A stretch of DNA of 61,958 nucleotides from a candidate division Zixibacteria bacterium SM23_73_2 (GCA_001304315.1 LJUW01000001.1:1-61958), one strand, 5' to 3'; shown: positions 1-61,958, counted from the stretch's first letter. Numbers and translations are program-made. Notes: generated by a model not told the origin, from the letters alone.

Positions 1-235
1 CATATATCATAGATACCCCGGTCACTATCTGGCTTCCGTGCGAGGTGTGAACATAGTAGATATGATAGAGATCACCTATAAACTCGATCACCGAATCGGG
101 AATACTTTCGAATTCAGAAACTGCCAGATGATCCGCAATGATTGCCTCGGCTTTTATTGAAGTTGATGAAAGTAGGAAACCAAACCACAACGATAGGACA
201 AAAATCACTGATAGCAAAATCTTCCTTTCTGTCAT
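1..235 (-). CDS. Secreted hypothetical protein, 5' part only (runs off the window edge)
   Basis: Not in the ORF track. Manual translation from ATG at 235 gives MTERKILLSVIFVLSLWFGFLLSSTSIKAEAIIADHLAVSEFESIPDSVIEFIGDLYHIYYVHTSHGSQIVTG, open to position 1. Sec-type signal (IKA-EA) and GGAGG RBS upstream. Confidence 0.8.
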   Translation of the reverse strand, partial: MTERKILLSVIFVLSLWFGFLLSSTSIKAEAIIADHLAVSEFESIPDSVIEFIGDLYHIYYVHTSHGSQIVTGVSMIY

Positions 236-462
236 TTTTCCTCCGAAGGTGGCTACTTCGGTTTCAGAATTCACTCTTTATTTAAATAAGGGTTTTCGCA
301 AACCTTTTCACTTTTCAATATTAATTTAACCCAATTTCCAGATTTGTCAATAGTGTTCACAATGAGTCATGCAGATACCAAAAAGAATTTTTTATCCCAT
401 TTGCTTAAAAAGACTTTCCCCACCTCGTATCAAAAAGAAGGAAAGCCCGAAGATAAAGTCTT

Positions 463-1374
463 ATGAATGGCAACAGATCAAGGGTAGTTTTAATCAAAAG
501 TAAAAAGGTGATAAATTCCTCTGGAAAGGTGGATTTGAATCTTCTGCAAAACATGGTAGCTAAAGGTTTAAGTTCTTTAACCTCAGAATCCGATTTCAGG
601 GATGCGATCTCACGCTTCTATTCTAAAAAACAGACCATCGGGATAAAGGTCAACTGCCTGGGAGGCAAAATGGTTGCCACCCATCCGGAACTGTGCATAA
701 CCACGGTAAATTTATTTGAGAAAGCAGGTTTTAATAAAAATAAATTCTTGGTCTGGGACAGGTCAAACCAGGAACTCAAGGAGGTGGGTTTTTCCGTGAA
801 CAGTAAAGGCAAAGATTTTTTGTGTTTCGGAACCGATGCTCAGGGCGTGGGTTACACCAGAGACCTTTTTGCCCACAAAGAGATCGGAAGCCTTTTCTCC
901 AGGATAATAACCGATTACACCGATGCCCAGATTAACATGCCGATCTTAAAAGACCACGCTCTTGCCGGGATAACCTGCGGAATGAAAAACTACTTCGGAG
1001 CAATCCACAACCCCAACAAATACCACGACAACGGGTGCGATCCCTTTGTGGCTGACCTTAACTCTATGCCCCAGATAAAGGATAAAAACAAGCTCGTGAT
1101 CTGCGATGCCTTGAGGATTCAATGCAACGGTGGCCCGGCATATCATCCTCAGTGGTCCGATCTTTACGGGGGCGTATTAATTGGCACCGATCCGGTGGCA
1201 GTAGACTATGTAGGCTACAGGATAATCGAAAGGATCAGAAAAAACCATAATCTATCTCCGCTGGAGAAATCAGGGAGAAAGCCGAACTACATCTTCACCG
1301 CAGCTGATAAGGAGCATAATTTGGGAAATGTCGGTCTGGAAAAAATAGATCTGGTGGAGATAAATTCAGGTTAA
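463..1374 (+). CDS. DUF362 domain-containing protein
   Basis: IGIKVNC, INMPILKDH, GITCGMKNYFG and GTDPVAVD motifs typical of DUF362. Ends 3 bp before the radical SAM gene. Confidence 0.85.
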   Translation: MNGNRSRVVLIKSKKVINSSGKVDLNLLQNMVAKGLSSLTSESDFRDAISRFYSKKQTIGIKVNCLGGKMVATHPELCITTVNLFEKAGFNKNKFLVWDRSNQELKEVGFSVNSKGKDFLCFGTDAQGVGYTRDLFAHKEIGSLFSRIITDYTDAQINMPILKDHALAGITCGMKNYFGAIHNPNKYHDNGCDPFVADLNSMPQIKDKNKLVICDALRIQCNGGPAYHPQWSDLYGGVLIGTDPVAVDYVGYRIIERIRKNHNLSPLEKSGRKPNYIFTAADKEHNLGNVGLEKIDLVEINSG

Positions 1375-1377
1375 TAT

Positions 1378-2529
1378 ATGTTCAGGATCAAAAGAAGAGA
1401 TTTTCTGAAGTATTCCATAGCAGCAACCGGTGGAATTTTGGCGCCGAAACTGCTGAATGATTTTTCGGTTCTGGAACATATCCCCCTGGCATATGCCCAG
1501 GAAAGAACCAACCAGCTTTCCAAAGTTGAGGCAAAATATTACGAAAAACTGAAACATAAGGAAATCAGATGTAAACTCTGCCCCCGGGAGTGTCTGGTTG
1601 GAGATAAGGAGAGGGGATACTGCGGGGTCAGGGAAAACCAGGAGGGCGTGTATTACACTCTGGTTCATTCGATCGTCTGCTCGGCCAATGTCGATCCCAT
1701 CGAGAAGAAACCCTTTTTCCATTTCCTTCCTGCGACCACAGCATTCTCAATAGCAACTGCAGGCTGTAACATGAACTGCAAATACTGCCAGAACTGGCAG
1801 ATCTCCCAGGTACGTCCCGAGCAGGTGGACAATTATCATCTTCCCCCGGAATTGGTAGCCGATTATGCCGAGCAAAAAGGGTGCAGGTCAATAGCCTATA
1901 CCTATTCCGAGCCGATAGTCTTCTACGAATACATGCTCGACTGCGCCAGGGAGGGAAAAAAAAGGGGTATCAAAAGCGCGGTCATAACCGCAGGGTACAT
2001 CAATCACGATCCTTTGGTGGAACTGTGCAAGGAAGTGGATGCCATAAAAATCGACTTCAAGGGATTCACCGAAGAATTTTATAAAAATATATGCAGATCA
2101 GAACTAAAACCGGTGATGGACAGATTGGTAGATCTTGCTAAAATTGGAATATGGTTCGAGCTGGTTTATCTTATGGTTCCAACTCTAAACGATGACATGA
2201 AGGACATAAAAAGGATGTGCAGGTGGATATTTAAGGATCTGGGGCCAAATGTTCCCCTGCACTTTTCCCGCTTCCACCCCACCTATCTTTTAAAAAACCT
2301 CCCCCCTACCCCGGTCTCCAGTCTGGAAAGAGCAAGGGAGACAGCTCTGGAAGCCGGATTGAGATACGTTTATATTGGCAACGTTTTCGGACACGAAGCG
2401 GAGAACACCTATTGTCCTAATTGCAAGAACAAAATTGTGGGGAGGAATGGTTATATAATTACCCAGATAAACATTAAGGATAAAAGGTGCAAATTCTGCG
2501 GTGAGATAATCCCCGGAGTGTGGGAGTAA
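1378..2529 (+). CDS. amrS: AmmeMemoRadiSam system radical SAM enzyme with N-terminal twin-arginine signal
   Basis: CNMNCKYC (CxxxCxxC), N-terminal CKLCPREC...CGVR, DPIEKKP, QNWQISQ, PLHFSRFHP, C-terminal CPNC...CKFC. KRRDFLK Tat motif. Confidence 0.9.
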   Translation: MFRIKRRDFLKYSIAATGGILAPKLLNDFSVLEHIPLAYAQERTNQLSKVEAKYYEKLKHKEIRCKLCPRECLVGDKERGYCGVRENQEGVYYTLVHSIVCSANVDPIEKKPFFHFLPATTAFSIATAGCNMNCKYCQNWQISQVRPEQVDNYHLPPELVADYAEQKGCRSIAYTYSEPIVFYEYMLDCAREGKKRGIKSAVITAGYINHDPLVELCKEVDAIKIDFKGFTEEFYKNICRSELKPVMDRLVDLAKIGIWFELVYLMVPTLNDDMKDIKRMCRWIFKDLGPNVPLHFSRFHPTYLLKNLPPTPVSSLERARETALEAGLRYVYIGNVFGHEAENTYCPNCKNKIVGRNGYIITQINIKDKRCKFCGEIIPGVWE

Positions 2530-2533
2530 CCGT

Positions 2534-2598
2534 TGATGCATCGGTATTAGGAAATACCGATGCGATTAGCTTCGGGAATTCCTATTCCCGAAGCATCA
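2534..2598. repeat. Inverted doublet of perfect hairpins (REPIN-like)
   Basis: GCATCGGTATT-agga-AATACCGATGC (2538-2563) and GCTTCGGGAAT-tcct-ATTCCCGAAGC (2569-2594), closed by TGATGC...GCATCA. Confidence 0.8.
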
Positions 2599-2622
2599 GA
2601 GATTCTTTTAAAGTAAAGCTCA

Positions 2623-2768
2623 AGGGATTGTTGAAAAACTGGAACTATCAAACTGTCATTCTGACCCCGCCCTTGGCGGGGGAAAAATCTCTATATAAAT
2701 CAAAGAGATTCTTCGGTCGTCCATCTGGACTCCCTCAGAACGACAGGGCAGGTTTTTTCAATACCCCT
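2623..2768. mobile_element. MITE-like palindromic element, copy 1
   Basis: Imperfect terminal inverted repeats AGGGATTGTTGAAAAAC / GTTTTTTCAATACCCCT around TGTCATTCTGA...AAATCTC...GAGATTCTTC...TCAGAACGACA. The core is shared with the elements at about 24.3 kb and 58.0 kb. Confidence 0.65.
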
Positions 2769-2875
2769 CAAGCCTTGTTTTCCAAAAACCTGCACAAATA
2801 AAGCCTGCTTTATTTTCCCCCTATTTCAAAATCGTTATCTAAAAAATTAGAATCCAAAAATTCAGTCTTTTTTAT

Positions 2876-2903
2876 TTGACCTCAAGAAAAAGAAAAATAT
2901 ATT
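2876..2903 (+). promoter_or_regulatory. Putative sigma70 promoter
   Basis: TTGACC-N16-TATATT about 75 bp upstream of the ATG at 2979. Confidence 0.4.
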
Positions 2904-2978
2904 TAAAAGAAGGATCTGACCATAGATTCTTTTTTTGGTAAACTGTTTTTATGGATTTCTGTCGATAAATTTTTTGAT

Positions 2979-5249
2979 ATGAGTTTTGACAAAATCCGTT
3001 TTATTTTAGCCTGCCTGATATTGGGTTTCTCCTCCATGGTTTCCCAGATAATTCTTTTCCGGGAGATGATAATCTCGTTTTTCGGAAACGAGCTTTGTTT
3101 GGGAGCTCTGCTTTTCGTCTGGCTTCTGTGGGTTGGGGTAGGCTCAAAGTTAGGTGAGAGACTCTACCCCAAAAACGCATCCTTCGGAACGCTTTTCCTG
3201 TGGTATCTTATCTGTTCATTCATTCTTCTTCTAACCATATTCGGGATTCGCTTTTCAAAAATCATATTAGGTATTATGCCCGGGGAGATAACCAGCTTTT
3301 TCCCCATGCTTTTCTCATCCTTTTTGCTTTTAAGCCCCCTCTGTCTTTTGTGGGGGATCATCTTCGTCTTGAATTCAAGGTTTTGGGAATTCAAAGGTCT
3401 TCCCTCTTTTCTGGTCAACCGGGTTTATCTCTGGGAATCCCTGGGAGCAGGCTTGGGAGGTCTTCTGACCACCTTCGTTTTCATCCCTTTTCTCTCCAAT
3501 TTCAAGATCATCTTCTGCCTTCTGGTCTTAAACCTGCTTTTATCCGCCCTGATTTTTTTCAACATCAAAAAGAAGTTGAAATCCTATATCTTTTCATTTT
3601 TAACCTGTGCTTTCATTCTGGTAGTTATTTTTCTGGGTATTGACAAAACCTTGGATGATTTTTCATTTTCCAAACTGTGGAGAGGATTTCCCATAATCTA
3701 CTCCGAGGACACCATCTACGGTAACATCTCGGTTACCAAAACAGAAGAACAGACCACCTTTTTCGAAAACGGCCTTATGCTTTTCTCCTACCCTGATCAG
3801 TACTCAGCTGAGGAGGCGGTGCTTTTTGCCCTTTCCCAGCACCCCCATCCCAAAAGACTGCTTTTGATCGGGGGTGGTCTGGGTGGTGCAATTGCCCAGG
3901 CTCAAAAAATAAAGGATATTAAAATCGACTACGTTGAGCTCGACTTCAAACTTATAGGAATCGCTAAAAGATTTTTACCTGAAGAGGAAATTTTATCCCT
4001 TGACAAAGCAGAAATCAAATTTACAGATGGAAGGCTCTATGTAAAAAATAAGACAAAGAAGATCGGTTATTTATACGATGTTGTGATTTTGAATTTACCC
4101 GACCCCTACACTACCCAGCTGAACAGATTCTACACCAAAGAATTCTTCAGGATGATAAAAATAATTTTAGATTTTGATGGAATATTCTCATTCCGGGTAA
4201 CCTCCCAGATAAATTATATCAGCTCCGAACAATCCCTGTATCTCTCAAGTTTGTATCGCACCTTAAGTGAAGTTTTTGAGAAGTTAGAGATCCTTCCCGG
4301 ACCAAATGCGATCTTTTTAGCATCCTCTCAAAGGGAACTGACATCAGACTGGGAAAAGATGGTAGCCAATCTAGAAAAAAATCATGTGGAAGCAGAATAT
4401 GTAAACCGCAACTTTCTTTTTGACCGACTCAATCCCCAGAGGATATCCAACCTAAAATCATCCGTTTTCTCGAAAAGCGGAAAGGTAAACACCGACTTAA
4501 AACCGATTTCATATTTCTACAACACCATACTCTGGAGCACCCAGCTCAATTCTTTTGAGAAGAAGATCTTTCTTATATTAAAAGATGTAAAAAGCATATG
4601 GTACCTTTTGATACCTTCACTTTTTTTCTTTGCATCTCTTTCCTTCTTCTATAAGAAAAAGACAAAATACCAGAATTTAGCATTATCTGCCATTTTCATA
4701 GTCGGCTTCTCAAACATCCTTTTGGAGATTTTAATCCTTTTATCCTATCAGATCTTCTATGGATACATCTATTCTAAAATCGGCTTGATATTAACCGCTT
4801 TTATGCTGGGACTTTCCGGGGGAGCCTTTCTTTTTGAGAGAAAAAGTAAAATTAAACCCCCGGATTTTAGATGGCTCTCCAAGCTTCAATTACTCCAGGT
4901 TATTCTCCCGCTTTCTTTGCTTTTTTTAATCAGTTATTTTTCAAAATCTCAGACCAAGGGCTTTTTGATAGAATCATCCCTTTTGATTTTGATTACCCTT
5001 TCAGGTATTTTAGAGGGTTTGGAATTCACCTCAGCCAATCATCTTTATATTAAGGAGATGGGTGAGAAAAACCTGGGGACAGGTTATTCAATTGACCTGC
5101 TCGGCTCAGCCTTAGGCTCTATTCTTGTGAGTGTAATCCTTGTTCCCCTTTTAGGAATTCCGCTGAGTCTTTTACTTGCAGCTTTTTTGAATTTCGTCTG
5201 TTTTATATTTCTGATGAGTTCAACCCTGGGAATCCCTTACGAGAGCTAA
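2979..5249 (+). CDS. Fused membrane (MFS-like) / spermidine-synthase-like SAM-binding protein
   Basis: Multi-TM N- and C-terminal regions flank a Rossmann domain (LLIGGGLGG, VELD, DGR, YDVVILNLPDP, FYTKEFF). YSIDLLGSALG motif near the C-terminus. Confidence 0.85.
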   Translation: MSFDKIRFILACLILGFSSMVSQIILFREMIISFFGNELCLGALLFVWLLWVGVGSKLGERLYPKNASFGTLFLWYLICSFILLLTIFGIRFSKIILGIMPGEITSFFPMLFSSFLLLSPLCLLWGIIFVLNSRFWEFKGLPSFLVNRVYLWESLGAGLGGLLTTFVFIPFLSNFKIIFCLLVLNLLLSALIFFNIKKKLKSYIFSFLTCAFILVVIFLGIDKTLDDFSFSKLWRGFPIIYSEDTIYGNISVTKTEEQTTFFENGLMLFSYPDQYSAEEAVLFALSQHPHPKRLLLIGGGLGGAIAQAQKIKDIKIDYVELDFKLIGIAKRFLPEEEILSLDKAEIKFTDGRLYVKNKTKKIGYLYDVVILNLPDPYTTQLNRFYTKEFFRMIKIILDFDGIFSFRVTSQINYISSEQSLYLSSLYRTLSEVFEKLEILPGPNAIFLASSQRELTSDWEKMVANLEKNHVEAEYVNRNFLFDRLNPQRISNLKSSVFSKSGKVNTDLKPISYFYNTILWSTQLNSFEKKIFLILKDVKSIWYLLIPSLFFFASLSFFYKKKTKYQNLALSAIFIVGFSNILLEILILLSYQIFYGYIYSKIGLILTAFMLGLSGGAFLFERKSKIKPPDFRWLSKLQLLQVILPLSLLFLISYFSKSQTKGFLIESSLLILITLSGILEGLEFTSANHLYIKEMGEKNLGTGYSIDLLGSALGSILVSVILVPLLGIPLSLLLAAFLNFVCFIFLMSSTLGIPYES

Positions 5250-5250
5250 A

Positions 5251-5342
5251 AAGAGCTACCGGGTGATTCTTCAAAAGTGAAAGAATCATCCGGGGGGTGA
5301 AAGACGTAGGACTTTCACTGAATTATGCACCCGGCGGCTCTT
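5251..5342. terminator. Structured region between convergent genes, probable bidirectional terminator
   Basis: AAGAGCTACCGGGTG (5251-5265) pairs with CACCCGGCGGCTCTT (5328-5342). Inner hairpins at 5259-5293 and 5297-5318. Confidence 0.55.
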
Positions 5343-5348
5343 GGCTTC

Positions 5349-5540
5349 TCAGCTGGCACGATGGGTGGCTTTCCCCTCAATCCCTTCCAGATTCTCGGGA
5401 AATCTCCTCATCCAGAAAGGCAAAAAACTTTTCTTCACCCGCAGGATTCTTTTCTTCTGAAAATCCCTTTCCCAAGATTTACCGCTTTTCTTTTTATCCG
5501 ATTCAAAAAACTTTTGGTTGGTTTTCAAAAATTGATCCAT
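5349..5540 (-). CDS. Small basic hypothetical protein (63 aa)
   Basis: Strong RBS (GAGGAGGGG) just before the ATG; same strand as the upstream operon; no recognised domain. Confidence 0.5.
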   Translation of the reverse strand: MDQFLKTNQKFFESDKKKSGKSWERDFQKKRILRVKKSFLPFWMRRFPENLEGIEGKATHRAS

Positions 5541-5621
5541 AAGCCCCTCCTCAAATTTAACTATTCAAAGTTGGTCCCGAACCTTTTAAGTTCTTAATCT
5601 CTGTAATTTAATCTTAAAATA

Positions 5622-6869
5622 TCAAAATGATAACCCGCTGGACAACAACACTCCCATACCCTTTCCCTTGCTTGGCCAGAGGGAGTTCTTTATGCTCATA
5701 CCCAAATCAATGAAGGAGTTCCCGATTTTAAATCCCAGACCCCAGCAGGTGGCAAATTTTTCCTTACCACCGAAGATCAGCCCCGATCTGAGCTTTAGCC
5801 ATGATAGCCAAGTAAACTCGGTGCCCAAAGACAATTTGGGTATCCTTGAACTGCCAGCGCTATTCTTAAAACCCTGCTCCAGATCAGTTGAAAGGGTTAG
5901 CTTATTAAGTTTGTAAGACACTCCCCCCTTTACGATCAAGGGGAGCTTGGAATTAAAAGATCCAATATCCTCAGTATAATCCTCTTCCAGGTAAACCGAA
6001 TCATCATCTGAGTTCTCAATGGTCAAGGAATCGGTTGAAATCCTGTACCACCTTTTTTGGGTTTTCTTATTCCATTTAATGCTGCTTAAGATATTAACCA
6101 GACACAATCCCACTGTTACCTTATCGCTTATAAAAGATCCCAATCCTAAATCAAAAGAATAACCGCTCCCCCCCTCTGCTGATTTCGCAGAGAAATATCC
6201 CTGGCCATGTATCCGATCCTTTTCGGTTTCGAAAAATCCGGATGATTCCGTTATCTTTTGATAGTAAATTCCCTTAATCCATTTGACATTAACTCCGGCA
6301 AACAGAGGTTTACTTTTAACACTTGCGATCTTCGTTGCTCCGGAAAAAGCCACCTCGAAAAAAACAAGCGCTTCCCCTCTGAGATCCGAAAGTTCGACTC
6401 TTTGATCAAGGGAGTTACCATTTAAAAGTATCTCCAGAGGCTCCTTGGGAAAGTTAAAATCAGAAACTCCCAAAACACGTGAGGCCAGGCCGAACTTGCC
6501 AATTTTCGCTCCTAAAAGAGATGCTCCTGCATCTCCGGAAAGAGAAAAGCCCTTTTCCGGAATTGCGGACAGAATATCATCCTTATCCCCCTGATCCAAA
6601 AACCTGCCATTGTAAGCATTGTAATCATTTAAACTGAAGCTGTTGTTTTCGATTTTAGCACCAAATGAGAGGAAGCTAAAGTATGAATTTTTACCAAAGC
6701 TTAAGAAAGCAGGATGTTCGAATATGGCTTCAGTCGACCTGGGCAGGGATGTATAGGCTCCTCCCAGACCTAATCCCCGGGCAGAGGATACCACCCAGGA
6801 TGAAGCTACCCCGGGAAGCAAGAAGATCAAAAGAAAGACTATCACAGCTCCCGCAAAGATTTTTTTCAT
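5622..6869 (-). CDS. Outer-membrane beta-barrel protein (FadL/PorV-like superfamily, DUF5723-like)
   Basis: Signal peptide, ARGLGLGGAY...EHPAFL N-terminal motif, alternating beta-strand pattern, C-terminal Phe (GLSF). Confidence 0.7.
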   Translation of the reverse strand: MKKIFAGAVIVFLLIFLLPGVASSWVVSSARGLGLGGAYTSLPRSTEAIFEHPAFLSFGKNSYFSFLSFGAKIENNSFSLNDYNAYNGRFLDQGDKDDILSAIPEKGFSLSGDAGASLLGAKIGKFGLASRVLGVSDFNFPKEPLEILLNGNSLDQRVELSDLRGEALVFFEVAFSGATKIASVKSKPLFAGVNVKWIKGIYYQKITESSGFFETEKDRIHGQGYFSAKSAEGGSGYSFDLGLGSFISDKVTVGLCLVNILSSIKWNKKTQKRWYRISTDSLTIENSDDDSVYLEEDYTEDIGSFNSKLPLIVKGGVSYKLNKLTLSTDLEQGFKNSAGSSRIPKLSLGTEFTWLSWLKLRSGLIFGGKEKFATCWGLGFKIGNSFIDLGMSIKNSLWPSKGKGMGVLLSSGLSF

Positions 6870-8872
6870 TTTATCTCCCCCATTTTTATCTCAGCTTCTA
6901 CGTAGGAGGTTATCTTCACGAAATCCTCGGGCACCACCTTTATTTTCTCGCCGTTGGTTCCCTCAAGGTGGATATATCCACCTATCCAGAAAGGTCTTTC
7001 TTCAAATATTTCCAGATCCTGTTTGTCCAATTCAATATTTTCATTCAAATAAGATGTATTAATCACAATCCCATTTTGATCTCTTTGACCGGAATTTACT
7101 CTCAAAGGTCCAATGATCAGATCAGGCTGGTTGTAGACATCCTCCGAATCCTTAAAAAGAAGCTCCACTGACAAACCCAGAGGAAGGTGGTTTTCTAATG
7201 AAATCACCAGATTTGCCCAGTTCACCCTCTGGTTCAAAAGCTTTCTGTTCTCCTCCTCAAGACTGTCGGAATCGGTGTCAAGCTCAACATCGTTGGAATC
7301 GAAGATCGCCTCGATAGGCGAAAAAATCTCCACTTTTCCCAGGACAAAGTCATCCCGAGTAATAGTGGCGCTGTTTTGTCCATCACCATACAAAGCCCTT
7401 CCGGATACGGTGATCTCATAGGGAACCGGATCAAAGAAATCATCCAAATCATCTTTTTGAATCAAGGTTGACACCGGGGCATAAGGATTTCCGGAAAAGA
7501 TATTCTCATCAATCTCAAGCTGTTGGCCCTGATCACCTATGAGCCTGACCGATAAAATCGCAGGAAGGGACACCCCATTTAGAATCTCAGCTTTCAGGTA
7601 AGCACCGGAGAGCTTTGCACTCTCAAAACCATCCGGAAGGTTAAGTGGTTCAGGTCCCCGATGTATTTCAACCTCAGTGGGAGAGAAAACCCCTGATATC
7701 TCTCTGAACTTCATCTGGTCGAATTTGACCTGGACTTGAATCGAATCTGAGCTTTTCACCTCAACCTGTTCTCCACCTGTTCCAGGGCTTTCGAAAACCC
7801 AATTCAGATCGAACTCCCCTTCTGTAACAGATCCAACCTGGTAACCATCTAAGAGAACCTCTACTTGATCTGAAGAAAAAGGAGATAGATTCCTGGTAAC
7901 ATATAAAGGATTTCCGTAATTTGTAAGGTGGGGCAAGGTAATCTGCAAACTCCCCCCTAGAGCTGTCCTATTACAAATCGAAAACACAACATTCCCCCTG
8001 TCTATCTCCCCGCTTTGTATGCTATGCTCCTTGGGAAGATAAAGCTTCTGGCTTTCACCTCTTGAAATCTCAGGAACTTGTGCTATTGCTTCTTTAACAT
8101 AGATCGAATCAGAAAAAGATAGTGACAGAGAAAGGTATTTATCCGCCAGGGTAAGAATAGTTCCTCCCGGAGTATGGGCTTTTATATCGAAAGACAAATT
8201 GTTTGAAAAATATTTCTCAGACAGATCCACCTGTTGAATCATGCTGGAATCATTTAAAATCATTTCAGGATATACAATCGTTGCTATTATCTGTGAGTTC
8301 TCCTCATCAACCAGATCAATACTTAAGGAGTCCAGATCCAGACCCAGATGGTTGGACACCATTATGAAAGCCTCCCCTTGATCCATGGCAACGAAAGTGA
8401 AGTTCTCAATTTTCTGAAGTTCCTCTTCAAGAAGAAAAGTAAACGGTGGAATTAAACCCAATTGCCCTCCATATATCTCGGATAAGAAAAACTCCGTTTC
8501 TTTAGTATCCGGAGGTGTGATATTAAATACTCCCAGGGTATCTGAAAAACTCTTTTCGGTTGAATCCAGGGTCAGAAGTTCTTCTGCTCTAATGGTATCC
8601 ATCTCGATTTTTTTATAAAAATAAGGATTACCCAGGCTGTCCAAAATCAGGGAAGGTTCCCCAAGCTCCTCTACGATTTTTCTCATGTCATAGGTTCTGC
8701 TGATCAAAGGAATTTTCAGCTTGGTGTTCCAGGTCGGGGATGACGGTTTTTTAATGGTACATTGAAGCAGGGTTAAAAAAATCAAAAAAAGAACAAAAAT
8801 CAAAAATCCCCAGACTAATGCCTTTATAAAAATATGAAAGCCATTATCCTTATTATCGTATTTTTTACTCAC
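6866..8872 (-). CDS. Large acidic beta-rich exported or membrane-anchored protein (possible lipoprotein)
   Basis: Likely start GTG at 8872 (AGGGGG RBS) rather than 9088. Hydrophobic segment ending LLQC, then PSSPTWNTKLKIPLI. ATGA overlap with the barrel gene. Confidence 0.7.
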   Translation of the reverse strand: MSKKYDNKDNGFHIFIKALVWGFLIFVLFLIFLTLLQCTIKKPSSPTWNTKLKIPLISRTYDMRKIVEELGEPSLILDSLGNPYFYKKIEMDTIRAEELLTLDSTEKSFSDTLGVFNITPPDTKETEFFLSEIYGGQLGLIPPFTFLLEEELQKIENFTFVAMDQGEAFIMVSNHLGLDLDSLSIDLVDEENSQIIATIVYPEMILNDSSMIQQVDLSEKYFSNNLSFDIKAHTPGGTILTLADKYLSLSLSFSDSIYVKEAIAQVPEISRGESQKLYLPKEHSIQSGEIDRGNVVFSICNRTALGGSLQITLPHLTNYGNPLYVTRNLSPFSSDQVEVLLDGYQVGSVTEGEFDLNWVFESPGTGGEQVEVKSSDSIQVQVKFDQMKFREISGVFSPTEVEIHRGPEPLNLPDGFESAKLSGAYLKAEILNGVSLPAILSVRLIGDQGQQLEIDENIFSGNPYAPVSTLIQKDDLDDFFDPVPYEITVSGRALYGDGQNSATITRDDFVLGKVEIFSPIEAIFDSNDVELDTDSDSLEEENRKLLNQRVNWANLVISLENHLPLGLSVELLFKDSEDVYNQPDLIIGPLRVNSGQRDQNGIVINTSYLNENIELDKQDLEIFEERPFWIGGYIHLEGTNGEKIKVVPEDFVKITSYVEAEIKMGEIK

Positions 8873-8919
8873 GAAACCCCCTATGCGGATGTTTTTGCAA
8901 ATGAAACCTAAATAATTAA

Positions 8920-8936
8920 TGCAACAGATATGCCAA
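8920..8936 (-). promoter_or_regulatory. Sigma54 (-24/-12) promoter
   Basis: Minus strand TTGGCATATCTGTTGCA: GG-N10-GC spacing matches TGGCAC-N5-TTGCW; about 50 bp upstream of the GTG at 8872. Confidence 0.7.
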
Positions 8937-9139
8937 AAATGCTTTATCGGAGGATTTTTATAAGTTGTTAAATTACAGAAGAAAATGAGGAGAGGAAAGG
9001 CTATTAATAAATCTCTCATGTAAATAATGTTGGACAAAACCCACAGATTATTGAGAGAAATCCATCTTTTTAATGGAAATAATGACAATAAAAATTTGTT
9101 GATAGGTCAGGGGTCTTGCTTGTTAAGATTTTTTTAACA

Positions 9140-9215
9140 CGTCATTGCATGAGTTAGCAAAGCAATCTCCTAATGGAGAGACAGACTGCTTAGCCACTTC
9201 GTTTTTCGCAATGAC
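9140..9215. repeat. CGTC-type palindromic element
   Basis: CGTCATTGC...AGCAATCTC...GAGA...TGCT...CGCAATGAC, with terminal inverted repeats GTCATTGC/GCAATGAC. Confidence 0.6.
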
Positions 9216-9400
9216 TATGTAAATATTTTTGCATTCCTTTTTCCGAGAATAAAAAGCCAACTTTCGTGTAAACTTGGCTATTTCATTCTTGTTTTTTAGT
9301 GGGTATATTCGAAGAATGCCCCCACAACTCTTCCAGCTTTGAAAAGCCCGTCACTAAGTTTTACATCTCGATTTTAGTATCCTGCCTCTTGCATCTTGTA

Positions 9401-10327
9401 TCAATACTTCTTTCTTCTCTCAATGGTATAATTCGAACCGGACAGGGATTTGGTGTATTTTTTGAGATCGGTGATCATGTGAGATACCTCTCCCACGTGG
9501 TTAAACATTCGATCCTGATTAACCACTACAGCAATGGATAGGGTCATGATCGGAAATTTTTCTAAGACCCCTCTTCGGTTCTTGGTTATGATAAAGCTCC
9601 TTTTTACATCCTCCTCCTGGTAAAAGGATAGTATCATCTGGTCGAAAGAATCGATTATCCGAGAGCAGATCTGGTGAATTTTTTTTGCCGGGATTAAAAA
9701 TATGAAGTCGTCACCCCCGATATGTCCAACGAAAGCATTTTTAGTGGAACCGTAAACTATGTCCCTGATCAATTCGGAGGCTTTTCTGATTAATCTGTCC
9801 CCGTAGAAATACCCGTAATAATCGTTATAGGCTTTGAAATCATCCAGATCAGCATAACATATTGCAAAAATCTCCCCCTTTTTTATCCTGCGATCCATCT
9901 CCTTTTGAATCAAGCTCATCCCCGGCAGCCTGGTGGTGGGATTCATCCCCAGATCCCTCTGGCTTCTCTTCAAAAGCATCTTTAATCTTCCGGAGATTAA
10001 ATCCTTGTCCCACCTCTTGGCTAAAAACTCATCCGCACCTGAAGACATCCCAGCTAAAAGTTGTTTTTTGGTTGGATGGGGATGATATAAAACAATGGGC
10101 ACTAAAGAGAGGATCGAATGCTTTTTTATCTTTTTCAAAAGTTTAAGTTCAGAAGAGAAATTTCCCTTTCCCCCGATAACGATCAGGTCAAGGATGTATG
10201 AGTGAATGTATTCCTGCAGCTCAGGAAACTTCTGAAAGTTATGGAATCGAATCCTTTTTTTACCCAGGACGGATTTCAGCCTAACCTTCAGGCTCACGTC
10301 CCTCTGGTATAATGCGCACTGTAGCAT
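9401..10327 (-). CDS. Diguanylate cyclase with N-terminal receiver-like domain
   Basis: GADEFLAK receiver tail; NPTTRLPG, YADLDDFKAYNDYYG, GD, GHIGGDDF. Confidence 0.85.
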   Translation of the reverse strand: MLQCALYQRDVSLKVRLKSVLGKKRIRFHNFQKFPELQEYIHSYILDLIVIGGKGNFSSELKLLKKIKKHSILSLVPIVLYHPHPTKKQLLAGMSSGADEFLAKRWDKDLISGRLKMLLKRSQRDLGMNPTTRLPGMSLIQKEMDRRIKKGEIFAICYADLDDFKAYNDYYGYFYGDRLIRKASELIRDIVYGSTKNAFVGHIGGDDFIFLIPAKKIHQICSRIIDSFDQMILSFYQEEDVKRSFIITKNRRGVLEKFPIMTLSIAVVVNQDRMFNHVGEVSHMITDLKKYTKSLSGSNYTIERRKKY

Positions 10328-10332
10328 ACCCC

Positions 10333-11253
10333 TTACCCATCCTCAGATTCTTTTTTTAATTCCATCTTCTCCCTGGGATGGAAAGTTCTGTGAACCTCCT
10401 TTAGATATTCTCGGTCCACATGAGTATAAATCTGCGTAGTAGATATATCGGCATGTCCCAGCATCTCCTGAACAGCCCTTAGATCCGCCCCCCCCTCCAA
10501 AAGATGGGTGGCAAAGGAGTGCCTGATGATATGAGGAGTGAGTCTCTTTTTGATCCCTGCTTTTTTTGCGTATTTTTTAATTATCTTCCAGGCTCCCATC
10601 CTGGTCAAAGGATTTCCCCTGAAATTCAAAAACAAAAAATCTCCTGATTCAGAATGAGCAAGCTGGGGTCTTGAATTCTCTAAATACTTTTTTGTCCAGA
10701 TCACAGCCATCTCTCCCACCGGAACGACCCTCTGTTTTCCCCCTTTACCCGTTATCCTAACGCATTCTATCTCAAACAAAAGATCCGCTCTTTTCACCGA
10801 TATCATCTCAGAAACCCTTACTCCGGTGGCATACATAAACTCAAGTATTGCCTTATCCCTGAAAGACAAAGGTTTATCTCCCTCAGGTTGGTCCAAAAGG
10901 ATCTCCATCTCTTTTTGATCAAAGACCTGGGGAAGCCTTCTCCAAAGTCTGGGAGATTCAATCGACCCAGTCGGGTCGCTTTCCGTATAGTTTTCCCTGA
11001 CTAAGAATTTATGGAAAGACCTTATGGCGCTTAAATTCCTGGATATGGAGGAAGCCGAAAGTCCAAGATCATAAAGTAATAATCCAAATTTGGATATGTC
11101 CCTATCCTTTACTTTTTCAAAAGAGGAGATTTTCAGGGTTTTTAAGTGTTTAATGTATCTCTTTAAATCTATATTGTAACTATCTACTGTATTAGAGGAT
11201 AAACCTCGCTCCAAAGAGAGATGATGCAAGAATTTGTCTACCAGTTCTTCCAT
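10333..11253 (-). CDS. xerD: Site-specific tyrosine recombinase XerD
   Basis: LSLERGLSSNTVDSY, YATGVRVSE, GKGGKQRVVP, TPHIIRHSFATHLLEGGADLRAVQEMLGHADISTTQIYTHV. Confidence 0.93.
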   Translation of the reverse strand: MEELVDKFLHHLSLERGLSSNTVDSYNIDLKRYIKHLKTLKISSFEKVKDRDISKFGLLLYDLGLSASSISRNLSAIRSFHKFLVRENYTESDPTGSIESPRLWRRLPQVFDQKEMEILLDQPEGDKPLSFRDKAILEFMYATGVRVSEMISVKRADLLFEIECVRITGKGGKQRVVPVGEMAVIWTKKYLENSRPQLAHSESGDFLFLNFRGNPLTRMGAWKIIKKYAKKAGIKKRLTPHIIRHSFATHLLEGGADLRAVQEMLGHADISTTQIYTHVDREYLKEVHRTFHPREKMELKKESEDG

Positions 11254-11448
11254 CCTGAAAAATGATATTGTGATTTCAAACCAACATAAAATAAAATTAT
11301 CTAAGAGTCAACAACAATCCTGTAAAATCACAAGGGAGTGTTAAACTTTAGTTAATCTGAATTATTTCTCCCAGTTAATTCAAAGGTGTAACCAACTCAG
11401 TGTATAAAAAGCATAATAGGATCATATCGATGAACACATAAAAATCGT

Positions 11449-12657
11449 TTAGGTACGGAACAAAATCCACTCTTTTTCAAAAAGCCTTTTGGTAACGTAG
11501 ATCGAAAAGGATGCATAGATCACCGTGGAAACGAAAATCAACCCGATAAATCCCCAGTTGTAGGTGCCTAAAAGCACCTCCTTGGCTGCCAGGGAGACGT
11601 TTATCACCGGCACGAAAGCCAAGGGCCAGTTCAACTCCACCCCGGGCATAAAGGTTATCATAGCGGGCATTATCAGTAAAAACATAAAAGGGGTGATGTA
11701 GCTTTGAGCCTCCTTATAGGATTTGGCAAAAAGAGACACCGACAGAAGAAGGGAGGAAAACAAAGCAGAGATGGGCAGAAGTAGAATTAAGATAATCAAA
11801 ATAGATGTGAGTTTTATCGAGATCTGAACCTCCTCCGGCGTAAAGGGTCCCATTTTGGCAAAACCGATACCCGCAGTTATGCTCATACTGCAGGTAGCCA
11901 AAACAGCGGTTATCATCGAGATGGTCATCACACACAAAAATTTTCCAGTGGCTAACTCCCCTCTTGATACTGGTGAGGCTAATATGGTCTCCAAAGTTCC
12001 CCTTTCCTTTTCTCCAGCAGTAAGATCGATGGCTGGATACATCGCGCCGATTAAAGCTAAGATGATAATCATATAGGGAAGAAACATCGACAGCATAAAC
12101 CCACCCATCTTCTCCTGGGAAGCCACGTTCTCCTCCTTTATATCTACCGGTTGCAGAAGTGATCTGTCGACTTTTCTTTTTTTCAATCTCTGAGTAACCA
12201 TACTGTCCTCATAATGACTCAGGTAATCCCTGAGTTTTCCAACAGCCATACTCGATTTAACCTCAGCCTCATCGTAATAAATTGTTGCCTGAGCACTATC
12301 CTCTGCTTCAATCATATTTTCGAAATCTTCAGAAAACGAAAGGGCAGCCTCTGCCCTCTTATCCCTGATCGCATCTCTGAAGTTGGTCTCGTATGTTATC
12401 TTAAACTCCCCCTCCTGGGAAAGCTTTCGGGTCAGAGAAGGTGCGTTCGCTTTCCCTACAATCACCACCCTGGGTGGTATCTTTTCTGCTTCCTCCATGA
12501 AAAAAACCACCAGCCCGCTCATCCCGAACATAAGCACAGGAAAAAGTAAAATGGGGACCAAAATCATTGAAATTATGGTTCTTCGGTCCCTTAAGGTATC
12601 AAGCATCTCCTTGAAATAGACTATTTTTGTCTTTTTGAAATCCAACTCACTCTCCAA
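11449..12657 (-). CDS. ABC-2 permease, NatB family (Na+ efflux-like)
   Basis: YFKEMLDTLRDRRT, AIDLTAGEKERGTLETILASP, AKSYKEAQSY; multiple TM helices. Confidence 0.88.
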   Translation of the reverse strand: MESELDFKKTKIVYFKEMLDTLRDRRTIISMILVPILLFPVLMFGMSGLVVFFMEEAEKIPPRVVIVGKANAPSLTRKLSQEGEFKITYETNFRDAIRDKRAEAALSFSEDFENMIEAEDSAQATIYYDEAEVKSSMAVGKLRDYLSHYEDSMVTQRLKKRKVDRSLLQPVDIKEENVASQEKMGGFMLSMFLPYMIIILALIGAMYPAIDLTAGEKERGTLETILASPVSRGELATGKFLCVMTISMITAVLATCSMSITAGIGFAKMGPFTPEEVQISIKLTSILIILILLLPISALFSSLLLSVSLFAKSYKEAQSYITPFMFLLIMPAMITFMPGVELNWPLAFVPVINVSLAAKEVLLGTYNWGFIGLIFVSTVIYASFSIYVTKRLFEKEWILFRT

Positions 12658-13378
12658 CTATTTTCACAAAAATGTCATCCAGGCTGTCCAAATTGGTCTT
12701 TTGGCGATATTCAGCAAGAGTAGCCACCTCCAGGATTTTCCCCTTATGTATAATCGCGATATCATCACAGAGCTTCTCCGCCTCGTGCATCACATGGGTT
12801 GAAAACAAAACTATTTTGCTCCTCTGTTTGGAGCTTTTCACAAAATCGATTATGTTCCTGGAGGTAATCACATCCAGACCCAAGGTAGGCTCGTCCAGGA
12901 TCAATACCTGGGGATCATGCACCATGGTTCGGGCGATCGATACCTTCTGCTTCATCCCGGTGGAAAGCTTATCTACCTTCATATCCCGGTAATCGTTCAT
13001 GTCCAATATCTCAAAGATTTCGTCAATCCGCCTTCTGATAGCCTCCTTTTCCATCCCGTTCAACCGGGCGAAATAGGTAACCGTCTCAAATGCCGTGAGC
13101 CTGGGATAAAGACCGGTATCCGAGGATAAAAAACCTATCCTTTTTTTTACCATCTCGGGCTGATTCAATATTTCGTATCCGTCGATTTTGGCTGTGCCGG
13201 AGGTGGGTTTCAAGCTGGTGGATAAAATCCGCATCAGGGTGGTTTTGCCCGCACCGTTTAGTCCTAAAAGACCGAATATCCTACCGGGCTTGCATTCCAG
13301 ACTAACACCATCGACCGCTTTTATCTCTCCCCTTTTTTTATCAGAGAATATTTTGGTGAGGTTAAAGGTTTTTATCAT
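12647..13378 (-). CDS. ABC transporter ATP-binding protein, NatA family
   Basis: Walker A GLNGAGKT, LSTGMKQKV signature, ILDEPT, STH. Likely start ATG at 13378. Confidence 0.9.
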   Translation of the reverse strand: MIKTFNLTKIFSDKKRGEIKAVDGVSLECKPGRIFGLLGLNGAGKTTLMRILSTSLKPTSGTAKIDGYEILNQPEMVKKRIGFLSSDTGLYPRLTAFETVTYFARLNGMEKEAIRRRIDEIFEILDMNDYRDMKVDKLSTGMKQKVSIARTMVHDPQVLILDEPTLGLDVITSRNIIDFVKSSKQRSKIVLFSTHVMHEAEKLCDDIAIIHKGKILEVATLAEYRQKTNLDSLDDIFVKIVGE

Positions 13379-13407
13379 CTTCAATGGATCGAGTCAAGCC
13401 AAAGATG

Positions 13408-14814
13408 TTATCTTTGGTAGCTGTCAAGCCTGATCTCCTCCTCCCAATCGGGATCGTAGATCTCCCCCACCGCATTGGAATGAACTAACCTGTAAACTCC
13501 GAAACCGCCCTCATCCACAAATATGAAAAACACACCGCTTTGTTTTCGATGCAAAAAATCCTCATCGATATTATGATAGCTCCATTTTTCCCATGGTTTG
13601 AATTCAGTACCAAGGGGATAGCGTTCCCTCTCATCCGGTTCCCCATATTGAATATACACTCTTCCCATATCAGTTTTCCACCCGTCCTCAGACTGGGATG
13701 TTCTGGAGAACATCTGGTTCGCATAATTCCAGCTTCGGTAGTGCTTGATCTTAAACTCGTTTTCCGGGGTATCAGGATAGGGATCCCTTTTCCTCCAGAA
13801 CTCAGTTAAAAATCCCCTTTTCCCTGTAAGGTTCAGCTGGTCGAACAAATCCAGCTCTTCCTTTGTGGCAATGTAACTTATCTCTTCCCTTATTTTTTTT
13901 ACCTCTTCCAGAGTTAAAATCTCTTCCTCAGTCTTGGGGATCATCTTTTTTATGACTCTAAATTCTTTTGAGGATAAGCTTTTCTGACCAGAAGACAAAT
14001 CCAGAGCTTCGATCTCAAGATAAAAGTCACCTTCTGGAAAGGTGCTGATATTTATCCCGCTGGTCACCACCGAGGAATTTCCGGGTTTCTCCAAAGTCTG
14101 GGATCCAAAACTTTTGAATTTTTTACCCGAAGAATCCAGAACATGAAAACTCAGGGTGTATCTTTTATCCTTTTCTGGTGAAAACTCTAAATTGTAAATC
14201 TCGGAGTAAAAATAAAGCATCCTATCCTTGGTGCTGAAAACCCGGGTAGGATTGGGCATAACCTTTCGCATCCCTTTTACAAATTTACCTGTGCCGGTGT
14301 CCGGCTCGACCTGAAATGCCAGCTCGATTTGGCTCAAAAGGAGTTCTTTCTTGTTGTAATCGAGGACCTTTATACCTATGCTCTTTTCCCCTTGTTTTTT
14401 TGAATTTAAATCCTGTGCCACAAGCTCAAGAGAGAATTTACCCGGAGAAAGAAGAACCGGTATCAAATCGATTATCAGAAATTCCTTTTCCTCAGCCTCC
14501 TTCAACTCTTTTATCGCGGAGGCAACTTTCCATACTTTGTCCTCCACCACCCGATCTAAAGAATCGACGATCTTAAGTTGCAACTCGACTACCGAAGCGA
14601 AAGCGCCCTCCTTTTGAGGATAAAACTCAAGCTGTTTTCTGTCCAGGGCATAATATATCTCCACGTATGATCTGGTGGTATCCAGTGCATAGGTAAAGGA
14701 GGTATAATCCACCCACAGATCCAAATCCGAAGACGAAGGATATTCTGCAGTTGAAACTGATAACAAAAATAAAAAGAATATTATAAAAATATTTCTTATC
14801 TTAAGTAAAAACAT
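13408..14814 (-). CDS. GWxTD domain-containing exported protein
   Basis: Likely start ATG at 14814 (MFLLKIRNIF... signal peptide); FWRKRDPYPDTPENEF and GWKTDMGRVYIQYGEPD. Confidence 0.85.
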   Translation of the reverse strand: MFLLKIRNIFIIFFLFLLSVSTAEYPSSSDLDLWVDYTSFTYALDTTRSYVEIYYALDRKQLEFYPQKEGAFASVVELQLKIVDSLDRVVEDKVWKVASAIKELKEAEEKEFLIIDLIPVLLSPGKFSLELVAQDLNSKKQGEKSIGIKVLDYNKKELLLSQIELAFQVEPDTGTGKFVKGMRKVMPNPTRVFSTKDRMLYFYSEIYNLEFSPEKDKRYTLSFHVLDSSGKKFKSFGSQTLEKPGNSSVVTSGINISTFPEGDFYLEIEALDLSSGQKSLSSKEFRVIKKMIPKTEEEILTLEEVKKIREEISYIATKEELDLFDQLNLTGKRGFLTEFWRKRDPYPDTPENEFKIKHYRSWNYANQMFSRTSQSEDGWKTDMGRVYIQYGEPDERERYPLGTEFKPWEKWSYHNIDEDFLHRKQSGVFFIFVDEGGFGVYRLVHSNAVGEIYDPDWEEEIRLDSYQR

Positions 14815-14827
14815 CCAATGCCCATTT

Positions 14828-16144
14828 TTATTTTCTTTTAACCCCCCGATCGTAGATATAATCCAGCTCCCATTCTCCTGTGCCGGTCTGGTCCACAAAG
14901 ACCACCTTTATCTGTGTATCGTAATAGTACCAAACCTGATATGGTTTGGCTTCCATCTCGAAGGGGTGACGTTCTATCTCATCCGGATGACCATAGATCA
15001 TATATATCCTTCCCATGTCGGTTTCCCAGCCCTCCTTGTTCCAGACCCCGAAATTCCTCTCTACATACCTCAGCCTCCTGTAATATTCCTCCATAAGCTC
15101 ATTTTTTTGTGTGCCCGGTGTAGGATCCTTTGATTTCCAGAACTCTGCCCATTCTATTAACTGATCTTCCTTTTTGGATTTTTTCAGCCTTTCCATCTCA
15201 TCCCCGGTAGCTATGTATCTTAACTGATCAACCGCTTTTTCAAAATCTGCTTTTATAACTGAAAGCATCGACCACGCTATCTGGAAATTATCCTTTGATT
15301 TTGCTAAAGTTTTTTTCTTCTCATCCTGTAGTAGGACCGAAAGGGTGTAATCTCCAGGAGGGATTTTCTCCACAGAGATTTCTTTGTAAACGGGGGTTAT
15401 TCGGTCTTCTGAAAAAAGAGTATCCTTCTCCTCTAAAACTTTCTCCTTTCTGTTCTCATCGACTATTTGGTAGTTTAGAAAATACATCTTTTGTGGATCC
15501 TTTTCCCCATATATCTCATAGTACAGGTAAAATTTTGATTCATCAAACGTTCGGGAAACCGAGGGGATGACCTCCTTCCCCCTTTTCTCGAATTTCGGAT
15601 TTCTCACCGAATCGGAGATATCCCGGGAGAACAAAAGTGGGCTGAGGATGTATTTCTTGGGATCAAACTCGGGAATAACCGCATCCATCCTTTGGATCCA
15701 GCTTCTGGAAGAGTTTAAGTCTATCAGTTCCAGCACCAATTCATATCGCCCTGGTCGTATTTTATTATTCAGCATATTTATCAAAAAACCACTCTCGGAG
15801 ATCGTCTCCGAATAATGACTCACGAAAAGATTCTCCTCCAAAGAAGTTGCGGTTATCTGATGCCCCTTGCGATCCAGTATGGTCAAATTTACCTCATAGG
15901 AAGCTTGAAACCTCTCCCCTGCTTTCACGAAACTCAGCTTCTCGTTGAAGATCTTGTAGTATACCTCCAATCTCCAATCCTCTCCATCCTCTTTAAAACA
16001 GGAATAATCGACCAGAAAATCGGATCTCTTTGAACTCTTTAAAAAGCCAAAATCGGTCTGGGAAAAGACCAAAGAGCAAAAAATCCATAAAATTACAACG
16101 GTAGAAAAATACAATATTTTATTAATTTTATCTTCTCTTTTCAT
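14828..16144 (-). CDS. GWxTD domain-containing exported protein
   Basis: Signal-like N-terminus (start 16144 or 16207); FWKSKDPTPGTQKNE and GWETDMGRIYMIYGHPD. Confidence 0.85.
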   Translation of the reverse strand: MKREDKINKILYFSTVVILWIFCSLVFSQTDFGFLKSSKRSDFLVDYSCFKEDGEDWRLEVYYKIFNEKLSFVKAGERFQASYEVNLTILDRKGHQITATSLEENLFVSHYSETISESGFLINMLNNKIRPGRYELVLELIDLNSSRSWIQRMDAVIPEFDPKKYILSPLLFSRDISDSVRNPKFEKRGKEVIPSVSRTFDESKFYLYYEIYGEKDPQKMYFLNYQIVDENRKEKVLEEKDTLFSEDRITPVYKEISVEKIPPGDYTLSVLLQDEKKKTLAKSKDNFQIAWSMLSVIKADFEKAVDQLRYIATGDEMERLKKSKKEDQLIEWAEFWKSKDPTPGTQKNELMEEYYRRLRYVERNFGVWNKEGWETDMGRIYMIYGHPDEIERHPFEMEAKPYQVWYYYDTQIKVVFVDQTGTGEWELDYIYDRGVKRK

Positions 16145-16302
16145 CTCATTTTTTAAATAACGATTTTCAGTCGAATTCGCAACATAAAAATTAAATAAAT
16201 TTTTCATCTTCGAAATTGCTGGGAGGGTTCAATTTGAGCTAATATCAAGCTCGCAAAAAAATCCGACCCTTATACTATCCTAGAAAAGAATATCGATTTC
16301 CC

Positions 16303-18915
16303 TTAACATTCTCCTAAGATAAACGGACATCCAGGTGCCGGACCTCCCTTTAACAAATGGTTAGTTAAAAAGATCACGTCCGAAAGTCTTATAAAACCAT
16401 CACAGTCACAATCCCCTGAGCTCAAAGGAGAAGGCGGAGTATCTCCCTGGAGGAGGTAATTGGATAAATATGTAGCATCAGCTAAAGACAAAGTCCCATC
16501 AGCGTTTACATCCCCTCGAATATAAGAGTTAGGGGTAAAACTCCAGACCTGATCGGACCACATCTCCGATCCCCAAAGATCAAAAGCTTTGACCTTCCAA
16601 TGATAGGAAAAATCCGTGGTGTCGGACAGAAGGCCTGAAATGGTGTAACTGTTCTCTTTTAAAGAATCGATCACCTCAGTGGAATCCTGGTTAAAAACCT
16701 CGGATCTGGAAAGATACAAAGTATAAAGCACCGAGTCGCCAGGATCGGGATCCGAAGCTTCCTGCCACAGCAAAGTTAAACTATCATCGTAGATCAAGGT
16801 ATCGTCCGGAGGGAAGATCAAACAGAAATTGTAAGTTGGCTCGACCAGGAAGGTTAAAAAGTCGAAGATTTGATCTGACCATCTGTAAAGCCCCCCGGAA
16901 TCGACACCTTTCACCTTCCAGAAATATCTGGTATCATCAGATAAACCGGACAGGTTATGGCTGGTGTCAGTTGAGGTGTAGACCGAATCGAAGGTTAAGA
17001 AGGTGCTGTCAGTTGAATAAAAAAGCGAGTATCCAACCGTATCCTCTGGATCGGCTGGCTGGCTTTTTTGCCAGAATAGATCGGAACTTAAATTCCATAT
17101 GGTATCACCCTCATGGGGAAAGATCAAAGAAAAACTGCCCAGAGGTGAATACCGGGATACCCCGACGACTTTGAAATCATCTATGTTCCACCCTCCCAGC
17201 TCCACCCACCCATCCGTGTCCATTTCAAATCTTACTTTAACCGAGGGATTAGAATCAGCAAAGGATGAGATATCGATATCGTGGTGCTTCCATCCATAAT
17301 CGACATGATCATAATAGGGCTGATTCTCCCAAACCAAATTCCCATTTACCATAATTCTTGCTCGATCATAGATACCCTTCTCCACCCCTAAGAAGCGACG
17401 ATACCAAAGCCTTACGTTCTTAAATCCTTGACAATCGATCTCCGGGGATTCGAGGTAGTTTGTGGAGTTGGAAGGATATTCACCATTTAGGTCGTTACCC
17501 CAAATCTTGCTTCCGGAAAAGGCGGACTCAGGATCTGATCTTGATCCTTCCAAGGGTGTTCCATGCTCCCAGTCATCGTAATTAAAAATTGCATCATGAG
17601 TCCAGCCGCCATCATCCCCCTCCATATCATCGAAAAATATTGTGAAAAGCTCCCCGGCAAAAAGATAAAAACTGTCTAAGTAGCTTCCCTCATTGCAAAG
17701 GATGTTCAAGGTGAAGTCGATTTTTGTTCCGATGGCAACAAAAGAGTCCACCTCGAAAGCGAAGTGGGGGGAAAGGGAAGTTTGACTCTGACCATCCAGA
17801 ATATTCGGGAAAATGGCAACTGAATCAATCAGGTCAACTCCAGGGGTGGAGATCCTCAAGGTAGCTTCAACCCCGGTGGCTGGCTCCTTATATACATTCT
17901 CCAAAGTTACCTTCAGATTTATGTTTTCATGGGGATCAATTATTCCATCGTTGTTTCCGGTTGAATCGGTAACCTCACAGCTTTTATAAGCGAGCTGGGT
18001 AGGGTTGGCGGGAGTGTAATCCAGAAGAGTTGCGGAGTATCCTATGTTGCAGCTTCCATATTTAATGTAAAAATACCCGTTTTCACCCCATCCGGTTCCC
18101 CAGCTGTTCTTCACTATCCAGGCACCCTCTCCGCTGCACACCGTGTCATCCCAGCCCACGATTAAAACAGCGTGATTGACCGGATCCTGGCCCGGATTCT
18201 CATAGCACCCCCCGCCGTAGTACTTGAAATCGTCAAAAACCGTCATAGCGCAGGCAACCGGACCGGTTAAAAGGGAAGCCTTTATGGAGTTTACATCAGT
18301 GGCAATGTAGTTCCAGCCCTGGATTTTGTCAACCACCTCGCATGATAATTGACTGCAGTTTACCGTATCCTTGGCGGTGTAAGGCATGCATGATTCCAAA
18401 ACCGAGCCGTAGGATCTGAAAAGCTCGTAAGCATAGTCCATCCAACCCCCATCGCAACCCGCTCCGTAAACGTTGCAGGATAAAATCTGCTGTTCGGACA
18501 GGTCATAACCGGTTGAATCATATATTTTTATCATAGCCTCAAATGCTCCCTGAGCTGCGAAAGCCCAGCAGGAGCCACAACTACCCTGGTGTCTCACCGG
18601 GGTAACTCCATCCTCATCCCGCCAGTCGAAAACCTGCGGTAAATCCAGAGGCTTTTGTAATTTAAAGAGCTTTCGATCTTTTCTTTTTTCCTCATATCCT
18701 TCTGGGATCCTAAGCCCCAAAAGCTTTTGAAAATCCTTTTCCGAAAGATCGGATATCGAAGTTTTTTTGGCAATCCAGTTGTACCCCTTTCCCTCTATCC
18801 TCTTTTGAACCTCAAGTAATCTCTGATCATCAGTGTTTTGAGGTGGATCTGATGCAATGCTTAGGTTAAATAAAATAATTAGAAGTAAAGTCAAAGAAGC
18901 AAAAATTCTCCACAT
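16303..18915 (-). CDS. Secreted papain-family (C1A) cysteine peptidase with Ig-like/beta-sandwich/FN3-like domains and C-terminal dockerin
   Basis: Likely start ATG at 18915. QGSCGSCWAF, NHAVLIVGWD and WIVKNSWG give the catalytic Q/C/H/N. YFWKVKG and YHWKVKA FN3-like motifs. Duplicated GDVNADG..S.AD / GDCDCDG....SD dockerin loops. Confidence 0.9.
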   Translation of the reverse strand: MWRIFASLTLLLIILFNLSIASDPPQNTDDQRLLEVQKRIEGKGYNWIAKKTSISDLSEKDFQKLLGLRIPEGYEEKRKDRKLFKLQKPLDLPQVFDWRDEDGVTPVRHQGSCGSCWAFAAQGAFEAMIKIYDSTGYDLSEQQILSCNVYGAGCDGGWMDYAYELFRSYGSVLESCMPYTAKDTVNCSQLSCEVVDKIQGWNYIATDVNSIKASLLTGPVACAMTVFDDFKYYGGGCYENPGQDPVNHAVLIVGWDDTVCSGEGAWIVKNSWGTGWGENGYFYIKYGSCNIGYSATLLDYTPANPTQLAYKSCEVTDSTGNNDGIIDPHENINLKVTLENVYKEPATGVEATLRISTPGVDLIDSVAIFPNILDGQSQTSLSPHFAFEVDSFVAIGTKIDFTLNILCNEGSYLDSFYLFAGELFTIFFDDMEGDDGGWTHDAIFNYDDWEHGTPLEGSRSDPESAFSGSKIWGNDLNGEYPSNSTNYLESPEIDCQGFKNVRLWYRRFLGVEKGIYDRARIMVNGNLVWENQPYYDHVDYGWKHHDIDISSFADSNPSVKVRFEMDTDGWVELGGWNIDDFKVVGVSRYSPLGSFSLIFPHEGDTIWNLSSDLFWQKSQPADPEDTVGYSLFYSTDSTFLTFDSVYTSTDTSHNLSGLSDDTRYFWKVKGVDSGGLYRWSDQIFDFLTFLVEPTYNFCLIFPPDDTLIYDDSLTLLWQEASDPDPGDSVLYTLYLSRSEVFNQDSTEVIDSLKENSYTISGLLSDTTDFSYHWKVKAFDLWGSEMWSDQVWSFTPNSYIRGDVNADGTLSLADATYLSNYLLQGDTPPSPLSSGDCDCDGFIRLSDVIFLTNHLLKGGPAPGCPFILGEC

Positions 18916-19033
18916 AAAAATCCCCTTAATTTGAGTCAAAGAAATCAACCTTTCCCAATCATTATAATTTTCGGAAACCCTGAGTAAAATAATTAATTTA
19001 AAAGTGAGAAAATAGATGTTTTATGGGCTAAAT

Positions 19034-20425
19034 TTAATTTTGAAAAAATGGTTTTAACTTCCCGGAAGCGGGTTTGGGGGTTAAAAGACTTACCGTGATT
19101 AAAAAGCCCACGGACATAAAAAGGGCAGGATAAATCGTGGGAACGTTTTGAGGTTGACCCAGCGCTTCCCAAAGAAGGGTGGTTAACATCCCCGCGCCGA
19201 TAGAGCAAACCCCGCCCCAGGAGGTGGCCCTTTTCCAGAAAAAAGCAGCCAAAACCGCAGGGGTTATTCCCACACCATACATGGTATAGGCATATAATGC
19301 CATCTTCAGAATCGAGCTGAAAAACTGGACCTGGAGATAAGCTAAAATTCCCAAGGCGATAACTACCAGGCGCGAATACAAAACGATCTTTTTCTGGGAG
19401 GCATGGGGATTTAAAAATCTCTGGTATATATCCCGGATGACATTAGTGGAAGGAACCAGCAAAAACGAATCAGCAGTTGAAACGATTATGGCAACTATGG
19501 CAGCCAAAAGCAGGCATCCCAGAAACAAAGGAAGCCCAAACCGGGCTGAATGAAGGATAACCGATTCGGATTTAATATTCAAGAATATCGCCGAACCGAC
19601 AACAGCCAAAACCACAATAGCTGTTTCTAAAATGATCGTTCCCCCTATCCATCCCACCACCGCCTTTTTAGCTGTTTTCTCATCCTTGGCTGAGAAGAAT
19701 CTCTGGTACATATTGGATTCGCCTAAAAGCAAAAGCATTGTGGGAAGCGAGTATCCCAGAGCCTCCCAGATGCTCATAGTACCTAACACCTGGAAACGTT
19801 CCTGGGGTAGATTGGCCACGATATTCCCCCACCCTCCGGCATTGGAAATCAAAAAGGGCAAGGCTAAAAAAATGCCCATGGTCATAACCACTCCATTCAC
19901 CAAGTCGGTGTAGGCTACCGAGATCATCCCTGCCAAAAAAGTGTAGGTGATCACAAAGACTGCGGTAATTATGATTCCATCGGATACCGGAATCCCGGTT
20001 ACCAGATTCAAAACCATTCCTCCGGCTCTGAATTGGTAACTCACGATCGCGGTGTATGCCACTATGGTGGTTATTGCTCCTAAGATCCTCGCATATTTGT
20101 TATACCTTACCTCCAGAATATCCGGAACAGTGTACTGGGCAAAAGCCCTGATCCTTCCAGCGATCAAATACAAAATCACAATTGCGACCCAAACCCCGGC
20201 ATCAAACCAGAGGGCTGAAAAACCTCTCCGGTAAGCAAGACCGGCACCAGCAATGATGCTTCCCGAACCGATCCAGGTTGCCAGAAGGGTTCCCACCAAA
20301 ACGGTCGCAGGAAGTTTTCTTCCGGCAACCATGAAGTCATCCTGGGTTTTGACCAGCTTGCTTCTTTTAGCTCCTACCAGGATCAAAAACAGAAGATAAA
20401 CAAGGATTGCCCAGAAATAAACCAT
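19034..20425 (-). CDS. Sodium:solute symporter (SSS family)
   Basis: DDFMVAGRKL, ATWIGSGSIIAG, AYTD, MYQRFFSAKD, AAIVAIIVSTADS; many TM helices. Confidence 0.92.
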   Translation of the reverse strand: MVYFWAILVYLLFLILVGAKRSKLVKTQDDFMVAGRKLPATVLVGTLLATWIGSGSIIAGAGLAYRRGFSALWFDAGVWVAIVILYLIAGRIRAFAQYTVPDILEVRYNKYARILGAITTIVAYTAIVSYQFRAGGMVLNLVTGIPVSDGIIITAVFVITYTFLAGMISVAYTDLVNGVVMTMGIFLALPFLISNAGGWGNIVANLPQERFQVLGTMSIWEALGYSLPTMLLLLGESNMYQRFFSAKDEKTAKKAVVGWIGGTIILETAIVVLAVVGSAIFLNIKSESVILHSARFGLPLFLGCLLLAAIVAIIVSTADSFLLVPSTNVIRDIYQRFLNPHASQKKIVLYSRLVVIALGILAYLQVQFFSSILKMALYAYTMYGVGITPAVLAAFFWKRATSWGGVCSIGAGMLTTLLWEALGQPQNVPTIYPALFMSVGFLITVSLLTPKPASGKLKPFFQN

Positions 20426-20475
20426 TGAACCTTCAAACTATTAAACTGTTGAACCATTAAACTCTTAAACCAACA
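20420..20475. repeat. Degenerate 8-bp tandem array (7 units) over the symporter start
   Basis: AACCATTG AACCTTCA AACTATTA AACTGTTG AACCATTA AACTCTTA AACCAACA. Confidence 0.75.
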
Positions 20476-20560
20476 AAATAATCTTTACATCAAAACCATA
20501 GAAGCTTCAATCTTTTGTAATTTAAACTACCGTCTCGACCTTCAAACAGCTGAGGATTTT

Positions 20561-23173
20561 TCACTCTTCAACCTTTCCCACCACCACAAGCGTGTATTTG
20601 TCCGGATCCAGATATCTTCTAGCTACCTCACCTGCCCTCTCCTTTGTAACCTGGAGTACTTCCTCTGGATAATCCTCGATAAATCCATACCCTTTTCCAA
20701 CCATCTGGTAAAACGCTAAATATTTCGCAGTACCGGAGTTGGTCTGTTGAGCAAAGGAAATATTTGTTAAAAGGGTCTTTTTGGCGATATCTAAATCGAT
20801 CTCCGAGATTGGATCTTCGATTAATTTTTTGATTTCCCCTAAAATCCCTTGTCGAGCCTCTTCGAAATTCTCAGGTGACACCCCCATCTCGAAGGTAAAA
20901 GGCGAGGATCCCATGGTTGGACGAATATAAGTCCACATCCTGTATGCCATCCCTTCCTGGTAAACGTACTTGAAGAATAACCTGGAGCCTAAAATCCTCT
21001 CAACCAATTTCAAAGGGATGTAATCAGGATGGGTAACCGCAACTCCCATCCTGCCCAAGTTGAAAGTGGCCTGCGTTTTCTTCTCAGTTACAAATTTCAT
21101 TTTCTTTTTCTTCTGCGGGGATTCGTTAATGATCTTTAACTTTAAAGGCTCCCCTTCTGGTAAACTTGAAAATGCCTCTTTTAGATCCTTTTCCATCCTA
21201 TCCAGATCGAAATCCCCAACCACAGATAAAATCACATTTTGTGGAACGTAAACTTTTTTATGAAAAGCTAAAAGATCGTCGCGGGAAATGTTTGATACGG
21301 TGTTGGTCTCACCCAAAATTGGACGAGAATATGGGGATTTCTCGAAAACCTCTTTGGCAAACTCCTTATTGGTCAGATCATAGCTTCTATCAGGAACACT
21401 TTTTATTTTAGTTGTTATATCCTCCCTCACCTTCTCAATTTCCTCCTGAGGAAAGGAAGGGGAGAACATAACCTCGGAGAAAAGTTCAAGACCTTTTTTG
21501 AAGCTCTCCGGCGTAGAAAGCAGTCCCACTTCGGAGTAATCTTCAAAACTTTGCGAGAAAAGTTTGATTCCCAGACTGTCTATGAGTCGGGATAGTATTT
21601 CATTGGTATAATTTGCAGTACCTTTCAGAAGTGCTTTTGAAACGAAAGATGCGATCCCATTTTTCTGTAGCTCCTCTGCCCAGAGCCCGCCTTTAACATA
21701 GCCTTCTAAGGCAATGGTCTTGGATGAATGATCCTCTTTTATAATAATAGTCAATCCGTTATCCAGAACGAACTTCTGGGCTTGGCTTTCCTCTTCTACA
21801 TCTGCGGTTTTTTCAGATATATACGAAGAGGCGATTTCTTTAAAGGATATATCCTCTTTATCCTCGGGCAAAACTAATGCTAAGGTTGCGTTGGTTGGAA
21901 CAATATATTTTGTAACTACTCTTTTTATATCAGATGGAGTGGCATTCGAGATTCTCTCCAGGTAGGATGCCTCCAGCATTATATTGCTGATGGCTCCGTA
22001 ATGACACAGTCTTTGAGCCTGGGATAAGTAGGTCTGGTTGTCGTAATAATAAAAATTCTCTATCTTCTTTTTGGCTTTCTCCAGTTCAGCCTTCGAGACT
22101 TCCTCCTGGCTCAACCTCTTAAGCTCCTCAAAGATTATCTTAACTGCTTCTTTTTCAACTCCGGGATCAAGCTGACATTCCAGAACGAAAAGACCCGGAT
22201 CTTTTCTTTCGATTGCGTAGGAGTCAACCGAGAAAACTAAATTTTTTTCAACCTTCAACCTCTTGTGCAATCTCGAGCTTTTACCGTCAGTCAATATGGT
22301 ACTTACCAGATCCAACACCGGAATATCCCCGGATTTGGCCTCAGGGATGTGATAGCCCAGAAGAAGGTAGGTGGAATGACATTTCATCCTCTGGATTACT
22401 TCCTTGAACTCGTTTTGGGGCGGTTCTGAAATTCCCAGTTCAAAAGAGTCTTTACCCTTGGGGTAAATTCCAAAAGCCTCATTGGCTTTCTCCATCATCC
22501 GGGGAGTATCGAAATCCCCAACCACTGCCATGACAAGCTGGTTGGGCACATAGCGTTCCTCATAAAATGTCTTTAAAAGATCTAAGTCAGCCTTTTTGAC
22601 CACCTCCTTGTACCCAATAACCGGGCGCTTGTAGGGATGAACATCATAAGCGGTCTCCTCCAGAAGGTCCCACACTCTAAAGTCAGGCCTATCCTGGTAC
22701 ATATAAATCTCCTCCAGGATGATCTGGCGCTCGGTCTCGATTCTTTTTTCATCAGGAACCAGGTTCATCACCACATCAGCATATCTCCACAATCCTTCAT
22801 CGAAATTCTCTTTTGGGGTTACTATATAGTAGCAGGTAACGTCATTGCTGGTAAAACCGTAAAAAGTGCCCAGGCTCTGGAAAGATTTTCTGGTTTCAAG
22901 CTCCTCCTGCTTTTCGGTTCCACCTCGAAAGATCAGATGCTCGTAGTAATGGGAAAGCCCTGAAAGCTCAGGGGGCTCGGTTCGGCTGCCACCTTTTACG
23001 TAGATGCACATGGCGATCAAATCCCTGGAATGGTCCTTCTTGGTCAAAACCATCATTCCGTTATCCAGGGTATGTATCTCCACCGGATCACCGGGCAGGG
23101 CATTTGAAACAGAAAAGCTCAAGAAAAAAACAAAAAAGCTTAAGATTATAAGTTTTGAAATTCTGAAAAACAC
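20561..23173 (-). CDS. Secreted M16 (pitrilysin/PqqL-type) zinc peptidase, two halves fused
   Basis: Likely start GTG at 23173 (GAGGAGG RBS, signal peptide). Inverted zinc motif HYYEH in the N-half; the C-half lacks it. Confidence 0.92.
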   Translation of the reverse strand: MFFRISKLIILSFFVFFLSFSVSNALPGDPVEIHTLDNGMMVLTKKDHSRDLIAMCIYVKGGSRTEPPELSGLSHYYEHLIFRGGTEKQEELETRKSFQSLGTFYGFTSNDVTCYYIVTPKENFDEGLWRYADVVMNLVPDEKRIETERQIILEEIYMYQDRPDFRVWDLLEETAYDVHPYKRPVIGYKEVVKKADLDLLKTFYEERYVPNQLVMAVVGDFDTPRMMEKANEAFGIYPKGKDSFELGISEPPQNEFKEVIQRMKCHSTYLLLGYHIPEAKSGDIPVLDLVSTILTDGKSSRLHKRLKVEKNLVFSVDSYAIERKDPGLFVLECQLDPGVEKEAVKIIFEELKRLSQEEVSKAELEKAKKKIENFYYYDNQTYLSQAQRLCHYGAISNIMLEASYLERISNATPSDIKRVVTKYIVPTNATLALVLPEDKEDISFKEIASSYISEKTADVEEESQAQKFVLDNGLTIIIKEDHSSKTIALEGYVKGGLWAEELQKNGIASFVSKALLKGTANYTNEILSRLIDSLGIKLFSQSFEDYSEVGLLSTPESFKKGLELFSEVMFSPSFPQEEIEKVREDITTKIKSVPDRSYDLTNKEFAKEVFEKSPYSRPILGETNTVSNISRDDLLAFHKKVYVPQNVILSVVGDFDLDRMEKDLKEAFSSLPEGEPLKLKIINESPQKKKKMKFVTEKKTQATFNLGRMGVAVTHPDYIPLKLVERILGSRLFFKYVYQEGMAYRMWTYIRPTMGSSPFTFEMGVSPENFEEARQGILGEIKKLIEDPISEIDLDIAKKTLLTNISFAQQTNSGTAKYLAFYQMVGKGYGFIEDYPEEVLQVTKERAGEVARRYLDPDKYTLVVVGKVEE

Positions 23174-23222
23174 AAAACCTCCTCGGTTGGAAATTAAAAT
23201 GCAGTTAACTTTCCAGGCTAAT

Positions 23223-23251
23223 ATTAAACTCAAAATTTTTGGGGGTGTCAA
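23223..23251 (-). promoter_or_regulatory. Putative sigma70 promoter of the M16 gene
   Basis: Minus strand TTGACA-N17-TTTAAT about 50 bp upstream of the start. Confidence 0.5.
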
Positions 23252-23385
23252 GTTATATTTGGAGATCCTTGAAAAAGTGGTGTTATCAAATCATAAACTC
23301 AAACCAGAAAGGTCAAGTACGAAAGAGTAGGTGAGAAAATAAAATCCCGGGCCAACAAAAATCCGGGGTTGGTAAGGGAATCAAA

Positions 23386-24147
23386 TCATCTCAGCAAAAG
23401 CATCTTTTTTGTCTGGGAAAATTCTTCTGTTTTGATTTTATAAAAATAGATTCCGGTGGCAACATCCTCTCCCCTGTGGTCTTTTCCATCCCACAGAACA
23501 GAATGAAAACCAGCCTGTTTCTTTGTATCCACCAAGGTTTTTACTTTCTGACCCAGGATATTATAAACTGATAAGTTAACATGATAATTCTCAGGAAGGG
23601 CATATTGTATATCAGTGTAAGGATTAAAAGGATTGGGATGGTTCTGAAAAAGGATAAATCGGGTTGGTAGATCAGGGTTTTTTTCTTCCTCAACGCTCAC
23701 ATAAACTGGATCGAAATCAAATTCCAGCTCCTCCGCATCCGAGTCGACAATGGAGATGCCTTCCTGATGATGGATAGTGGTGGACTCGAATTCCAAAGAA
23801 TCTTCTCCGCTGAATTTCAATCTCACCAAAGCTCCCTCACCGGAGGGGATATATTCCTCATCCAGAACAATAGCAAATACCATCACCGTTTTCTGGTTGT
23901 TGTCCACTATAACCTCCTTAAGGGTAAGAGAGCTTAATTTTGTATCGACAAAGGAAAAGGAATCACAAAATACATCATCTCCAAAATCTGCGAACTTCAA
24001 AGGTAAGGCAATTGCCCCTAAATCTTTTTGATTATCAAGTTTAAAGGTAATCCAGTCCCCGGACCGGGTTAAGTTTATCTGATTAGACCAGGCTGAAACG
24101 TAAAGAATTAGAATCAATAATATCCCCGAAAATAAAGTCCTTTTCAT
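23386..24147 (-). CDS. Small secreted protein: cohesin-like domain plus FlgD-Ig/T9SS type-A-like C-terminal domain
   Basis: Likely start ATG at 24147 (GGAGG RBS), signal peptide. ITFKLDNQKDLGAIALPLKF...YIPSGEGALVRLKF resembles a cohesin. QNHPNPFNP...YNILGQKV..L...WDGKD..G..VATGIYFYKI...KKMLLLR is the CTD-like tail. Confidence 0.75.
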   Translation of the reverse strand: MKRTLFSGILLILILYVSAWSNQINLTRSGDWITFKLDNQKDLGAIALPLKFADFGDDVFCDSFSFVDTKLSSLTLKEVIVDNNQKTVMVFAIVLDEEYIPSGEGALVRLKFSGEDSLEFESTTIHHQEGISIVDSDAEELEFDFDPVYVSVEEEKNPDLPTRFILFQNHPNPFNPYTDIQYALPENYHVNLSVYNILGQKVKTLVDTKKQAGFHSVLWDGKDHRGEDVATGIYFYKIKTEEFSQTKKMLLLR

Positions 24148-24234
24148 CGCTTTCTCCTCCCTTTTTCGAATATTACTCATAATTTAAACGAAGCAAGAAA
24201 AAATTTGTTTACTTCTCAGAGTCCATTAATGAAA

Positions 24235-24388
24235 TTAAAGGAAACTGTCGAAGTCTCCAAATGTCACCCTGAACGAAGTGAAGGGTCTTTTATTTCGTAG
24301 GAAATTCGAAGAATGCTTCGCAAACGAGATTCTTCTCCCGCCAAAGGCGGTATCAGAATGACACAACGGGGTGGGCAATAGTCCTTAA
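24235..24388. mobile_element. MITE-like palindromic element, copy 2
   Basis: Colinear with the reverse complement of 57997-58155 (CGAAGTCT, AAGTGAAGG.TCTTT, GAGATTCTTCTCCC, GCCAAAGGCGG, TATCAGAATGACA, GCAA.AG). Confidence 0.75.
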
Positions 24389-24484
24389 ATATCTGTGATA
24401 AAAGACTAAGCGAAATCAATGATTATCCTTAAGATATAATGTTTTAAACTATTTTAACCGATTAAAAAGAAAAACAAAAAAACA

Positions 24485-24513
24485 TTGACAAAGCTTTTTT
24501 GCGTATATATATT
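24485..24513 (+). promoter_or_regulatory. Sigma70 promoter of the tRNA cluster
   Basis: TTGACA (24485-24490), 17-bp spacer, TATATT (24508-24513), 20 bp before tRNA-Gly. Confidence 0.8.
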
Positions 24514-24532
24514 TTGAATGAGGAAAAGTAAA

Positions 24533-24606
24533 GCGGGAATAGCTCAGCTGGCTAGAGCATCACCTTGCCAAGGTGAATGTCGCGGGTTCGAATCCCGTTT
24601 CCCGCT
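24533..24606 (+). tRNA. tRNA-Gly(GCC)
   Basis: GCGGGAA/TTCCCGC acceptor stem, D-arm AGCTCAGCTGGCTAGAGC, anticodon arm CACCT-TGCCA-AGGTG, GGTTCGAATCC T-arm. CCA not encoded. Confidence 0.97.
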
Positions 24607-24725
24607 CAAATTTTTGTCCGGGGGACAAAAATTCGTTAATGGTTGATCGTTAATAGTTATCAGTGTTTTACCATAAACTATCTACTATAAACCAAAAACT
24701 GTCCCCCGCTTATGGCGGGGGACAT

Positions 24726-24797
24726 GGCGGCTTAGCCAAGTGGTAAGGCGGAGGTCTGCAAAACCTCTATACTCCGGTTCGAACCCGGAAGCCGCCT
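24726..24797 (+). tRNA. tRNA-Cys(GCA)
   Basis: GGCGGCT/AGCCGCC acceptor stem, GAGGT-CTGCAAA-ACCTC anticodon arm, CCGGTTCGAACCCGG T-arm. Confidence 0.97.
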
Positions 24798-24850
24798 TTT
24801 TTTAATAGCTGTTAGTTTTTAGTTAATATTTTCAGCAAAAGAATAAAAGG

Positions 24851-25585
24851 ATGCCACCAAAAAAGGATTTTGCTAAAGCTCTTCATCAAAAGATAAAGAG
24901 ATTTTTGATTGAAAACTCCGATCCGAAAATAATCAAAAAATACGCTCGTTATTTCAAGGAAGGATACGACGCTTACGGAATTGATCCCAAGAGCTTTCAT
25001 AAGAAAAGAGATGGTTGGTTTGAGCTCTGCCAAAAAAATCTTTCCACAAAAGAAATAATTGCCTTTTGCGAGGAGCTTGTCAAATCGAAAAAATACGAGG
25101 AAAAATCAATTGCCATAGATTTCATCATCAGATTAAAAGAAGACTATAATAAAGCCCTGTTCAATAAAATGGGAAAATGGTTTGAAAAATATGTGGATAA
25201 CTGGGCTCATAGTGATTGGGCTTGCAGTGATGTCCTTTACCATTTCATCGCAAAAAAAATTATAACTTCAAAAGAGCTTCTGCAATGGACCAAATCCCCC
25301 TCCAGATGGAAAAGGAGAGCAGCTGCTGTGACCATGGTGAAATTAGTATCCAAGCATGGTAAAATAAAAGAAAGCTTGAGTGTGGCAAAAAAGCTCATCC
25401 TCGATCCCGAAAGGGTTGTGCATCAGGGAGTGGGCTGGCTTTTGAGGGAGACCTGGAAAAAAGCTCCAAAAGAGATTGAGGATTTTTTATACCAATGGAA
25501 AGAAAAAGCACCCCGTCTTATAATACAGTATGCAACAGAGAAGATACCCAAGGAGAAAAGGAAAAGATTCAGGCGTTCTAAATAA
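24851..25585 (+). CDS. DNA alkylation repair protein (AlkD-like, HEAT-like repeat glycosylase family)
   Basis: VDNWAHSD, WTKSPSRWKRRAAAV, DPERVVHQGVGWLLRE, YATEK. Confidence 0.88.
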   Translation: MPPKKDFAKALHQKIKRFLIENSDPKIIKKYARYFKEGYDAYGIDPKSFHKKRDGWFELCQKNLSTKEIIAFCEELVKSKKYEEKSIAIDFIIRLKEDYNKALFNKMGKWFEKYVDNWAHSDWACSDVLYHFIAKKIITSKELLQWTKSPSRWKRRAAAVTMVKLVSKHGKIKESLSVAKKLILDPERVVHQGVGWLLRETWKKAPKEIEDFLYQWKEKAPRLIIQYATEKIPKEKRKRFRRSK

Positions 25586-25651
25586 ATTGGGCGGTGCGGG
25601 GTGGACTTTAAACTTTAGACTTTAAACTAAAAACTGCCCCTTTGGGCATAT

Positions 25652-25737
25652 GCCGGAGTGGCGGAACAGGCAGACGCAAGGGACTTAAAATCCCTCGGAT
25701 ATTTATATCCGTCCCGGTTCGATTCCGGGCTCCGGCA
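25652..25737 (+). tRNA. tRNA-Leu(TAA)
   Basis: GCCGGAG/CTCCGGC acceptor stem, AGGGA-CTTAAAA-TCCCT anticodon arm, long variable arm, GGTTCGATTCC T-arm. Confidence 0.97.
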
Positions 25738-25760
25738 TAGTTAGTTAATAAGGATGTTTT

Positions 25761-26705
25761 ATGAGGTCTCGACTTCTTCTCAACCACCTTTTGATAGTTG
25801 CTTTCCTGATTCCATTTGCTATAATACTTATAATTACATCCTGTGAGGGAGAAGAAAAAATTAAGATGAAGGATTTAGTACCAACAGAAATTCAAGGGTG
25901 GAAACAGCAAAGTAAGGTTGAGATTTATGACCGTGAGACGATCTTCGATTACATCAACGGAGCTGGTGAGGTCTATTTATCATATGACTTCCAGAAGCTC
26001 TGGGTATTCCGCCTGGTCAAATCTGAGAAACCAAATATCGTCGTTGAGATATTTGATATGGGTTTACCAGAGGATGCCTTCGGTGTATTCAGCCATGCAC
26101 GCGAATCAGAAGAGATCGGGATTGGCCAGGGCTCAGAACAGAGAGGTGGTCTTCTGTGCTTCTGGAAAGGTAACTTATTTGTTTGCATTTTCTCTGAGGG
26201 ACAGTCATCAGAAACGAAAAAAGCAGTGCTTGATCTTGCTAGAAAAATCGAGCAAAGAATCAAAGTCACAGGCGAAAAACCAAAGCTTTTAGCCTGTTTA
26301 CCAGATGAGGATTTACAACAGCAAAGCGTTCGCTATTTCCATCTACACACCTCCCTGAACTATCATTATTACTTAGCTTCTGAAAACATACTGAATCTCA
26401 ACCCACGAACCGAAGCAGTGCTTGGCAGATACAAACTCAATCAGACCTATCTCCTCTTAGTTCATTATCCAGACCAAAACGATGCAGACAAAGCTTATAG
26501 TAATTTCCTTAATTCATATATTCCCGAAGCTAAAGATAAAGGAGTCGCTCAAATAGAAAAAGGCAAATGGGTGAAAGCTGAAAAAGAAGGTGAATTCGTC
26601 ATAGTAGTCTTTGATGCTCCCACTGAAGCTTATGCCCAAGCTTTAATTCAAGCTGTCAGAGATAAAATATTGAAATTATCCTCAGAAGAGGTGAAAAACA
26701 AATGA
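25761..26705 (+). CDS. Lipoprotein, DUF6599-like
   Basis: Lipobox ITSC; YDRETIFDYINGAGEVYLSYDF and VEIFDMG...AFGVFS motifs; ATGA overlap with the next gene. Confidence 0.75.
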   Translation: MRSRLLLNHLLIVAFLIPFAIILIITSCEGEEKIKMKDLVPTEIQGWKQQSKVEIYDRETIFDYINGAGEVYLSYDFQKLWVFRLVKSEKPNIVVEIFDMGLPEDAFGVFSHARESEEIGIGQGSEQRGGLLCFWKGNLFVCIFSEGQSSETKKAVLDLARKIEQRIKVTGEKPKLLACLPDEDLQQQSVRYFHLHTSLNYHYYLASENILNLNPRTEAVLGRYKLNQTYLLLVHYPDQNDADKAYSNFLNSYIPEAKDKGVAQIEKGKWVKAEKEGEFVIVVFDAPTEAYAQALIQAVRDKILKLSSEEVKNK

Positions 26706-27601
26706 GTGATTCTCAGAAAAATATTACCCGAAGGGACTTCATTCGCCAGGCTTCCTATGCTACCTTAGCAGTAACCCTGGGTTTATCCGCAGAGGGTTCG
26801 GAGAAGATCGAAGTCCCAAAAAAAACAAAAGTGGTTCTAATTAGAGACCCAAAAGTATTAGACAAAAAGGGAATGGTCAATCCCAAAGTGATCCAGAAAA
26901 TGCTGGATCAAGCCACCTGTTCCCTTTTTGAAAAAGAAGATCCTGTCCAGGCTTGGAAGCTTCTGATAAAACCAAAAGATGTGGTTGGAATAAAAAGCAA
27001 TGTCTGGGGTCCGCTTCCAACTCCCAAAGAGTTGGAACAGGCTATCAAAAAACGTATGATGGACGCAGGTGTCCTTGAAAAGAATATCGGAATTGACGAC
27101 CGCGGAGTATTACGCAACAAGATTTTTCTTAACTCAACTGCTCTGGTTAATGTTCGTCCGCTAAGAACTCACCACTGGTCAGGCGTAGGAGGATGTACCA
27201 AAAACCACATAATGTTCTCCCCCCATCCTCCAAAATACCATCCTAACTCCTGTGAGGATCTGGCAACAGTATGGGATTTGCCAATAGTAAAAGGCAAGAC
27301 CAGATTGAATATCTTAGTCTTACTCACACCACTTTTTCACGGAATCGGTCCGCACCATTTCGATTCGACCTATATGTGGGATTATAAAGGCATGTTAGTT
27401 GGAACCGACCCGGTTGCACTGGACGCAGTGGGCGTACGTATCTTCCAGGCAAAACGCCTCGCCTTTTTCGGCGAGGATCGTCCTTTAAAACCTCCCCCTC
27501 ATCACATCGTTTTCGCTGACACCAAGCACAAGCTGGGCACCAGTGATATGAAAAAAATTGAGCTGATTAAGTTAGGGTGGAAAGAAGATATACTGATATA
27601 A
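26702..27601 (+). CDS. DUF362 domain-containing protein with twin-arginine signal
   Basis: TRRDFIR Tat motif plus h-region; VGIKSN, LVNVRPLRTHHWSGVGGCTKN, GTDPVALD. Confidence 0.85.
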   Translation: MSDSQKNITRRDFIRQASYATLAVTLGLSAEGSEKIEVPKKTKVVLIRDPKVLDKKGMVNPKVIQKMLDQATCSLFEKEDPVQAWKLLIKPKDVVGIKSNVWGPLPTPKELEQAIKKRMMDAGVLEKNIGIDDRGVLRNKIFLNSTALVNVRPLRTHHWSGVGGCTKNHIMFSPHPPKYHPNSCEDLATVWDLPIVKGKTRLNILVLLTPLFHGIGPHHFDSTYMWDYKGMLVGTDPVALDAVGVRIFQAKRLAFFGEDRPLKPPPHHIVFADTKHKLGTSDMKKIELIKLGWKEDILI

Positions 27602-27654
27602 TTTTACTCCCGGAAAAATCGTAATTACACCTTACCTCAATAGTAAATAGTAAC

Positions 27655-27914
27655 CCCACCTTGCCTCAAGGTGGAATTTGAATTTTCAACAGTGGAGTCT
27701 GGAGTAACTTCACTAAGCTTTTTTCTGTCGGGAGGTAACTCCCGACAGCACAAATAGTGGCGTCAGGAGTCACCTCCTGACGCTAAAACTTTTTTAGCCA
27801 GTTTCTATGGATTGTTTCTTTAACTGTGAACTTTGTGTTATTAATTTAGCAGAGGGATAAACCCTCTGCTACGCGCAGAGGCTTGCCCGTCTCGGGAGCC
27901 TTTATGGCTCCGAT
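27655..27914. repeat. Cluster of at least five REP-like hairpins
   Basis: CCACCTTG-cct-CAAGGTGG; CTGTCGGGAG-gtaa-CTCCCGACAG; GCGTCAGGAG-tcac-CTCCTGACGC; TAGCAGAGGG-ataaa-CCCTCTGCTAC (GTAG on minus strand); GGAGCC-tttat-GGCTCC. Confidence 0.8.
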
Positions 27915-27924
27915 AACTTGGAGT

Positions 27925-29169
27925 CTAAGTCGAAACTTCACATCTTGCAGTTTTTTTCAGCTTTCTTTTCAATCTCTTTTTCCTATAACAAAAACTCTCC
28001 ATTACAAGCCTATAATTATAATCAAAACTCGATTCAATCACCTCCAACGCTTTGTCAACTATTTCCATTGCCTTAGAGTATTCCTTTAACTTATGTTCGT
28101 AATACTTTGCCAGTTCATCATATACAAACAACATCTCAGGATAACTATCTTTCAATTCAAGCCAGAATTTAAAAGCTTTCTCATACTCATTCTTTCTTTT
28201 ATAGCTCCAGGACAGAAATCTACCAACCTTAAAAAGAAGCTCTTTATCTTTCAGAATCGATCTGGCAGATTCAAAACAATAGACCGACTTTTTATAATCT
28301 TTAAGATTGAAATAAAGCCTACCCAGACTGAAAAGGTCCAGAGGATCATCCACCCCTGCTTTTTCAGGATCTGAAACCACGGAAGAACATATGCCAAGTA
28401 ATTCCACCAGAGCTAGGATGTCGTAAAGGTTGTGTTCGAAAATCTTTTTAACAGGCTCAATTTCTCCTCTTAAATACTCAAAATAAATCTGTGGTACTAA
28501 ATAACTGGGGATGTCGTCCTCCCTTTCGGATTTCAACAGTACCCTCTCCAGGTTTACAAGCCTTAGATCACCCAATCTGAGTTTCCATAATCTTCGCGAG
28601 GGATATAAAAGATCAAGGTGTAAAAAGTCCCTTATCTCGAAATCGAACCTGTTGAAAATGAACCTGGTCGACAGGAGGGGAATGTCAAAACATTTGCCAT
28701 TATAACTTACCAGAAAATCGAATCTCGATAGATCTTTACGCAAACAGAAAAGCAAAGCCCCCTCCTCGTTGAAATCACGCATAAAGTACTGGTTGATCTT
28801 GAATTTATCCTTTTCGAAAAAACCTATTCCAACAAGAAATGGATAGGTCCCCACCCCTCCTGAAAGACCGGTTGTTTCTGTATCTATAAAAACAGCTTTG
28901 CAGGGATCGAAATTCAAAAGACTCCGGTCAAATGATAACTGGGCTATTGCCTCACCCTGGTAATCCAGGGTTTTTAAAAGTGGTATTTGGCTGTATTTGT
29001 AGGATAAATCAAAGATCTTTTCCACCTTCAGGCAGCTACCATAAGAGGTTCGAATTTCAACCCCTTCCAAAAGATCCAATAATTGATTATTAACTTTTTT
29101 CTCTTTTATTTTATCTTTTCTTCCAGCAAAGAATCTATCTATCCTGCCAGATCTTTCTTCCAATTCCAT
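27925..29169 (-). CDS. YprB/MrfB-like DEDD (RNase H-like) exonuclease with TPR repeats
   Basis: FIDTETTGL, SYNGKCFDIP, HLDLL, HNLYDILAL; C-terminal TPR with LAKYYEHK. Confidence 0.85.
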   Translation of the reverse strand: MELEERSGRIDRFFAGRKDKIKEKKVNNQLLDLLEGVEIRTSYGSCLKVEKIFDLSYKYSQIPLLKTLDYQGEAIAQLSFDRSLLNFDPCKAVFIDTETTGLSGGVGTYPFLVGIGFFEKDKFKINQYFMRDFNEEGALLFCLRKDLSRFDFLVSYNGKCFDIPLLSTRFIFNRFDFEIRDFLHLDLLYPSRRLWKLRLGDLRLVNLERVLLKSEREDDIPSYLVPQIYFEYLRGEIEPVKKIFEHNLYDILALVELLGICSSVVSDPEKAGVDDPLDLFSLGRLYFNLKDYKKSVYCFESARSILKDKELLFKVGRFLSWSYKRKNEYEKAFKFWLELKDSYPEMLFVYDELAKYYEHKLKEYSKAMEIVDKALEVIESSFDYNYRLVMESFCYRKKRLKRKLKKTARCEVST

Positions 29170-29175
29170 ATCTTT

Positions 29176-30024
29176 TCATTTTTTTATTTTGTTTTTTTGG
29201 TAATAAATATCTCCAACCAGCTTTGCTGCCTCCTCTATATCCTTTCCCAGATCCTCAACCCGGTGAGCATCCGAGCCTATGGCAACCACTTCTATCCCCT
29301 TTTCTTTTACCATATACAATATCTCTTTCGAGGGATAAAACTCATCCTGCCCTTTTCTTTTGGCTGAGGTATTGATCTCAATGCCCACATTGTTTTTTAC
29401 CAAGGCATCAAGAGCTGGCTCGATAAACTCACGATGGGCAGAAAGAATTTCATTGCCATAGAATTTCAATCCGTATTTTTTGTACCCATCCAGATGGGCC
29501 ATGCAGTCAAATAACCCGCTTGAGGAAGCCTGAGTGAATACCTTGAAATATTCTTTTATGTATTCCTTTAAAGTCTTTCTTTCAAAATATTGATGTGCTT
29601 CCGAAGATGCTGTTATCGCAATATGATCCAGGCAGTGTATCGCACCCAGGACGAAATCCAGATCCAGTTTCGCAAGCTCACTTCTCAAATTCTCCTCAAT
29701 ATGCAGAGCATAATCAACCTCCAAACCTACGTATACCTCAAGCCCGGAGGAGAGATATTTACTTTTCGCTACTTTTACATCATCAATGTATCTTTTTACT
29801 ACCTCAAAAGATAAAAGCTTTAGTTTTCCATCCACCCTCATAAAATAATCTATCTTTTTTCTTTGGGGATCCGTGTCATAATGGGTGGTGAAACATATCC
29901 TTTTCAAGCCTAACTCCAATGCTTTCTGACAGTACTCATCCACGCTTCCGGAAGCATCCTTGGAATAGTCGGGATGCACGTGAAAATCTGAGTATCCGTC
30001 AGTTAAACCTTTTAGTTTATCCAT
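29176..30024 (-). CDS. PHP-family histidinol-phosphatase-like protein
   Basis: DFHVHPDYS, TTH, GLEVDY, GAIH, AHLD, EINTS, GSDAH. Likely start ATG at 30024. Confidence 0.85.
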   Translation of the reverse strand: MDKLKGLTDGYSDFHVHPDYSKDASGSVDEYCQKALELGLKRICFTTHYDTDPQRKKIDYFMRVDGKLKLLSFEVVKRYIDDVKVAKSKYLSSGLEVYVGLEVDYALHIEENLRSELAKLDLDFVLGAIHCLDHIAITASSEAHQYFERKTLKEYIKEYFKVFTQASSSGLFDCMAHLDGYKKYGLKFYGNEILSAHREFIEPALDALVKNNVGIEINTSAKRKGQDEFYPSKEILYMVKEKGIEVVAIGSDAHRVEDLGKDIEEAAKLVGDIYYQKNKIKK

Positions 30025-30632
30025 GGATTGTTTTCCTTCTCCCATCCGATTGTCGTTGAAGGACCATGTCCGGGTAAAACCTCGGTAACGTCCGGTTTTA
30101 TAAAAAGCTTTTGTTTGATCGAATTTAAGAGCTTCTCCCAGGAGGCTCCGGGAAGGTCGGTCCTCCCCACCCCTTCGCAGAAAAGGGTATCCCCGGTAAA
30201 TAGAACATTGTCCGTATATAAACTGATGCTGCCGGGAGTGTGGCCCGGAGTGTGTATAACATCAAGTTTAATTTTACCGAATTCCACTGTATCCCCATCT
30301 TTCAACAACAGGTCAGGGTCCGCAAAGCTTCCCTCTCCTCCAGTGAACTGTGAAAGATTGAACATGGGATCGTTCAATATTGAAGCATCTTCTGAGTGGA
30401 TCAAAACTTTTGCTTTTGTCTTTTCCTTAAGAAGAGTTAATGCTTGAACGTGATCTACATGTCCGTGAGTTAAGATTATGTATCTGATCTTAAGATTCAG
30501 TTTCTCGATATTTTCAGCTATCAGATCGAAATCCCCGCCCGGATCGATCACCGCCCCTTCTTTGGTCTGCTCATCTCCCAGGATGTAACAGTTGGTATCC
30601 AGTTCACCAACGCTAAGTATTTTTAATATCAT
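30012..30632 (-). CDS. MBL-fold metallo-hydrolase (glyoxalase II/YcbL-like)
   Basis: THGHVDH, HTPGHTPG, FTGDTLF, GRTDLPG, PGHG. Confidence 0.92.
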   Translation of the reverse strand: MILKILSVGELDTNCYILGDEQTKEGAVIDPGGDFDLIAENIEKLNLKIRYIILTHGHVDHVQALTLLKEKTKAKVLIHSEDASILNDPMFNLSQFTGGEGSFADPDLLLKDGDTVEFGKIKLDVIHTPGHTPGSISLYTDNVLFTGDTLFCEGVGRTDLPGASWEKLLNSIKQKLFIKPDVTEVLPGHGPSTTIGWEKENNPWIN

Positions 30633-32229
30633 AATCTTTATCTGAAAGATTTTTTTTCAACCACAGAGCAGCATCCAAGATATCCTTGGCAACGAAATCC
30701 GGTTTTTGATTTGGTTCTTTAGAATCCTTTATCTTCTCCAGCTCTTTTTTGCCATAACCGGTGAGCACCAAAACCGTCTTAGCGAACATCTTTTTGCCCA
30801 AAATCACATCCGAGAGCTTATCACCTATAACTACAGAATCAGACAGATTTAATTTGTGTTTTTCTTTGGCTTTTTCTACCAATCCCATCTGAGGCTTTCT
30901 GCAGCTGCATCCTTCGTCCGGATGGTGAGGACAGAAATACACATCATCTATCGCAGCATTTTTTTTCTTCAGCTCATCCAGGATAAACCTGTTAACCTCA
31001 TTCACATCCTCAAGGGTTATAAGACCCCGGTTTATCCCGGATTGATTGGTTATGACAATCAGTTTGTAGCCCAGGCTTTTTAAAATTCTAATTGCATCAA
31101 CCGATCCAGTGAAAAAACTCACCTGCTGGGTTCTGGATAAAAAATTTCTATCCTCGATTATGGTCCCGTCCCGGTCCAGGAAAACGACTTTCTGGCTGTT
31201 TAAAATATCCTCTACCAGCTTATAAACTTCCTCAGGAGTTATTTTATCCATACAATATCTTTTATCCCGGAAGCATTTTTTCTTACCGTGAAGGCTGCAG
31301 GGGCTGCACCATTCGTTGGTAGTCACTACCTTATCCATAAGCCCCAGAGGCGAAAAACCCAATTTAGGATGGGTAGGTCCGAAAATAGCTATGGTTGGGA
31401 CTCCTAAAGCTGATGAGAGATGCATCGGACCGGAATCGTTGGTTATAAAGACCTCGCAACTTTTTATAACCCCGGCTAATCTATTAAAAGGAAAATCCAA
31501 AGCGTAAATGACATTTTTCTCCTTCAACGCAGAGCTGATATAAACCAACCTCTCTTTCTCACTCTCATCCCCAACCAGAAGTATCCTCGATCTGTATTTT
31601 TTTAGAATCATATTCCCCACATAAGAAAATTTCTCCTTGTCCCATGCCTTGGTTTTCCACCTTGCCTGGGGTGCCATACCCACAAGAATCTCAATGTCTT
31701 TTAATCCTTTTTTTCTCAAAAAATCAGATGCAAAATCCCTGTCTTCTCCTGTTAAATGAAATCTTGGCAATCTGTCCTCTATCCCAACATCAATTTCTCT
31801 CAGAAGGTCCAGATAACAGTCCACCGTGTGTTTGGATTTGATCTTAAGGAATTTAAAACGAACCATAGAAAACCTTGCGAGCCATCTTTTTTTGTATTTC
31901 AATTTTCTTTGAGCGTTAACCAGTTTTCTGATTAAAAAACTTCTTGGGTTGGAGTGAAGGTCTATCAGAAGGTCGAATTTGTAACTTTTCAATTCTCTGA
32001 TGAACTTCAGAAACCCGTAGAGGTTTTTATGTTTTCCCTCTGAGTCGAACTCAATTACAGAATCGATCAGAGGATTCCAGGAAACAAGGCTTTTATACCT
32101 TTTTTTGGTGAGGAAAAAAATCCTCGAATCGGGAAATTCGACCTTTAAGGCTTGAATCACGGGTAAGGTCAGAACAATATCACCGAAGGAGGAAAAACGC
32201 ACAACCAGTATCTTTTTGACTTCTGGCAT
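30613..32229 (-). CDS. LPS heptosyltransferase (GT9, WaaF-like) fused to D,D-heptose-1,7-bisphosphate phosphatase (GmhB)
   Basis: N-terminal RFSSFGDIV and TNDSGPMHL...AIFGPT; C-terminal HAD motifs FLDRDGTI, TNQSG, CPHHPDEGCSCRKP, IGDKLSD. Confidence 0.9.
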   Translation of the reverse strand: MPEVKKILVVRFSSFGDIVLTLPVIQALKVEFPDSRIFFLTKKRYKSLVSWNPLIDSVIEFDSEGKHKNLYGFLKFIRELKSYKFDLLIDLHSNPRSFLIRKLVNAQRKLKYKKRWLARFSMVRFKFLKIKSKHTVDCYLDLLREIDVGIEDRLPRFHLTGEDRDFASDFLRKKGLKDIEILVGMAPQARWKTKAWDKEKFSYVGNMILKKYRSRILLVGDESEKERLVYISSALKEKNVIYALDFPFNRLAGVIKSCEVFITNDSGPMHLSSALGVPTIAIFGPTHPKLGFSPLGLMDKVVTTNEWCSPCSLHGKKKCFRDKRYCMDKITPEEVYKLVEDILNSQKVVFLDRDGTIIEDRNFLSRTQQVSFFTGSVDAIRILKSLGYKLIVITNQSGINRGLITLEDVNEVNRFILDELKKKNAAIDDVYFCPHHPDEGCSCRKPQMGLVEKAKEKHKLNLSDSVVIGDKLSDVILGKKMFAKTVLVLTGYGKKELEKIKDSKEPNQKPDFVAKDILDAALWLKKNLSDKDYDIKNT

Positions 32230-32247
32230 AACCAGAAAATATAAACA

Positions 32248-33051
32248 TTATCGAAGAAATAGCAAAGATAAAATTCCTGCCGCTATGCAGTAGTAACCGA
32301 AATACTTGAATTTTCCTTTTTTCACCAGATTCAAAAGTAGCTTGATTGCAACATATCCGGATAAAAAAGCAACAAAAGCACCAACCATATAACCGAAAAA
32401 CTGTTGATTTGTGAACTCTTCTTTGAACAGTTCAAAAATTTTCAAAAAGGTTGCTCCCAATATCGCGGGCAATGCCAGAAGAAATGAGAAGTCAGCTGAT
32501 TTTTTTGGATCTATTCCCAGAAAAAGACCGGTTCCTATGGTGAAACCCGATCTGGATATTCCCGGTAAAAGAGCACAAGCCTGGGAAAAACCTATTAACA
32601 AAGCATCAACCCACTTGATCTTCTCTGATTTTCTTTTTGAAAACTGAGTCGATAAAAGAAAAGCACCGGTGATAATAAGCATCAAAGATGCCAGCAAATG
32701 GGAGGTAAAAGCCTTTTCAATCAAATCCTGGAATAAAAGCCCGATCCCGGCTATGGGAATAGTCCCCACAATCAACAACCGCAGAAGTTTTGAGTAATCA
32801 TCCGTTAAAGGATCTTGTGGGGATGGTGAAGCAAAACCAAACATAGCTTTCACAATACCCCGGATCTCTTTTCTATATATAACCACCACCGACATAAAGG
32901 TACCGAAATGCACAAACACCTCGAAGGCGATATTCTCCGATTTTATCTGAAGGATTTTTTCCGCCAAAACCAGATGCCCGCTTGAGGATATGGGGAGAAA
33001 CTCAGTCAGTCCCTGAACAACTCCCAGGATAACAACCTGTATTAGATCCAT
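32248..33051 (-). CDS. uppP: Undecaprenyl-diphosphate phosphatase
   Basis: QGLTEFLPISSSGHL, PGISRSG, FSFLLALPAILGA. Confidence 0.95.
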   Translation of the reverse strand: MDLIQVVILGVVQGLTEFLPISSSGHLVLAEKILQIKSENIAFEVFVHFGTFMSVVVIYRKEIRGIVKAMFGFASPSPQDPLTDDYSKLLRLLIVGTIPIAGIGLLFQDLIEKAFTSHLLASLMLIITGAFLLSTQFSKRKSEKIKWVDALLIGFSQACALLPGISRSGFTIGTGLFLGIDPKKSADFSFLLALPAILGATFLKIFELFKEEFTNQQFFGYMVGAFVAFLSGYVAIKLLLNLVKKGKFKYFGYYCIAAGILSLLFLR

Positions 33052-33077
33052 AACAGGACAATGCTTTGAATATTTGC

Positions 33078-33107
33078 AAAAAAAGCCCCAAAAGAATTGG
33101 GGCTTTT
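33078..33107 (-). terminator. Rho-independent terminator
   Basis: AAAAGCCCCAA / TTGGGGCTTTT hairpin with a U-run on the minus strand, just after the stop at 33123. Confidence 0.7.
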
Positions 33108-33122
33108 AAAATACTTTCTATT

Positions 33123-33761
33123 TTAATAGATGTGGTAACTGAGCCCCAACAAAAAGCCATAGTGCTCATCCATCTGGAACTCCCCAACAAAGTGCCACCC
33201 TTCTCTTGCTTGAAGAACAGCTCCCACAGTAGCCCCGACCTCCAGATCGGTATCGGTTCTTTCCTTACCGGATAGCTTGAATGTCTTTCTCTCCGCGCGG
33301 ATATTCAACCTTCCATAAGGGGAAAGAAGATTACCCGATTCCATAACAAATCCCTTGGAGATAATCATATTTACTCCCCCGGCGAATCTGGTGGGATTCT
33401 TCACATCCGCATGTTCCCAGGAAAGCCCCAAGGATAGATCAAAGGGATCATTAACCTCGGTATTCAGAAGATTATATTTTAAATCTCCTCCGACAATTAT
33501 CCCCACCTCGTCCCTTTCACCGGTTGATTGGAAATCCAAAACGCCGACCTTAACTCCCATATCAAAATGATTGGATATGCCCAGTCTGAATTGACCGAAG
33601 GTGGAAATCGCCTCTTCATATACTCCGAGATAAGCGCCTAAATTGAACTCCCCTGGTTCAAATGTTTTAGCGGTGTTGAGTTGACCCAAAAATTGTGCAT
33701 AGGACAAACCGGGAAAAACACCAAAAAACAAAATTAAAAAAACCAAAAAAGATTTTTTCAT
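33123..33761 (-). CDS. Small outer-membrane beta-barrel protein
   Basis: Signal peptide (SYA-Q), amphipathic beta-strand pattern, aromatic C-terminus (GLSYHIY). Confidence 0.7.
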   Translation of the reverse strand: MKKSFLVFLILFFGVFPGLSYAQFLGQLNTAKTFEPGEFNLGAYLGVYEEAISTFGQFRLGISNHFDMGVKVGVLDFQSTGERDEVGIIVGGDLKYNLLNTEVNDPFDLSLGLSWEHADVKNPTRFAGGVNMIISKGFVMESGNLLSPYGRLNIRAERKTFKLSGKERTDTDLEVGATVGAVLQAREGWHFVGEFQMDEHYGFLLGLSYHIY

Positions 33762-33888
33762 AATCTCTCCTCTGAATTTAGATTAAAATAAAATCATTTT
33801 GTTTCATTGTCAATTTAAAGTTAGATGTTTTTCTGAACATATACGCTCTCTTGCCGGTGATGAAGAACAAAAAGAAATATCTTCACAA

Positions 33889-34527
33889 TCAAAGATTAAG
33901 GGTGACCCCTGCCAGTATGGTGATGAAATCGGTCTCCTTGGTATCCAGCTTTTTCTGCTCGGTCTTTATATAGACGAATCTTCCTTCGGCAAAAACCTCC
34001 AGCGGAAATACAGGTATCTTAAAAGACAAACCTCCCACTCCATGAAAACCGATTTTGTTCTCATCCTCTGGAAAGTAAACTGAGGTTTCACCAGCTGAGA
34101 ATTCATAAAGCATTCGGTGTATTCCAATGCCTGCGCCCACATAAGGTTTCACTATAGGAAAAGAAAAAGAATATTTTGCGGTTGCATTCAAGGATAGATC
34201 CCTCACAGTGAGGTTTCCCTGAAAAGGAATTAATTTTCCCAATTCTTCTGAATAGTAAATAATATCCTTTTTCTTCTTCCAAGCATATTCTGCTGAAACT
34301 TCCAGGTCAATTATAGGTAAAGTTCCTATTTTAAGATGCACGCCTAAAAGTGGCATCTGTTTTAAGGAAAATCCCGATGTGAATTCAGAAAATTTTTCCA
34401 GCCCTGGATTATCATAGTTTCGAATCGTCCCTCCCCTCACTCCCACGCCCAAACCGGTTACCGCACAGGCTTCAGAGCTAAAAAGGAATAAAATGCCTGC
34501 CATACTCAAAAGCAAAATCTTTTTCAC
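33889..34527 (-). CDS. Outer-membrane beta-barrel protein (OmpA/OmpW-like 8-strand type)
   Basis: Signal peptide; KPYVGAGIG, GFHGVGG, FAEGRF, ILAGVTLNL. Confidence 0.8.
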   Translation of the reverse strand: MKKILLLSMAGILFLFSSEACAVTGLGVGVRGGTIRNYDNPGLEKFSEFTSGFSLKQMPLLGVHLKIGTLPIIDLEVSAEYAWKKKKDIIYYSEELGKLIPFQGNLTVRDLSLNATAKYSFSFPIVKPYVGAGIGIHRMLYEFSAGETSVYFPEDENKIGFHGVGGLSFKIPVFPLEVFAEGRFVYIKTEQKKLDTKETDFITILAGVTLNL

Positions 34528-34601
34528 TTATCCTCCTTTTTATCATCTTATATCTTAGAACATCCTTTTTGGTTTCAAAAAAAGGTTTTTTTAATTCGAT
34601 C

Positions 34602-35342
34602 TCAGTTCATGCCGATGAAAGCCAGCATCCTTTTGAATTTATCCTTCTCTCTTCTAAAAGAGAAATAGAACTCAGGATGGCAGAATGTGCATTCTCCGGA
34701 TATAAAGATATTCTTCTCTTTAACTCCGGCTATTCTCAATTTTTTTAAAAGAGCCTTTTCCAAATTCACTTTAATCCTTTTTTTATCACAGATCAATGTA
34801 TCCCGGTCAAAAAGCGCTGCCACCCCGCAGGAGACCTCATAACAGCATCCCCTGATATGAGGTCCCATGATCAGCATCAGATCTTGGGGGGCAACCTTAA
34901 ATTCTTTTTTTACCTTGGATAAAAACTCGGTCAATATTCCCGAAACCAAACCGCGCCAGCCCACGTGCAGAAGCCCCACCATCTTTTTTTCGGGAGCTAT
35001 CCCGAACAAAGGGATACAATCCGCAACCTGAATGCATAAATAGACGTTCTTTAATTTGGTCAGAAATCCGTCAAAGCAACTTTTTTCTAAAAGTTTCAAG
35101 TCATCCTCACTGGAGATTGGCAAAACCTTTCTGGTATGCCTTTGTTTTGGAATTACCAGCTTCGGATATCCGGATCTTTGCTTTTGATCTTTTGTCAAAA
35201 GCTCCAAAAGGGTTCTCTGGGGATCACCTTTGTTTTTCAAAATCATCCCGCAGTTCAGGTAACCATACCTATTCAAAAAAGGAAAGCTCAAAAGATAGGT
35301 TTTCTTATCTGACAAAATTTCTTTTTGAAAGTTATTTCTCAT
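34602..35342 (-). CDS. pgeF: PgeF/YfiH-family protein (purine nucleoside phosphorylase/laccase-domain)
   Basis: QRHT, VADCIP, HVGWRG, GPHI..CCYEV, CT.C....FSFRR. Confidence 0.88.
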   Translation of the reverse strand: MRNNFQKEILSDKKTYLLSFPFLNRYGYLNCGMILKNKGDPQRTLLELLTKDQKQRSGYPKLVIPKQRHTRKVLPISSEDDLKLLEKSCFDGFLTKLKNVYLCIQVADCIPLFGIAPEKKMVGLLHVGWRGLVSGILTEFLSKVKKEFKVAPQDLMLIMGPHIRGCCYEVSCGVAALFDRDTLICDKKRIKVNLEKALLKKLRIAGVKEKNIFISGECTFCHPEFYFSFRREKDKFKRMLAFIGMN

Positions 35343-37477
35343 TCAGAGGACTCAGCTCCCTTTGCTCTCTCCACGCTTATTACCCCCTTTATCCTTTTAA
35401 TCTTTTTTACGGTTCTGTTTAAATGCCTTACGTTTTTCACCTCGATGGCAAAGGTTCCGTAAGTATAATTGCCCTCATCCTTAACCTCTGCACCCTTGAT
35501 GTTGGTATCAGAATCCGCTATGACCTTTGTTATCTCGGGCAATATGTTTTTTCTGTCCTCCACCAAAACCTCAAGCTTGATCGGGAAGGATTGATCCCGC
35601 TCCACGTCCCATTCCACCTCTACCCTCCTCTCATCGTTAGCCAACATCGACAACGCATTCAGGCAATCGTAGCGGTGAACCGAAATTCCCCGGCCCCGGG
35701 TTACGAAACCGATGATCTTTTCCCCGGGTACCGGCTGACAGCAACCAGCAAACCGGAACATCAAATCCTTCATCTTTCCCACTTTTATCCCCCCCCTTCT
35801 TTTAGATTTCTCCACAATCTTTTCTATCTTCGAATCTTTCTTTTTGGTTTTATCCTCAGGAAGAATTTTGGATGTCACCTGCCTGATCGAAATGTCCCCC
35901 TGACCCAGTGAGGAAAGCAGTCCCTCCGAATCGGAGAAATTCAAACTCATGGCTAAGTCGCTGAGCTGATGCTCGGTCAAAGGCTTGATGTGATTTTTTT
36001 TAAGCTCTCTTTCCAACATCTCCTTACCCAATTTCAAGCTCTGCTCGAACTCCACCTGTTTCAGCCAATGCCTGATTTTACTTCTTGCCCTTGAAGTTCT
36101 CACGACCTTGAGCCAATCCCGGCTGGGTGTCTTTTGGGGGGAAGTGAGGATCTGAACCTCATCCCCGCTTCGCAGAACAGTGCTTAGAGGTGTCAGTTTT
36201 CCGTTTACCTTTGCTCCCACGCAGCGGTTCCCCACCTCGGAGTGTATCGCATATGCGAAATCCAAAGTGGTGGAGCCCCTGGGAAGATGTTTTATCTCCC
36301 CCCCGGGAGTGAACACGAAGATGTCCTCCTGGAAAAGGTCGATTTTAAGATATTCCAGAAATTCGTGGGGGTTTCTCAAATCCTTCTGCCATTCCAAAAC
36401 CTCCCTCAGCCAGATCATCTGCTTGTCCTCCTTGTCCGGCTTGATCTTTCCCTCTTTGTAAAGCCAGTGTGCAGCTATTCCATGCTCAGCGGTTCGATGC
36501 ATGGTCTGAGTCCTGATCTGAATCTCCACCGGCCTCCCCTCAGGCCCGATCACCGTAGTATGAAGGGATTGATACATGTTGCTTTTAGGGGTAGCGATGT
36601 AATCGCGAAACCTGTTAACTATGGGGGCCCACAGACTGTGAATAATCCCCAGAGTTTGATAGCACTCGATCTCAGTATCCACGATCACTCTCAATGCCAC
36701 CAGATCGAATATCTCCTCCAGAGGTTTTTGCTGAAGCTTCATCTTACGGTAGATGCTGTAGAGGTGTTTGGTCCTCCCTGATATTTTCACCTTTATGCCA
36801 GCTTTTGTAAGTTCCTTTTTCAAAGGTGTAGCTGCCTTTTGGATGGCTTTTTCTCTTTGAATTTCCCTTTGGCTTAATAAATTCTCCAGCATCTCAAATG
36901 CCTGGTAGTCAAGATATTTAAGGGAGAGATCCTCCAGCTCAGCCTTGATTTTAGCCATCCCGAAACGATGGGCCAACGGCGCATATATTTCCAAGGTCTC
37001 CTGGGAGATTTTCTTTTGCCTTTTTACCTCCAGAGGCTCCAAAGTCCTCATATTGTGCAGCCTGTCAGCTAATTTTATCAAGATCACCCGGATATCTTTG
37101 GCCATAGAGAGAAGCATCTTCCGGTAATATTCCACCTGCTGCTCCTCGGTGCTTTTCAATTCCATCTCCCCTATCTTGGTAACTCCGTCCACCAAAAGGG
37201 CAATTCCTTGGTCGAATTCGTCCTTTATCTGCTCAAGTGTTATCTCGGTTTCCTCAACCACGTCGTGAATCATTCCTGCAGTAATCGTGGCTGAATCGAG
37301 ATGCTGCTCCGCCAAGATGAAGGCAACGTTAAGGCAGTGCTCAATATAAGGATCTCCTGATTCCCGGAACTGTCCCCGGTGTGCTTTATCCGAGAATTCG
37401 TACGCCTTTCTTAAAAGTGGAATGTCAACGTTGGCGTTAAAAGATTCTATTCTGATTATGAATTCAGCTAAATTCAT
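35339..37477 (-). CDS. spoT: Bifunctional (p)ppGpp synthetase/hydrolase (Rel/SpoT)
   Basis: Likely start ATG at 37477 (ATGA overlap). HD motif IHDVVE, KLADRLHNMRT, YQSLHTT, EIQIRT, TGS (DFAYAIHSEVG), CCQPVPG, ACT domain. Confidence 0.95.
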   Translation of the reverse strand: MNLAEFIIRIESFNANVDIPLLRKAYEFSDKAHRGQFRESGDPYIEHCLNVAFILAEQHLDSATITAGMIHDVVEETEITLEQIKDEFDQGIALLVDGVTKIGEMELKSTEEQQVEYYRKMLLSMAKDIRVILIKLADRLHNMRTLEPLEVKRQKKISQETLEIYAPLAHRFGMAKIKAELEDLSLKYLDYQAFEMLENLLSQREIQREKAIQKAATPLKKELTKAGIKVKISGRTKHLYSIYRKMKLQQKPLEEIFDLVALRVIVDTEIECYQTLGIIHSLWAPIVNRFRDYIATPKSNMYQSLHTTVIGPEGRPVEIQIRTQTMHRTAEHGIAAHWLYKEGKIKPDKEDKQMIWLREVLEWQKDLRNPHEFLEYLKIDLFQEDIFVFTPGGEIKHLPRGSTTLDFAYAIHSEVGNRCVGAKVNGKLTPLSTVLRSGDEVQILTSPQKTPSRDWLKVVRTSRARSKIRHWLKQVEFEQSLKLGKEMLERELKKNHIKPLTEHQLSDLAMSLNFSDSEGLLSSLGQGDISIRQVTSKILPEDKTKKKDSKIEKIVEKSKRRGGIKVGKMKDLMFRFAGCCQPVPGEKIIGFVTRGRGISVHRYDCLNALSMLANDERRVEVEWDVERDQSFPIKLEVLVEDRKNILPEITKVIADSDTNIKGAEVKDEGNYTYGTFAIEVKNVRHLNRTVKKIKRIKGVISVERAKGAESSE

Positions 37478-38517
37478 CTTTTTCTCTTTAAAACCTGAGC
37501 AGCTTTTTGAAAAACTGCTTCCTCGTTGATTTTCTCCATACAATCGTAATGGGGGCATTTTTTAAGCCTGCATTTAAGACAGGGACCCAGAGGAGGTAAA
37601 AGAACTTCGCTCTCGTTTCCCAAAGGACCCCATCTTTTGGCAGAAGCGACGAAAACAGGTGAGAACAGTGCCACCACCGGAGTTCCCAACGCCCTGGCTA
37701 TGTGCATGGGACCGGTGGAAGACGATATCAGAAGATCCGCGCGATTCAAAACCGCTGCCAGCTTTCTCAGATCCGTTTTTCCCACCAGGCTCAAAGGCTT
37801 TATTTTCATCTGGGAATTCAATCTCATCTCCAAGATTTTCTCCTTTTCCTCGCCGGTGATTATGATTTTGGCTTTTAGTCTTCCAATGATATTATCGGCA
37901 ACTTTCCCGTACTTCTCTGGAGGGTAATTCAGGCTCGAATTTCCGCTTCCGGGATGAACTATCACCACCACGTCTTCTTTTCTAATACCCAAATTCAAAA
38001 ACTCTGATTCAGCCCACTTTTTCTCCGATTCTTTTAAGAATATTTTGGGATGTACTTTTTTAAAGGAGACTCCAAGAGGTGAAAGCATTTCCAGATTATA
38101 TTCCAGCTCGTGCTTTTCCACGGTCTTTCGATGCTGGTATACTTTGTAATTGAAAAATATCTGGTAGGCTCGGTAAGCAGTTCCAATTCTGACCCTTATC
38201 CTTGACAAAAAAAGCAACAGTGCCAAAGGCAAAGTTGGGTGAATCAGTACCGCCGTATCAAATCTTTTATCCTTTAAAAATTTCCTGAATTTGAAAAAAC
38301 TTCTCAATCCTTTATATTCGTAACAGATAACCCCATCCACGAAAGGATTGTTCTCCAGGACATCTCTGGCATAGGGTGAGACCAAAAAAGTAATCCTGGT
38401 ATGGGGATATACCTGTTTTATTGCCTCAGCTAAAGGAAGGGATAAAATCAGATCACCGATTCTGTCAGTACGGACTAAAAGAATTTTTTCCGTGCCTTTA
38501 AGTTTTGCTTTCCTCAT
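37474..38517 (-). CDS. Glycosyltransferase family 9 (heptosyltransferase-like)
   Basis: RTDRIGDLIL, HPGSG, SSSTGPMHIARALGTP. Confidence 0.9.
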   Translation of the reverse strand: MRKAKLKGTEKILLVRTDRIGDLILSLPLAEAIKQVYPHTRITFLVSPYARDVLENNPFVDGVICYEYKGLRSFFKFRKFLKDKRFDTAVLIHPTLPLALLLFLSRIRVRIGTAYRAYQIFFNYKVYQHRKTVEKHELEYNLEMLSPLGVSFKKVHPKIFLKESEKKWAESEFLNLGIRKEDVVVIVHPGSGNSSLNYPPEKYGKVADNIIGRLKAKIIITGEEKEKILEMRLNSQMKIKPLSLVGKTDLRKLAAVLNRADLLISSSTGPMHIARALGTPVVALFSPVFVASAKRWGPLGNESEVLLPPLGPCLKCRLKKCPHYDCMEKINEEAVFQKAAQVLKRKR

Positions 38518-38669
38518 GTTCTCCGATCAGGTCAAAGATGACAAAAGGTTTCTACTGAAAAACCGTGGTAAAATATAAGACCATTTTATCCAGTTTTATT
38601 ATGTATCTTTTTCAATTGAAAGATATCAAATATCTCCTTACCAATCAAGACAAATCTTGTGGTAAAATA

Positions 38670-39422
38670 CTAACCTTTGATCCTCTGAAGATCCCAGAGC
38701 TTTGTGTATTTGATGAAAACTTGGAAAGAGGATAAAACTGCGAGGAGAAAACCGTGTGTTCCGTCCAAAAATCCTTTTTTCAAAAAAAACCTTTTAAAGA
38801 AAACACCTAAAGGATGAAACACCAAATCCCAAAAAACTACTTTTCTTTTCTCTTGGAAAAGCTGTTTTGCGCTCAAGGTGGTGTAGAAATCCAATTTGGA
38901 AAGGTAACTATTTATATCCGGATCAGTATAATGTAGCATAGGATTTTTAAGATAATCCAATCTTCCGGAAACTTTCACTTTTTCGTGAACCAAAGCCTGA
39001 TCGAATCTACCTTTAGTTTTTTTAAAAAGCCTTAAAACGTAATCCGGATACCAGCCAGAATGATTCATCCACCTGCCCAGGAAGTTCGATCTTCTGGGAA
39101 TATAAAAACCATCGCATCCCTGGTCTTTTTTTATAGCTTTCGAAATCTCACTTTTTAATTCGGGGGGTATCACCTCATCGCAATCAATTGAAAGTATCCA
39201 CTCAAAACTTGCTTTTTGACGAGCGAATTCTTTCTTTTTGCCAAAACCCTCCCATTTAACATCATATATTTTATCGGTGAAATTCGATGCGATCCTCTTG
39301 GTGTCATCCTGGCTGTAGGAATCGACCACCACGATCTCATCGGTCCAGGTTAAACTCTCAAGACATCGAAAAAGACAATCCTGTGAATTATATACTATCA
39401 CCACTGCGGAGATCTTATCCAT
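38670..39422 (-). CDS. Glycosyltransferase family 2 (KdtX/WaaE-like)
   Basis: IVVVDSYSQD, WILSIDCDE, GWYPDYVLRLF, VHE, GFLDG. Confidence 0.9.
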   Translation of the reverse strand: MDKISAVVIVYNSQDCLFRCLESLTWTDEIVVVDSYSQDDTKRIASNFTDKIYDVKWEGFGKKKEFARQKASFEWILSIDCDEVIPPELKSEISKAIKKDQGCDGFYIPRRSNFLGRWMNHSGWYPDYVLRLFKKTKGRFDQALVHEKVKVSGRLDYLKNPMLHYTDPDINSYLSKLDFYTTLSAKQLFQEKRKVVFWDLVFHPLGVFFKRFFLKKGFLDGTHGFLLAVLSSFQVFIKYTKLWDLQRIKG

Positions 39423-40575
39423 TTTCTATACCCTTATCTTTCAGCACCTGATGGTAAACCTCCTCGGTCCGGGAAGCGAAATCGTCGAGATTGTATTTTT
39501 TCTCCACCATCTTCCTGCCCGCCCTGCCGTAATCTTTTCTTTCGGTTTCATTCTCCGTTAATTCAAGGATTGCTCTTCCCAAAGCCGTTTCATCTTCTGG
39601 AGGAACTAAAATTCCACTTTTTCTATCTTCAACCATCTCAGGAATTGCATTAACCCTGGTTCCCACCACCGGTTTTCCCATTGCCATATATTCTAAAGCC
39701 ACCCTGCAAACCATCTCCGAACCAACCGAAGAAATCACCCCGATGTCGAAAAGAGAGATGATTCCTCTTACATCCTCCACTTTGCCAACCAGGATAAAAT
39801 TATCCGACATACCTAATCTGTGGATGATGTTTTCCAAAAAATTAAACTTTATCTGAGCATTCTCTCCAGCGATTAAGAATTTTATTTTCTTTGAAGAATT
39901 TTTTAAAACGTGGGAAGCGGCTTTTATAAAATACTCGTGTCCTTTTACCGGCGAAAGCCTCCCCACTATCCCCACGACCACACAATCGTCATCCAGTTTT
40001 AGCTTATCTTTCCATTTTTTACTTTTGGGTTGAGGGGAAAAGAACTCTTTGTCTATGCCCGGAGCAATTGTTTTCACCTTCTCTTTGGGAATTTTGAGAT
40101 CATACAGGTAGCTTTCCTTTAAAACCTCAGAGGTAATTATGATCTTGTCGGTTAAGCTGTTATTAAGATATCTATTGAAAAAATTGTTTTTAGGATTTCT
40201 GACATCCCCTCTGGTCCTTATCACCCCAACTTTCTTTTTACCCAGATAAGATAAAAGGGAGGATAAAAGATGGGTTTCGGAGCGATGGGCGTTTATCACA
40301 TCTATCTTCTCTTTCTCTAAAAGTTCAGCTAACCTTTTTAAATTATAAACGAAAGTAAATGGTTCGACTTTGGAAAGCCACAGCTTAAAATAGGTTTCAA
40401 GACCCAACTTTTGAGCCTCCGTTGCCGGGGGGCTTCCCGGATCACCACCAACTATGATCCTGTGTCCCCTTCTCTTTAAAGCACAGGATAAGGTAACCGC
40501 ATACCAGGCACAGGCGTTATACCATCTCACGTTAACCAGTTCTAAAATCGTAAGCTTTTTTAAGCTTTCTTTCAT
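39415..40575 (-). CDS. Glycosyltransferase family 4
   Basis: GIVGRLSPVKGH, SE...RVALEYMAMGKPVVGT. Likely start ATG at 40575. Confidence 0.9.
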   Translation of the reverse strand: MKESLKKLTILELVNVRWYNACAWYAVTLSCALKRRGHRIIVGGDPGSPPATEAQKLGLETYFKLWLSKVEPFTFVYNLKRLAELLEKEKIDVINAHRSETHLLSSLLSYLGKKKVGVIRTRGDVRNPKNNFFNRYLNNSLTDKIIITSEVLKESYLYDLKIPKEKVKTIAPGIDKEFFSPQPKSKKWKDKLKLDDDCVVVGIVGRLSPVKGHEYFIKAASHVLKNSSKKIKFLIAGENAQIKFNFLENIIHRLGMSDNFILVGKVEDVRGIISLFDIGVISSVGSEMVCRVALEYMAMGKPVVGTRVNAIPEMVEDRKSGILVPPEDETALGRAILELTENETERKDYGRAGRKMVEKKYNLDDFASRTEEVYHQVLKDKGIENG

Positions 40576-41602
40576 CAAGGTTATCTTTTAAGAACTCCTC
40601 CAGCTTTTCTTTCACGGAATCAACCTGAATCGAATCCAGGCAGCTCGGCTCTTTGCACCTGTGCTTAATCCTCTCACAATCCTTGCACAGACTCTCAGCC
40701 TGAATCCACCTGTGTCTTCTTTCATCCGGATAAGTCCAGCTGATATGACTGTTAGGTCCAAAGATGGTCAAGGTTGGAGTATCCACCGCAACCGCAACGT
40801 GTTTGGTTCCGTTATCGTTGCCCAGATGCAGGTCGCATCTTTGGAGTATGGCTCCCAGCTCCTGCAAGGTTGGGGTGAGAGGAGAAATTGTAAGTTCACT
40901 TTTTGAAAGGTGGTTCAGCCTATCAACAACCGTCCTCTCTCCTGGTCCCCAGACCAAGATTATCTTGACTTTATATTTTGAAACCAGAAAATCACAAACC
41001 GAAGCATACCTTTCCAAACTCCAGCGGTTGAAATCACGTCTGGAGGTAGGTGAAACAGAAATCACCAAATCGGTTTGTCCGATGTCTTTCTTTTTGAAAA
41101 AATCTTTTGCGAAATTCTTGGCTTTATCCGAAAGGAAAAAATCCAAGGAAACGTCGGTGGTCCTGATGCCCAATACCTCCAATCCGTCCAATCTCGATTG
41201 CGCAGCATATCTTGGGCTTTGATCCTTTTTCATTTTCAAATTATAGAGATGACTTCTGACCCCAAGATCCGGACCTAACCTGTGGGAAGCACCGCTTGAA
41301 AAACAAATCCAGGCTGACCGGGGATTCCCGAAGAAATCTATTGCCAAATCAAAAGACCTTCTCCTGATATTATGGATTTGCTTGAGCATATAAAAAGGAT
41401 CTTTGTATCTTTCCTTATCAAAAACGATCAGCTCATCAAGGTTAGGATTTCCCCAGAGCAATGATTCTGATTCTTTTTCCGTTAGGAAAGCTATATGACT
41501 TTCGGGAAATCTCATTCTTAGAGCTCTCAAGGCCGGGGTGCACATCATAACATCCCCCACTCTCCTTAGCTGGGTTACCAGAATTCTGTCAGGATTGATC
41601 AT
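40532..41602 (-). CDS. Glycosyltransferase family 9
   Basis: QLRRVGDVMM, GNDNGTKHVAVAVDTPTLTIFGP. Confidence 0.9.
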   Translation of the reverse strand: MINPDRILVTQLRRVGDVMMCTPALRALRMRFPESHIAFLTEKESESLLWGNPNLDELIVFDKERYKDPFYMLKQIHNIRRRSFDLAIDFFGNPRSAWICFSSGASHRLGPDLGVRSHLYNLKMKKDQSPRYAAQSRLDGLEVLGIRTTDVSLDFFLSDKAKNFAKDFFKKKDIGQTDLVISVSPTSRRDFNRWSLERYASVCDFLVSKYKVKIILVWGPGERTVVDRLNHLSKSELTISPLTPTLQELGAILQRCDLHLGNDNGTKHVAVAVDTPTLTIFGPNSHISWTYPDERRHRWIQAESLCKDCERIKHRCKEPSCLDSIQVDSVKEKLEEFLKDNLDERKLKKAYDFRTG

Positions 41603-41628
41603 AAGACCTTGAATAAATACTTCTTCGC

Positions 41629-41654
41629 GTAGGGGCGGAGTTCAACTCCGCCCT
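41629..41654 (+). repeat. GTAG-type REP, left flank of the RAYT
   Basis: GTAG-GGGCGGAGTT-c-AACTCCGCCC-T; contains the RAYT stop codon. Confidence 0.88.
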
Positions 41655-42088
41655 AACAGTTCTCTCTTAAAGGGATTGTTCAATATATACCTTTTTTTCT
41701 CAAGATAATCTTTTTCATTTCTAATTACATGATCGTAAAAACTTCTTTGCCAGAATTTCTCAGGTGCGTTAAGTTTATTTCTGAAATCTTTTGTAATCAA
41801 AGATTTGAAATATTGAATAATAGCTGACAAGCTGATTCTTTTAGTTCGATTCAAGATAATTATCAGGTGGATATGATCAGGTATAATTGCAAAACAATCA
41901 ACTAAAAATTTATATCTATTTTCAAGATCGACTATTTGTCTGGTAATGATTTTTTTTGCCTTTTCAGTCTCGAAATATTTACTCTTTCTCTTACAATTTA
42001 TTGTAACGAAATAATACCCCTCTTTTGTATAATCAAAATCCTTTAACCTGAGCGAATTCTTTCTTCTTCTAATCTTACTTATGCACAT
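41642..42088 (-). mobile_element. REP-associated tyrosine transposase (RAYT/TnpA-REP, Y1 HUH family)
   Basis: RLKDFDY..EGYYFVT, PDHIH (HUH), FKS, FWQRSFYDHVIR, YILNNP (catalytic Tyr). AT-rich and flanked by inverted REPs. Confidence 0.92.
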
Positions 42089-42103
42089 TAATTAAAATCA
42101 ATA

Positions 42104-42131
42104 GTTGGGTGGAGTTAAGCTCCACCCCTAC
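42104..42131 (-). repeat. GTAG-type REP, right flank of the RAYT
   Basis: Minus strand GTAG-GGGTGGAG-cttaa-CTCCACCC-AAC, an inverted homolog of the left REP. Confidence 0.88.
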
Positions 42132-42171
42132 GCTTTTATTTGCTGATTATTTTCATTCATTATATTAAAAT

Positions 42172-44022
42172 CTACAACTTAAACTGCATCTGATAAAGAT
42201 TTTTGTACAGACCCTCCCTCTGGATTAGGTCCAGGTGATCTCCCATCTGAACTATTTTACCTTTATCCATTACAACTATCTTATCTGCGTTCTTAACCGT
42301 GGACAAACGATGGGCGATGACAAAGGTGGTTCTGTCCTTTATCAACCTGTCGATCGCCTCCTGAACCAACTTCTCCGATTCCGAGTCTAAAGCCGAGGTG
42401 GCTTCGTCGAAAATCAAAATCTGAGGGTCTTTGAAAATCGCCCGGGCAATAGCCAATCTCTGCCGCTCTCCACCTGAAAGCTTGACCCCTCTGTCTCCAA
42501 TCAAGGTTTGATAACCATCGGACATTCTCAAAATAAAGTCATGAGCGTTAGCTGTCTTAGCTGCTGAATGAACCTTTTCGTTCTCTGCCCCGTTATAACC
42601 ATATGCGATATTGTTCCAAACCGTGTCGTTGAAGAGAATGGTCTCCTGGGTAACGATTCCCAGGTTATTGCGAAGCGAGATTATATCCAACAGCTTTAAA
42701 TCCACACCATCGATCTTTATTCCGCCCCTGGTCGGATCGTAAAATCTTGCCAGAAGATCCACCAGGGTCGATTTACCCGCACCGGAGGGACCAACTAAAG
42801 CTATGATCTCTCCATTTTTCACCTCCAGGTTAATCCGGTGTAAAACCTCCTTTTTGCCATCATAGGAAAAGCAAACATCTGTGAATTCGATTTTATTTTT
42901 GAATCCATCCAGGAAAATTGGACGGGGAGGTGATTTGATTTTTGGCTCGGTATCCAGAATATCAAAAATCCTCTTTGCCGCAGCCAAACCCTGCTGTATC
43001 TCTATATTGGTCTGGGAAACCTTTTTTATCGGATCCATAAGTGAAAACATGGCAAAGAGAAAAAGGAAGAACCTCTCCGGCGTTACCCCCCCTCCCTCCA
43101 GAATGCTTTTTCCTCCAAACCAGAGGATCAAAACCCCAACCACAACACCCAGGTATTCAGTTAAAGGAGGTCCCAGAGAGCCTATCCTTATTAGCTTCAC
43201 CATAGTCTTGAAGTAATCCTTGGTCGCATCCATGAATTTCTTTATCTCGAATCTCTCCATGGCAAAAGCCTTCACCACCCTTATTCCTGAGACCGTCTCC
43301 TGAAGTACCGAGGTCATAGTCCCCATTTTTGTCTGGACCAGAATGCTTTTGACCCTGAGTTTCATCGCCAGCTTGTTTATCAAAAAAAGGCTGGGAGGCA
43401 GAACAACAAAAGCCAGAAGTGCAAGTTTCCAAGCTGCCCAGAATACTAAAAATAAAAATACCAGAACCAGAAAACTCTGTCTTAAAAGCATGGCGAATCC
43501 GTTACCCACTGCACCTCTTACCAGGTTAATGTCGTTGGTTATCCTGGAGATCAAAACTCCGGTTTTCTTTCCATGAAAAAACTCCAGAGGTAGATTATGG
43601 TAATGGGAGTAAAGCCTGTTTCTTATGTCCATAATTACCCCCTCTTCTGCTTTAACTACCAAAAAACTTTGACAATACCAGAAGACATTTTTAAAGAAGA
43701 ACACGATTAATATAATGATACACAATCTTTTAAGTGTATCCACTTTAGTACTTCCTTTAAGGATACTGTCAGCTTTATCCTCAAGATATTTTGGAAGCAG
43801 AACCACCAAGCTTTCCGATTCTTTAGAGATCGGATCTTTTCCTTCGGTTTGTCTCTGGTCAATCACTTCCTTTTCAGGATAAAAAACCACCTTGGTAAAA
43901 GGCACGATCATAGTAACCGAGAATCCGCTCATCCCCGCATACAAAGCCATAAATAATATGGCGGGAATAAGATATCTCAAATGGGGCTTAAGAAATTTTA
44001 AGAGTCTAAAATAGAGCTTCAT
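42172..44022 (-). CDS. msbA: Lipid A-core flippase-type ABC transporter (MsbA-like)
   Basis: TMD plus NBD: GPSGAGKS, LSGGERQRLAIARA, IFDEATSALD, IAHRLST; sits in the LPS cluster. Confidence 0.85.
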   Translation of the reverse strand: MKLYFRLLKFLKPHLRYLIPAILFMALYAGMSGFSVTMIVPFTKVVFYPEKEVIDQRQTEGKDPISKESESLVVLLPKYLEDKADSILKGSTKVDTLKRLCIIILIVFFFKNVFWYCQSFLVVKAEEGVIMDIRNRLYSHYHNLPLEFFHGKKTGVLISRITNDINLVRGAVGNGFAMLLRQSFLVLVFLFLVFWAAWKLALLAFVVLPPSLFLINKLAMKLRVKSILVQTKMGTMTSVLQETVSGIRVVKAFAMERFEIKKFMDATKDYFKTMVKLIRIGSLGPPLTEYLGVVVGVLILWFGGKSILEGGGVTPERFFLFLFAMFSLMDPIKKVSQTNIEIQQGLAAAKRIFDILDTEPKIKSPPRPIFLDGFKNKIEFTDVCFSYDGKKEVLHRINLEVKNGEIIALVGPSGAGKSTLVDLLARFYDPTRGGIKIDGVDLKLLDIISLRNNLGIVTQETILFNDTVWNNIAYGYNGAENEKVHSAAKTANAHDFILRMSDGYQTLIGDRGVKLSGGERQRLAIARAIFKDPQILIFDEATSALDSESEKLVQEAIDRLIKDRTTFVIAHRLSTVKNADKIVVMDKGKIVQMGDHLDLIQREGLYKNLYQMQFKL

Positions 44023-44042
44023 TTGATACTTCTCAATTTAGA

Positions 44043-45209
44043 TTAAACCTTTCCCCTTCCCTCTCCTTTATAAGGAGAGGGTACTGGTGAGGTTTTATCA
44101 AAAAGATCTCTGAAGGATTTAAAGTTTTTATCCTCGTTGGGCAAAGATATAACAAAATCGTGCAACTTTTCTTTTACCCTTTCAACCGAAACCTCCCCCT
44201 CCTCACCCACGATGATTTTATGTTTTTCTCCCCAGGGCCCGTACTTAACCGGATCGGAATCGAGGAAAATCGCAAAAGTTGGAGTTCCAACCGCAGCTGA
44301 GAGATGCATCACCCCTGAGTCCGAGGAGATGAAAAGATCTGTCCTTCTAATCAGAGCTGCTAAGGTCGGCAAGGGAAAAAGATCAGCTAAAATGATATTT
44401 CCCCCCAGTATCAAATCTTTAACTAAAGCTTTCTCCTCGGGTCCCCAGATGAGAATAACCTTAAAGTTAAACTCTTTAACCAAAAAGTCTGCCAACCTAA
44501 AAAAGTTTTGCCCTCCCCACCTTTTCTTACCTCTTCCACCCAGATTAATACCCACAAGAAAATCTTTATCATTTACACCCTTACCAGCCAGATAATCCAG
44601 AACAAGCTTTTCGCTATCAACTGAAATATCCACCGACAACTGGTGGATGGGAACCTCTCCGAAAAGAAAACGCAAAAGTTCCAAATGCATATCCACCGCA
44701 TGTTTTGGCTCCTTTTTTATGGGAGCCTCGATATTTAAGAAATTCTCGGAGCCTTCCTTTTTATACCCCACTCTGTATTTCGCTCCACTCAAGGCTGTGT
44801 ACAGAAAATTGTTTGCTGAGATCTGATTCTCATCTGATAGATCGAAACACAGATCGAATTTCTCCTCTCTGATCATATTTACCATCTTCAGTAAAGAAAA
44901 AGGCCAGAATATATACCTCTTCTTATTAACTGCAAATATCCCCTCCACCACCGAATAATTGGAAAAAAGCTCTCCGAAGGTTTTGGAGGCAAGGTAAAAG
45001 ATTCTGGCTTGGGGGAACAGGTCCTTCAAAGCCCAAAGAAACGGGGTGGTCAAAATCAGATTCCCGATCCTTTCATCCTGGCGAACAACCAGTATTTTCT
45101 TTATCTTGGATAAATCGATATCCTCTTTTTGTTTTGGACTACTCTTCAGAAAAAATCCTGCGAGTCTGAAAAAAAATCTCTTAACTTTTCTTTCGAAGTA
45201 TTTCAGCAT
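44043..45209 (-). CDS. Glycosyltransferase family 9
   Basis: RQDERIGNLIL, SSDSGVMHLSAAVGTP. Confidence 0.9.
   Translation of the reverse strand: MLKYFERKVKRFFFRLAGFFLKSSPKQKEDIDLSKIKKILVVRQDERIGNLILTTPFLWALKDLFPQARIFYLASKTFGELFSNYSVVEGIFAVNKKRYIFWPFSLLKMVNMIREEKFDLCFDLSDENQISANNFLYTALSGAKYRVGYKKEGSENFLNIEAPIKKEPKHAVDMHLELLRFLFGEVPIHQLSVDISVDSEKLVLDYLAGKGVNDKDFLVGINLGGRGKKRWGGQNFFRLADFLVKEFNFKVILIWGPEEKALVKDLILGGNIILADLFPLPTLAALIRRTDLFISSDSGVMHLSAAVGTPTFAIFLDSDPVKYGPWGEKHKIIVGEEGEVSVERVKEKLHDFVISLPNEDKNFKSFRDLFDKTSPVPSPYKGEGRGKV
44047..44094. repeat. CCCTCTCC-type palindrome inside the 3' end of the GT9 gene
   Basis: Minus strand ACCTCACC-AGTA-CCCTCTCCTT-ata-AAGGAGAGGG-AAGGGGAAAGGT, translated as TSPVPSPYKGEGRGKV. 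Confidence 0.7.
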
Positions 45210-45271
45210 AAGTCTTTTAAATCCTATTAATAAATAAGTTTAATATACCAGATTTAAGTTGTCAATAGATT

Positions 45272-46036
45272 TTAACTTTCGAGACTGGAAGGGAGCTCTA
45301 TCTTAAATCTTTTATCCTCTAAATCCAGATTGAACTTCAATTTTTTGAATCTTACGTCTACCTCAAGACCGGACAAAGATTTTATCCTTATCCTCTCTGG
45401 ATAGTTGAAATCACCGAACCTATCGTGCCTCTCATATCTTATCAGGAAAGACTTTTGATCTTTCCTTTTGATCCAGAAGCTTTTTTTCAGCAAGGCTTTA
45501 TTCTGGTCAATCCAGAATTTTTTAATCCACTCATCCTCCTCCAAAATGTAAACCAGATATCTTCCCTCGGATTTTAAAAATCGGGTTTTTGGATCAGCCA
45601 GACCTGTTTTTCCAACGATAAAATAAAGCAAGGTTTTTAAATCGATTTCCCATTCCCAGTTTTCCCTTAAAAGCAAGCTGTCGTATGAACCCGAATAAAT
45701 TTGATTCTCATCCGGGCGAAAATAGATAAGGCTGTCGTTTCTGAAAACGAGTTTAATAAAATTTATACCCAGCCTGGATTTTAAATAGATGGCAAATTTG
45801 TCAGGTTTTTTGTGTAACAATTCTATGTTGGTTGAAAAACTATCTTTCTTTTCTTTGAACTCCACAGAAAATCTGGAGGCAAAGGTTTTAAGGTTTTCCT
45901 CATAGAAACAGGCTTTTTTTAAAACTTCCTCAGGATTTAACTTTTTAGGCAAGCTAATTTTTTTTGCTGGAAAGCAGCTCAGAAAAACTGAGAAGATTAA
46001 AAGAATTAAAGCATGTTTATAAAAAAGATTGCTCAT
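45272..46036 (-). CDS. Lipoprotein, LolA-like/DUF4292-like
   Basis: Lipobox FLSC; KPDKFAI, YPERIRI and LKFNLDL pattern typical of LolA-fold proteins. Confidence 0.6.
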   Translation of the reverse strand: MSNLFYKHALILLIFSVFLSCFPAKKISLPKKLNPEEVLKKACFYEENLKTFASRFSVEFKEKKDSFSTNIELLHKKPDKFAIYLKSRLGINFIKLVFRNDSLIYFRPDENQIYSGSYDSLLLRENWEWEIDLKTLLYFIVGKTGLADPKTRFLKSEGRYLVYILEEDEWIKKFWIDQNKALLKKSFWIKRKDQKSFLIRYERHDRFGDFNYPERIRIKSLSGLEVDVRFKKLKFNLDLEDKRFKIELPSSLES

Positions 46037-46123
46037 TTTTAAACTCAAATGGAGTGTAAAGATTCGGTTTAGGCGAAGATATTTTTGGCATTAAGTTCTA
46101 AAATAAAAACCTTTGATTCCTAT

Positions 46124-46783
46124 CTAAAAAAATCTTGCTAAATCCATCCCGGCAAAAATGATGCTGAAAAAGGAGACGAAAGGACCTATGAAAATCCAGA
46201 AAAAGTTAATTCTCAACATCCAGCTCATCATGACCAGAAATATCAAAAGGAAAGGGCCGAATCTCTCCAGCTGCAAAATCTGGGGTTCATATTCCTGTGG
46301 AAGCATTCCCATAAGTATCTTTGAGCCATCCAGAGGAGGAATGGGCAATAAATTGAATATGGCTAAAGCAATATTTATAACCAGTCCGAATACCAACATG
46401 TAGAAAAAAATGGTCAGGAAAGATGTCTTTGGATCCACCCCAGCTACAAATGGGCTTAAAAATCTTATGATAATGCCGCAGCCTAAAGCACATAAGATGT
46501 TCGATCCTGGTCCAGCCAAGGAGACCCACATCATATCTTTTCTCGGGTTTCTGAAATTAAAAGGATTGACCGGAACGGGTTTGGCCCAGCCGAAATGGAC
46601 TATAAAAAGCATAAGGGTGCCAATGGGATCGAGATGGGAGAGGGGATTCAAGGTTAACCTTCCAGCATACTTGGCAGTCGGATCGCCCAATCGGTTTGCC
46701 ACCCATCCATGGGCAAACTCATGCACCGTTATGGCGAAAAGAATCGGTGGTGCCCAGATTAAAATTCCTGCTAAAGTATCCAT
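46124..46783 (-). CDS. Site-2 protease family (M50) membrane metalloprotease
   Basis: HEFAHG, GDPTA..GRLTLNP, AGPGSN, FNLLPIPPLDG. Confidence 0.93.
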   Translation of the reverse strand: MDTLAGILIWAPPILFAITVHEFAHGWVANRLGDPTAKYAGRLTLNPLSHLDPIGTLMLFIVHFGWAKPVPVNPFNFRNPRKDMMWVSLAGPGSNILCALGCGIIIRFLSPFVAGVDPKTSFLTIFFYMLVFGLVINIALAIFNLLPIPPLDGSKILMGMLPQEYEPQILQLERFGPFLLIFLVMMSWMLRINFFWIFIGPFVSFFSIIFAGMDLARFF

Positions 46784-46813
46784 CTTAAAGTTTCTTGCTA
46801 TTCTAAAAACACA

Positions 46814-47392
46814 CTACCTTTTAGATACGAATCCATTCTCAGGAATGTAAAACCTCCACTTTTTATCCTTTCCTTCATTTATACCGATTCGAGAAGCAGA
46901 AACTATTCTATCAGTTTTATCTTCTCTATCCTCCACCCAGATAAGATCAGAACAGAGATCAGCTCCATTCAAACTTTTATCTAATCCAAAGGCTATGCAT
47001 AGCTTTCCCGGACCATTGGTGAGATTTTCAATCTTTTTTGTTTTTCTTCTTTTAATCATCAAATCAACCCCCTCCTTCGGCTCCACTGCTCTGATCAGAA
47101 CAGCAGCAGGGAATCCCGCTTTTTCAGTGACGAAATTGAGACAGTAATACATACCGTAGGTTAGATAGATATAGGTGAATCCGGGCTTGCCGAACATCAA
47201 CCGGGTGCGCGGTGTTAATCCCCGGTAAGCATGGGAAGCCGGATCGTTTTTCCCGATATATGCTTCTGTTTCCACGATCTTCCCCGAAACTAACCTTCTC
47301 CCCTTTTTCACCACAAGATATTTTCCCAAAAGCTCTTTAGCCACCCTTAAAGTTGGTCTTTCAAAAAAACTTCTTCTCAGCTTCTTGCCCAT
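46814..47392 (-). CDS. DNA-3-methyladenine glycosylase (AAG/MPG family)
   Basis: IVETEAY, ASHAYRG.T.R, YIYLTYGMYYCLN, AVLIRA, GPGKL. Confidence 0.93.
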   Translation of the reverse strand: MGKKLRRSFFERPTLRVAKELLGKYLVVKKGRRLVSGKIVETEAYIGKNDPASHAYRGLTPRTRLMFGKPGFTYIYLTYGMYYCLNFVTEKAGFPAAVLIRAVEPKEGVDLMIKRRKTKKIENLTNGPGKLCIAFGLDKSLNGADLCSDLIWVEDREDKTDRIVSASRIGINEGKDKKWRFYIPENGFVSKR

Positions 47393-47397
47393 AAAAG

Positions 47398-48324
47398 CTA
47401 TTTACCTTTCAGGCGATCCAGAACATACTCTATCCTGTTTAAAACAAAAGGATGAGTCTCTTTTTTCTTTATGTTAACCACAGCCACCATTCCCACAGGG
47501 TCTTCTATTTCTCCCAAAGCCTCAACTGCAAATGCCCTGGTTGACCAATCAGGATGATTTAACTTGTTCATCAAAGGTTCCACAGCTTTCTGTTTTTTTA
47601 TTTTCCCCAAAGCTACTATGGAAAGGTTCCTGACGAAATCGTTTTCATCACTTAAAAGTGAAATCAGAGTATCAAAAGCTGAATCACCCATCTCAGATAA
47701 GGATATGCAGGCTGTCATTCTAACCGAGTAGTGAGGATCCTTTAAGGCAGAGACCAATGGTGATATTCCTCTTTTGTCCTTTAATTCTCCCAGGGCAACT
47801 GAGGCACATTTTCTAACCGTTTCAACGGAATCATAAAGCATAACGATAATCTCTTCGGTTATGGTAGTATCCCCGATTTTCCCCAATGCAGAACAAGCTC
47901 CCCCTCTTACGCTATGGGTGGGATGAGTCAATTGCTTAGCCAGAGGCAAAACTGCCCTTTTGTCTTTGATCTTTCCCAAGGTTCTGGCAGTTGCCCTCAG
48001 ACGAAATTCATCCTCGGATTTCAGAGATTCGATCAGAGGTAAAACCGCAGGTTCACCGATCTCGGATAATATGTCAACTAAAGTAAGTATCTCCCGGGCA
48101 TCCTGGGTATCCAGTTTTTCAACCAGATATGGAACCGCTAATCCACCCATCTGTATCAATTTCTCCTTGGCTGGACCCTCTTCCTCTCTGAACATCACCA
48201 TCCCGGAGGAAGCCTTGATGAAAAGGCTGTTCACTTCATCTTTTACCCGCTGTGCAAAGGCTGAACACCAGAAACACTGAAAAACCATGAATAAGAAAAT
48301 AAACACTGAAAAAAACTTTCTCAT
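47398..48324 (-). CDS. Exported HEAT/PBS-lyase repeat protein
   Basis: Signal peptide (AFA-Q); repeated VR..A..ALG.IGD..AV.PL units. Confidence 0.85.
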   Translation of the reverse strand: MRKFFSVFIFLFMVFQCFWCSAFAQRVKDEVNSLFIKASSGMVMFREEEGPAKEKLIQMGGLAVPYLVEKLDTQDAREILTLVDILSEIGEPAVLPLIESLKSEDEFRLRATARTLGKIKDKRAVLPLAKQLTHPTHSVRGGACSALGKIGDTTITEEIIVMLYDSVETVRKCASVALGELKDKRGISPLVSALKDPHYSVRMTACISLSEMGDSAFDTLISLLSDENDFVRNLSIVALGKIKKQKAVEPLMNKLNHPDWSTRAFAVEALGEIEDPVGMVAVVNIKKKETHPFVLNRIEYVLDRLKGK

Positions 48325-48352
48325 CCTTTACCTCTTAACTTCATCTTTTTCT

Positions 48353-48394
48353 ATTTTAAATTTTGAATTTTTCTTTTTTAATTTTTAATTTTAA
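48353..48394. repeat. 7-bp AT-rich tandem array over the stop codon of 48378..50363
   Basis: ATTTTAA ATTTTGA ATTTTTC TTTTTTA ATTTTTA ATTTTAA. Confidence 0.5.
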
Positions 48395-50363
48395 AAAACT
48401 CCCCGTCAATTCCCGCTCCCCATTTGGAGGGAATAACCCACCAGGTGCTGTCCTTCCCATTACCAGCATACCAATCTTTACCTGAAAGATCCAAAAAAAG
48501 ACCAACTGAACCATAATCCCTTCTGGGATTACCATAACCCTGGGTGTTGTGGGTTCTTTTAACCGTGTAGCTATCGTCACCCTTATCATCTATTATAATG
48601 CCGATGCCGTTGGCAGATCCGGCACCCTGGGATAGATCGTAGGCACTGTAGGAATCGTCCCCGGATTTATCCAGCAGGATTCCTAAAGCCAGATCATGAC
48701 CGCACCCCTGGGATACGCCTTTGGAGATATACACATCATCACCATTCTCATCGATCAAAACCCCCAGGGTCATGTGAGTTCCCGCACCCTGAGCATACTG
48801 AAAGGAGACGTATTTATCGTTGCCCCAACAATCAACCAAAGCCCCCAAAGCCCACCAGTAGGATGAGCCCTGTCCGAAGATGTCTGAGATGTATGTGTCA
48901 TTGCCAGAATAATCGAACAAAAATCCTATTCCACCGGACATCAAAGGTCTTAGCCCGTACGAAAATCCCTGAGATAAGCTCAGGTAATGATCCTCATACC
49001 TTAATATATCTTTATATTTGTTACCAGCAGAATAGCTATCATTTCCAGAGGAATCAATAAGAGAGCCAAAGCCAGAGACAAAGGCAAATCCCTGAGCAAA
49101 CAAAGCCCCGGAATACTGATCATTGCCCTTCACATCAGATAATACTCCGATTCCAAAAGAGCCAGCACCCTGGGTGAAGGTATCCCCGAAATATTTATCA
49201 TGCCCACCCTGATCCAGAAGAATCCCCACACCGAAAAGACCTGAGCCCAAAGAGAAATTCGATGCCTGGTAATTATCGTCTCCAGATCTGTCCCACAGAA
49301 TTCCCACCCCGAAAAATCCAGAGCCCAAATTATAAAAATCTTTTGTTTTGTACTGATCGTCTCCTCCCAGATCTATAAGCACGGAGAGATTCGCTTTTTC
49401 GCTTGATGAGAAACTGTACTCATCATCCCCTCCCAGATCAATTATAATAGCATAAGAGCCATTATATCGATTGGGAACCTTGTTGCCCACGTAAATATCA
49501 CCATAAGAGCTTTTCAAAGATAAAAGCACATCTTTTTTTATCATCATCGGGTCAGTAATTTTTATATCTTTCACCAGAGCAAAAGCCCTCTGGGTGGCAC
49601 CAGATAAAATCATCCCAGCATTCAAAATCTTTTCAAGCTTAACCTTCTTTAAAGTCGGAATCATCTCCCTGGAAATCTCCTCCTCGTACTTCTCCTCGAA
49701 ATCCAACTGCTCAGCTGATTTGAACTCATCCTCCACGTCATCCTGAAGAAGTATGGGGAAATTCTCTTTCAAGAACTCAAGCTCCTCTTTTGACAAATAT
49801 TCAAGTGCTGAAGCAAGTTCTTTTCTGGCATCAATCATAGCTGAGAGTATTAAAGCCAGAGTCCTTCTTAAATCCCTTGGAAGGTATTTGGCTTTTTTAA
49901 AAGCTTCCTTTTGATCTTTACTCAACTTGCTTTCTGTTTTTTCAAGAAAAGCTAAAATCGCATCCTCAAGCTCCATTGGCTGTACTTTCACTGTTTCTGA
50001 ATCGAAATGGTAACCAAGTGAAGCTATATGATGATTTAGCAAACTGGTTAAAGAGCTCTGGTAGGAAAGCAGCTCAGCTCCCAGACTCTCGCTGTATTCT
50101 GTAGTGGAAAGTGGATTTTGCATCAGGTGATTTATTATATCCAGCCTGAAAGAATCGATATCCAGATAATCAGCCCTTAAAACCAGATCGCTTTGGTTCA
50201 TATTGATGCACTTCAAGGCTTGATCCAGAGCATAGGATCTTAATGAGTCAGCATCCAAACTAAAATCGACCGTTTCTGCTTCAGGAGTTTGCGCAAAGGT
50301 GTGGTTTAAAGAAAAAGTAACAAAAATAAAAATAATCGAAAAAATAAAAAAATTTATTTTCAT
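48378..50363 (-). CDS. Exported protein with Gly-rich D-x-x-G-x-D-x-Y repeats
   Basis: Signal peptide (TFA-Q), helical N-half, about 11 repeats of G.G...G.G.L.D..G.D.Y in the C-half. Confidence 0.75.
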   Translation of the reverse strand: MKINFFIFSIIFIFVTFSLNHTFAQTPEAETVDFSLDADSLRSYALDQALKCINMNQSDLVLRADYLDIDSFRLDIINHLMQNPLSTTEYSESLGAELLSYQSSLTSLLNHHIASLGYHFDSETVKVQPMELEDAILAFLEKTESKLSKDQKEAFKKAKYLPRDLRRTLALILSAMIDARKELASALEYLSKEELEFLKENFPILLQDDVEDEFKSAEQLDFEEKYEEEISREMIPTLKKVKLEKILNAGMILSGATQRAFALVKDIKITDPMMIKKDVLLSLKSSYGDIYVGNKVPNRYNGSYAIIIDLGGDDEYSFSSSEKANLSVLIDLGGDDQYKTKDFYNLGSGFFGVGILWDRSGDDNYQASNFSLGSGLFGVGILLDQGGHDKYFGDTFTQGAGSFGIGVLSDVKGNDQYSGALFAQGFAFVSGFGSLIDSSGNDSYSAGNKYKDILRYEDHYLSLSQGFSYGLRPLMSGGIGFLFDYSGNDTYISDIFGQGSSYWWALGALVDCWGNDKYVSFQYAQGAGTHMTLGVLIDENGDDVYISKGVSQGCGHDLALGILLDKSGDDSYSAYDLSQGAGSANGIGIIIDDKGDDSYTVKRTHNTQGYGNPRRDYGSVGLFLDLSGKDWYAGNGKDSTWWVIPSKWGAGIDGEFFKIKN

Positions 50364-50403
50364 CCAGTAAAACCTCCTTTAATAACCAAATTCAGACTTG
50401 TTT

Positions 50404-51129
50404 TTATGAGAACTCTTCGTCTTTTTTCTTTTTCTGAGTTACCTTCAAAACCACTATGCTTACCTCATATAATATGTAAAGCGGTCCTGCAAGCATGATC
50501 TGAGAGAAAAGATCCGGAGGAGTAAGAAAGGAAGCTAAAATCAAAATACCAACGATGGCATATTTTCTTCCCTTAACTAAGGTCTGAGGGCCGATTAAAC
50601 CTATTCTCCCTAAAAAGTAAGATATCACCGGCAACTCAAATACCGCCCCGAAAGCCAGGGTCATATAGGATACGAAGCTCACGTATGAGCTTATTTTTAT
50701 CATAGGCGAAAGCTTCTCGGTTCCGAATCCCAAAAGGAATTTTATCCCCAGGGGGAGAACTAAAAAGAAACAGAAGCAGGCTCCTATTAAAAAAAAGATG
50801 GTGGATGATATCACCACCGGAATAACCAGCTTGATCTCCTTTACAAAAAGACCGGGTACAACGAACTGCCACAGATGATAGAAGATGACCGGAACGCTCA
50901 AGATGATTCCCACGATTATGGACATCTTTATTCTTATGGCAAAAGCCTCGGTGGGATCCATAAAAAAAAGTTGTTCAACCGGACGAGCGATGAAATCTAT
51001 TATCCTGTCTGAGAAAAAATAAGCTGCTATGGAGAAGACCAGAATGAAGATCAAACATCTGATGATCCTTTTTCTCAGCTCCTCCAGATGCTCTATAAAT
51101 GACATCTCCTTTGGTTCTTTTTCCGCCAT
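50404..51129 (-). CDS. tatC: Twin-arginine translocase subunit TatC
   Basis: HLEELRKR, PTEAF, WQFVVPGL...E, FELPV, LTPPD, LYE. Confidence 0.96.
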   Translation of the reverse strand: MAEKEPKEMSFIEHLEELRKRIIRCLIFILVFSIAAYFFSDRIIDFIARPVEQLFFMDPTEAFAIRIKMSIIVGIILSVPVIFYHLWQFVVPGLFVKEIKLVIPVVISSTIFFLIGACFCFFLVLPLGIKFLLGFGTEKLSPMIKISSYVSFVSYMTLAFGAVFELPVISYFLGRIGLIGPQTLVKGRKYAIVGILILASFLTPPDLFSQIMLAGPLYILYEVSIVVLKVTQKKKKDEEFS

Positions 51130-51148
51130 TTAATTAATTTTATTTCAC

Positions 51149-51190
51149 AACCTATCCACCGAAGGTGGATCCGCCTCAGGTGGAAAGGTT
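51149..51190. repeat. Double-hairpin palindromic element
   Basis: AACCT-ATCCACC-gaa-GGTGGAT-CCGCCT-c-AGGTGGA-AAGGTT. Confidence 0.6.
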
Positions 51191-51226
51191 ACATCTGCCA
51201 AAATACTTATATCGACTCACCAACTA

Positions 51227-51679
51227 CTACGAACCTAAAAGTCCCTTCAGCTCGTTCATGAACTCGTTTATATCCTTGAACTTGTGATAGACCGAGGCGA
51301 ACCTCACGTAAGCCACCTCATCGGTCTGTTTGAGCTTTCCCATTACCACTTTGCCGATCTCCTTGCTGGTAACTTCCTTCTTGGACAAAGTCTGAAGCTC
51401 CTCCTCTATCTCCTCCACTAAAGCTGCTATCTTTTTGGCTGAGATTGGCCTTTTGTTGCAAGCTAATTCTATCCCCCTTTGAAGTTTCTGCCTATCGAAC
51501 GGCTCCCTTCTACCGTCGTTTTTAACTATGGTCAGGGATACGTTCTCGATGTACTCATAAGTGGTGAACCTTTTTGCGCAGGAAGAGCATTCCCTTCTTC
51601 TCCTCACCGACCTTCCGTCAGCTGAAGGGCGGGAATCCACCACCCGATCCTCCTCATGTCCGCAATAAGGACATCTCAT
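51227..51679 (-). CDS. nrdR: Transcriptional repressor NrdR
   Basis: MRCPYC...RRRRECSSC..RFTTYE zinc ribbon, ATP cone, VAYVRFASVY. Confidence 0.97.
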   Translation of the reverse strand: MRCPYCGHEEDRVVDSRPSADGRSVRRRRECSSCAKRFTTYEYIENVSLTIVKNDGRREPFDRQKLQRGIELACNKRPISAKKIAALVEEIEEELQTLSKKEVTSKEIGKVVMGKLKQTDEVAYVRFASVYHKFKDINEFMNELKGLLGS

Positions 51680-51682
51680 ATT

Positions 51683-52195
51683 CTATCCCTCCTTATACCC
51701 TTTCTTTTTTTCCAGAACTTTTATCTTCACTCCGGCCTGCCTTAACATTTCCTCTGAAAACTTATCAGGATAACTATCCCGAATGACTATTTCGTTAATC
51801 CCCGAATTTATTATCAATTTACTGCAAAGTACACAGGGATGGGTGGTGGAATACATGATCGAATCCTTTATGTTCACCCCGAACATAGCTGCCTGGGCAA
51901 TGGCGTTCTGCTCGGCATGAACTGCCCGGCAGAGCTCATGGCGCTCGCCGGAGGGAATCTTCAACTTCTCCCTTAGACATCCAATGTCCAGACAGTGGGG
52001 AAGGCCTTTGGGAGCTCCGTTGTATCCGGTGGTTAATATCTTTTTATCCTTGACTATCACCGCTCCCACCTGGCGGCGTAAACAGGTTGAGCGGGTGGCT
52101 GCCAGCTCTGCCAAACCCATAAAGTACTCATCCCAGGAAGGGCGCTTTCGCTTAGATTCCTTTTTTTTAATCCTCGATTTATCCCTTGTGCTCAA
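51683..52195 (-). CDS. dCMP deaminase (ComEB family)
   Basis: [37 protein letters not shown]. Confidence 0.93.
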
Positions 52196-52991
52196 GTTTT
52201 ATCCTATCACCTACCTTTGCCAAAAGAAGCTTTTGAGCATCTCCCTCACTCGCCGAGAGCTCCAGAAGTCCAGAGCTTCCGATCAAAGCTAAAATCTCAT
52301 TTCTCTTTCCCTCAAAATAGGATAGGGATATCTTTTTTATCCTTTTCCCTTTAAAGACAATATCAAAACTATCCTTTTTTGCAAAAGTGTCAACTAAATT
52401 TTTATCGATGTTGGTTATCAGATTTCCGAAGCTGTCGATGTGGATTATCTCCCCTGAGATTTCATCTTTGAGAATTTCAGGCAGCTTAATCTTGAACTTG
52501 AAACATTCCTTTGCATCAGGGCCAAACTCGCCCAGCTCGACTCCCAAAGAAAGGTAAGCAGCAACCGGTGCAAATATATCCCGGGCATGAAACACAGGCG
52601 ATGGCTTTCCGATAAAGTATTTTTCTCTGGTGATGTTTTTTATCTCCAAGATCTTTTCTTTTTCAAAAACATAGGAGAGAACCCCATTGTCCGGGCCTAT
52701 GAAAAAATATCTCTCAGTCCTTACAAGCAGGGCTTTTCTCGGGCCTCCAACTCCTGGATCTACGATCACAAGGTGTATGGTATCCTCAGGAAAATATGGA
52801 TAAAATTCGGAAAGAACAAAACATCCCTCCCACACATCAAAGGGATTTATCTGGTGGGTTATATCCACCATCTGAACTTTTGGATTGATGCTTGATATCA
52901 CCCCTTTGATACAGCCAGCGTATCCTGACTTAATCCCGAAATCGGTTAAAAGGGTAATTATCCTCGGAGAAGTCTTTTTTGGATTTCTCAT
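52179..52991 (-). CDS. SAM hydroxide adenosyltransferase / chlorinase-fluorinase family (DUF62)
   Basis: [41 protein letters not shown]. Likely start ATG at 52991. Confidence 0.92.
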
Positions 52992-52992
52992 T

Positions 52993-53418
52993 TTAAAGGT
53001 CAAGAAGGTTTAAACCGGTCTGAGGGTCTTTTTTTCTTTGTAGCATATCAGAAGAAACGCAGATGAAAAATTCACCAGTTCCGGTAACTGTTGCGGAGAA
53101 AAGATGACCTCCTATAACCTTAAAATCCCTGCCTGAGAGGGTAACGTGGGCATGAACATCGGGTTTGCCCTCAAAATAATAGATATCACCAACCAGGCTG
53201 GAGATCTCATATTCATCATCAAAGGTCTTTTTTATATATTCCCTGTTCTTCACGTCGAAATAACCCAAGGTGGCATCCTTGATTGCTCCCAATCCAAAAA
53301 GAAATCCACCCAAAATTTTCTCTTTTTTCGCGAATTCGGAAAGTGAGGATATAACCTCCTCCCCGGCTTCCAACCTGACTATGTATCCATTTGGAATCTT
53401 TTTATAAAACATACTCAT
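52993..53418 (-). CDS. PPC domain (DUF296) protein
   Basis: RLEAGEEV, GLGA, EISSLVG, HAHVTL, GGHL. Confidence 0.9.
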   Translation of the reverse strand: MSMFYKKIPNGYIVRLEAGEEVISSLSEFAKKEKILGGFLFGLGAIKDATLGYFDVKNREYIKKTFDDEYEISSLVGDIYYFEGKPDVHAHVTLSGRDFKVIGGHLFSATVTGTGEFFICVSSDMLQRKKDPQTGLNLLDL

Positions 53419-53467
53419 TCCTTTCTTTTTTCAGCGTTTTCAGTGATTCAAAATGTTTTCTTTTTCT

Positions 53468-53785
53468 CTAACGAGTTTCCGATTCAATCCAATCAAGGTA
53501 CTCCTTTGAACCGGAAATTAAAGGCAGGGCAATTATCTCCGGTACAGAATAGCTGTGAAGCTTTTTTGTCTCTTTTTCTATTTTTTTAAAATTGTCATTT
53601 TTTGATTTTGCCATTAACAGAACCTCATCCTCGTCTGATATCTCACCCTTCCACCAGAAAAAGGATTTTATGTCTTTAATAATATTCACACAAGCAACCA
53701 GCTTTTTCTCAAGCAGAGCTTTCCCTATCTTTTCTGCCTGGTCAAAAGTTGAGGCGGTGATGAAAACAACCATATACTCTGTCAT
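53468..53785 (-). CDS. cutA: Divalent-cation tolerance protein CutA
   Basis: LVACVNI, SFFWWKG, E.LLMAK, HSYSVPEII, YLDWI. Confidence 0.95.
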   Translation of the reverse strand: MTEYMVVFITASTFDQAEKIGKALLEKKLVACVNIIKDIKSFFWWKGEISDEDEVLLMAKSKNDNFKKIEKETKKLHSYSVPEIIALPLISGSKEYLDWIESETR

Positions 53786-54087
53786 CTGTTTATCTTTCTT
53801 TTAAGAATTCTCTCCAGATCGTTCACCTTTCCCTTGATTCTTTTTTTAACTCCCCTTCTATCGTCTATGGCAATTGTGGTGTAAATCCTTTTGCAGCCCT
53901 TTCTCAAAGCCCGGTGGCATTTCTTTATTACCCCAAAGACCTCATCCCAGCTTCCTTCGATAATGGTACCCATGGAACAGGTCTGATAGGGTAAACCGCT
54001 TTTATCCACGATGTCAATTGCTTTGGCTACGTATTTGCCAACCCTCTCACCTTCGCTGGTGGGGAAGGTGCTGAATATGACTACCAT
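53782..54087 (-). CDS. MTH1187/YkoF-like thiamine-binding protein (DUF77)
   Basis: YVAKAIDIV.KSGLPY, SMGTIIEG.WDEV, IDDR. Confidence 0.9.
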   Translation of the reverse strand: MVVIFSTFPTSEGERVGKYVAKAIDIVDKSGLPYQTCSMGTIIEGSWDEVFGVIKKCHRALRKGCKRIYTTIAIDDRRGVKKRIKGKVNDLERILKRKINR

Positions 54088-54184
54088 CTCTCCTCCTTTT
54101 AAAGAGTTACCTCACCCAAGTTGAAATCATATTTCTCTTTACAGATCCAACCATAATTCATTCACAATAAGATTAATTTCATTA

Positions 54185-54208
54185 ATAGGGCTGGGCTGGA
54201 AGCCCAGC
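54185..54208 (+). repeat. REP-like hairpin (possible terminator after pyk)
   Basis: ATAGG-GCTGGGCT-gga-AGCCCAGC. Confidence 0.5.
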
Positions 54209-54231
54209 TTTGCCCAAGTTATCAAATGAAG

Positions 54232-55686
54232 TTAATACACGGTTAAAATCCTTAACGAGTTGGTACTACCAGGCTCTCCAAAGGGAACGCCAGAGGTGAT
54301 CGCTATTTTTTCACCTTTTTTCATAAATTTATTGACAAGCAAATAATCGAAGACCGCCTTTTCAGCTTGCTCACTCTTATCTACCTCTTTTAAAAGAATT
54401 GGATAAACTGCGTAAGACAAACTCAATTGATTCACTACTTTGAGATCATACGTAAAAGCTAAAATCCAGCAATCCGGCTTGTGCTTGGAAACCATTCGTG
54501 GGGTAGCACCTGTTCTGGTAGGGGTGATTATATATTTCAAGTTTAAAGATCTGGAGGCACTAAAGGCCGAGCCAGATATAACCTCGGCAATTGAATACTC
54601 CTTTTCATCCCGTGAAAAAACTTTTCTTTGACCTGTACCCGGATTCTCCTCAGTAACCTTGCAGATCTTAGCCATCATCCTAACCGTCTCTGTAGGGAAT
54701 TTACCTATGGCGGTCTCCTCGGACAACATCACTGCATCGGTACCGTCAAGAATAGCGTTTGCCACATCGGTTGCCTCAGCCCTGGTAGGAAGACGGTTTA
54801 ATACCATGGACTCCATCATCTGTGTAGCAGTTATCACCGGTTTTCCAGCCCGATTACATTTATGAATCAACCTCTTCTGGACGAAAGGCACCTCTTCGAT
54901 TGGGATCTCCACCCCCAAATCTCCTCGCGCTGCCATTATTCCATCCGCAGAGGAGATTATTTGATCGATATTCTCCAGTGCTTTTCTTTTCTCGATCTTG
55001 GCTATAAGGAATATAGCTTTGCCCAGCTTTTTAGCAAATTTTTTGACCTTTTCAATATCCTCAGGGGTTTGAACAAATGAGAGACAAACCATATCCAGAT
55101 CATTTTCCAGCCAGAATCGGAGGTGTTTTTTATCCTCAGAGGTGAAAGCGGAAATACTCAAATCAAATCCGGGAAAATTTATTCCTTTTCTACTCCTGAG
55201 TTCTCCCCCCACCTCCACTTTACAAAGAAGTTCATTTTCATCCTTTTTTTTCACTTTTAACTGGAGCATCCCATCACTTAAGTAGACCCAAGCACCTTTT
55301 TCTATCTTTTCAGGAAACCTTTTTATATTCACATGTAACCTTTCCTCATTGCCGATGATTTTCTTGGTGGTCAAAACTACATCTTTGCCTTTTTTCAAAT
55401 AAATGAAATCCTTGTAAAGCCCCCCGATCCTTATCTTGGGACCAGGAAGATCCTGAAGTAAGCCCACAGGTCGGTTTAACTTTTTGGAGATTTCTTTAAT
55501 CCTTTGAACATAGGTAAGGCAAGTCTCGTGATCCAAATGAGAGAAATTAAGCCTGGCCACATCCATGCCCTCAGTGATGAGCTTTTCCAAAATCTTAGGG
55601 GAGCCAGAAGCAGGACCTATGGTGCATACAATTTTTGTTTTAAAGAAAGGTAATGAACCAATCTTATTTTGTCTTCTTTTCCCCAA
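54232..55686 (-). CDS. pyk: Pyruvate kinase
   Basis: TKIVCTIGPAS, ARLNFSH, DLPGPKIR, AKIE, ARGDLGVE, ATQMMESM, TRAEATDVANA. Confidence 0.97.
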   Translation of the reverse strand: MGKRRQNKIGSLPFFKTKIVCTIGPASGSPKILEKLITEGMDVARLNFSHLDHETCLTYVQRIKEISKKLNRPVGLLQDLPGPKIRIGGLYKDFIYLKKGKDVVLTTKKIIGNEERLHVNIKRFPEKIEKGAWVYLSDGMLQLKVKKKDENELLCKVEVGGELRSRKGINFPGFDLSISAFTSEDKKHLRFWLENDLDMVCLSFVQTPEDIEKVKKFAKKLGKAIFLIAKIEKRKALENIDQIISSADGIMAARGDLGVEIPIEEVPFVQKRLIHKCNRAGKPVITATQMMESMVLNRLPTRAEATDVANAILDGTDAVMLSEETAIGKFPTETVRMMAKICKVTEENPGTGQRKVFSRDEKEYSIAEVISGSAFSASRSLNLKYIITPTRTGATPRMVSKHKPDCWILAFTYDLKVVNQLSLSYAVYPILLKEVDKSEQAEKAVFDYLLVNKFMKKGEKIAITSGVPFGEPGSTNSLRILTVY

Positions 55687-57814
55687 GCTTTAATGCCTCC
55701 TTAATCAACTGGTCAAGTTTTTCCACCTTGAAGGGTTTGGTCAAAAAGTAATCGATCCCGTATTCTTTCATCTGTTCTGGATTGGGAACCACCCCCAGTC
55801 CGGTGAAAAGTATCACCGGAACCTCTTTTCTTAATCTCTTGATCATTCTGGATACCTCCCATCCGGACATTCCGGGCATTCCCAGATCGGTCAAAACCAG
55901 ATCGAAATCCTTTTTCTTAAAAAGGTTCAAGGCTTCAGCTCCACTTGAAGCGACCACGGCCTGGTATCCCAAGCCCTCTAACATACTCTCCAGAAGTTCC
56001 CTTATGATCTGTTGATCGTCGATAGCTAAAATCCTTGGTTTCCTCTTATCCAACATCTCCTCTTTTTTCTCTTCTATTTCTCTTTTAAACTCTCTGGTTA
56101 ACTTTTGTTTTTCAAATATCTTCTCCTTTGCCTTATCAAGGTCCTCTGTTATGATACGTTGAGGTTTTTCGTATTCTCTTTTTTGCTCCTTCCTAATCTT
56201 CTCCGAGATCTGCTCCACCACGGCCACTACCTCACCCCTTTTGTTTTTTAAAGGGTATGTCCTCACCAGAAAAGGATTCTCATTACCATCCAGAACCAAT
56301 TCCAGAGCATAAGGCTTTTTGGTTTTAAAAGAATATAAACAGGGACAGCTTTCCGGATGGTCACTGTGGTAAAGCAGCCGGTAGCACTTTTGACCCAATA
56401 TGTCTTTCTGAGGTAAGTCCAGAAAAAAAGATGTTTTATCATTTGCATTTATGATAACCTGATCCCGGTTATGCACGGTTATCATATCCTCAGAAAATGA
56501 GGAGACGAAATCCCATAATATATTCTGCGTTTCCAGCTTTTCCGAGATCTTCTGTGAACCAATAAAAAAGGAAATAAAACAACCTAAAGCCCGGGCAAAA
56601 TCAAAATCCTCCGATGAAAAACAAGGGGGTTTTGACTTTTCCATATACAAAGCTCCAAAAGGCTCATCATCTATCAAAACTGGTATTGCCATCACATTTT
56701 TTTCCTTATCATCTGACAGCACCTCATTTTTTAAAAACGCTTTTTCAATCAGAGGGTATTTTTCTAAAGAAAAGCTTTTATTCTCAATTTCAGGATTCAG
56801 GGATGCTCGGGCTTTTAATAATCTATTCCCTTTATCAAAAAGGAAAATGTGGCATTCCTCAGAATCCCAGAATTCCGATATTACGTTGACTATCTGTTTT
56901 AAAAACTCTTTTGTGTCTTTGATATTTACACAGTATAAAAGTTTTTCAAAAAGAACTCTCTGGTGTTCAGCTTTTTCAACCAGAGCTTTCTTTTCCTCTA
57001 ACTCTTCTTGATTATTTAGAAATCGTAATGAATACCCAATGCCTCTTGATAAATCTGATAGGTTTTTTTCATCCTTTTCAGAAAAACCGAATCTGGATTT
57101 TTTAAACAGGGCTAAAACTCCCCGCACCTTATCATCTGATAAAAGAGGAGTACAGATCAAAGATCTGATCCCCTCGTTTTCAACTAAAAAACCTAAAGCT
57201 TTCTGTTCTGTTATATCCTCTGCGATCTTTGTCTTTTTCGTCTTTAAAACCAAAGACAGGATATCATCACCCACCTTGAATTTTTTTAAATTATCCTCGG
57301 TTGAGGATAAAAGTCCGCTGCTTTCAACCATCATCAACTCTTGAGTACTCTGGTTAAAAAGAAAAAAAACTCCCCCATCCGCTCTTAGATATCTGATAAG
57401 TTCGGACAGGGAATAAGAAAAAAGCTCTTTTCTATTTCCTTTAGATTTAAGTTTGTTAACAAAATCAGCGGTGAAATCGAAATCCTTTTTAAACCTCTCT
57501 GCCTGCTCCCTCTCCTCAAATAAAGTCCTCAGCCAGTTCAAAGGGCTTATTATAAGAAGAACTATTCCTAAGGCGTAAAAGCCGAATTTCAAAACCAAAG
57601 CCCAGGGGGTCTGATCAAGTAAAAGATATCGATTGATTGGAAAAAGCTCGGTGGCTAAATCCAGAAGGCTTCCCAGGAAGATAAAAAACAAACCCCAAAG
57701 AAGCTCCCCCCAGCCAACCAGCTTGAGATTTTTGTATCTTGACCTTATCTTATCCAGGTAAAGCCACAGAAAAAATAAAAAGGCAAAAAAGAAAAATTTT
57801 ACAAAGAGTGACAT
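55664..57814 (-). CDS. Membrane-anchored GAF-GAF-PAS-receiver protein without a kinase core
   Basis: Three N-terminal TMs; SLICTPL..VRGVL and MAIPV..PFGALY GAF motifs; ILGQKCY...CPC PAS; C-terminal receiver (AIDDQ, TDLGMPGMSG, TG, KPF). Confidence 0.8.
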   Translation of the reverse strand: MSLFVKFFFFAFLFFLWLYLDKIRSRYKNLKLVGWGELLWGLFFIFLGSLLDLATELFPINRYLLLDQTPWALVLKFGFYALGIVLLIISPLNWLRTLFEEREQAERFKKDFDFTADFVNKLKSKGNRKELFSYSLSELIRYLRADGGVFFLFNQSTQELMMVESSGLLSSTEDNLKKFKVGDDILSLVLKTKKTKIAEDITEQKALGFLVENEGIRSLICTPLLSDDKVRGVLALFKKSRFGFSEKDEKNLSDLSRGIGYSLRFLNNQEELEEKKALVEKAEHQRVLFEKLLYCVNIKDTKEFLKQIVNVISEFWDSEECHIFLFDKGNRLLKARASLNPEIENKSFSLEKYPLIEKAFLKNEVLSDDKEKNVMAIPVLIDDEPFGALYMEKSKPPCFSSEDFDFARALGCFISFFIGSQKISEKLETQNILWDFVSSFSEDMITVHNRDQVIINANDKTSFFLDLPQKDILGQKCYRLLYHSDHPESCPCLYSFKTKKPYALELVLDGNENPFLVRTYPLKNKRGEVVAVVEQISEKIRKEQKREYEKPQRIITEDLDKAKEKIFEKQKLTREFKREIEEKKEEMLDKRKPRILAIDDQQIIRELLESMLEGLGYQAVVASSGAEALNLFKKKDFDLVLTDLGMPGMSGWEVSRMIKRLRKEVPVILFTGLGVVPNPEQMKEYGIDYFLTKPFKVEKLDQLIKEALKLGEKKTK

Positions 57815-57996
57815 TTTTTTCTTTTCCTTCTGTTAGCTTATAAATTAAGGTAAAATCAAAGTAAAATCAAATGTTTTTAACAAATAAAACTGGATAAATC
57901 TATAAACGGAACTCCCATCCCCACCCTTGAAAATCTTACCAAATTATCCCAATTCTATAAAGAGTTGTACCTGAATAAAAATATTAAGCTAATTTC

Positions 57997-58155
57997 GGAG
58001 CTGTTGCTATACCCTGTTTTGTCATTCTGATACCCCGCCTTTGGCGAGGGAGAAGAATCTCATTCTCCCTGCGAATAAAAGATCCTTCACTTTGTTTCCC
58101 AGCCTGACCGCCAGGGACATACAGAGTGATATTTTTAGACTTCGGCAATAGCCCC
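57997..58155. mobile_element. MITE-like palindromic element, copy 3
   Basis: Terminal inverted repeats GGAGCTGTTGC / GCAATAGCCCC; internal TGTCATTCTGATACCCCGCCTTTGGCGAGGGAGAAGAATCTC matches 24326-24363 in reverse. Confidence 0.75.
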
Positions 58156-58216
58156 TTTTTGAGTCTGGGCATTCAGCCCATTCAGGTATTCTATGATGTA
58201 TTATCAAAAAAAGCCA

Positions 58217-59533
58217 TCACTTTATAAACTCACCGAATAAAGTCCAGCTATCGCAGTCTGAGATTTTCACCGGGACGATTTCTCCTAAAAGATCCTTCCC
58301 TGAAGAACCTTCTTTTTCATCTTTCAATATAACAGTTTTATTGTTTCTCGACTTTCCTTTCCAAGATTTTTTGTCCCTTCTACTTTTCCCATCGATTAAA
58401 ACCTCGACCTTTTCCCCGATTAATCCTTTGTTTTTTTCAAGCGAAATCCGTTTCTGAAGCTCTATTAATTCCTTCAGCCTTCTCAGTTTTTCCTTCTCGA
58501 AAACGTCATCCTCAAATTCAGCCGCCTTGGTCCCATCCCTTATCGAATAACGAAACATAAACGAGGAATCGAATTTGATTTCTCTCACCATATCCAGGGT
58601 CATTTCAAAATCCTTTTGTGTTTCAGATGGAAACCCCACTATCAAATCTGTGGTAAGGCTTAAATTTTTAATTTTTGATTTTGCATTTTGAATTTTCTCC
58701 AGGTACTCTTCAGATGTATATCCCCGGTTCATCTTTTCCAAGATTCTGGATGATCCCGACTGCAGAGGCAGATGCAGATGCTCGCACACTTTGGGAAGTT
58801 CAGCCATTTTTTCTATAAGCTTTAAAGATAGATCTTTGGGATGGGAGGTCATAAATCTTATTCTTTTAATGTCAGTTTTGTCATTTACTTCCTGCAGGAG
58901 ATCAGGAAAATCGTAATTCTTATCTTTATAGGAGTTCACGTTCTGCCCGACCAGCATAACTTCCAAACATCCGGATTTTGACAGACATTGGACTTCATTC
59001 AATATATCCTCGATATTTCTGTGTCTTTCCGGACCCCTGACATAGGGAACTATGCAATATGAGCAGAAATTATTGCATCCCCTCGATATTGCAACATGGG
59101 AGATGTATCTGTTTTTTCTTATTGGCAGAACGTCATCAAATATATTCTGCGAATCTTTAAAAGAAACATTTGCCAATCTGGTTTTGTTTTCCAGATATTC
59201 GGGCAAATTAAAAACCTGTGAGGTTCCCAAAATAAAATCAAGTAGAGGAGCAAAATCAAAAAGCCTCTCCCCTATTCTTTGAGCAACACACCCGATCATG
59301 ACTAATTTAACTTCAGGGTTTTTCACTTTATAATGGCTCAACTGAGTCAGCCTACCCAAAGCTCTTCTTTCCGCATGCTCTCTCACGCAGCAGGTATTAA
59401 GAACAATCACATCCGCATTTTCAGGTTTTTCAGTTAAGGAATAGCCTTTATCAGAGAGTATCCCCTTAAGCTTCTCAGAATCGTAAACATTCATCTGGCA
59501 GCCGTAGGTTTGTATGTAAACTTTCTTTCCCAT
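58217..59533 (-). CDS. miaB: tRNA-2-methylthio-N6-dimethylallyladenosine synthase
   Basis: TYGCQMN..DSE, NTCCVRE.AE, GCVAQ, GCNNFCSYCIVP..RG, GQNVNSY, RFMTSHP, TRAM domain. Likely start ATG at 59533. Confidence 0.95.
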   Translation of the reverse strand: MGKKVYIQTYGCQMNVYDSEKLKGILSDKGYSLTEKPENADVIVLNTCCVREHAERRALGRLTQLSHYKVKNPEVKLVMIGCVAQRIGERLFDFAPLLDFILGTSQVFNLPEYLENKTRLANVSFKDSQNIFDDVLPIRKNRYISHVAISRGCNNFCSYCIVPYVRGPERHRNIEDILNEVQCLSKSGCLEVMLVGQNVNSYKDKNYDFPDLLQEVNDKTDIKRIRFMTSHPKDLSLKLIEKMAELPKVCEHLHLPLQSGSSRILEKMNRGYTSEEYLEKIQNAKSKIKNLSLTTDLIVGFPSETQKDFEMTLDMVREIKFDSSFMFRYSIRDGTKAAEFEDDVFEKEKLRRLKELIELQKRISLEKNKGLIGEKVEVLIDGKSRRDKKSWKGKSRNNKTVILKDEKEGSSGKDLLGEIVPVKISDCDSWTLFGEFIK

Positions 59534-59600
59534 ATTAAAACGATTAATAATTATTTTGTTTTTCAATTAGAATACGACAAAAACACAGAAGGTCAAGCAA

Positions 59601-59847
59601 TTTGGAGTGCAAAAATTTATTGTTGCTAATTATTTGGAATGCAAAAATTTGTTTTTGCAATAGCAAAAATAAGCTACTGCAATCCGGTTAATTCTGCAAA
59701 GAACGTAGGGGAGTGCCTTGTGGGCTCCCGAAAACTCTGGAGTGTCAAGCTTCAGCTTGACTTGTAAACCCGAAAGGGTTTACTCAATGAATGCGTAAGT
59801 CAGGTCAGGCTATGCCTGACCAAGTTAGCCTAAAGGCTAACACTCCA
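59601..59847. repeat. Nested REP/REPIN cluster (GGAG- and GTAG-type)
   Basis: Direct repeat TTTGGA(G/A)TGCAAAAATTT twice; GTAG-GGGAG...CTCCC (59705-59729); TGGAGTGT...ACACTCCA (59738-59847) enclosing four hairpins. Confidence 0.75.
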
Positions 59848-59920
59848 AAGACATATTTTATGACACCCTTAATCCGTTTAATCTGTTGGGAAATCTTCCA
59901 CATCCATTTAATCCGTTGAC

Positions 59921-59946
59921 AAAAAAGGCGAGGTCTCCCTCGCCTT
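59921..59946 (-). terminator. Rho-independent terminator
   Basis: AAGGCGAGG-N4-CCTCGCCTT stem followed by a U-run on the minus strand, downstream of the lipoprotein gene. Confidence 0.65.
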
Positions 59947-59949
59947 CTT

Positions 59950-60015
59950 CTATTTACTGTCTACTGTTTTCTGTCTTCTGTTTACTGTCTACTGTTTACC
60001 GTTTTCCGTTTACTG
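59950..60015. repeat. 7-bp tandem array (9 units) including a stop codon
   Basis: CTATTTA CTGTCTA CTGTTTT CTGTCTT CTGTTTA CTGTCTA CTGTTTA CCGTTTT CCGTTTA CTG. Confidence 0.85.
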
Positions 60016-61596
60016 GCCATAGCCTGCCTTCCACTCCAGATCCTCCTTTAAAGCAGCGTAATCTATCCTCCCCACCCCGATAAATTCCGCCATCTCCTGT
60101 CCGGTCCACCTGGACCCAGTTGCCCACAGGGTTCTCAGATACTCTCCCGCCTCGGGATTGTCGTACCATCTCTCCCCGTATTTTTCCTTCAGCATCTTCT
60201 TAAGCTGTGCCTCCATAAACCAGGCTCTAAGGTAATCCACAGAGTAGAAATTGTCACCACCGAGAAGATACCTTATACTATCGATTCTGGCAAAGGTGAA
60301 GCCCAAAACCGGCTGGCGGATATTCACGTACTCCTCCATCAGGTTGGGGGCGTCAGTGTAAAGCAGCCTCTCGAACAAAAAGTTGGCGCAGTAAGACCTG
60401 GTCTGCAGAAGCCTGATAAAGGAGCGGTATCTTATGAATTCATTTAAATCATCCCCGGTGAAATTGAACTTCTCCTTTAAATAGATGGGATCCTCGATAA
60501 GATATTCAAATAGAAATGCATAGGTTTCTGTTACAGTATTATTCCCCAGATAATTGAACTCAAACCCTTCCTCTTTGCTATGCAAAAAGTGCTGGGCATG
60601 CCCCATCTCGTGGAAAAAGGCATCGTAATCATCGTGACCCCCGATAGGCTTGACGTTAATCCTCACGTCGTGAGGTATGGATGCCGGATAACAGGCAGCC
60701 CGGGGCTGCTTTTTGGGTCGCTCCTCAGTATCCAGTGTCAGCGCATCCTGCTGGTCCATATCTATTCCTATGCCCATAAGGGTCCCTTTCATTCGGGATA
60801 CCAGCTTCTCCTTGGGGAAATACTTATCGAACATCCCTCCTCTCCACAGCAGGGAGAAATCCCATGATCTGAAATCATCCACTGACACACCGGTCATCTT
60901 GGGAGCGTATTCTTTGAATAATTCGAAGTACAATGAATCGGTTGCCTTAATAAAAGACTGGCAAACCCCGGCAAACTGGTCAAAATCAGCTAAGCGGTAA
61001 TCCTCCAGAAACTCAGCCTGGTTTTCGTATCCGAACTCAGTTAGCATGGAATCGGTCTTAGCCATCCTTTCAGATTCTATGGCTTTCTGCTTGTCGATGG
61101 TCGGAATGCGGGCATAGCTTATCTTCTCTCTTTTGTTCCTGTCGGGCTCATAGGACATAACGTATCCGTACTGTCTGTAGGGAATGGTATCCTTGCCTAC
61201 GAAAATAACCGCCTCGGCATTCAGCTTGTTCATCATATCCTCGTATTTTGCGGTCTCCTGAGAGACGTATCCGTCGACCAGATAAACCCTGAGATAATCC
61301 AGCTTTTTTTTCTCAATCGGATCGGTGGTAAGGTCCATTGCTTTTTGCACTATCTGGATGTTCTCCTTGTCAAATATATCCTTGTATTTTTTCACAATCT
61401 GTTCATAATGGGATTCTTCTCCGTAAGCATCAGCCTGAAAGTAATCCACCAGAAGCTCCTTGACGTATTCAAATGACCTTGCCCGGAGTTGATCCAGCTT
61501 TTGAAGCTCACCCTGGGTAAGTTCCTGTTGGGCACAGGATGAAAAAAGGAAAAACAGAACCGCTACCCCGCAAAGAAAAAATAATCTCTTTCTCAT
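60010..61596 (-). CDS. Lipoprotein gluzincin metallopeptidase (M3/M32-like)
   Basis: Likely start ATG at 61596; lipobox FSSC; FFHEMGHAQH with a downstream Glu in TETYAFLFE; DYLRAW. Confidence 0.8.
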   Translation of the reverse strand: MRKRLFFLCGVAVLFFLFSSCAQQELTQGELQKLDQLRARSFEYVKELLVDYFQADAYGEESHYEQIVKKYKDIFDKENIQIVQKAMDLTTDPIEKKKLDYLRVYLVDGYVSQETAKYEDMMNKLNAEAVIFVGKDTIPYRQYGYVMSYEPDRNKREKISYARIPTIDKQKAIESERMAKTDSMLTEFGYENQAEFLEDYRLADFDQFAGVCQSFIKATDSLYFELFKEYAPKMTGVSVDDFRSWDFSLLWRGGMFDKYFPKEKLVSRMKGTLMGIGIDMDQQDALTLDTEERPKKQPRAACYPASIPHDVRINVKPIGGHDDYDAFFHEMGHAQHFLHSKEEGFEFNYLGNNTVTETYAFLFEYLIEDPIYLKEKFNFTGDDLNEFIRYRSFIRLLQTRSYCANFLFERLLYTDAPNLMEEYVNIRQPVLGFTFARIDSIRYLLGGDNFYSVDYLRAWFMEAQLKKMLKEKYGERWYDNPEAGEYLRTLWATGSRWTGQEMAEFIGVGRIDYAALKEDLEWKAGYGQ

Positions 61597-61677
61597 CTCT
61601 CTATCCTTTCTTAAAGAATTAGATTTTTCGATGCCAGAATAAAAATCAGATAATCCAAATACCTCCTTTCTCAAAAG

Positions 61678-61958
61678 TCACATTCCTAAGGTATCTTTTA
61701 ATTTATCAAAAAAACTTCTGCCACCTTTGGGAGGCCTGGTACCGGACATTCCTTTTAGCTTTTTTAAAAGCTCTTTCTCCTCACTTGACAGCCTGGTGGG
61801 GGTCCATACCACTATCCTCACCAGCTCGTCCCCCTTTCCGTAGCCCTGGAGATGGGGAATTCCCTTGCCTCTGAATCTGAAGAACTTTCCCGACTGCGTT
61901 CCCGGTGGAATTTTAAGACTGACCTTGCCATCCAGGGTGGGAACCTCGACCTCATCAC
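61678..61958 (-). CDS. dnaJ: Chaperone DnaJ, C-terminal part (runs off the window edge)
   Basis: Not in the ORF track. Manual translation: DEVEVPTLDGKVSLKIPPGTQSGKFFRFRGKGIPHLQGYGKGDELVRIVVWTPTRLSSEEKELLKKL...SFFDKLKDTLGM*. Confidence 0.93.
   Translation of the reverse strand, partial: DEVEVPTLDGKVSLKIPPGTQSGKFFRFRGKGIPHLQGYGKGDELVRIVVWTPTRLSSEEKELLKKLKGMSGTRPPKGGRSFFDKLKDTLGM

Follow-up and report, generated by a model that had tools for sequence, protein, structure and literature searches.

A 253-residue protein of the candidate division Zixibacteria bacterium SM23_73_2, here called miniCoh, is predicted to combine a single cohesin with a type IX secretion system (T9SS) sorting tail, and we assign a probability of about 0.6 to the reading that it is a general, OlpA/OlpC-like surface anchor which is delivered by the T9SS and predicted to bind dockerins. 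Its clients at the cell surface are probably numerous and would include dockerin-tagged adhesins as well as proteases, beyond the one protease encoded in its neighbourhood. The gene lies in a window of 61,958 nucleotides, which is the whole stretch of DNA that was analysed, from what we take to be an uncultured marine-sediment Zixibacterium. Open reading frames confirmed the run of four consecutive genes on one strand that an earlier note on this DNA had described, namely those for miniCoh, an M16 peptidase, a Na+/solute symporter and a papain-type protease, which are separated by spacers of about 134, 135 and 85-118 nucleotides.

16303..18948, minus strand: cysteine protease of the papain family (C1) that contains fn3-like modules and ends in a dockerin (Peptidase_C1, PF00112, 189 bits)
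16351..16515, minus strand: dockerin of this protease, two calcium-loop repeats and then a Cys-containing 13-residue tail (residues 812-866)
18949..19033, minus strand: spacer between the symporter and protease genes, with a promoter-like site (TTTACT-16-TATAAT) at 18988-18961
19034..20425, minus strand: SSF sodium:solute symporter, 463 aa (PF00474, 152 bits)
20561..23251, minus strand: fused four-domain M16 zinc peptidase, 896 aa, with a probable signal peptide (Pfam M16, 131 bits; M16_C, 226 bits)
23386..24147, minus strand: miniCoh gene, encoding the 253-aa single-cohesin T9SS protein (open reading frame; orthologues start at the same ATG)
23389..23664, minus strand: predicted T9SS type A C-terminal sorting domain (CTD) of miniCoh, residues 162-253 (profile match listed as 182-261), from profiles and fold
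23677..24090, minus strand: predicted cohesin-fold domain of miniCoh, residues 20-157, from predicted fold and profile comparison
24085..24147, minus strand: probable Sec signal peptide of miniCoh, residues 1-21 (...SAWS/NQ), called by eye; helix 2-18 in the model

The cohesin domain of miniCoh

The ATG of miniCoh at position 24147 is preceded by the Shine-Dalgarno sequence GGGAGGAG. Small orthologues of 250-290 aa (37-74% identity) were found in 14 other genomes belonging to three Zixibacteria families, and the miniCoh-type domain is present in 83 of the 285 genomes of the phylum. It should be noted that, for miniCoh and its neighbours, secretion was judged by eye from N-terminal hydrophobic segments.

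The earlier note had divided miniCoh by eye into a cohesin-like domain and a FlgD/T9SS type A tail, and both parts were recognised in our analysis. An AF2 model of the protein (overall pLDDT 89.2; 89-96 over the cohesin part) shows the nine-stranded beta jelly-roll of cohesins. When this model was compared with 48,161 chains using VIA-align, ranks 1-17 were all cohesins with Z-scores of 10.3-14.5, the single-domain cohesin matches having an rmsd of about 2.2-4.0 A over 118-131 residues; the best non-cohesin single-domain match had a Z-score of 9.7. Cohesins also came out on top in Foldseek, with E-values down to 2.8e-7, and hhalign linked 10 orthologous N-domains to the 7 cohesin domains that Pfam recognises in this genome (Prob 87.3%, E 3.8e-6, 109 columns). 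Residues 20-157 gave no Pfam match at E<=0.1, including PF00963 (Cohesin), and the genome scan with this profile missed the gene as well; one aligned relative (P0072) bears a precomputed PF00963 match. A search of the PDB sequences with the family profile using hmmsearch returned FlgD/CTD-type matches to the tail only and zero cohesins, sequence by itself being too weak a guide in that search. Judged by predicted fold and by profile, residues 20-157 are a true cohesin, and the call that had been made by eye is thereby borne out.

Complexes were predicted, with two calcium ions added, from cohesin residues 20-160 (40-row alignment) and the dockerin of the neighbouring protease (29-row alignment). 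The three runs gave values of 0.34, 0.46 and 0.35, as compared to 0.18, 0.02 and 0.00 for the controls, a margin that lies under the mark and speaks neither for nor against the pairing.

The role that we propose for miniCoh is that of OlpA (3ul4) and OlpC (4dh2) of Acetivibrio (Clostridium) thermocellus, which likewise consist of one type I-like cohesin and a surface anchoring module and which hold single dockerin-bearing enzymes directly on the cell. Their cohesins superpose on the miniCoh model with a Z-score of 13.8 and an rmsd of 2.2-2.3 A over 123-125 residues, at an identity of 10-11%. However, OlpA and OlpC are anchored to the Gram-positive wall by SLH repeats, whereas miniCoh would be anchored by a T9SS CTD on the outer membrane, and their cargo consists of carbohydrate-active enzymes instead of the peptidases and repeat proteins of the Zixibacterium. 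The top identity among the structural matches (17-20%) was obtained with a non-cellulosomal cohesin of Archaeoglobus fulgidus (2xdh; Z 13.6, Foldseek TM 0.67 on the target). Unlike miniCoh, this cohesin comes from an archaeon, lacks a T9SS tail and belongs to another protein context.

The sorting tail and the type IX secretion components

The miniCoh tail scored 41.2 bits with TIGR04183 (cut-off 23), 30.8 bits with PF18962 and 40.6 bits with PF13860 (Por_Secre_tail/FlgD_ig), and its modelled structure superposes on those of the PorU, PorZ and mirolase CTDs with VIA-align Z-scores of 9.0-10.2. The fold type is thus shared with T9SS proteins of Porphyromonas gingivalis (PorU, 6za2, Z 10.2; PorZ, 5m11, Z 9.2). 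On the basis of these profiles and the model, the tail is a type A T9SS CTD.

The genome has 39 CTD matches. Of the machinery that would recognise CTDs for export, profile searches of the genome detected SprA (398 and 312 bits, cut-off 200) and the PorU sortase (584 bits, cut-off 420) above their cut-offs, while the best PorV frame stayed below its cut-off (94 versus 250 bits) and searches for the GldL/GldM motor found no match in the genome, which is 86% complete. GldM was detected in none of the 34 genomes of the order that were searched, but the control genomes gave no match either. The assumption of the earlier note that such machinery exists therefore holds for the translocon and the sortase. 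One PorV-like frame adjoins a PorU fragment on contig C91.

We propose that miniCoh would be an anchoring scaffoldin reduced to the minimum, in a bacterium with two membranes. It would be exported by Sec and routed by its type A CTD through the SprA translocon, upon which PorU would cut off the CTD and the cohesin would be held on the external side of the outer membrane. There, the single cohesin would provide a calcium-dependent socket for dockerin-tagged proteins. What becomes of the CTD (cleavage, lipid attachment) is, to our knowledge, established in Bacteroidota only, and it is assumed for the Zixibacterium. The analysis itself shows the domain identities, the folds, the genome census, the T9SS components and the synteny, while surface attachment, dockerin binding and the choice of partners are what we infer in this scheme.

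Cohesins and dockerins in the genome and the phylum

Dockerins are encoded by 277 of the 285 genomes of the phylum. In the present genome there are 52 Pfam matches, and an HMM trained on the genome finds about 80 modules in 75 frames. Cohesins are fewer, with 7 Pfam matches, 10 frames detected by a miniCoh-type HMM and about 14 cohesin-bearing frames altogether, 6 of which also bear a CTD. Since 72 of the 75 dockerin frames have no CTD, the question arises how their products cross the outer membrane. The miniCoh-type domain also occurs fused to dockerins, in two 265-aa cohesin-dockerin frames (contigs C86 and C25), in a 1044-aa frame (C30) and, together with a CTD, in a dockerin-cohesin-CTD frame (G001:C338).

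The dockerin-tagged cargo comprises peptidases (12 of the 75 frames) of the families C25, C1, C10, M1, M14, M28 and M6-like, as well as repeat/adhesin-like proteins. No glycoside hydrolase family was recognised at E<=1e-4 among 79 frames (74 with dockerins, 5 with cohesins only); one CBM96, one weak BNR_2 match and two beta-helix proteins were found in the same frames. A cellulosome would have dockerin-borne glycoside hydrolases and a multi-cohesin scaffoldin with a carbohydrate-binding module (CBM). The former are lacking among these frames, miniCoh has one cohesin and zero CBM, and the frames of contig C65 with 2-3 cohesins are without CBM. The idea of a cellulosome-like machine for protein can thus be retained as far as the catalytic cargo is concerned, which consists of peptidases, with no recognised glycoside hydrolase, but not in the form of a dedicated four-gene machine. 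We propose that miniCoh would be part of a genome- and phylum-wide cohesin-dockerin display, the cargo of which would be peptidases and repeat/adhesin-like proteins rather than cellulases. The C1 protease next to it would be one plausible client among about 75 and, given the number of cohesin frames and the existence of several dockerin clusters, it may not even be among the partners of miniCoh.

A cellulosome-like polypeptide-degrading complex has been predicted in 'Ca. Stygibacter' (Cloacimonadota) by Williams et al. 2021 (PMC8542988). According to the passages of that paper dealing with the complex, this is likewise an uncultured FCB-group bacterium, in which peptidases (S8/S53, C25) bear dockerins and a cohesin protein that has a T9SS CTD is inferred to reside on the cell's own surface. 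The scaffoldin described there is a single protein of 3,755 aa that contains CBM2/CBM3 besides its tandem cohesins, and dockerins are also found on enzymes of GH18 and GH57 (PMC8542988). By comparison with what these passages describe, miniCoh has 253 aa with one cohesin and zero CBM, no dockerin-bearing glycoside hydrolase was found among our frames, and the phylum is another one. Our literature search found no paper that deals with cohesins or dockerins of Zixibacteria. However, as a similar dockerin-peptidase system is, from these passages, already in print for Cloacimonadota (PMC8542988), the gain from this window alone is modest.

The neighbouring C1 protease and its dockerin

The protease most likely starts with the ATG at 18915, giving a product of 870 aa. 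This ATG is preceded by the ribosome binding site AAGGGGA, and the database form (P0121) also has 870 aa. The catalytic Gln, Cys, His and Asn of papain family C1 (Q110, C116, H248 and N270 when the 870-aa product is numbered) do not vary among 30 homologues. The dockerin scored 31.8 bits with Dockerin_1 (PF00404, cut-off 22.9), reached 37 bits when the whole genome was scanned, and has the two D-x-[ND]-x-D-G loops of type I dockerins; C838 and C863 are invariant in the aligned homologues. No Por_Secre_tail match was obtained in the profile search of the protease, and its earlier description as a papain-type enzyme with a two-loop dockerin and without a CTD was therefore correct. This dockerin belongs to the largest cluster (40 of the 80 modules), which includes 9 of the 12 peptidases; the remaining modules comprise an 'NCCP' cluster, small clusters and an internal type.

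In a hand count of the best 120 homologues of the protease, a dockerin was found in 54, a FlgD_ig/CTD-type tail in 26 and both in 0, as would be expected if the dockerin offers a second way of reaching the surface. C25 gingipain-type peptidases belong to the dockerin system of the Zixibacterium as they do to the T9SS cargo of P. gingivalis. In P. gingivalis every protease has its own CTD, whereas in the Zixibacterium the proteases bear dockerins and the CTD is on the cohesin protein.

Gene order around miniCoh

The M16 and M16_C profiles each match two stretches of the M16 peptidase, and an HYYEH motif is seen in its translation. Neither a dockerin nor a CTD was found in it by profile search, and it is probably periplasmic. 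The symporter scored under every NCBIfam equivalog cut-off (PutP, 172 versus 515 bits), and we therefore make no call on its substrate. Its orthologue in a sister genome of the same genus is 86% identical and occupies the same position.

The cohesin gene, the symporter gene and the gene for the C1 protease with its dockerin are also adjacent in this sister genome, which is the only one among 10 informative orthologous loci where this is the case. An M16 gene adjoins the cohesin gene at none of the 10 loci. It was not found at the sister locus, and the best M16 match in the sister genome is 30% identical and located on another contig. Elsewhere, the cohesin gene is found next to housekeeping genes, for example those for RecG, a PD-(D/E)XK nuclease, a kinase/pyrophosphorylase, a patatin-Omp85 protein, a SpoU methylase, GDH or a PPIase. 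The conserved neighbours in other families were rejected as partners, being housekeeping genes. Accordingly, the gene order expected of an operon or a conserved cluster is not kept across related genomes.

Separate promoters had been suggested for the four genes. The scan for promoters and terminators was, overall, at chance level (16 sites versus 14.7 expected, and 15 versus 10.6 expected), and only the promoter-like site upstream of the protease gains weight, because the sister genome has the block TTTCCGAAAATTATAATG of the symporter-protease spacer without any change. When the DNA preceding the cohesin gene was aligned with the sister genome, conservation was seen only around a tRNA-Gly gene.

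Alternative explanations

The earlier note had read the four genes as one dedicated unit, in which miniCoh would anchor or export the adjacent C1 protease, the M16 peptidase would trim peptides and the symporter would import the products. The common strand, the short spacers and the three-gene adjacency in the sister genome are consistent with this, as is the finding that the cohesin and the dockerin of the window are both of common types. In another family (f3), 4 genomes moreover have an M16 gene directly after a shorter C1-dockerin paralogue, and in a fifth genome the paralogue is followed by a divergent M16 pair. This hints weakly in the same direction, but the f3 genomes are kin, so that only one or two events are to be counted. 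Against a dedicated unit speak the association of symporter and protease with the cohesin gene at 1 of 10 loci, with housekeeping neighbours elsewhere, the missing M16 gene of the sister locus, the conserved promoter-like block of the protease and the ratio of 75 dockerin frames, or about 80 dockerins, to about 14 cohesin frames. In addition, nothing ties the symporter, for which all substrate-specific cut-offs were missed, to peptide uptake. We therefore consider a dedicated unit most improbable: the four genes probably do not make up a dedicated operon-like machine, and the M16 peptidase and the symporter are separate genes, which may serve the same proteolytic lifestyle as the cohesin system.

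The fold itself could be used otherwise, miniCoh being an ordinary T9SS-secreted adhesin that binds, for example, a substrate or another component of the cell surface. The lack of a Pfam Cohesin match would agree with this, dockerin binding by miniCoh is a prediction, and beta-sandwich domains of adhesins (CLIPPER, Mfa5, pilins) do match the model with Z-scores of 8.9-9.7. However, these lie about 4 Z units under the best cohesins, the domain has profile homology with the genome's own Pfam cohesins, the natural adaptors described above fuse the same domain type to dockerins, and the roughly 80 dockerins need partners, so that we regard an adhesin as unlikely. A further reading concerns the route rather than the anchor: dockerin proteins could dock onto cohesin-CTD proteins in the periplasm and cross the T9SS translocon folded, with miniCoh as both carrier and anchor. 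The T9SS moves folded cargo, almost all dockerin frames are without a CTD, the dockerin is located at the extreme C-terminus where homologues from other phyla have a CTD-type tail, and a small 1:1 cohesin-CTD protein is kept across families. The genome has three secretin genes, all of them under the GspD equivalog cut-off (best 180 versus 351 bits), which is in favour of such a route, but these genes may be those of a type II system, by which dockerin proteins would then be secreted. We know of no case of hitch-hiking through the T9SS, and plain surface anchoring fits the present observations equally well. Passage through the T9SS in the docked state thus seems very doubtful to us, and there is just as little to be said for the view that in Zixibacteria the dockerin has taken the place of the CTD, as a signal for the T9SS that is indirect and transferable.

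Implications

If the predicted binding is true, Zixibacteria, which are widespread in anoxic sediments, would use the plug-and-socket principle of the cellulosome on their outer membrane for proteases and adhesins, not for cellulases. The cohesin sockets of such a system are partly invisible to Pfam. A cohesin of 140 residues with a T9SS tail would be the simplest piece of this display system, and may represent a natural surface-display module for diderm bacteria.

Gene content of the four-gene run

The window is one contig of a 2.26-Mb genome assembly (123 contigs, 86% complete). The earlier note had described a run of four consecutive minus-strand genes, and both their arrangement and their domain content were borne out by open reading frames and by Pfam and NCBIfam searches:

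23386-24147, minus strand: open frame of the 253-aa protein
20561-23251, minus strand: open frame of an M16 peptidase, 896 aa
19034-20425, minus strand: open frame of a symporter, 463 aa
16303-18948, minus strand: open frame of a C1-dockerin protease, 881 aa from a TTG

For the protease, the ATG at 18915 (870 aa) is the more likely start. This protein combines Peptidase_C1 (189 bits), fn3 and Dockerin_1 domains, the latter at nt 16351-16515 with 31.8 bits against a cut-off of 22.9, and the Pfam and NCBIfam scan found no sorting tail on it. The 896-aa protein has the double M16/M16_C arrangement and contains HYYEH, while the 463-aa protein has a sodium:solute symporter domain and missed all substrate-specific cut-offs. 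The sole match in the 253-aa protein was a C-terminal FlgD_ig/Por_Secre_tail (TIGR04183, 41.2 bits, cut-off 23), i.e. a type IX secretion (T9SS) C-terminal sorting domain (CTD). The closest protein relatives in the sequence databases are labelled Zixibacteria. Besides the possible source, four studies have runs with near-identical DNA, and the labels of these runs are marine sediment or seawater metagenome.

The N-terminal domain of the 253-aa protein

The earlier call of a cohesin had been made by eye. Residues 20-160 gave no Pfam match at E≤0.1, and a profile of 40 relatives matched no cohesin among PDB sequences. An AlphaFold2 model built from the 40-sequence alignment had a mean pLDDT of 89.2, and its best PDB matches in Foldseek were the cohesins 3kcp, 4fl4, 2w1n, 3l8q, 2xdh and 6kgc. 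When VIA-align was run against 48,161 representative chains, ranks 1-17 were occupied exclusively by cohesins (Z 10.3-14.5), with single-domain cohesins aligning over 118-131 of ~140 residues at an rmsd of ~2.2-4.0 Å; the first single-domain match outside the cohesins was CLIPPER (Z 9.7). Over residues 162-253 the model resembled the experimental CTD structures of PorU, PorZ and mirolase (Z 9.0-10.2). In addition, hhalign, run with ten orthologous N-domains against seven cohesin domains that Pfam detects in this genome, gave a probability of 87.3% (E 3.8e-6, 109 columns). Judged by the modelled fold and the profile comparison, which agree, the N-domain is a cohesin, and the by-eye call was correct.

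Do the four genes form a unit?

Small orthologues of the cohesin gene (frames of 222-289 aa) occur in 14 other genomes from three families, and the domain type in 83 of the 285 genomes of the phylum. We compared 15 loci around orthologues and paralogues, ten of which had at least 2.5 kb downstream. Among these ten, the symporter and C1-dockerin protease adjoin the cohesin gene only in a sister genome of the same genus, and the M16 gene is absent from that locus; the best match there to the window M16 is 30% identical and lies on another contig. Cohesin genes of other families sit beside genes for RecG, a PD-(D/E)XK nuclease, a kinase/pyrophosphorylase, patatin-Omp85, SpoU, glutamate dehydrogenases and a cyclophilin. 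The cohesin gene appears to begin its own unit, since it is preceded by ~390 nt and then by two divergent tRNA genes. A promoter-like site ahead of the protease lies within a block identical in the sister genome and is followed by a ribosome-binding site and the ATG, promoter and terminator counts over the scanned region being at chance level. The proposal of a dedicated four-gene proteolytic machine is therefore not upheld by these loci, and for the window our result is mainly a correction, from such a machine to one probable general anchor with unrelated neighbours.

One observation speaks for part of the earlier note's idea, a link between protease and M16 peptidase. In four family f3 genomes an M16 gene lies directly behind a ~665-aa C1-dockerin paralogue, on the same strand, and in a fifth a divergent M16 pair lies upstream of this paralogue (loci L085-L088, L100 and L101 in genomes G209, G215, G217, G212 and G211). 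Because the f3 genomes are kin, this adjacency represents one or two events. No such adjacency was seen in families f1 (0/3) and f4 (0/7, with flanks of just 1.5 kb). The short form had no match in the window's genome at E≤1e-60. The M16 peptidase carries neither dockerin nor CTD, and most likely it and the symporter are separate genes belonging to a proteolytic lifestyle.

Several features flank the run. The divergent tRNA genes are tRNA-Gly(GCC) (24533-24607, plus strand) and tRNA-Cys(GCA) (24726-24797, plus strand), with a near-consensus promoter-like site at 24485-24513 ahead of the former and a 10-bp GC-rich hairpin at 24700-24724 between them. Further along, DUF6599 and DUF362 protein genes (25761-27601, plus strand) overlap by 4 nt, the DUF362 N-terminus being twin-arginine-like. 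The protease is followed by a tandem pair of GWxTD-domain proteins (459 and 496 aa; 13408-16207, minus strand; frames overlapping by 71 nt) and a same-strand ABC ATPase (12647-13384), in place of which the sister genome has a HAD hydrolase, an OMP barrel, GAPDH and PGK.

A genome-wide cohesin-dockerin system

Pfam placed Dockerin_1 at 52 and Cohesin at 7 places in the genome. An HMM trained on this genome raised the dockerins to 80 modules in 75 open frames, and an HMM of the 253-aa protein's N-domain matched 10 frames, giving ~14 cohesin-bearing frames when combined with Pfam. The genome has 39 CTD matches. Of the cohesin frames, six have a T9SS tail at the C-terminus: the window gene, one each on contigs C19 and C27, and three of 760-830 aa on C65. 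Further cohesin frames have a terminal dockerin and look like adaptors (two of 265 aa on C86 and C25, one of 1044 aa on C30, others on C59 and C48). Each 265-aa frame has one cohesin of the 253-aa protein's type and one dockerin of the main cluster, and these candidate adaptors could chain onto cohesin-CTD anchors:

C86, 12464-13258: 265-aa cohesin-dockerin frame
C25, 20048-20842: 265-aa cohesin-dockerin frame

Twelve dockerin-borne peptidases (C25 five times, C1 twice, C10, M1, M14, M28 and a weak M6-like one) were found by a Pfam scan of 79 frames (74 with dockerin, 5 cohesin-only) together with the window protein scan. The 79 frames otherwise contained FG-GAP and SBBP propellers, beta-helix and Ig/cadherin domains, one CBM96 and several DUFs, many had no family at all, and none had a glycoside-hydrolase family by Pfam. 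When the 80 modules were clustered, the window dockerin fell in the main cluster (40 modules), to which 9 of the 12 peptidases belong, as do the two 265-aa frames. Across the phylum, Pfam detects dockerins in 277 of 285 genomes; families f6 (0/3) and f18 (0/5) account for the exceptions, and the maximum is 332 first-look candidates per genome.

In the protease dockerin, C838 (second calcium loop) and C863 (just past the last helix), numbered on the 870-aa form, are invariant among 30 aligned homologues, which points to a disulfide clamp. Dockerins of the second large cluster have a terminal ...NCC[PE] motif. A DUF362-domain frame (C116, 924-2600) has a C-terminal dockerin by the genome-trained HMM and no match with the Pfam dockerin model. 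At a contig end in another Zixibacteria genome (locus L005, G001:C338:1171-2433, minus strand), a dockerin (45.5 bits), a cohesin of the 253-aa protein's type and a T9SS CTD follow each other in one frame, the cohesin being 49% identical to the 253-aa protein and the dockerin 43% identical to that of the window protease. The database relatives P0058, P0060 and P0097 share this dockerin and CTD combination.

Export machinery and probable surface display

Of the CTD-recognising machinery named in the earlier note, SprA (398+312 bits) and PorU (584 bits) are present, both scoring over their cut-offs, so that the objection of a genome lacking any such machinery falls away. PorV-like frames scored under the cut-off, and none of three secretins, a conceivable outer-membrane route for the dockerin proteins that lack a CTD, reached that of GspD. 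GldL and GldM gave no matches in this genome with TIGR03513, TIGR03517 and PF12081; a wider search for GldM over 34 genomes of the order (this one and 33 relatives) had 0 hits, with no positive control responding either.

We consider it reasonably probable (roughly 0.6) that the 253-aa protein is a single cohesin delivered by the T9SS and held on the cell surface. There it would dock dockerin-tagged proteins in general, and the neighbouring C1 protease may be one client, not a dedicated one. The boldest reading, in which cohesin-CTD proteins carry dockerin cargo through the T9SS, seems quite improbable.

The principle of displaying peptidases through cohesin and dockerin is already in print for the Cloacimonadota: a study of 'Ca. 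Stygibacter' reports dockerin-tagged peptidases and a cohesin-bearing scaffoldin that has a T9SS CTD (PMC8542988). That scaffoldin differs in being a 3,755-aa multi-cohesin protein with CBMs, and dockerins are also borne there by GH enzymes (PMC8542988), whereas the 79 frames scanned here yielded none. Among the papers searched, none combined Zixibacteria and dockerins, and a broader search brought up nothing relevant.

A hand count of the best 120 homologues of the protease found 54 with a Pfam dockerin, 26 with FlgD_ig (a CTD-type tail) and none with both. The dockerin forms are closer to the window protease than the CTD forms, some of which are named Eisenbacteria. This alternation suggests that a CTD brings the protease body to the surface in some lineages and that in Zixibacteria the same body has a dockerin. 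We regard the finding as real, coherent and testable; on the reading held probable above, the 253-aa protein would play the part of OlpA/OlpC in a diderm.
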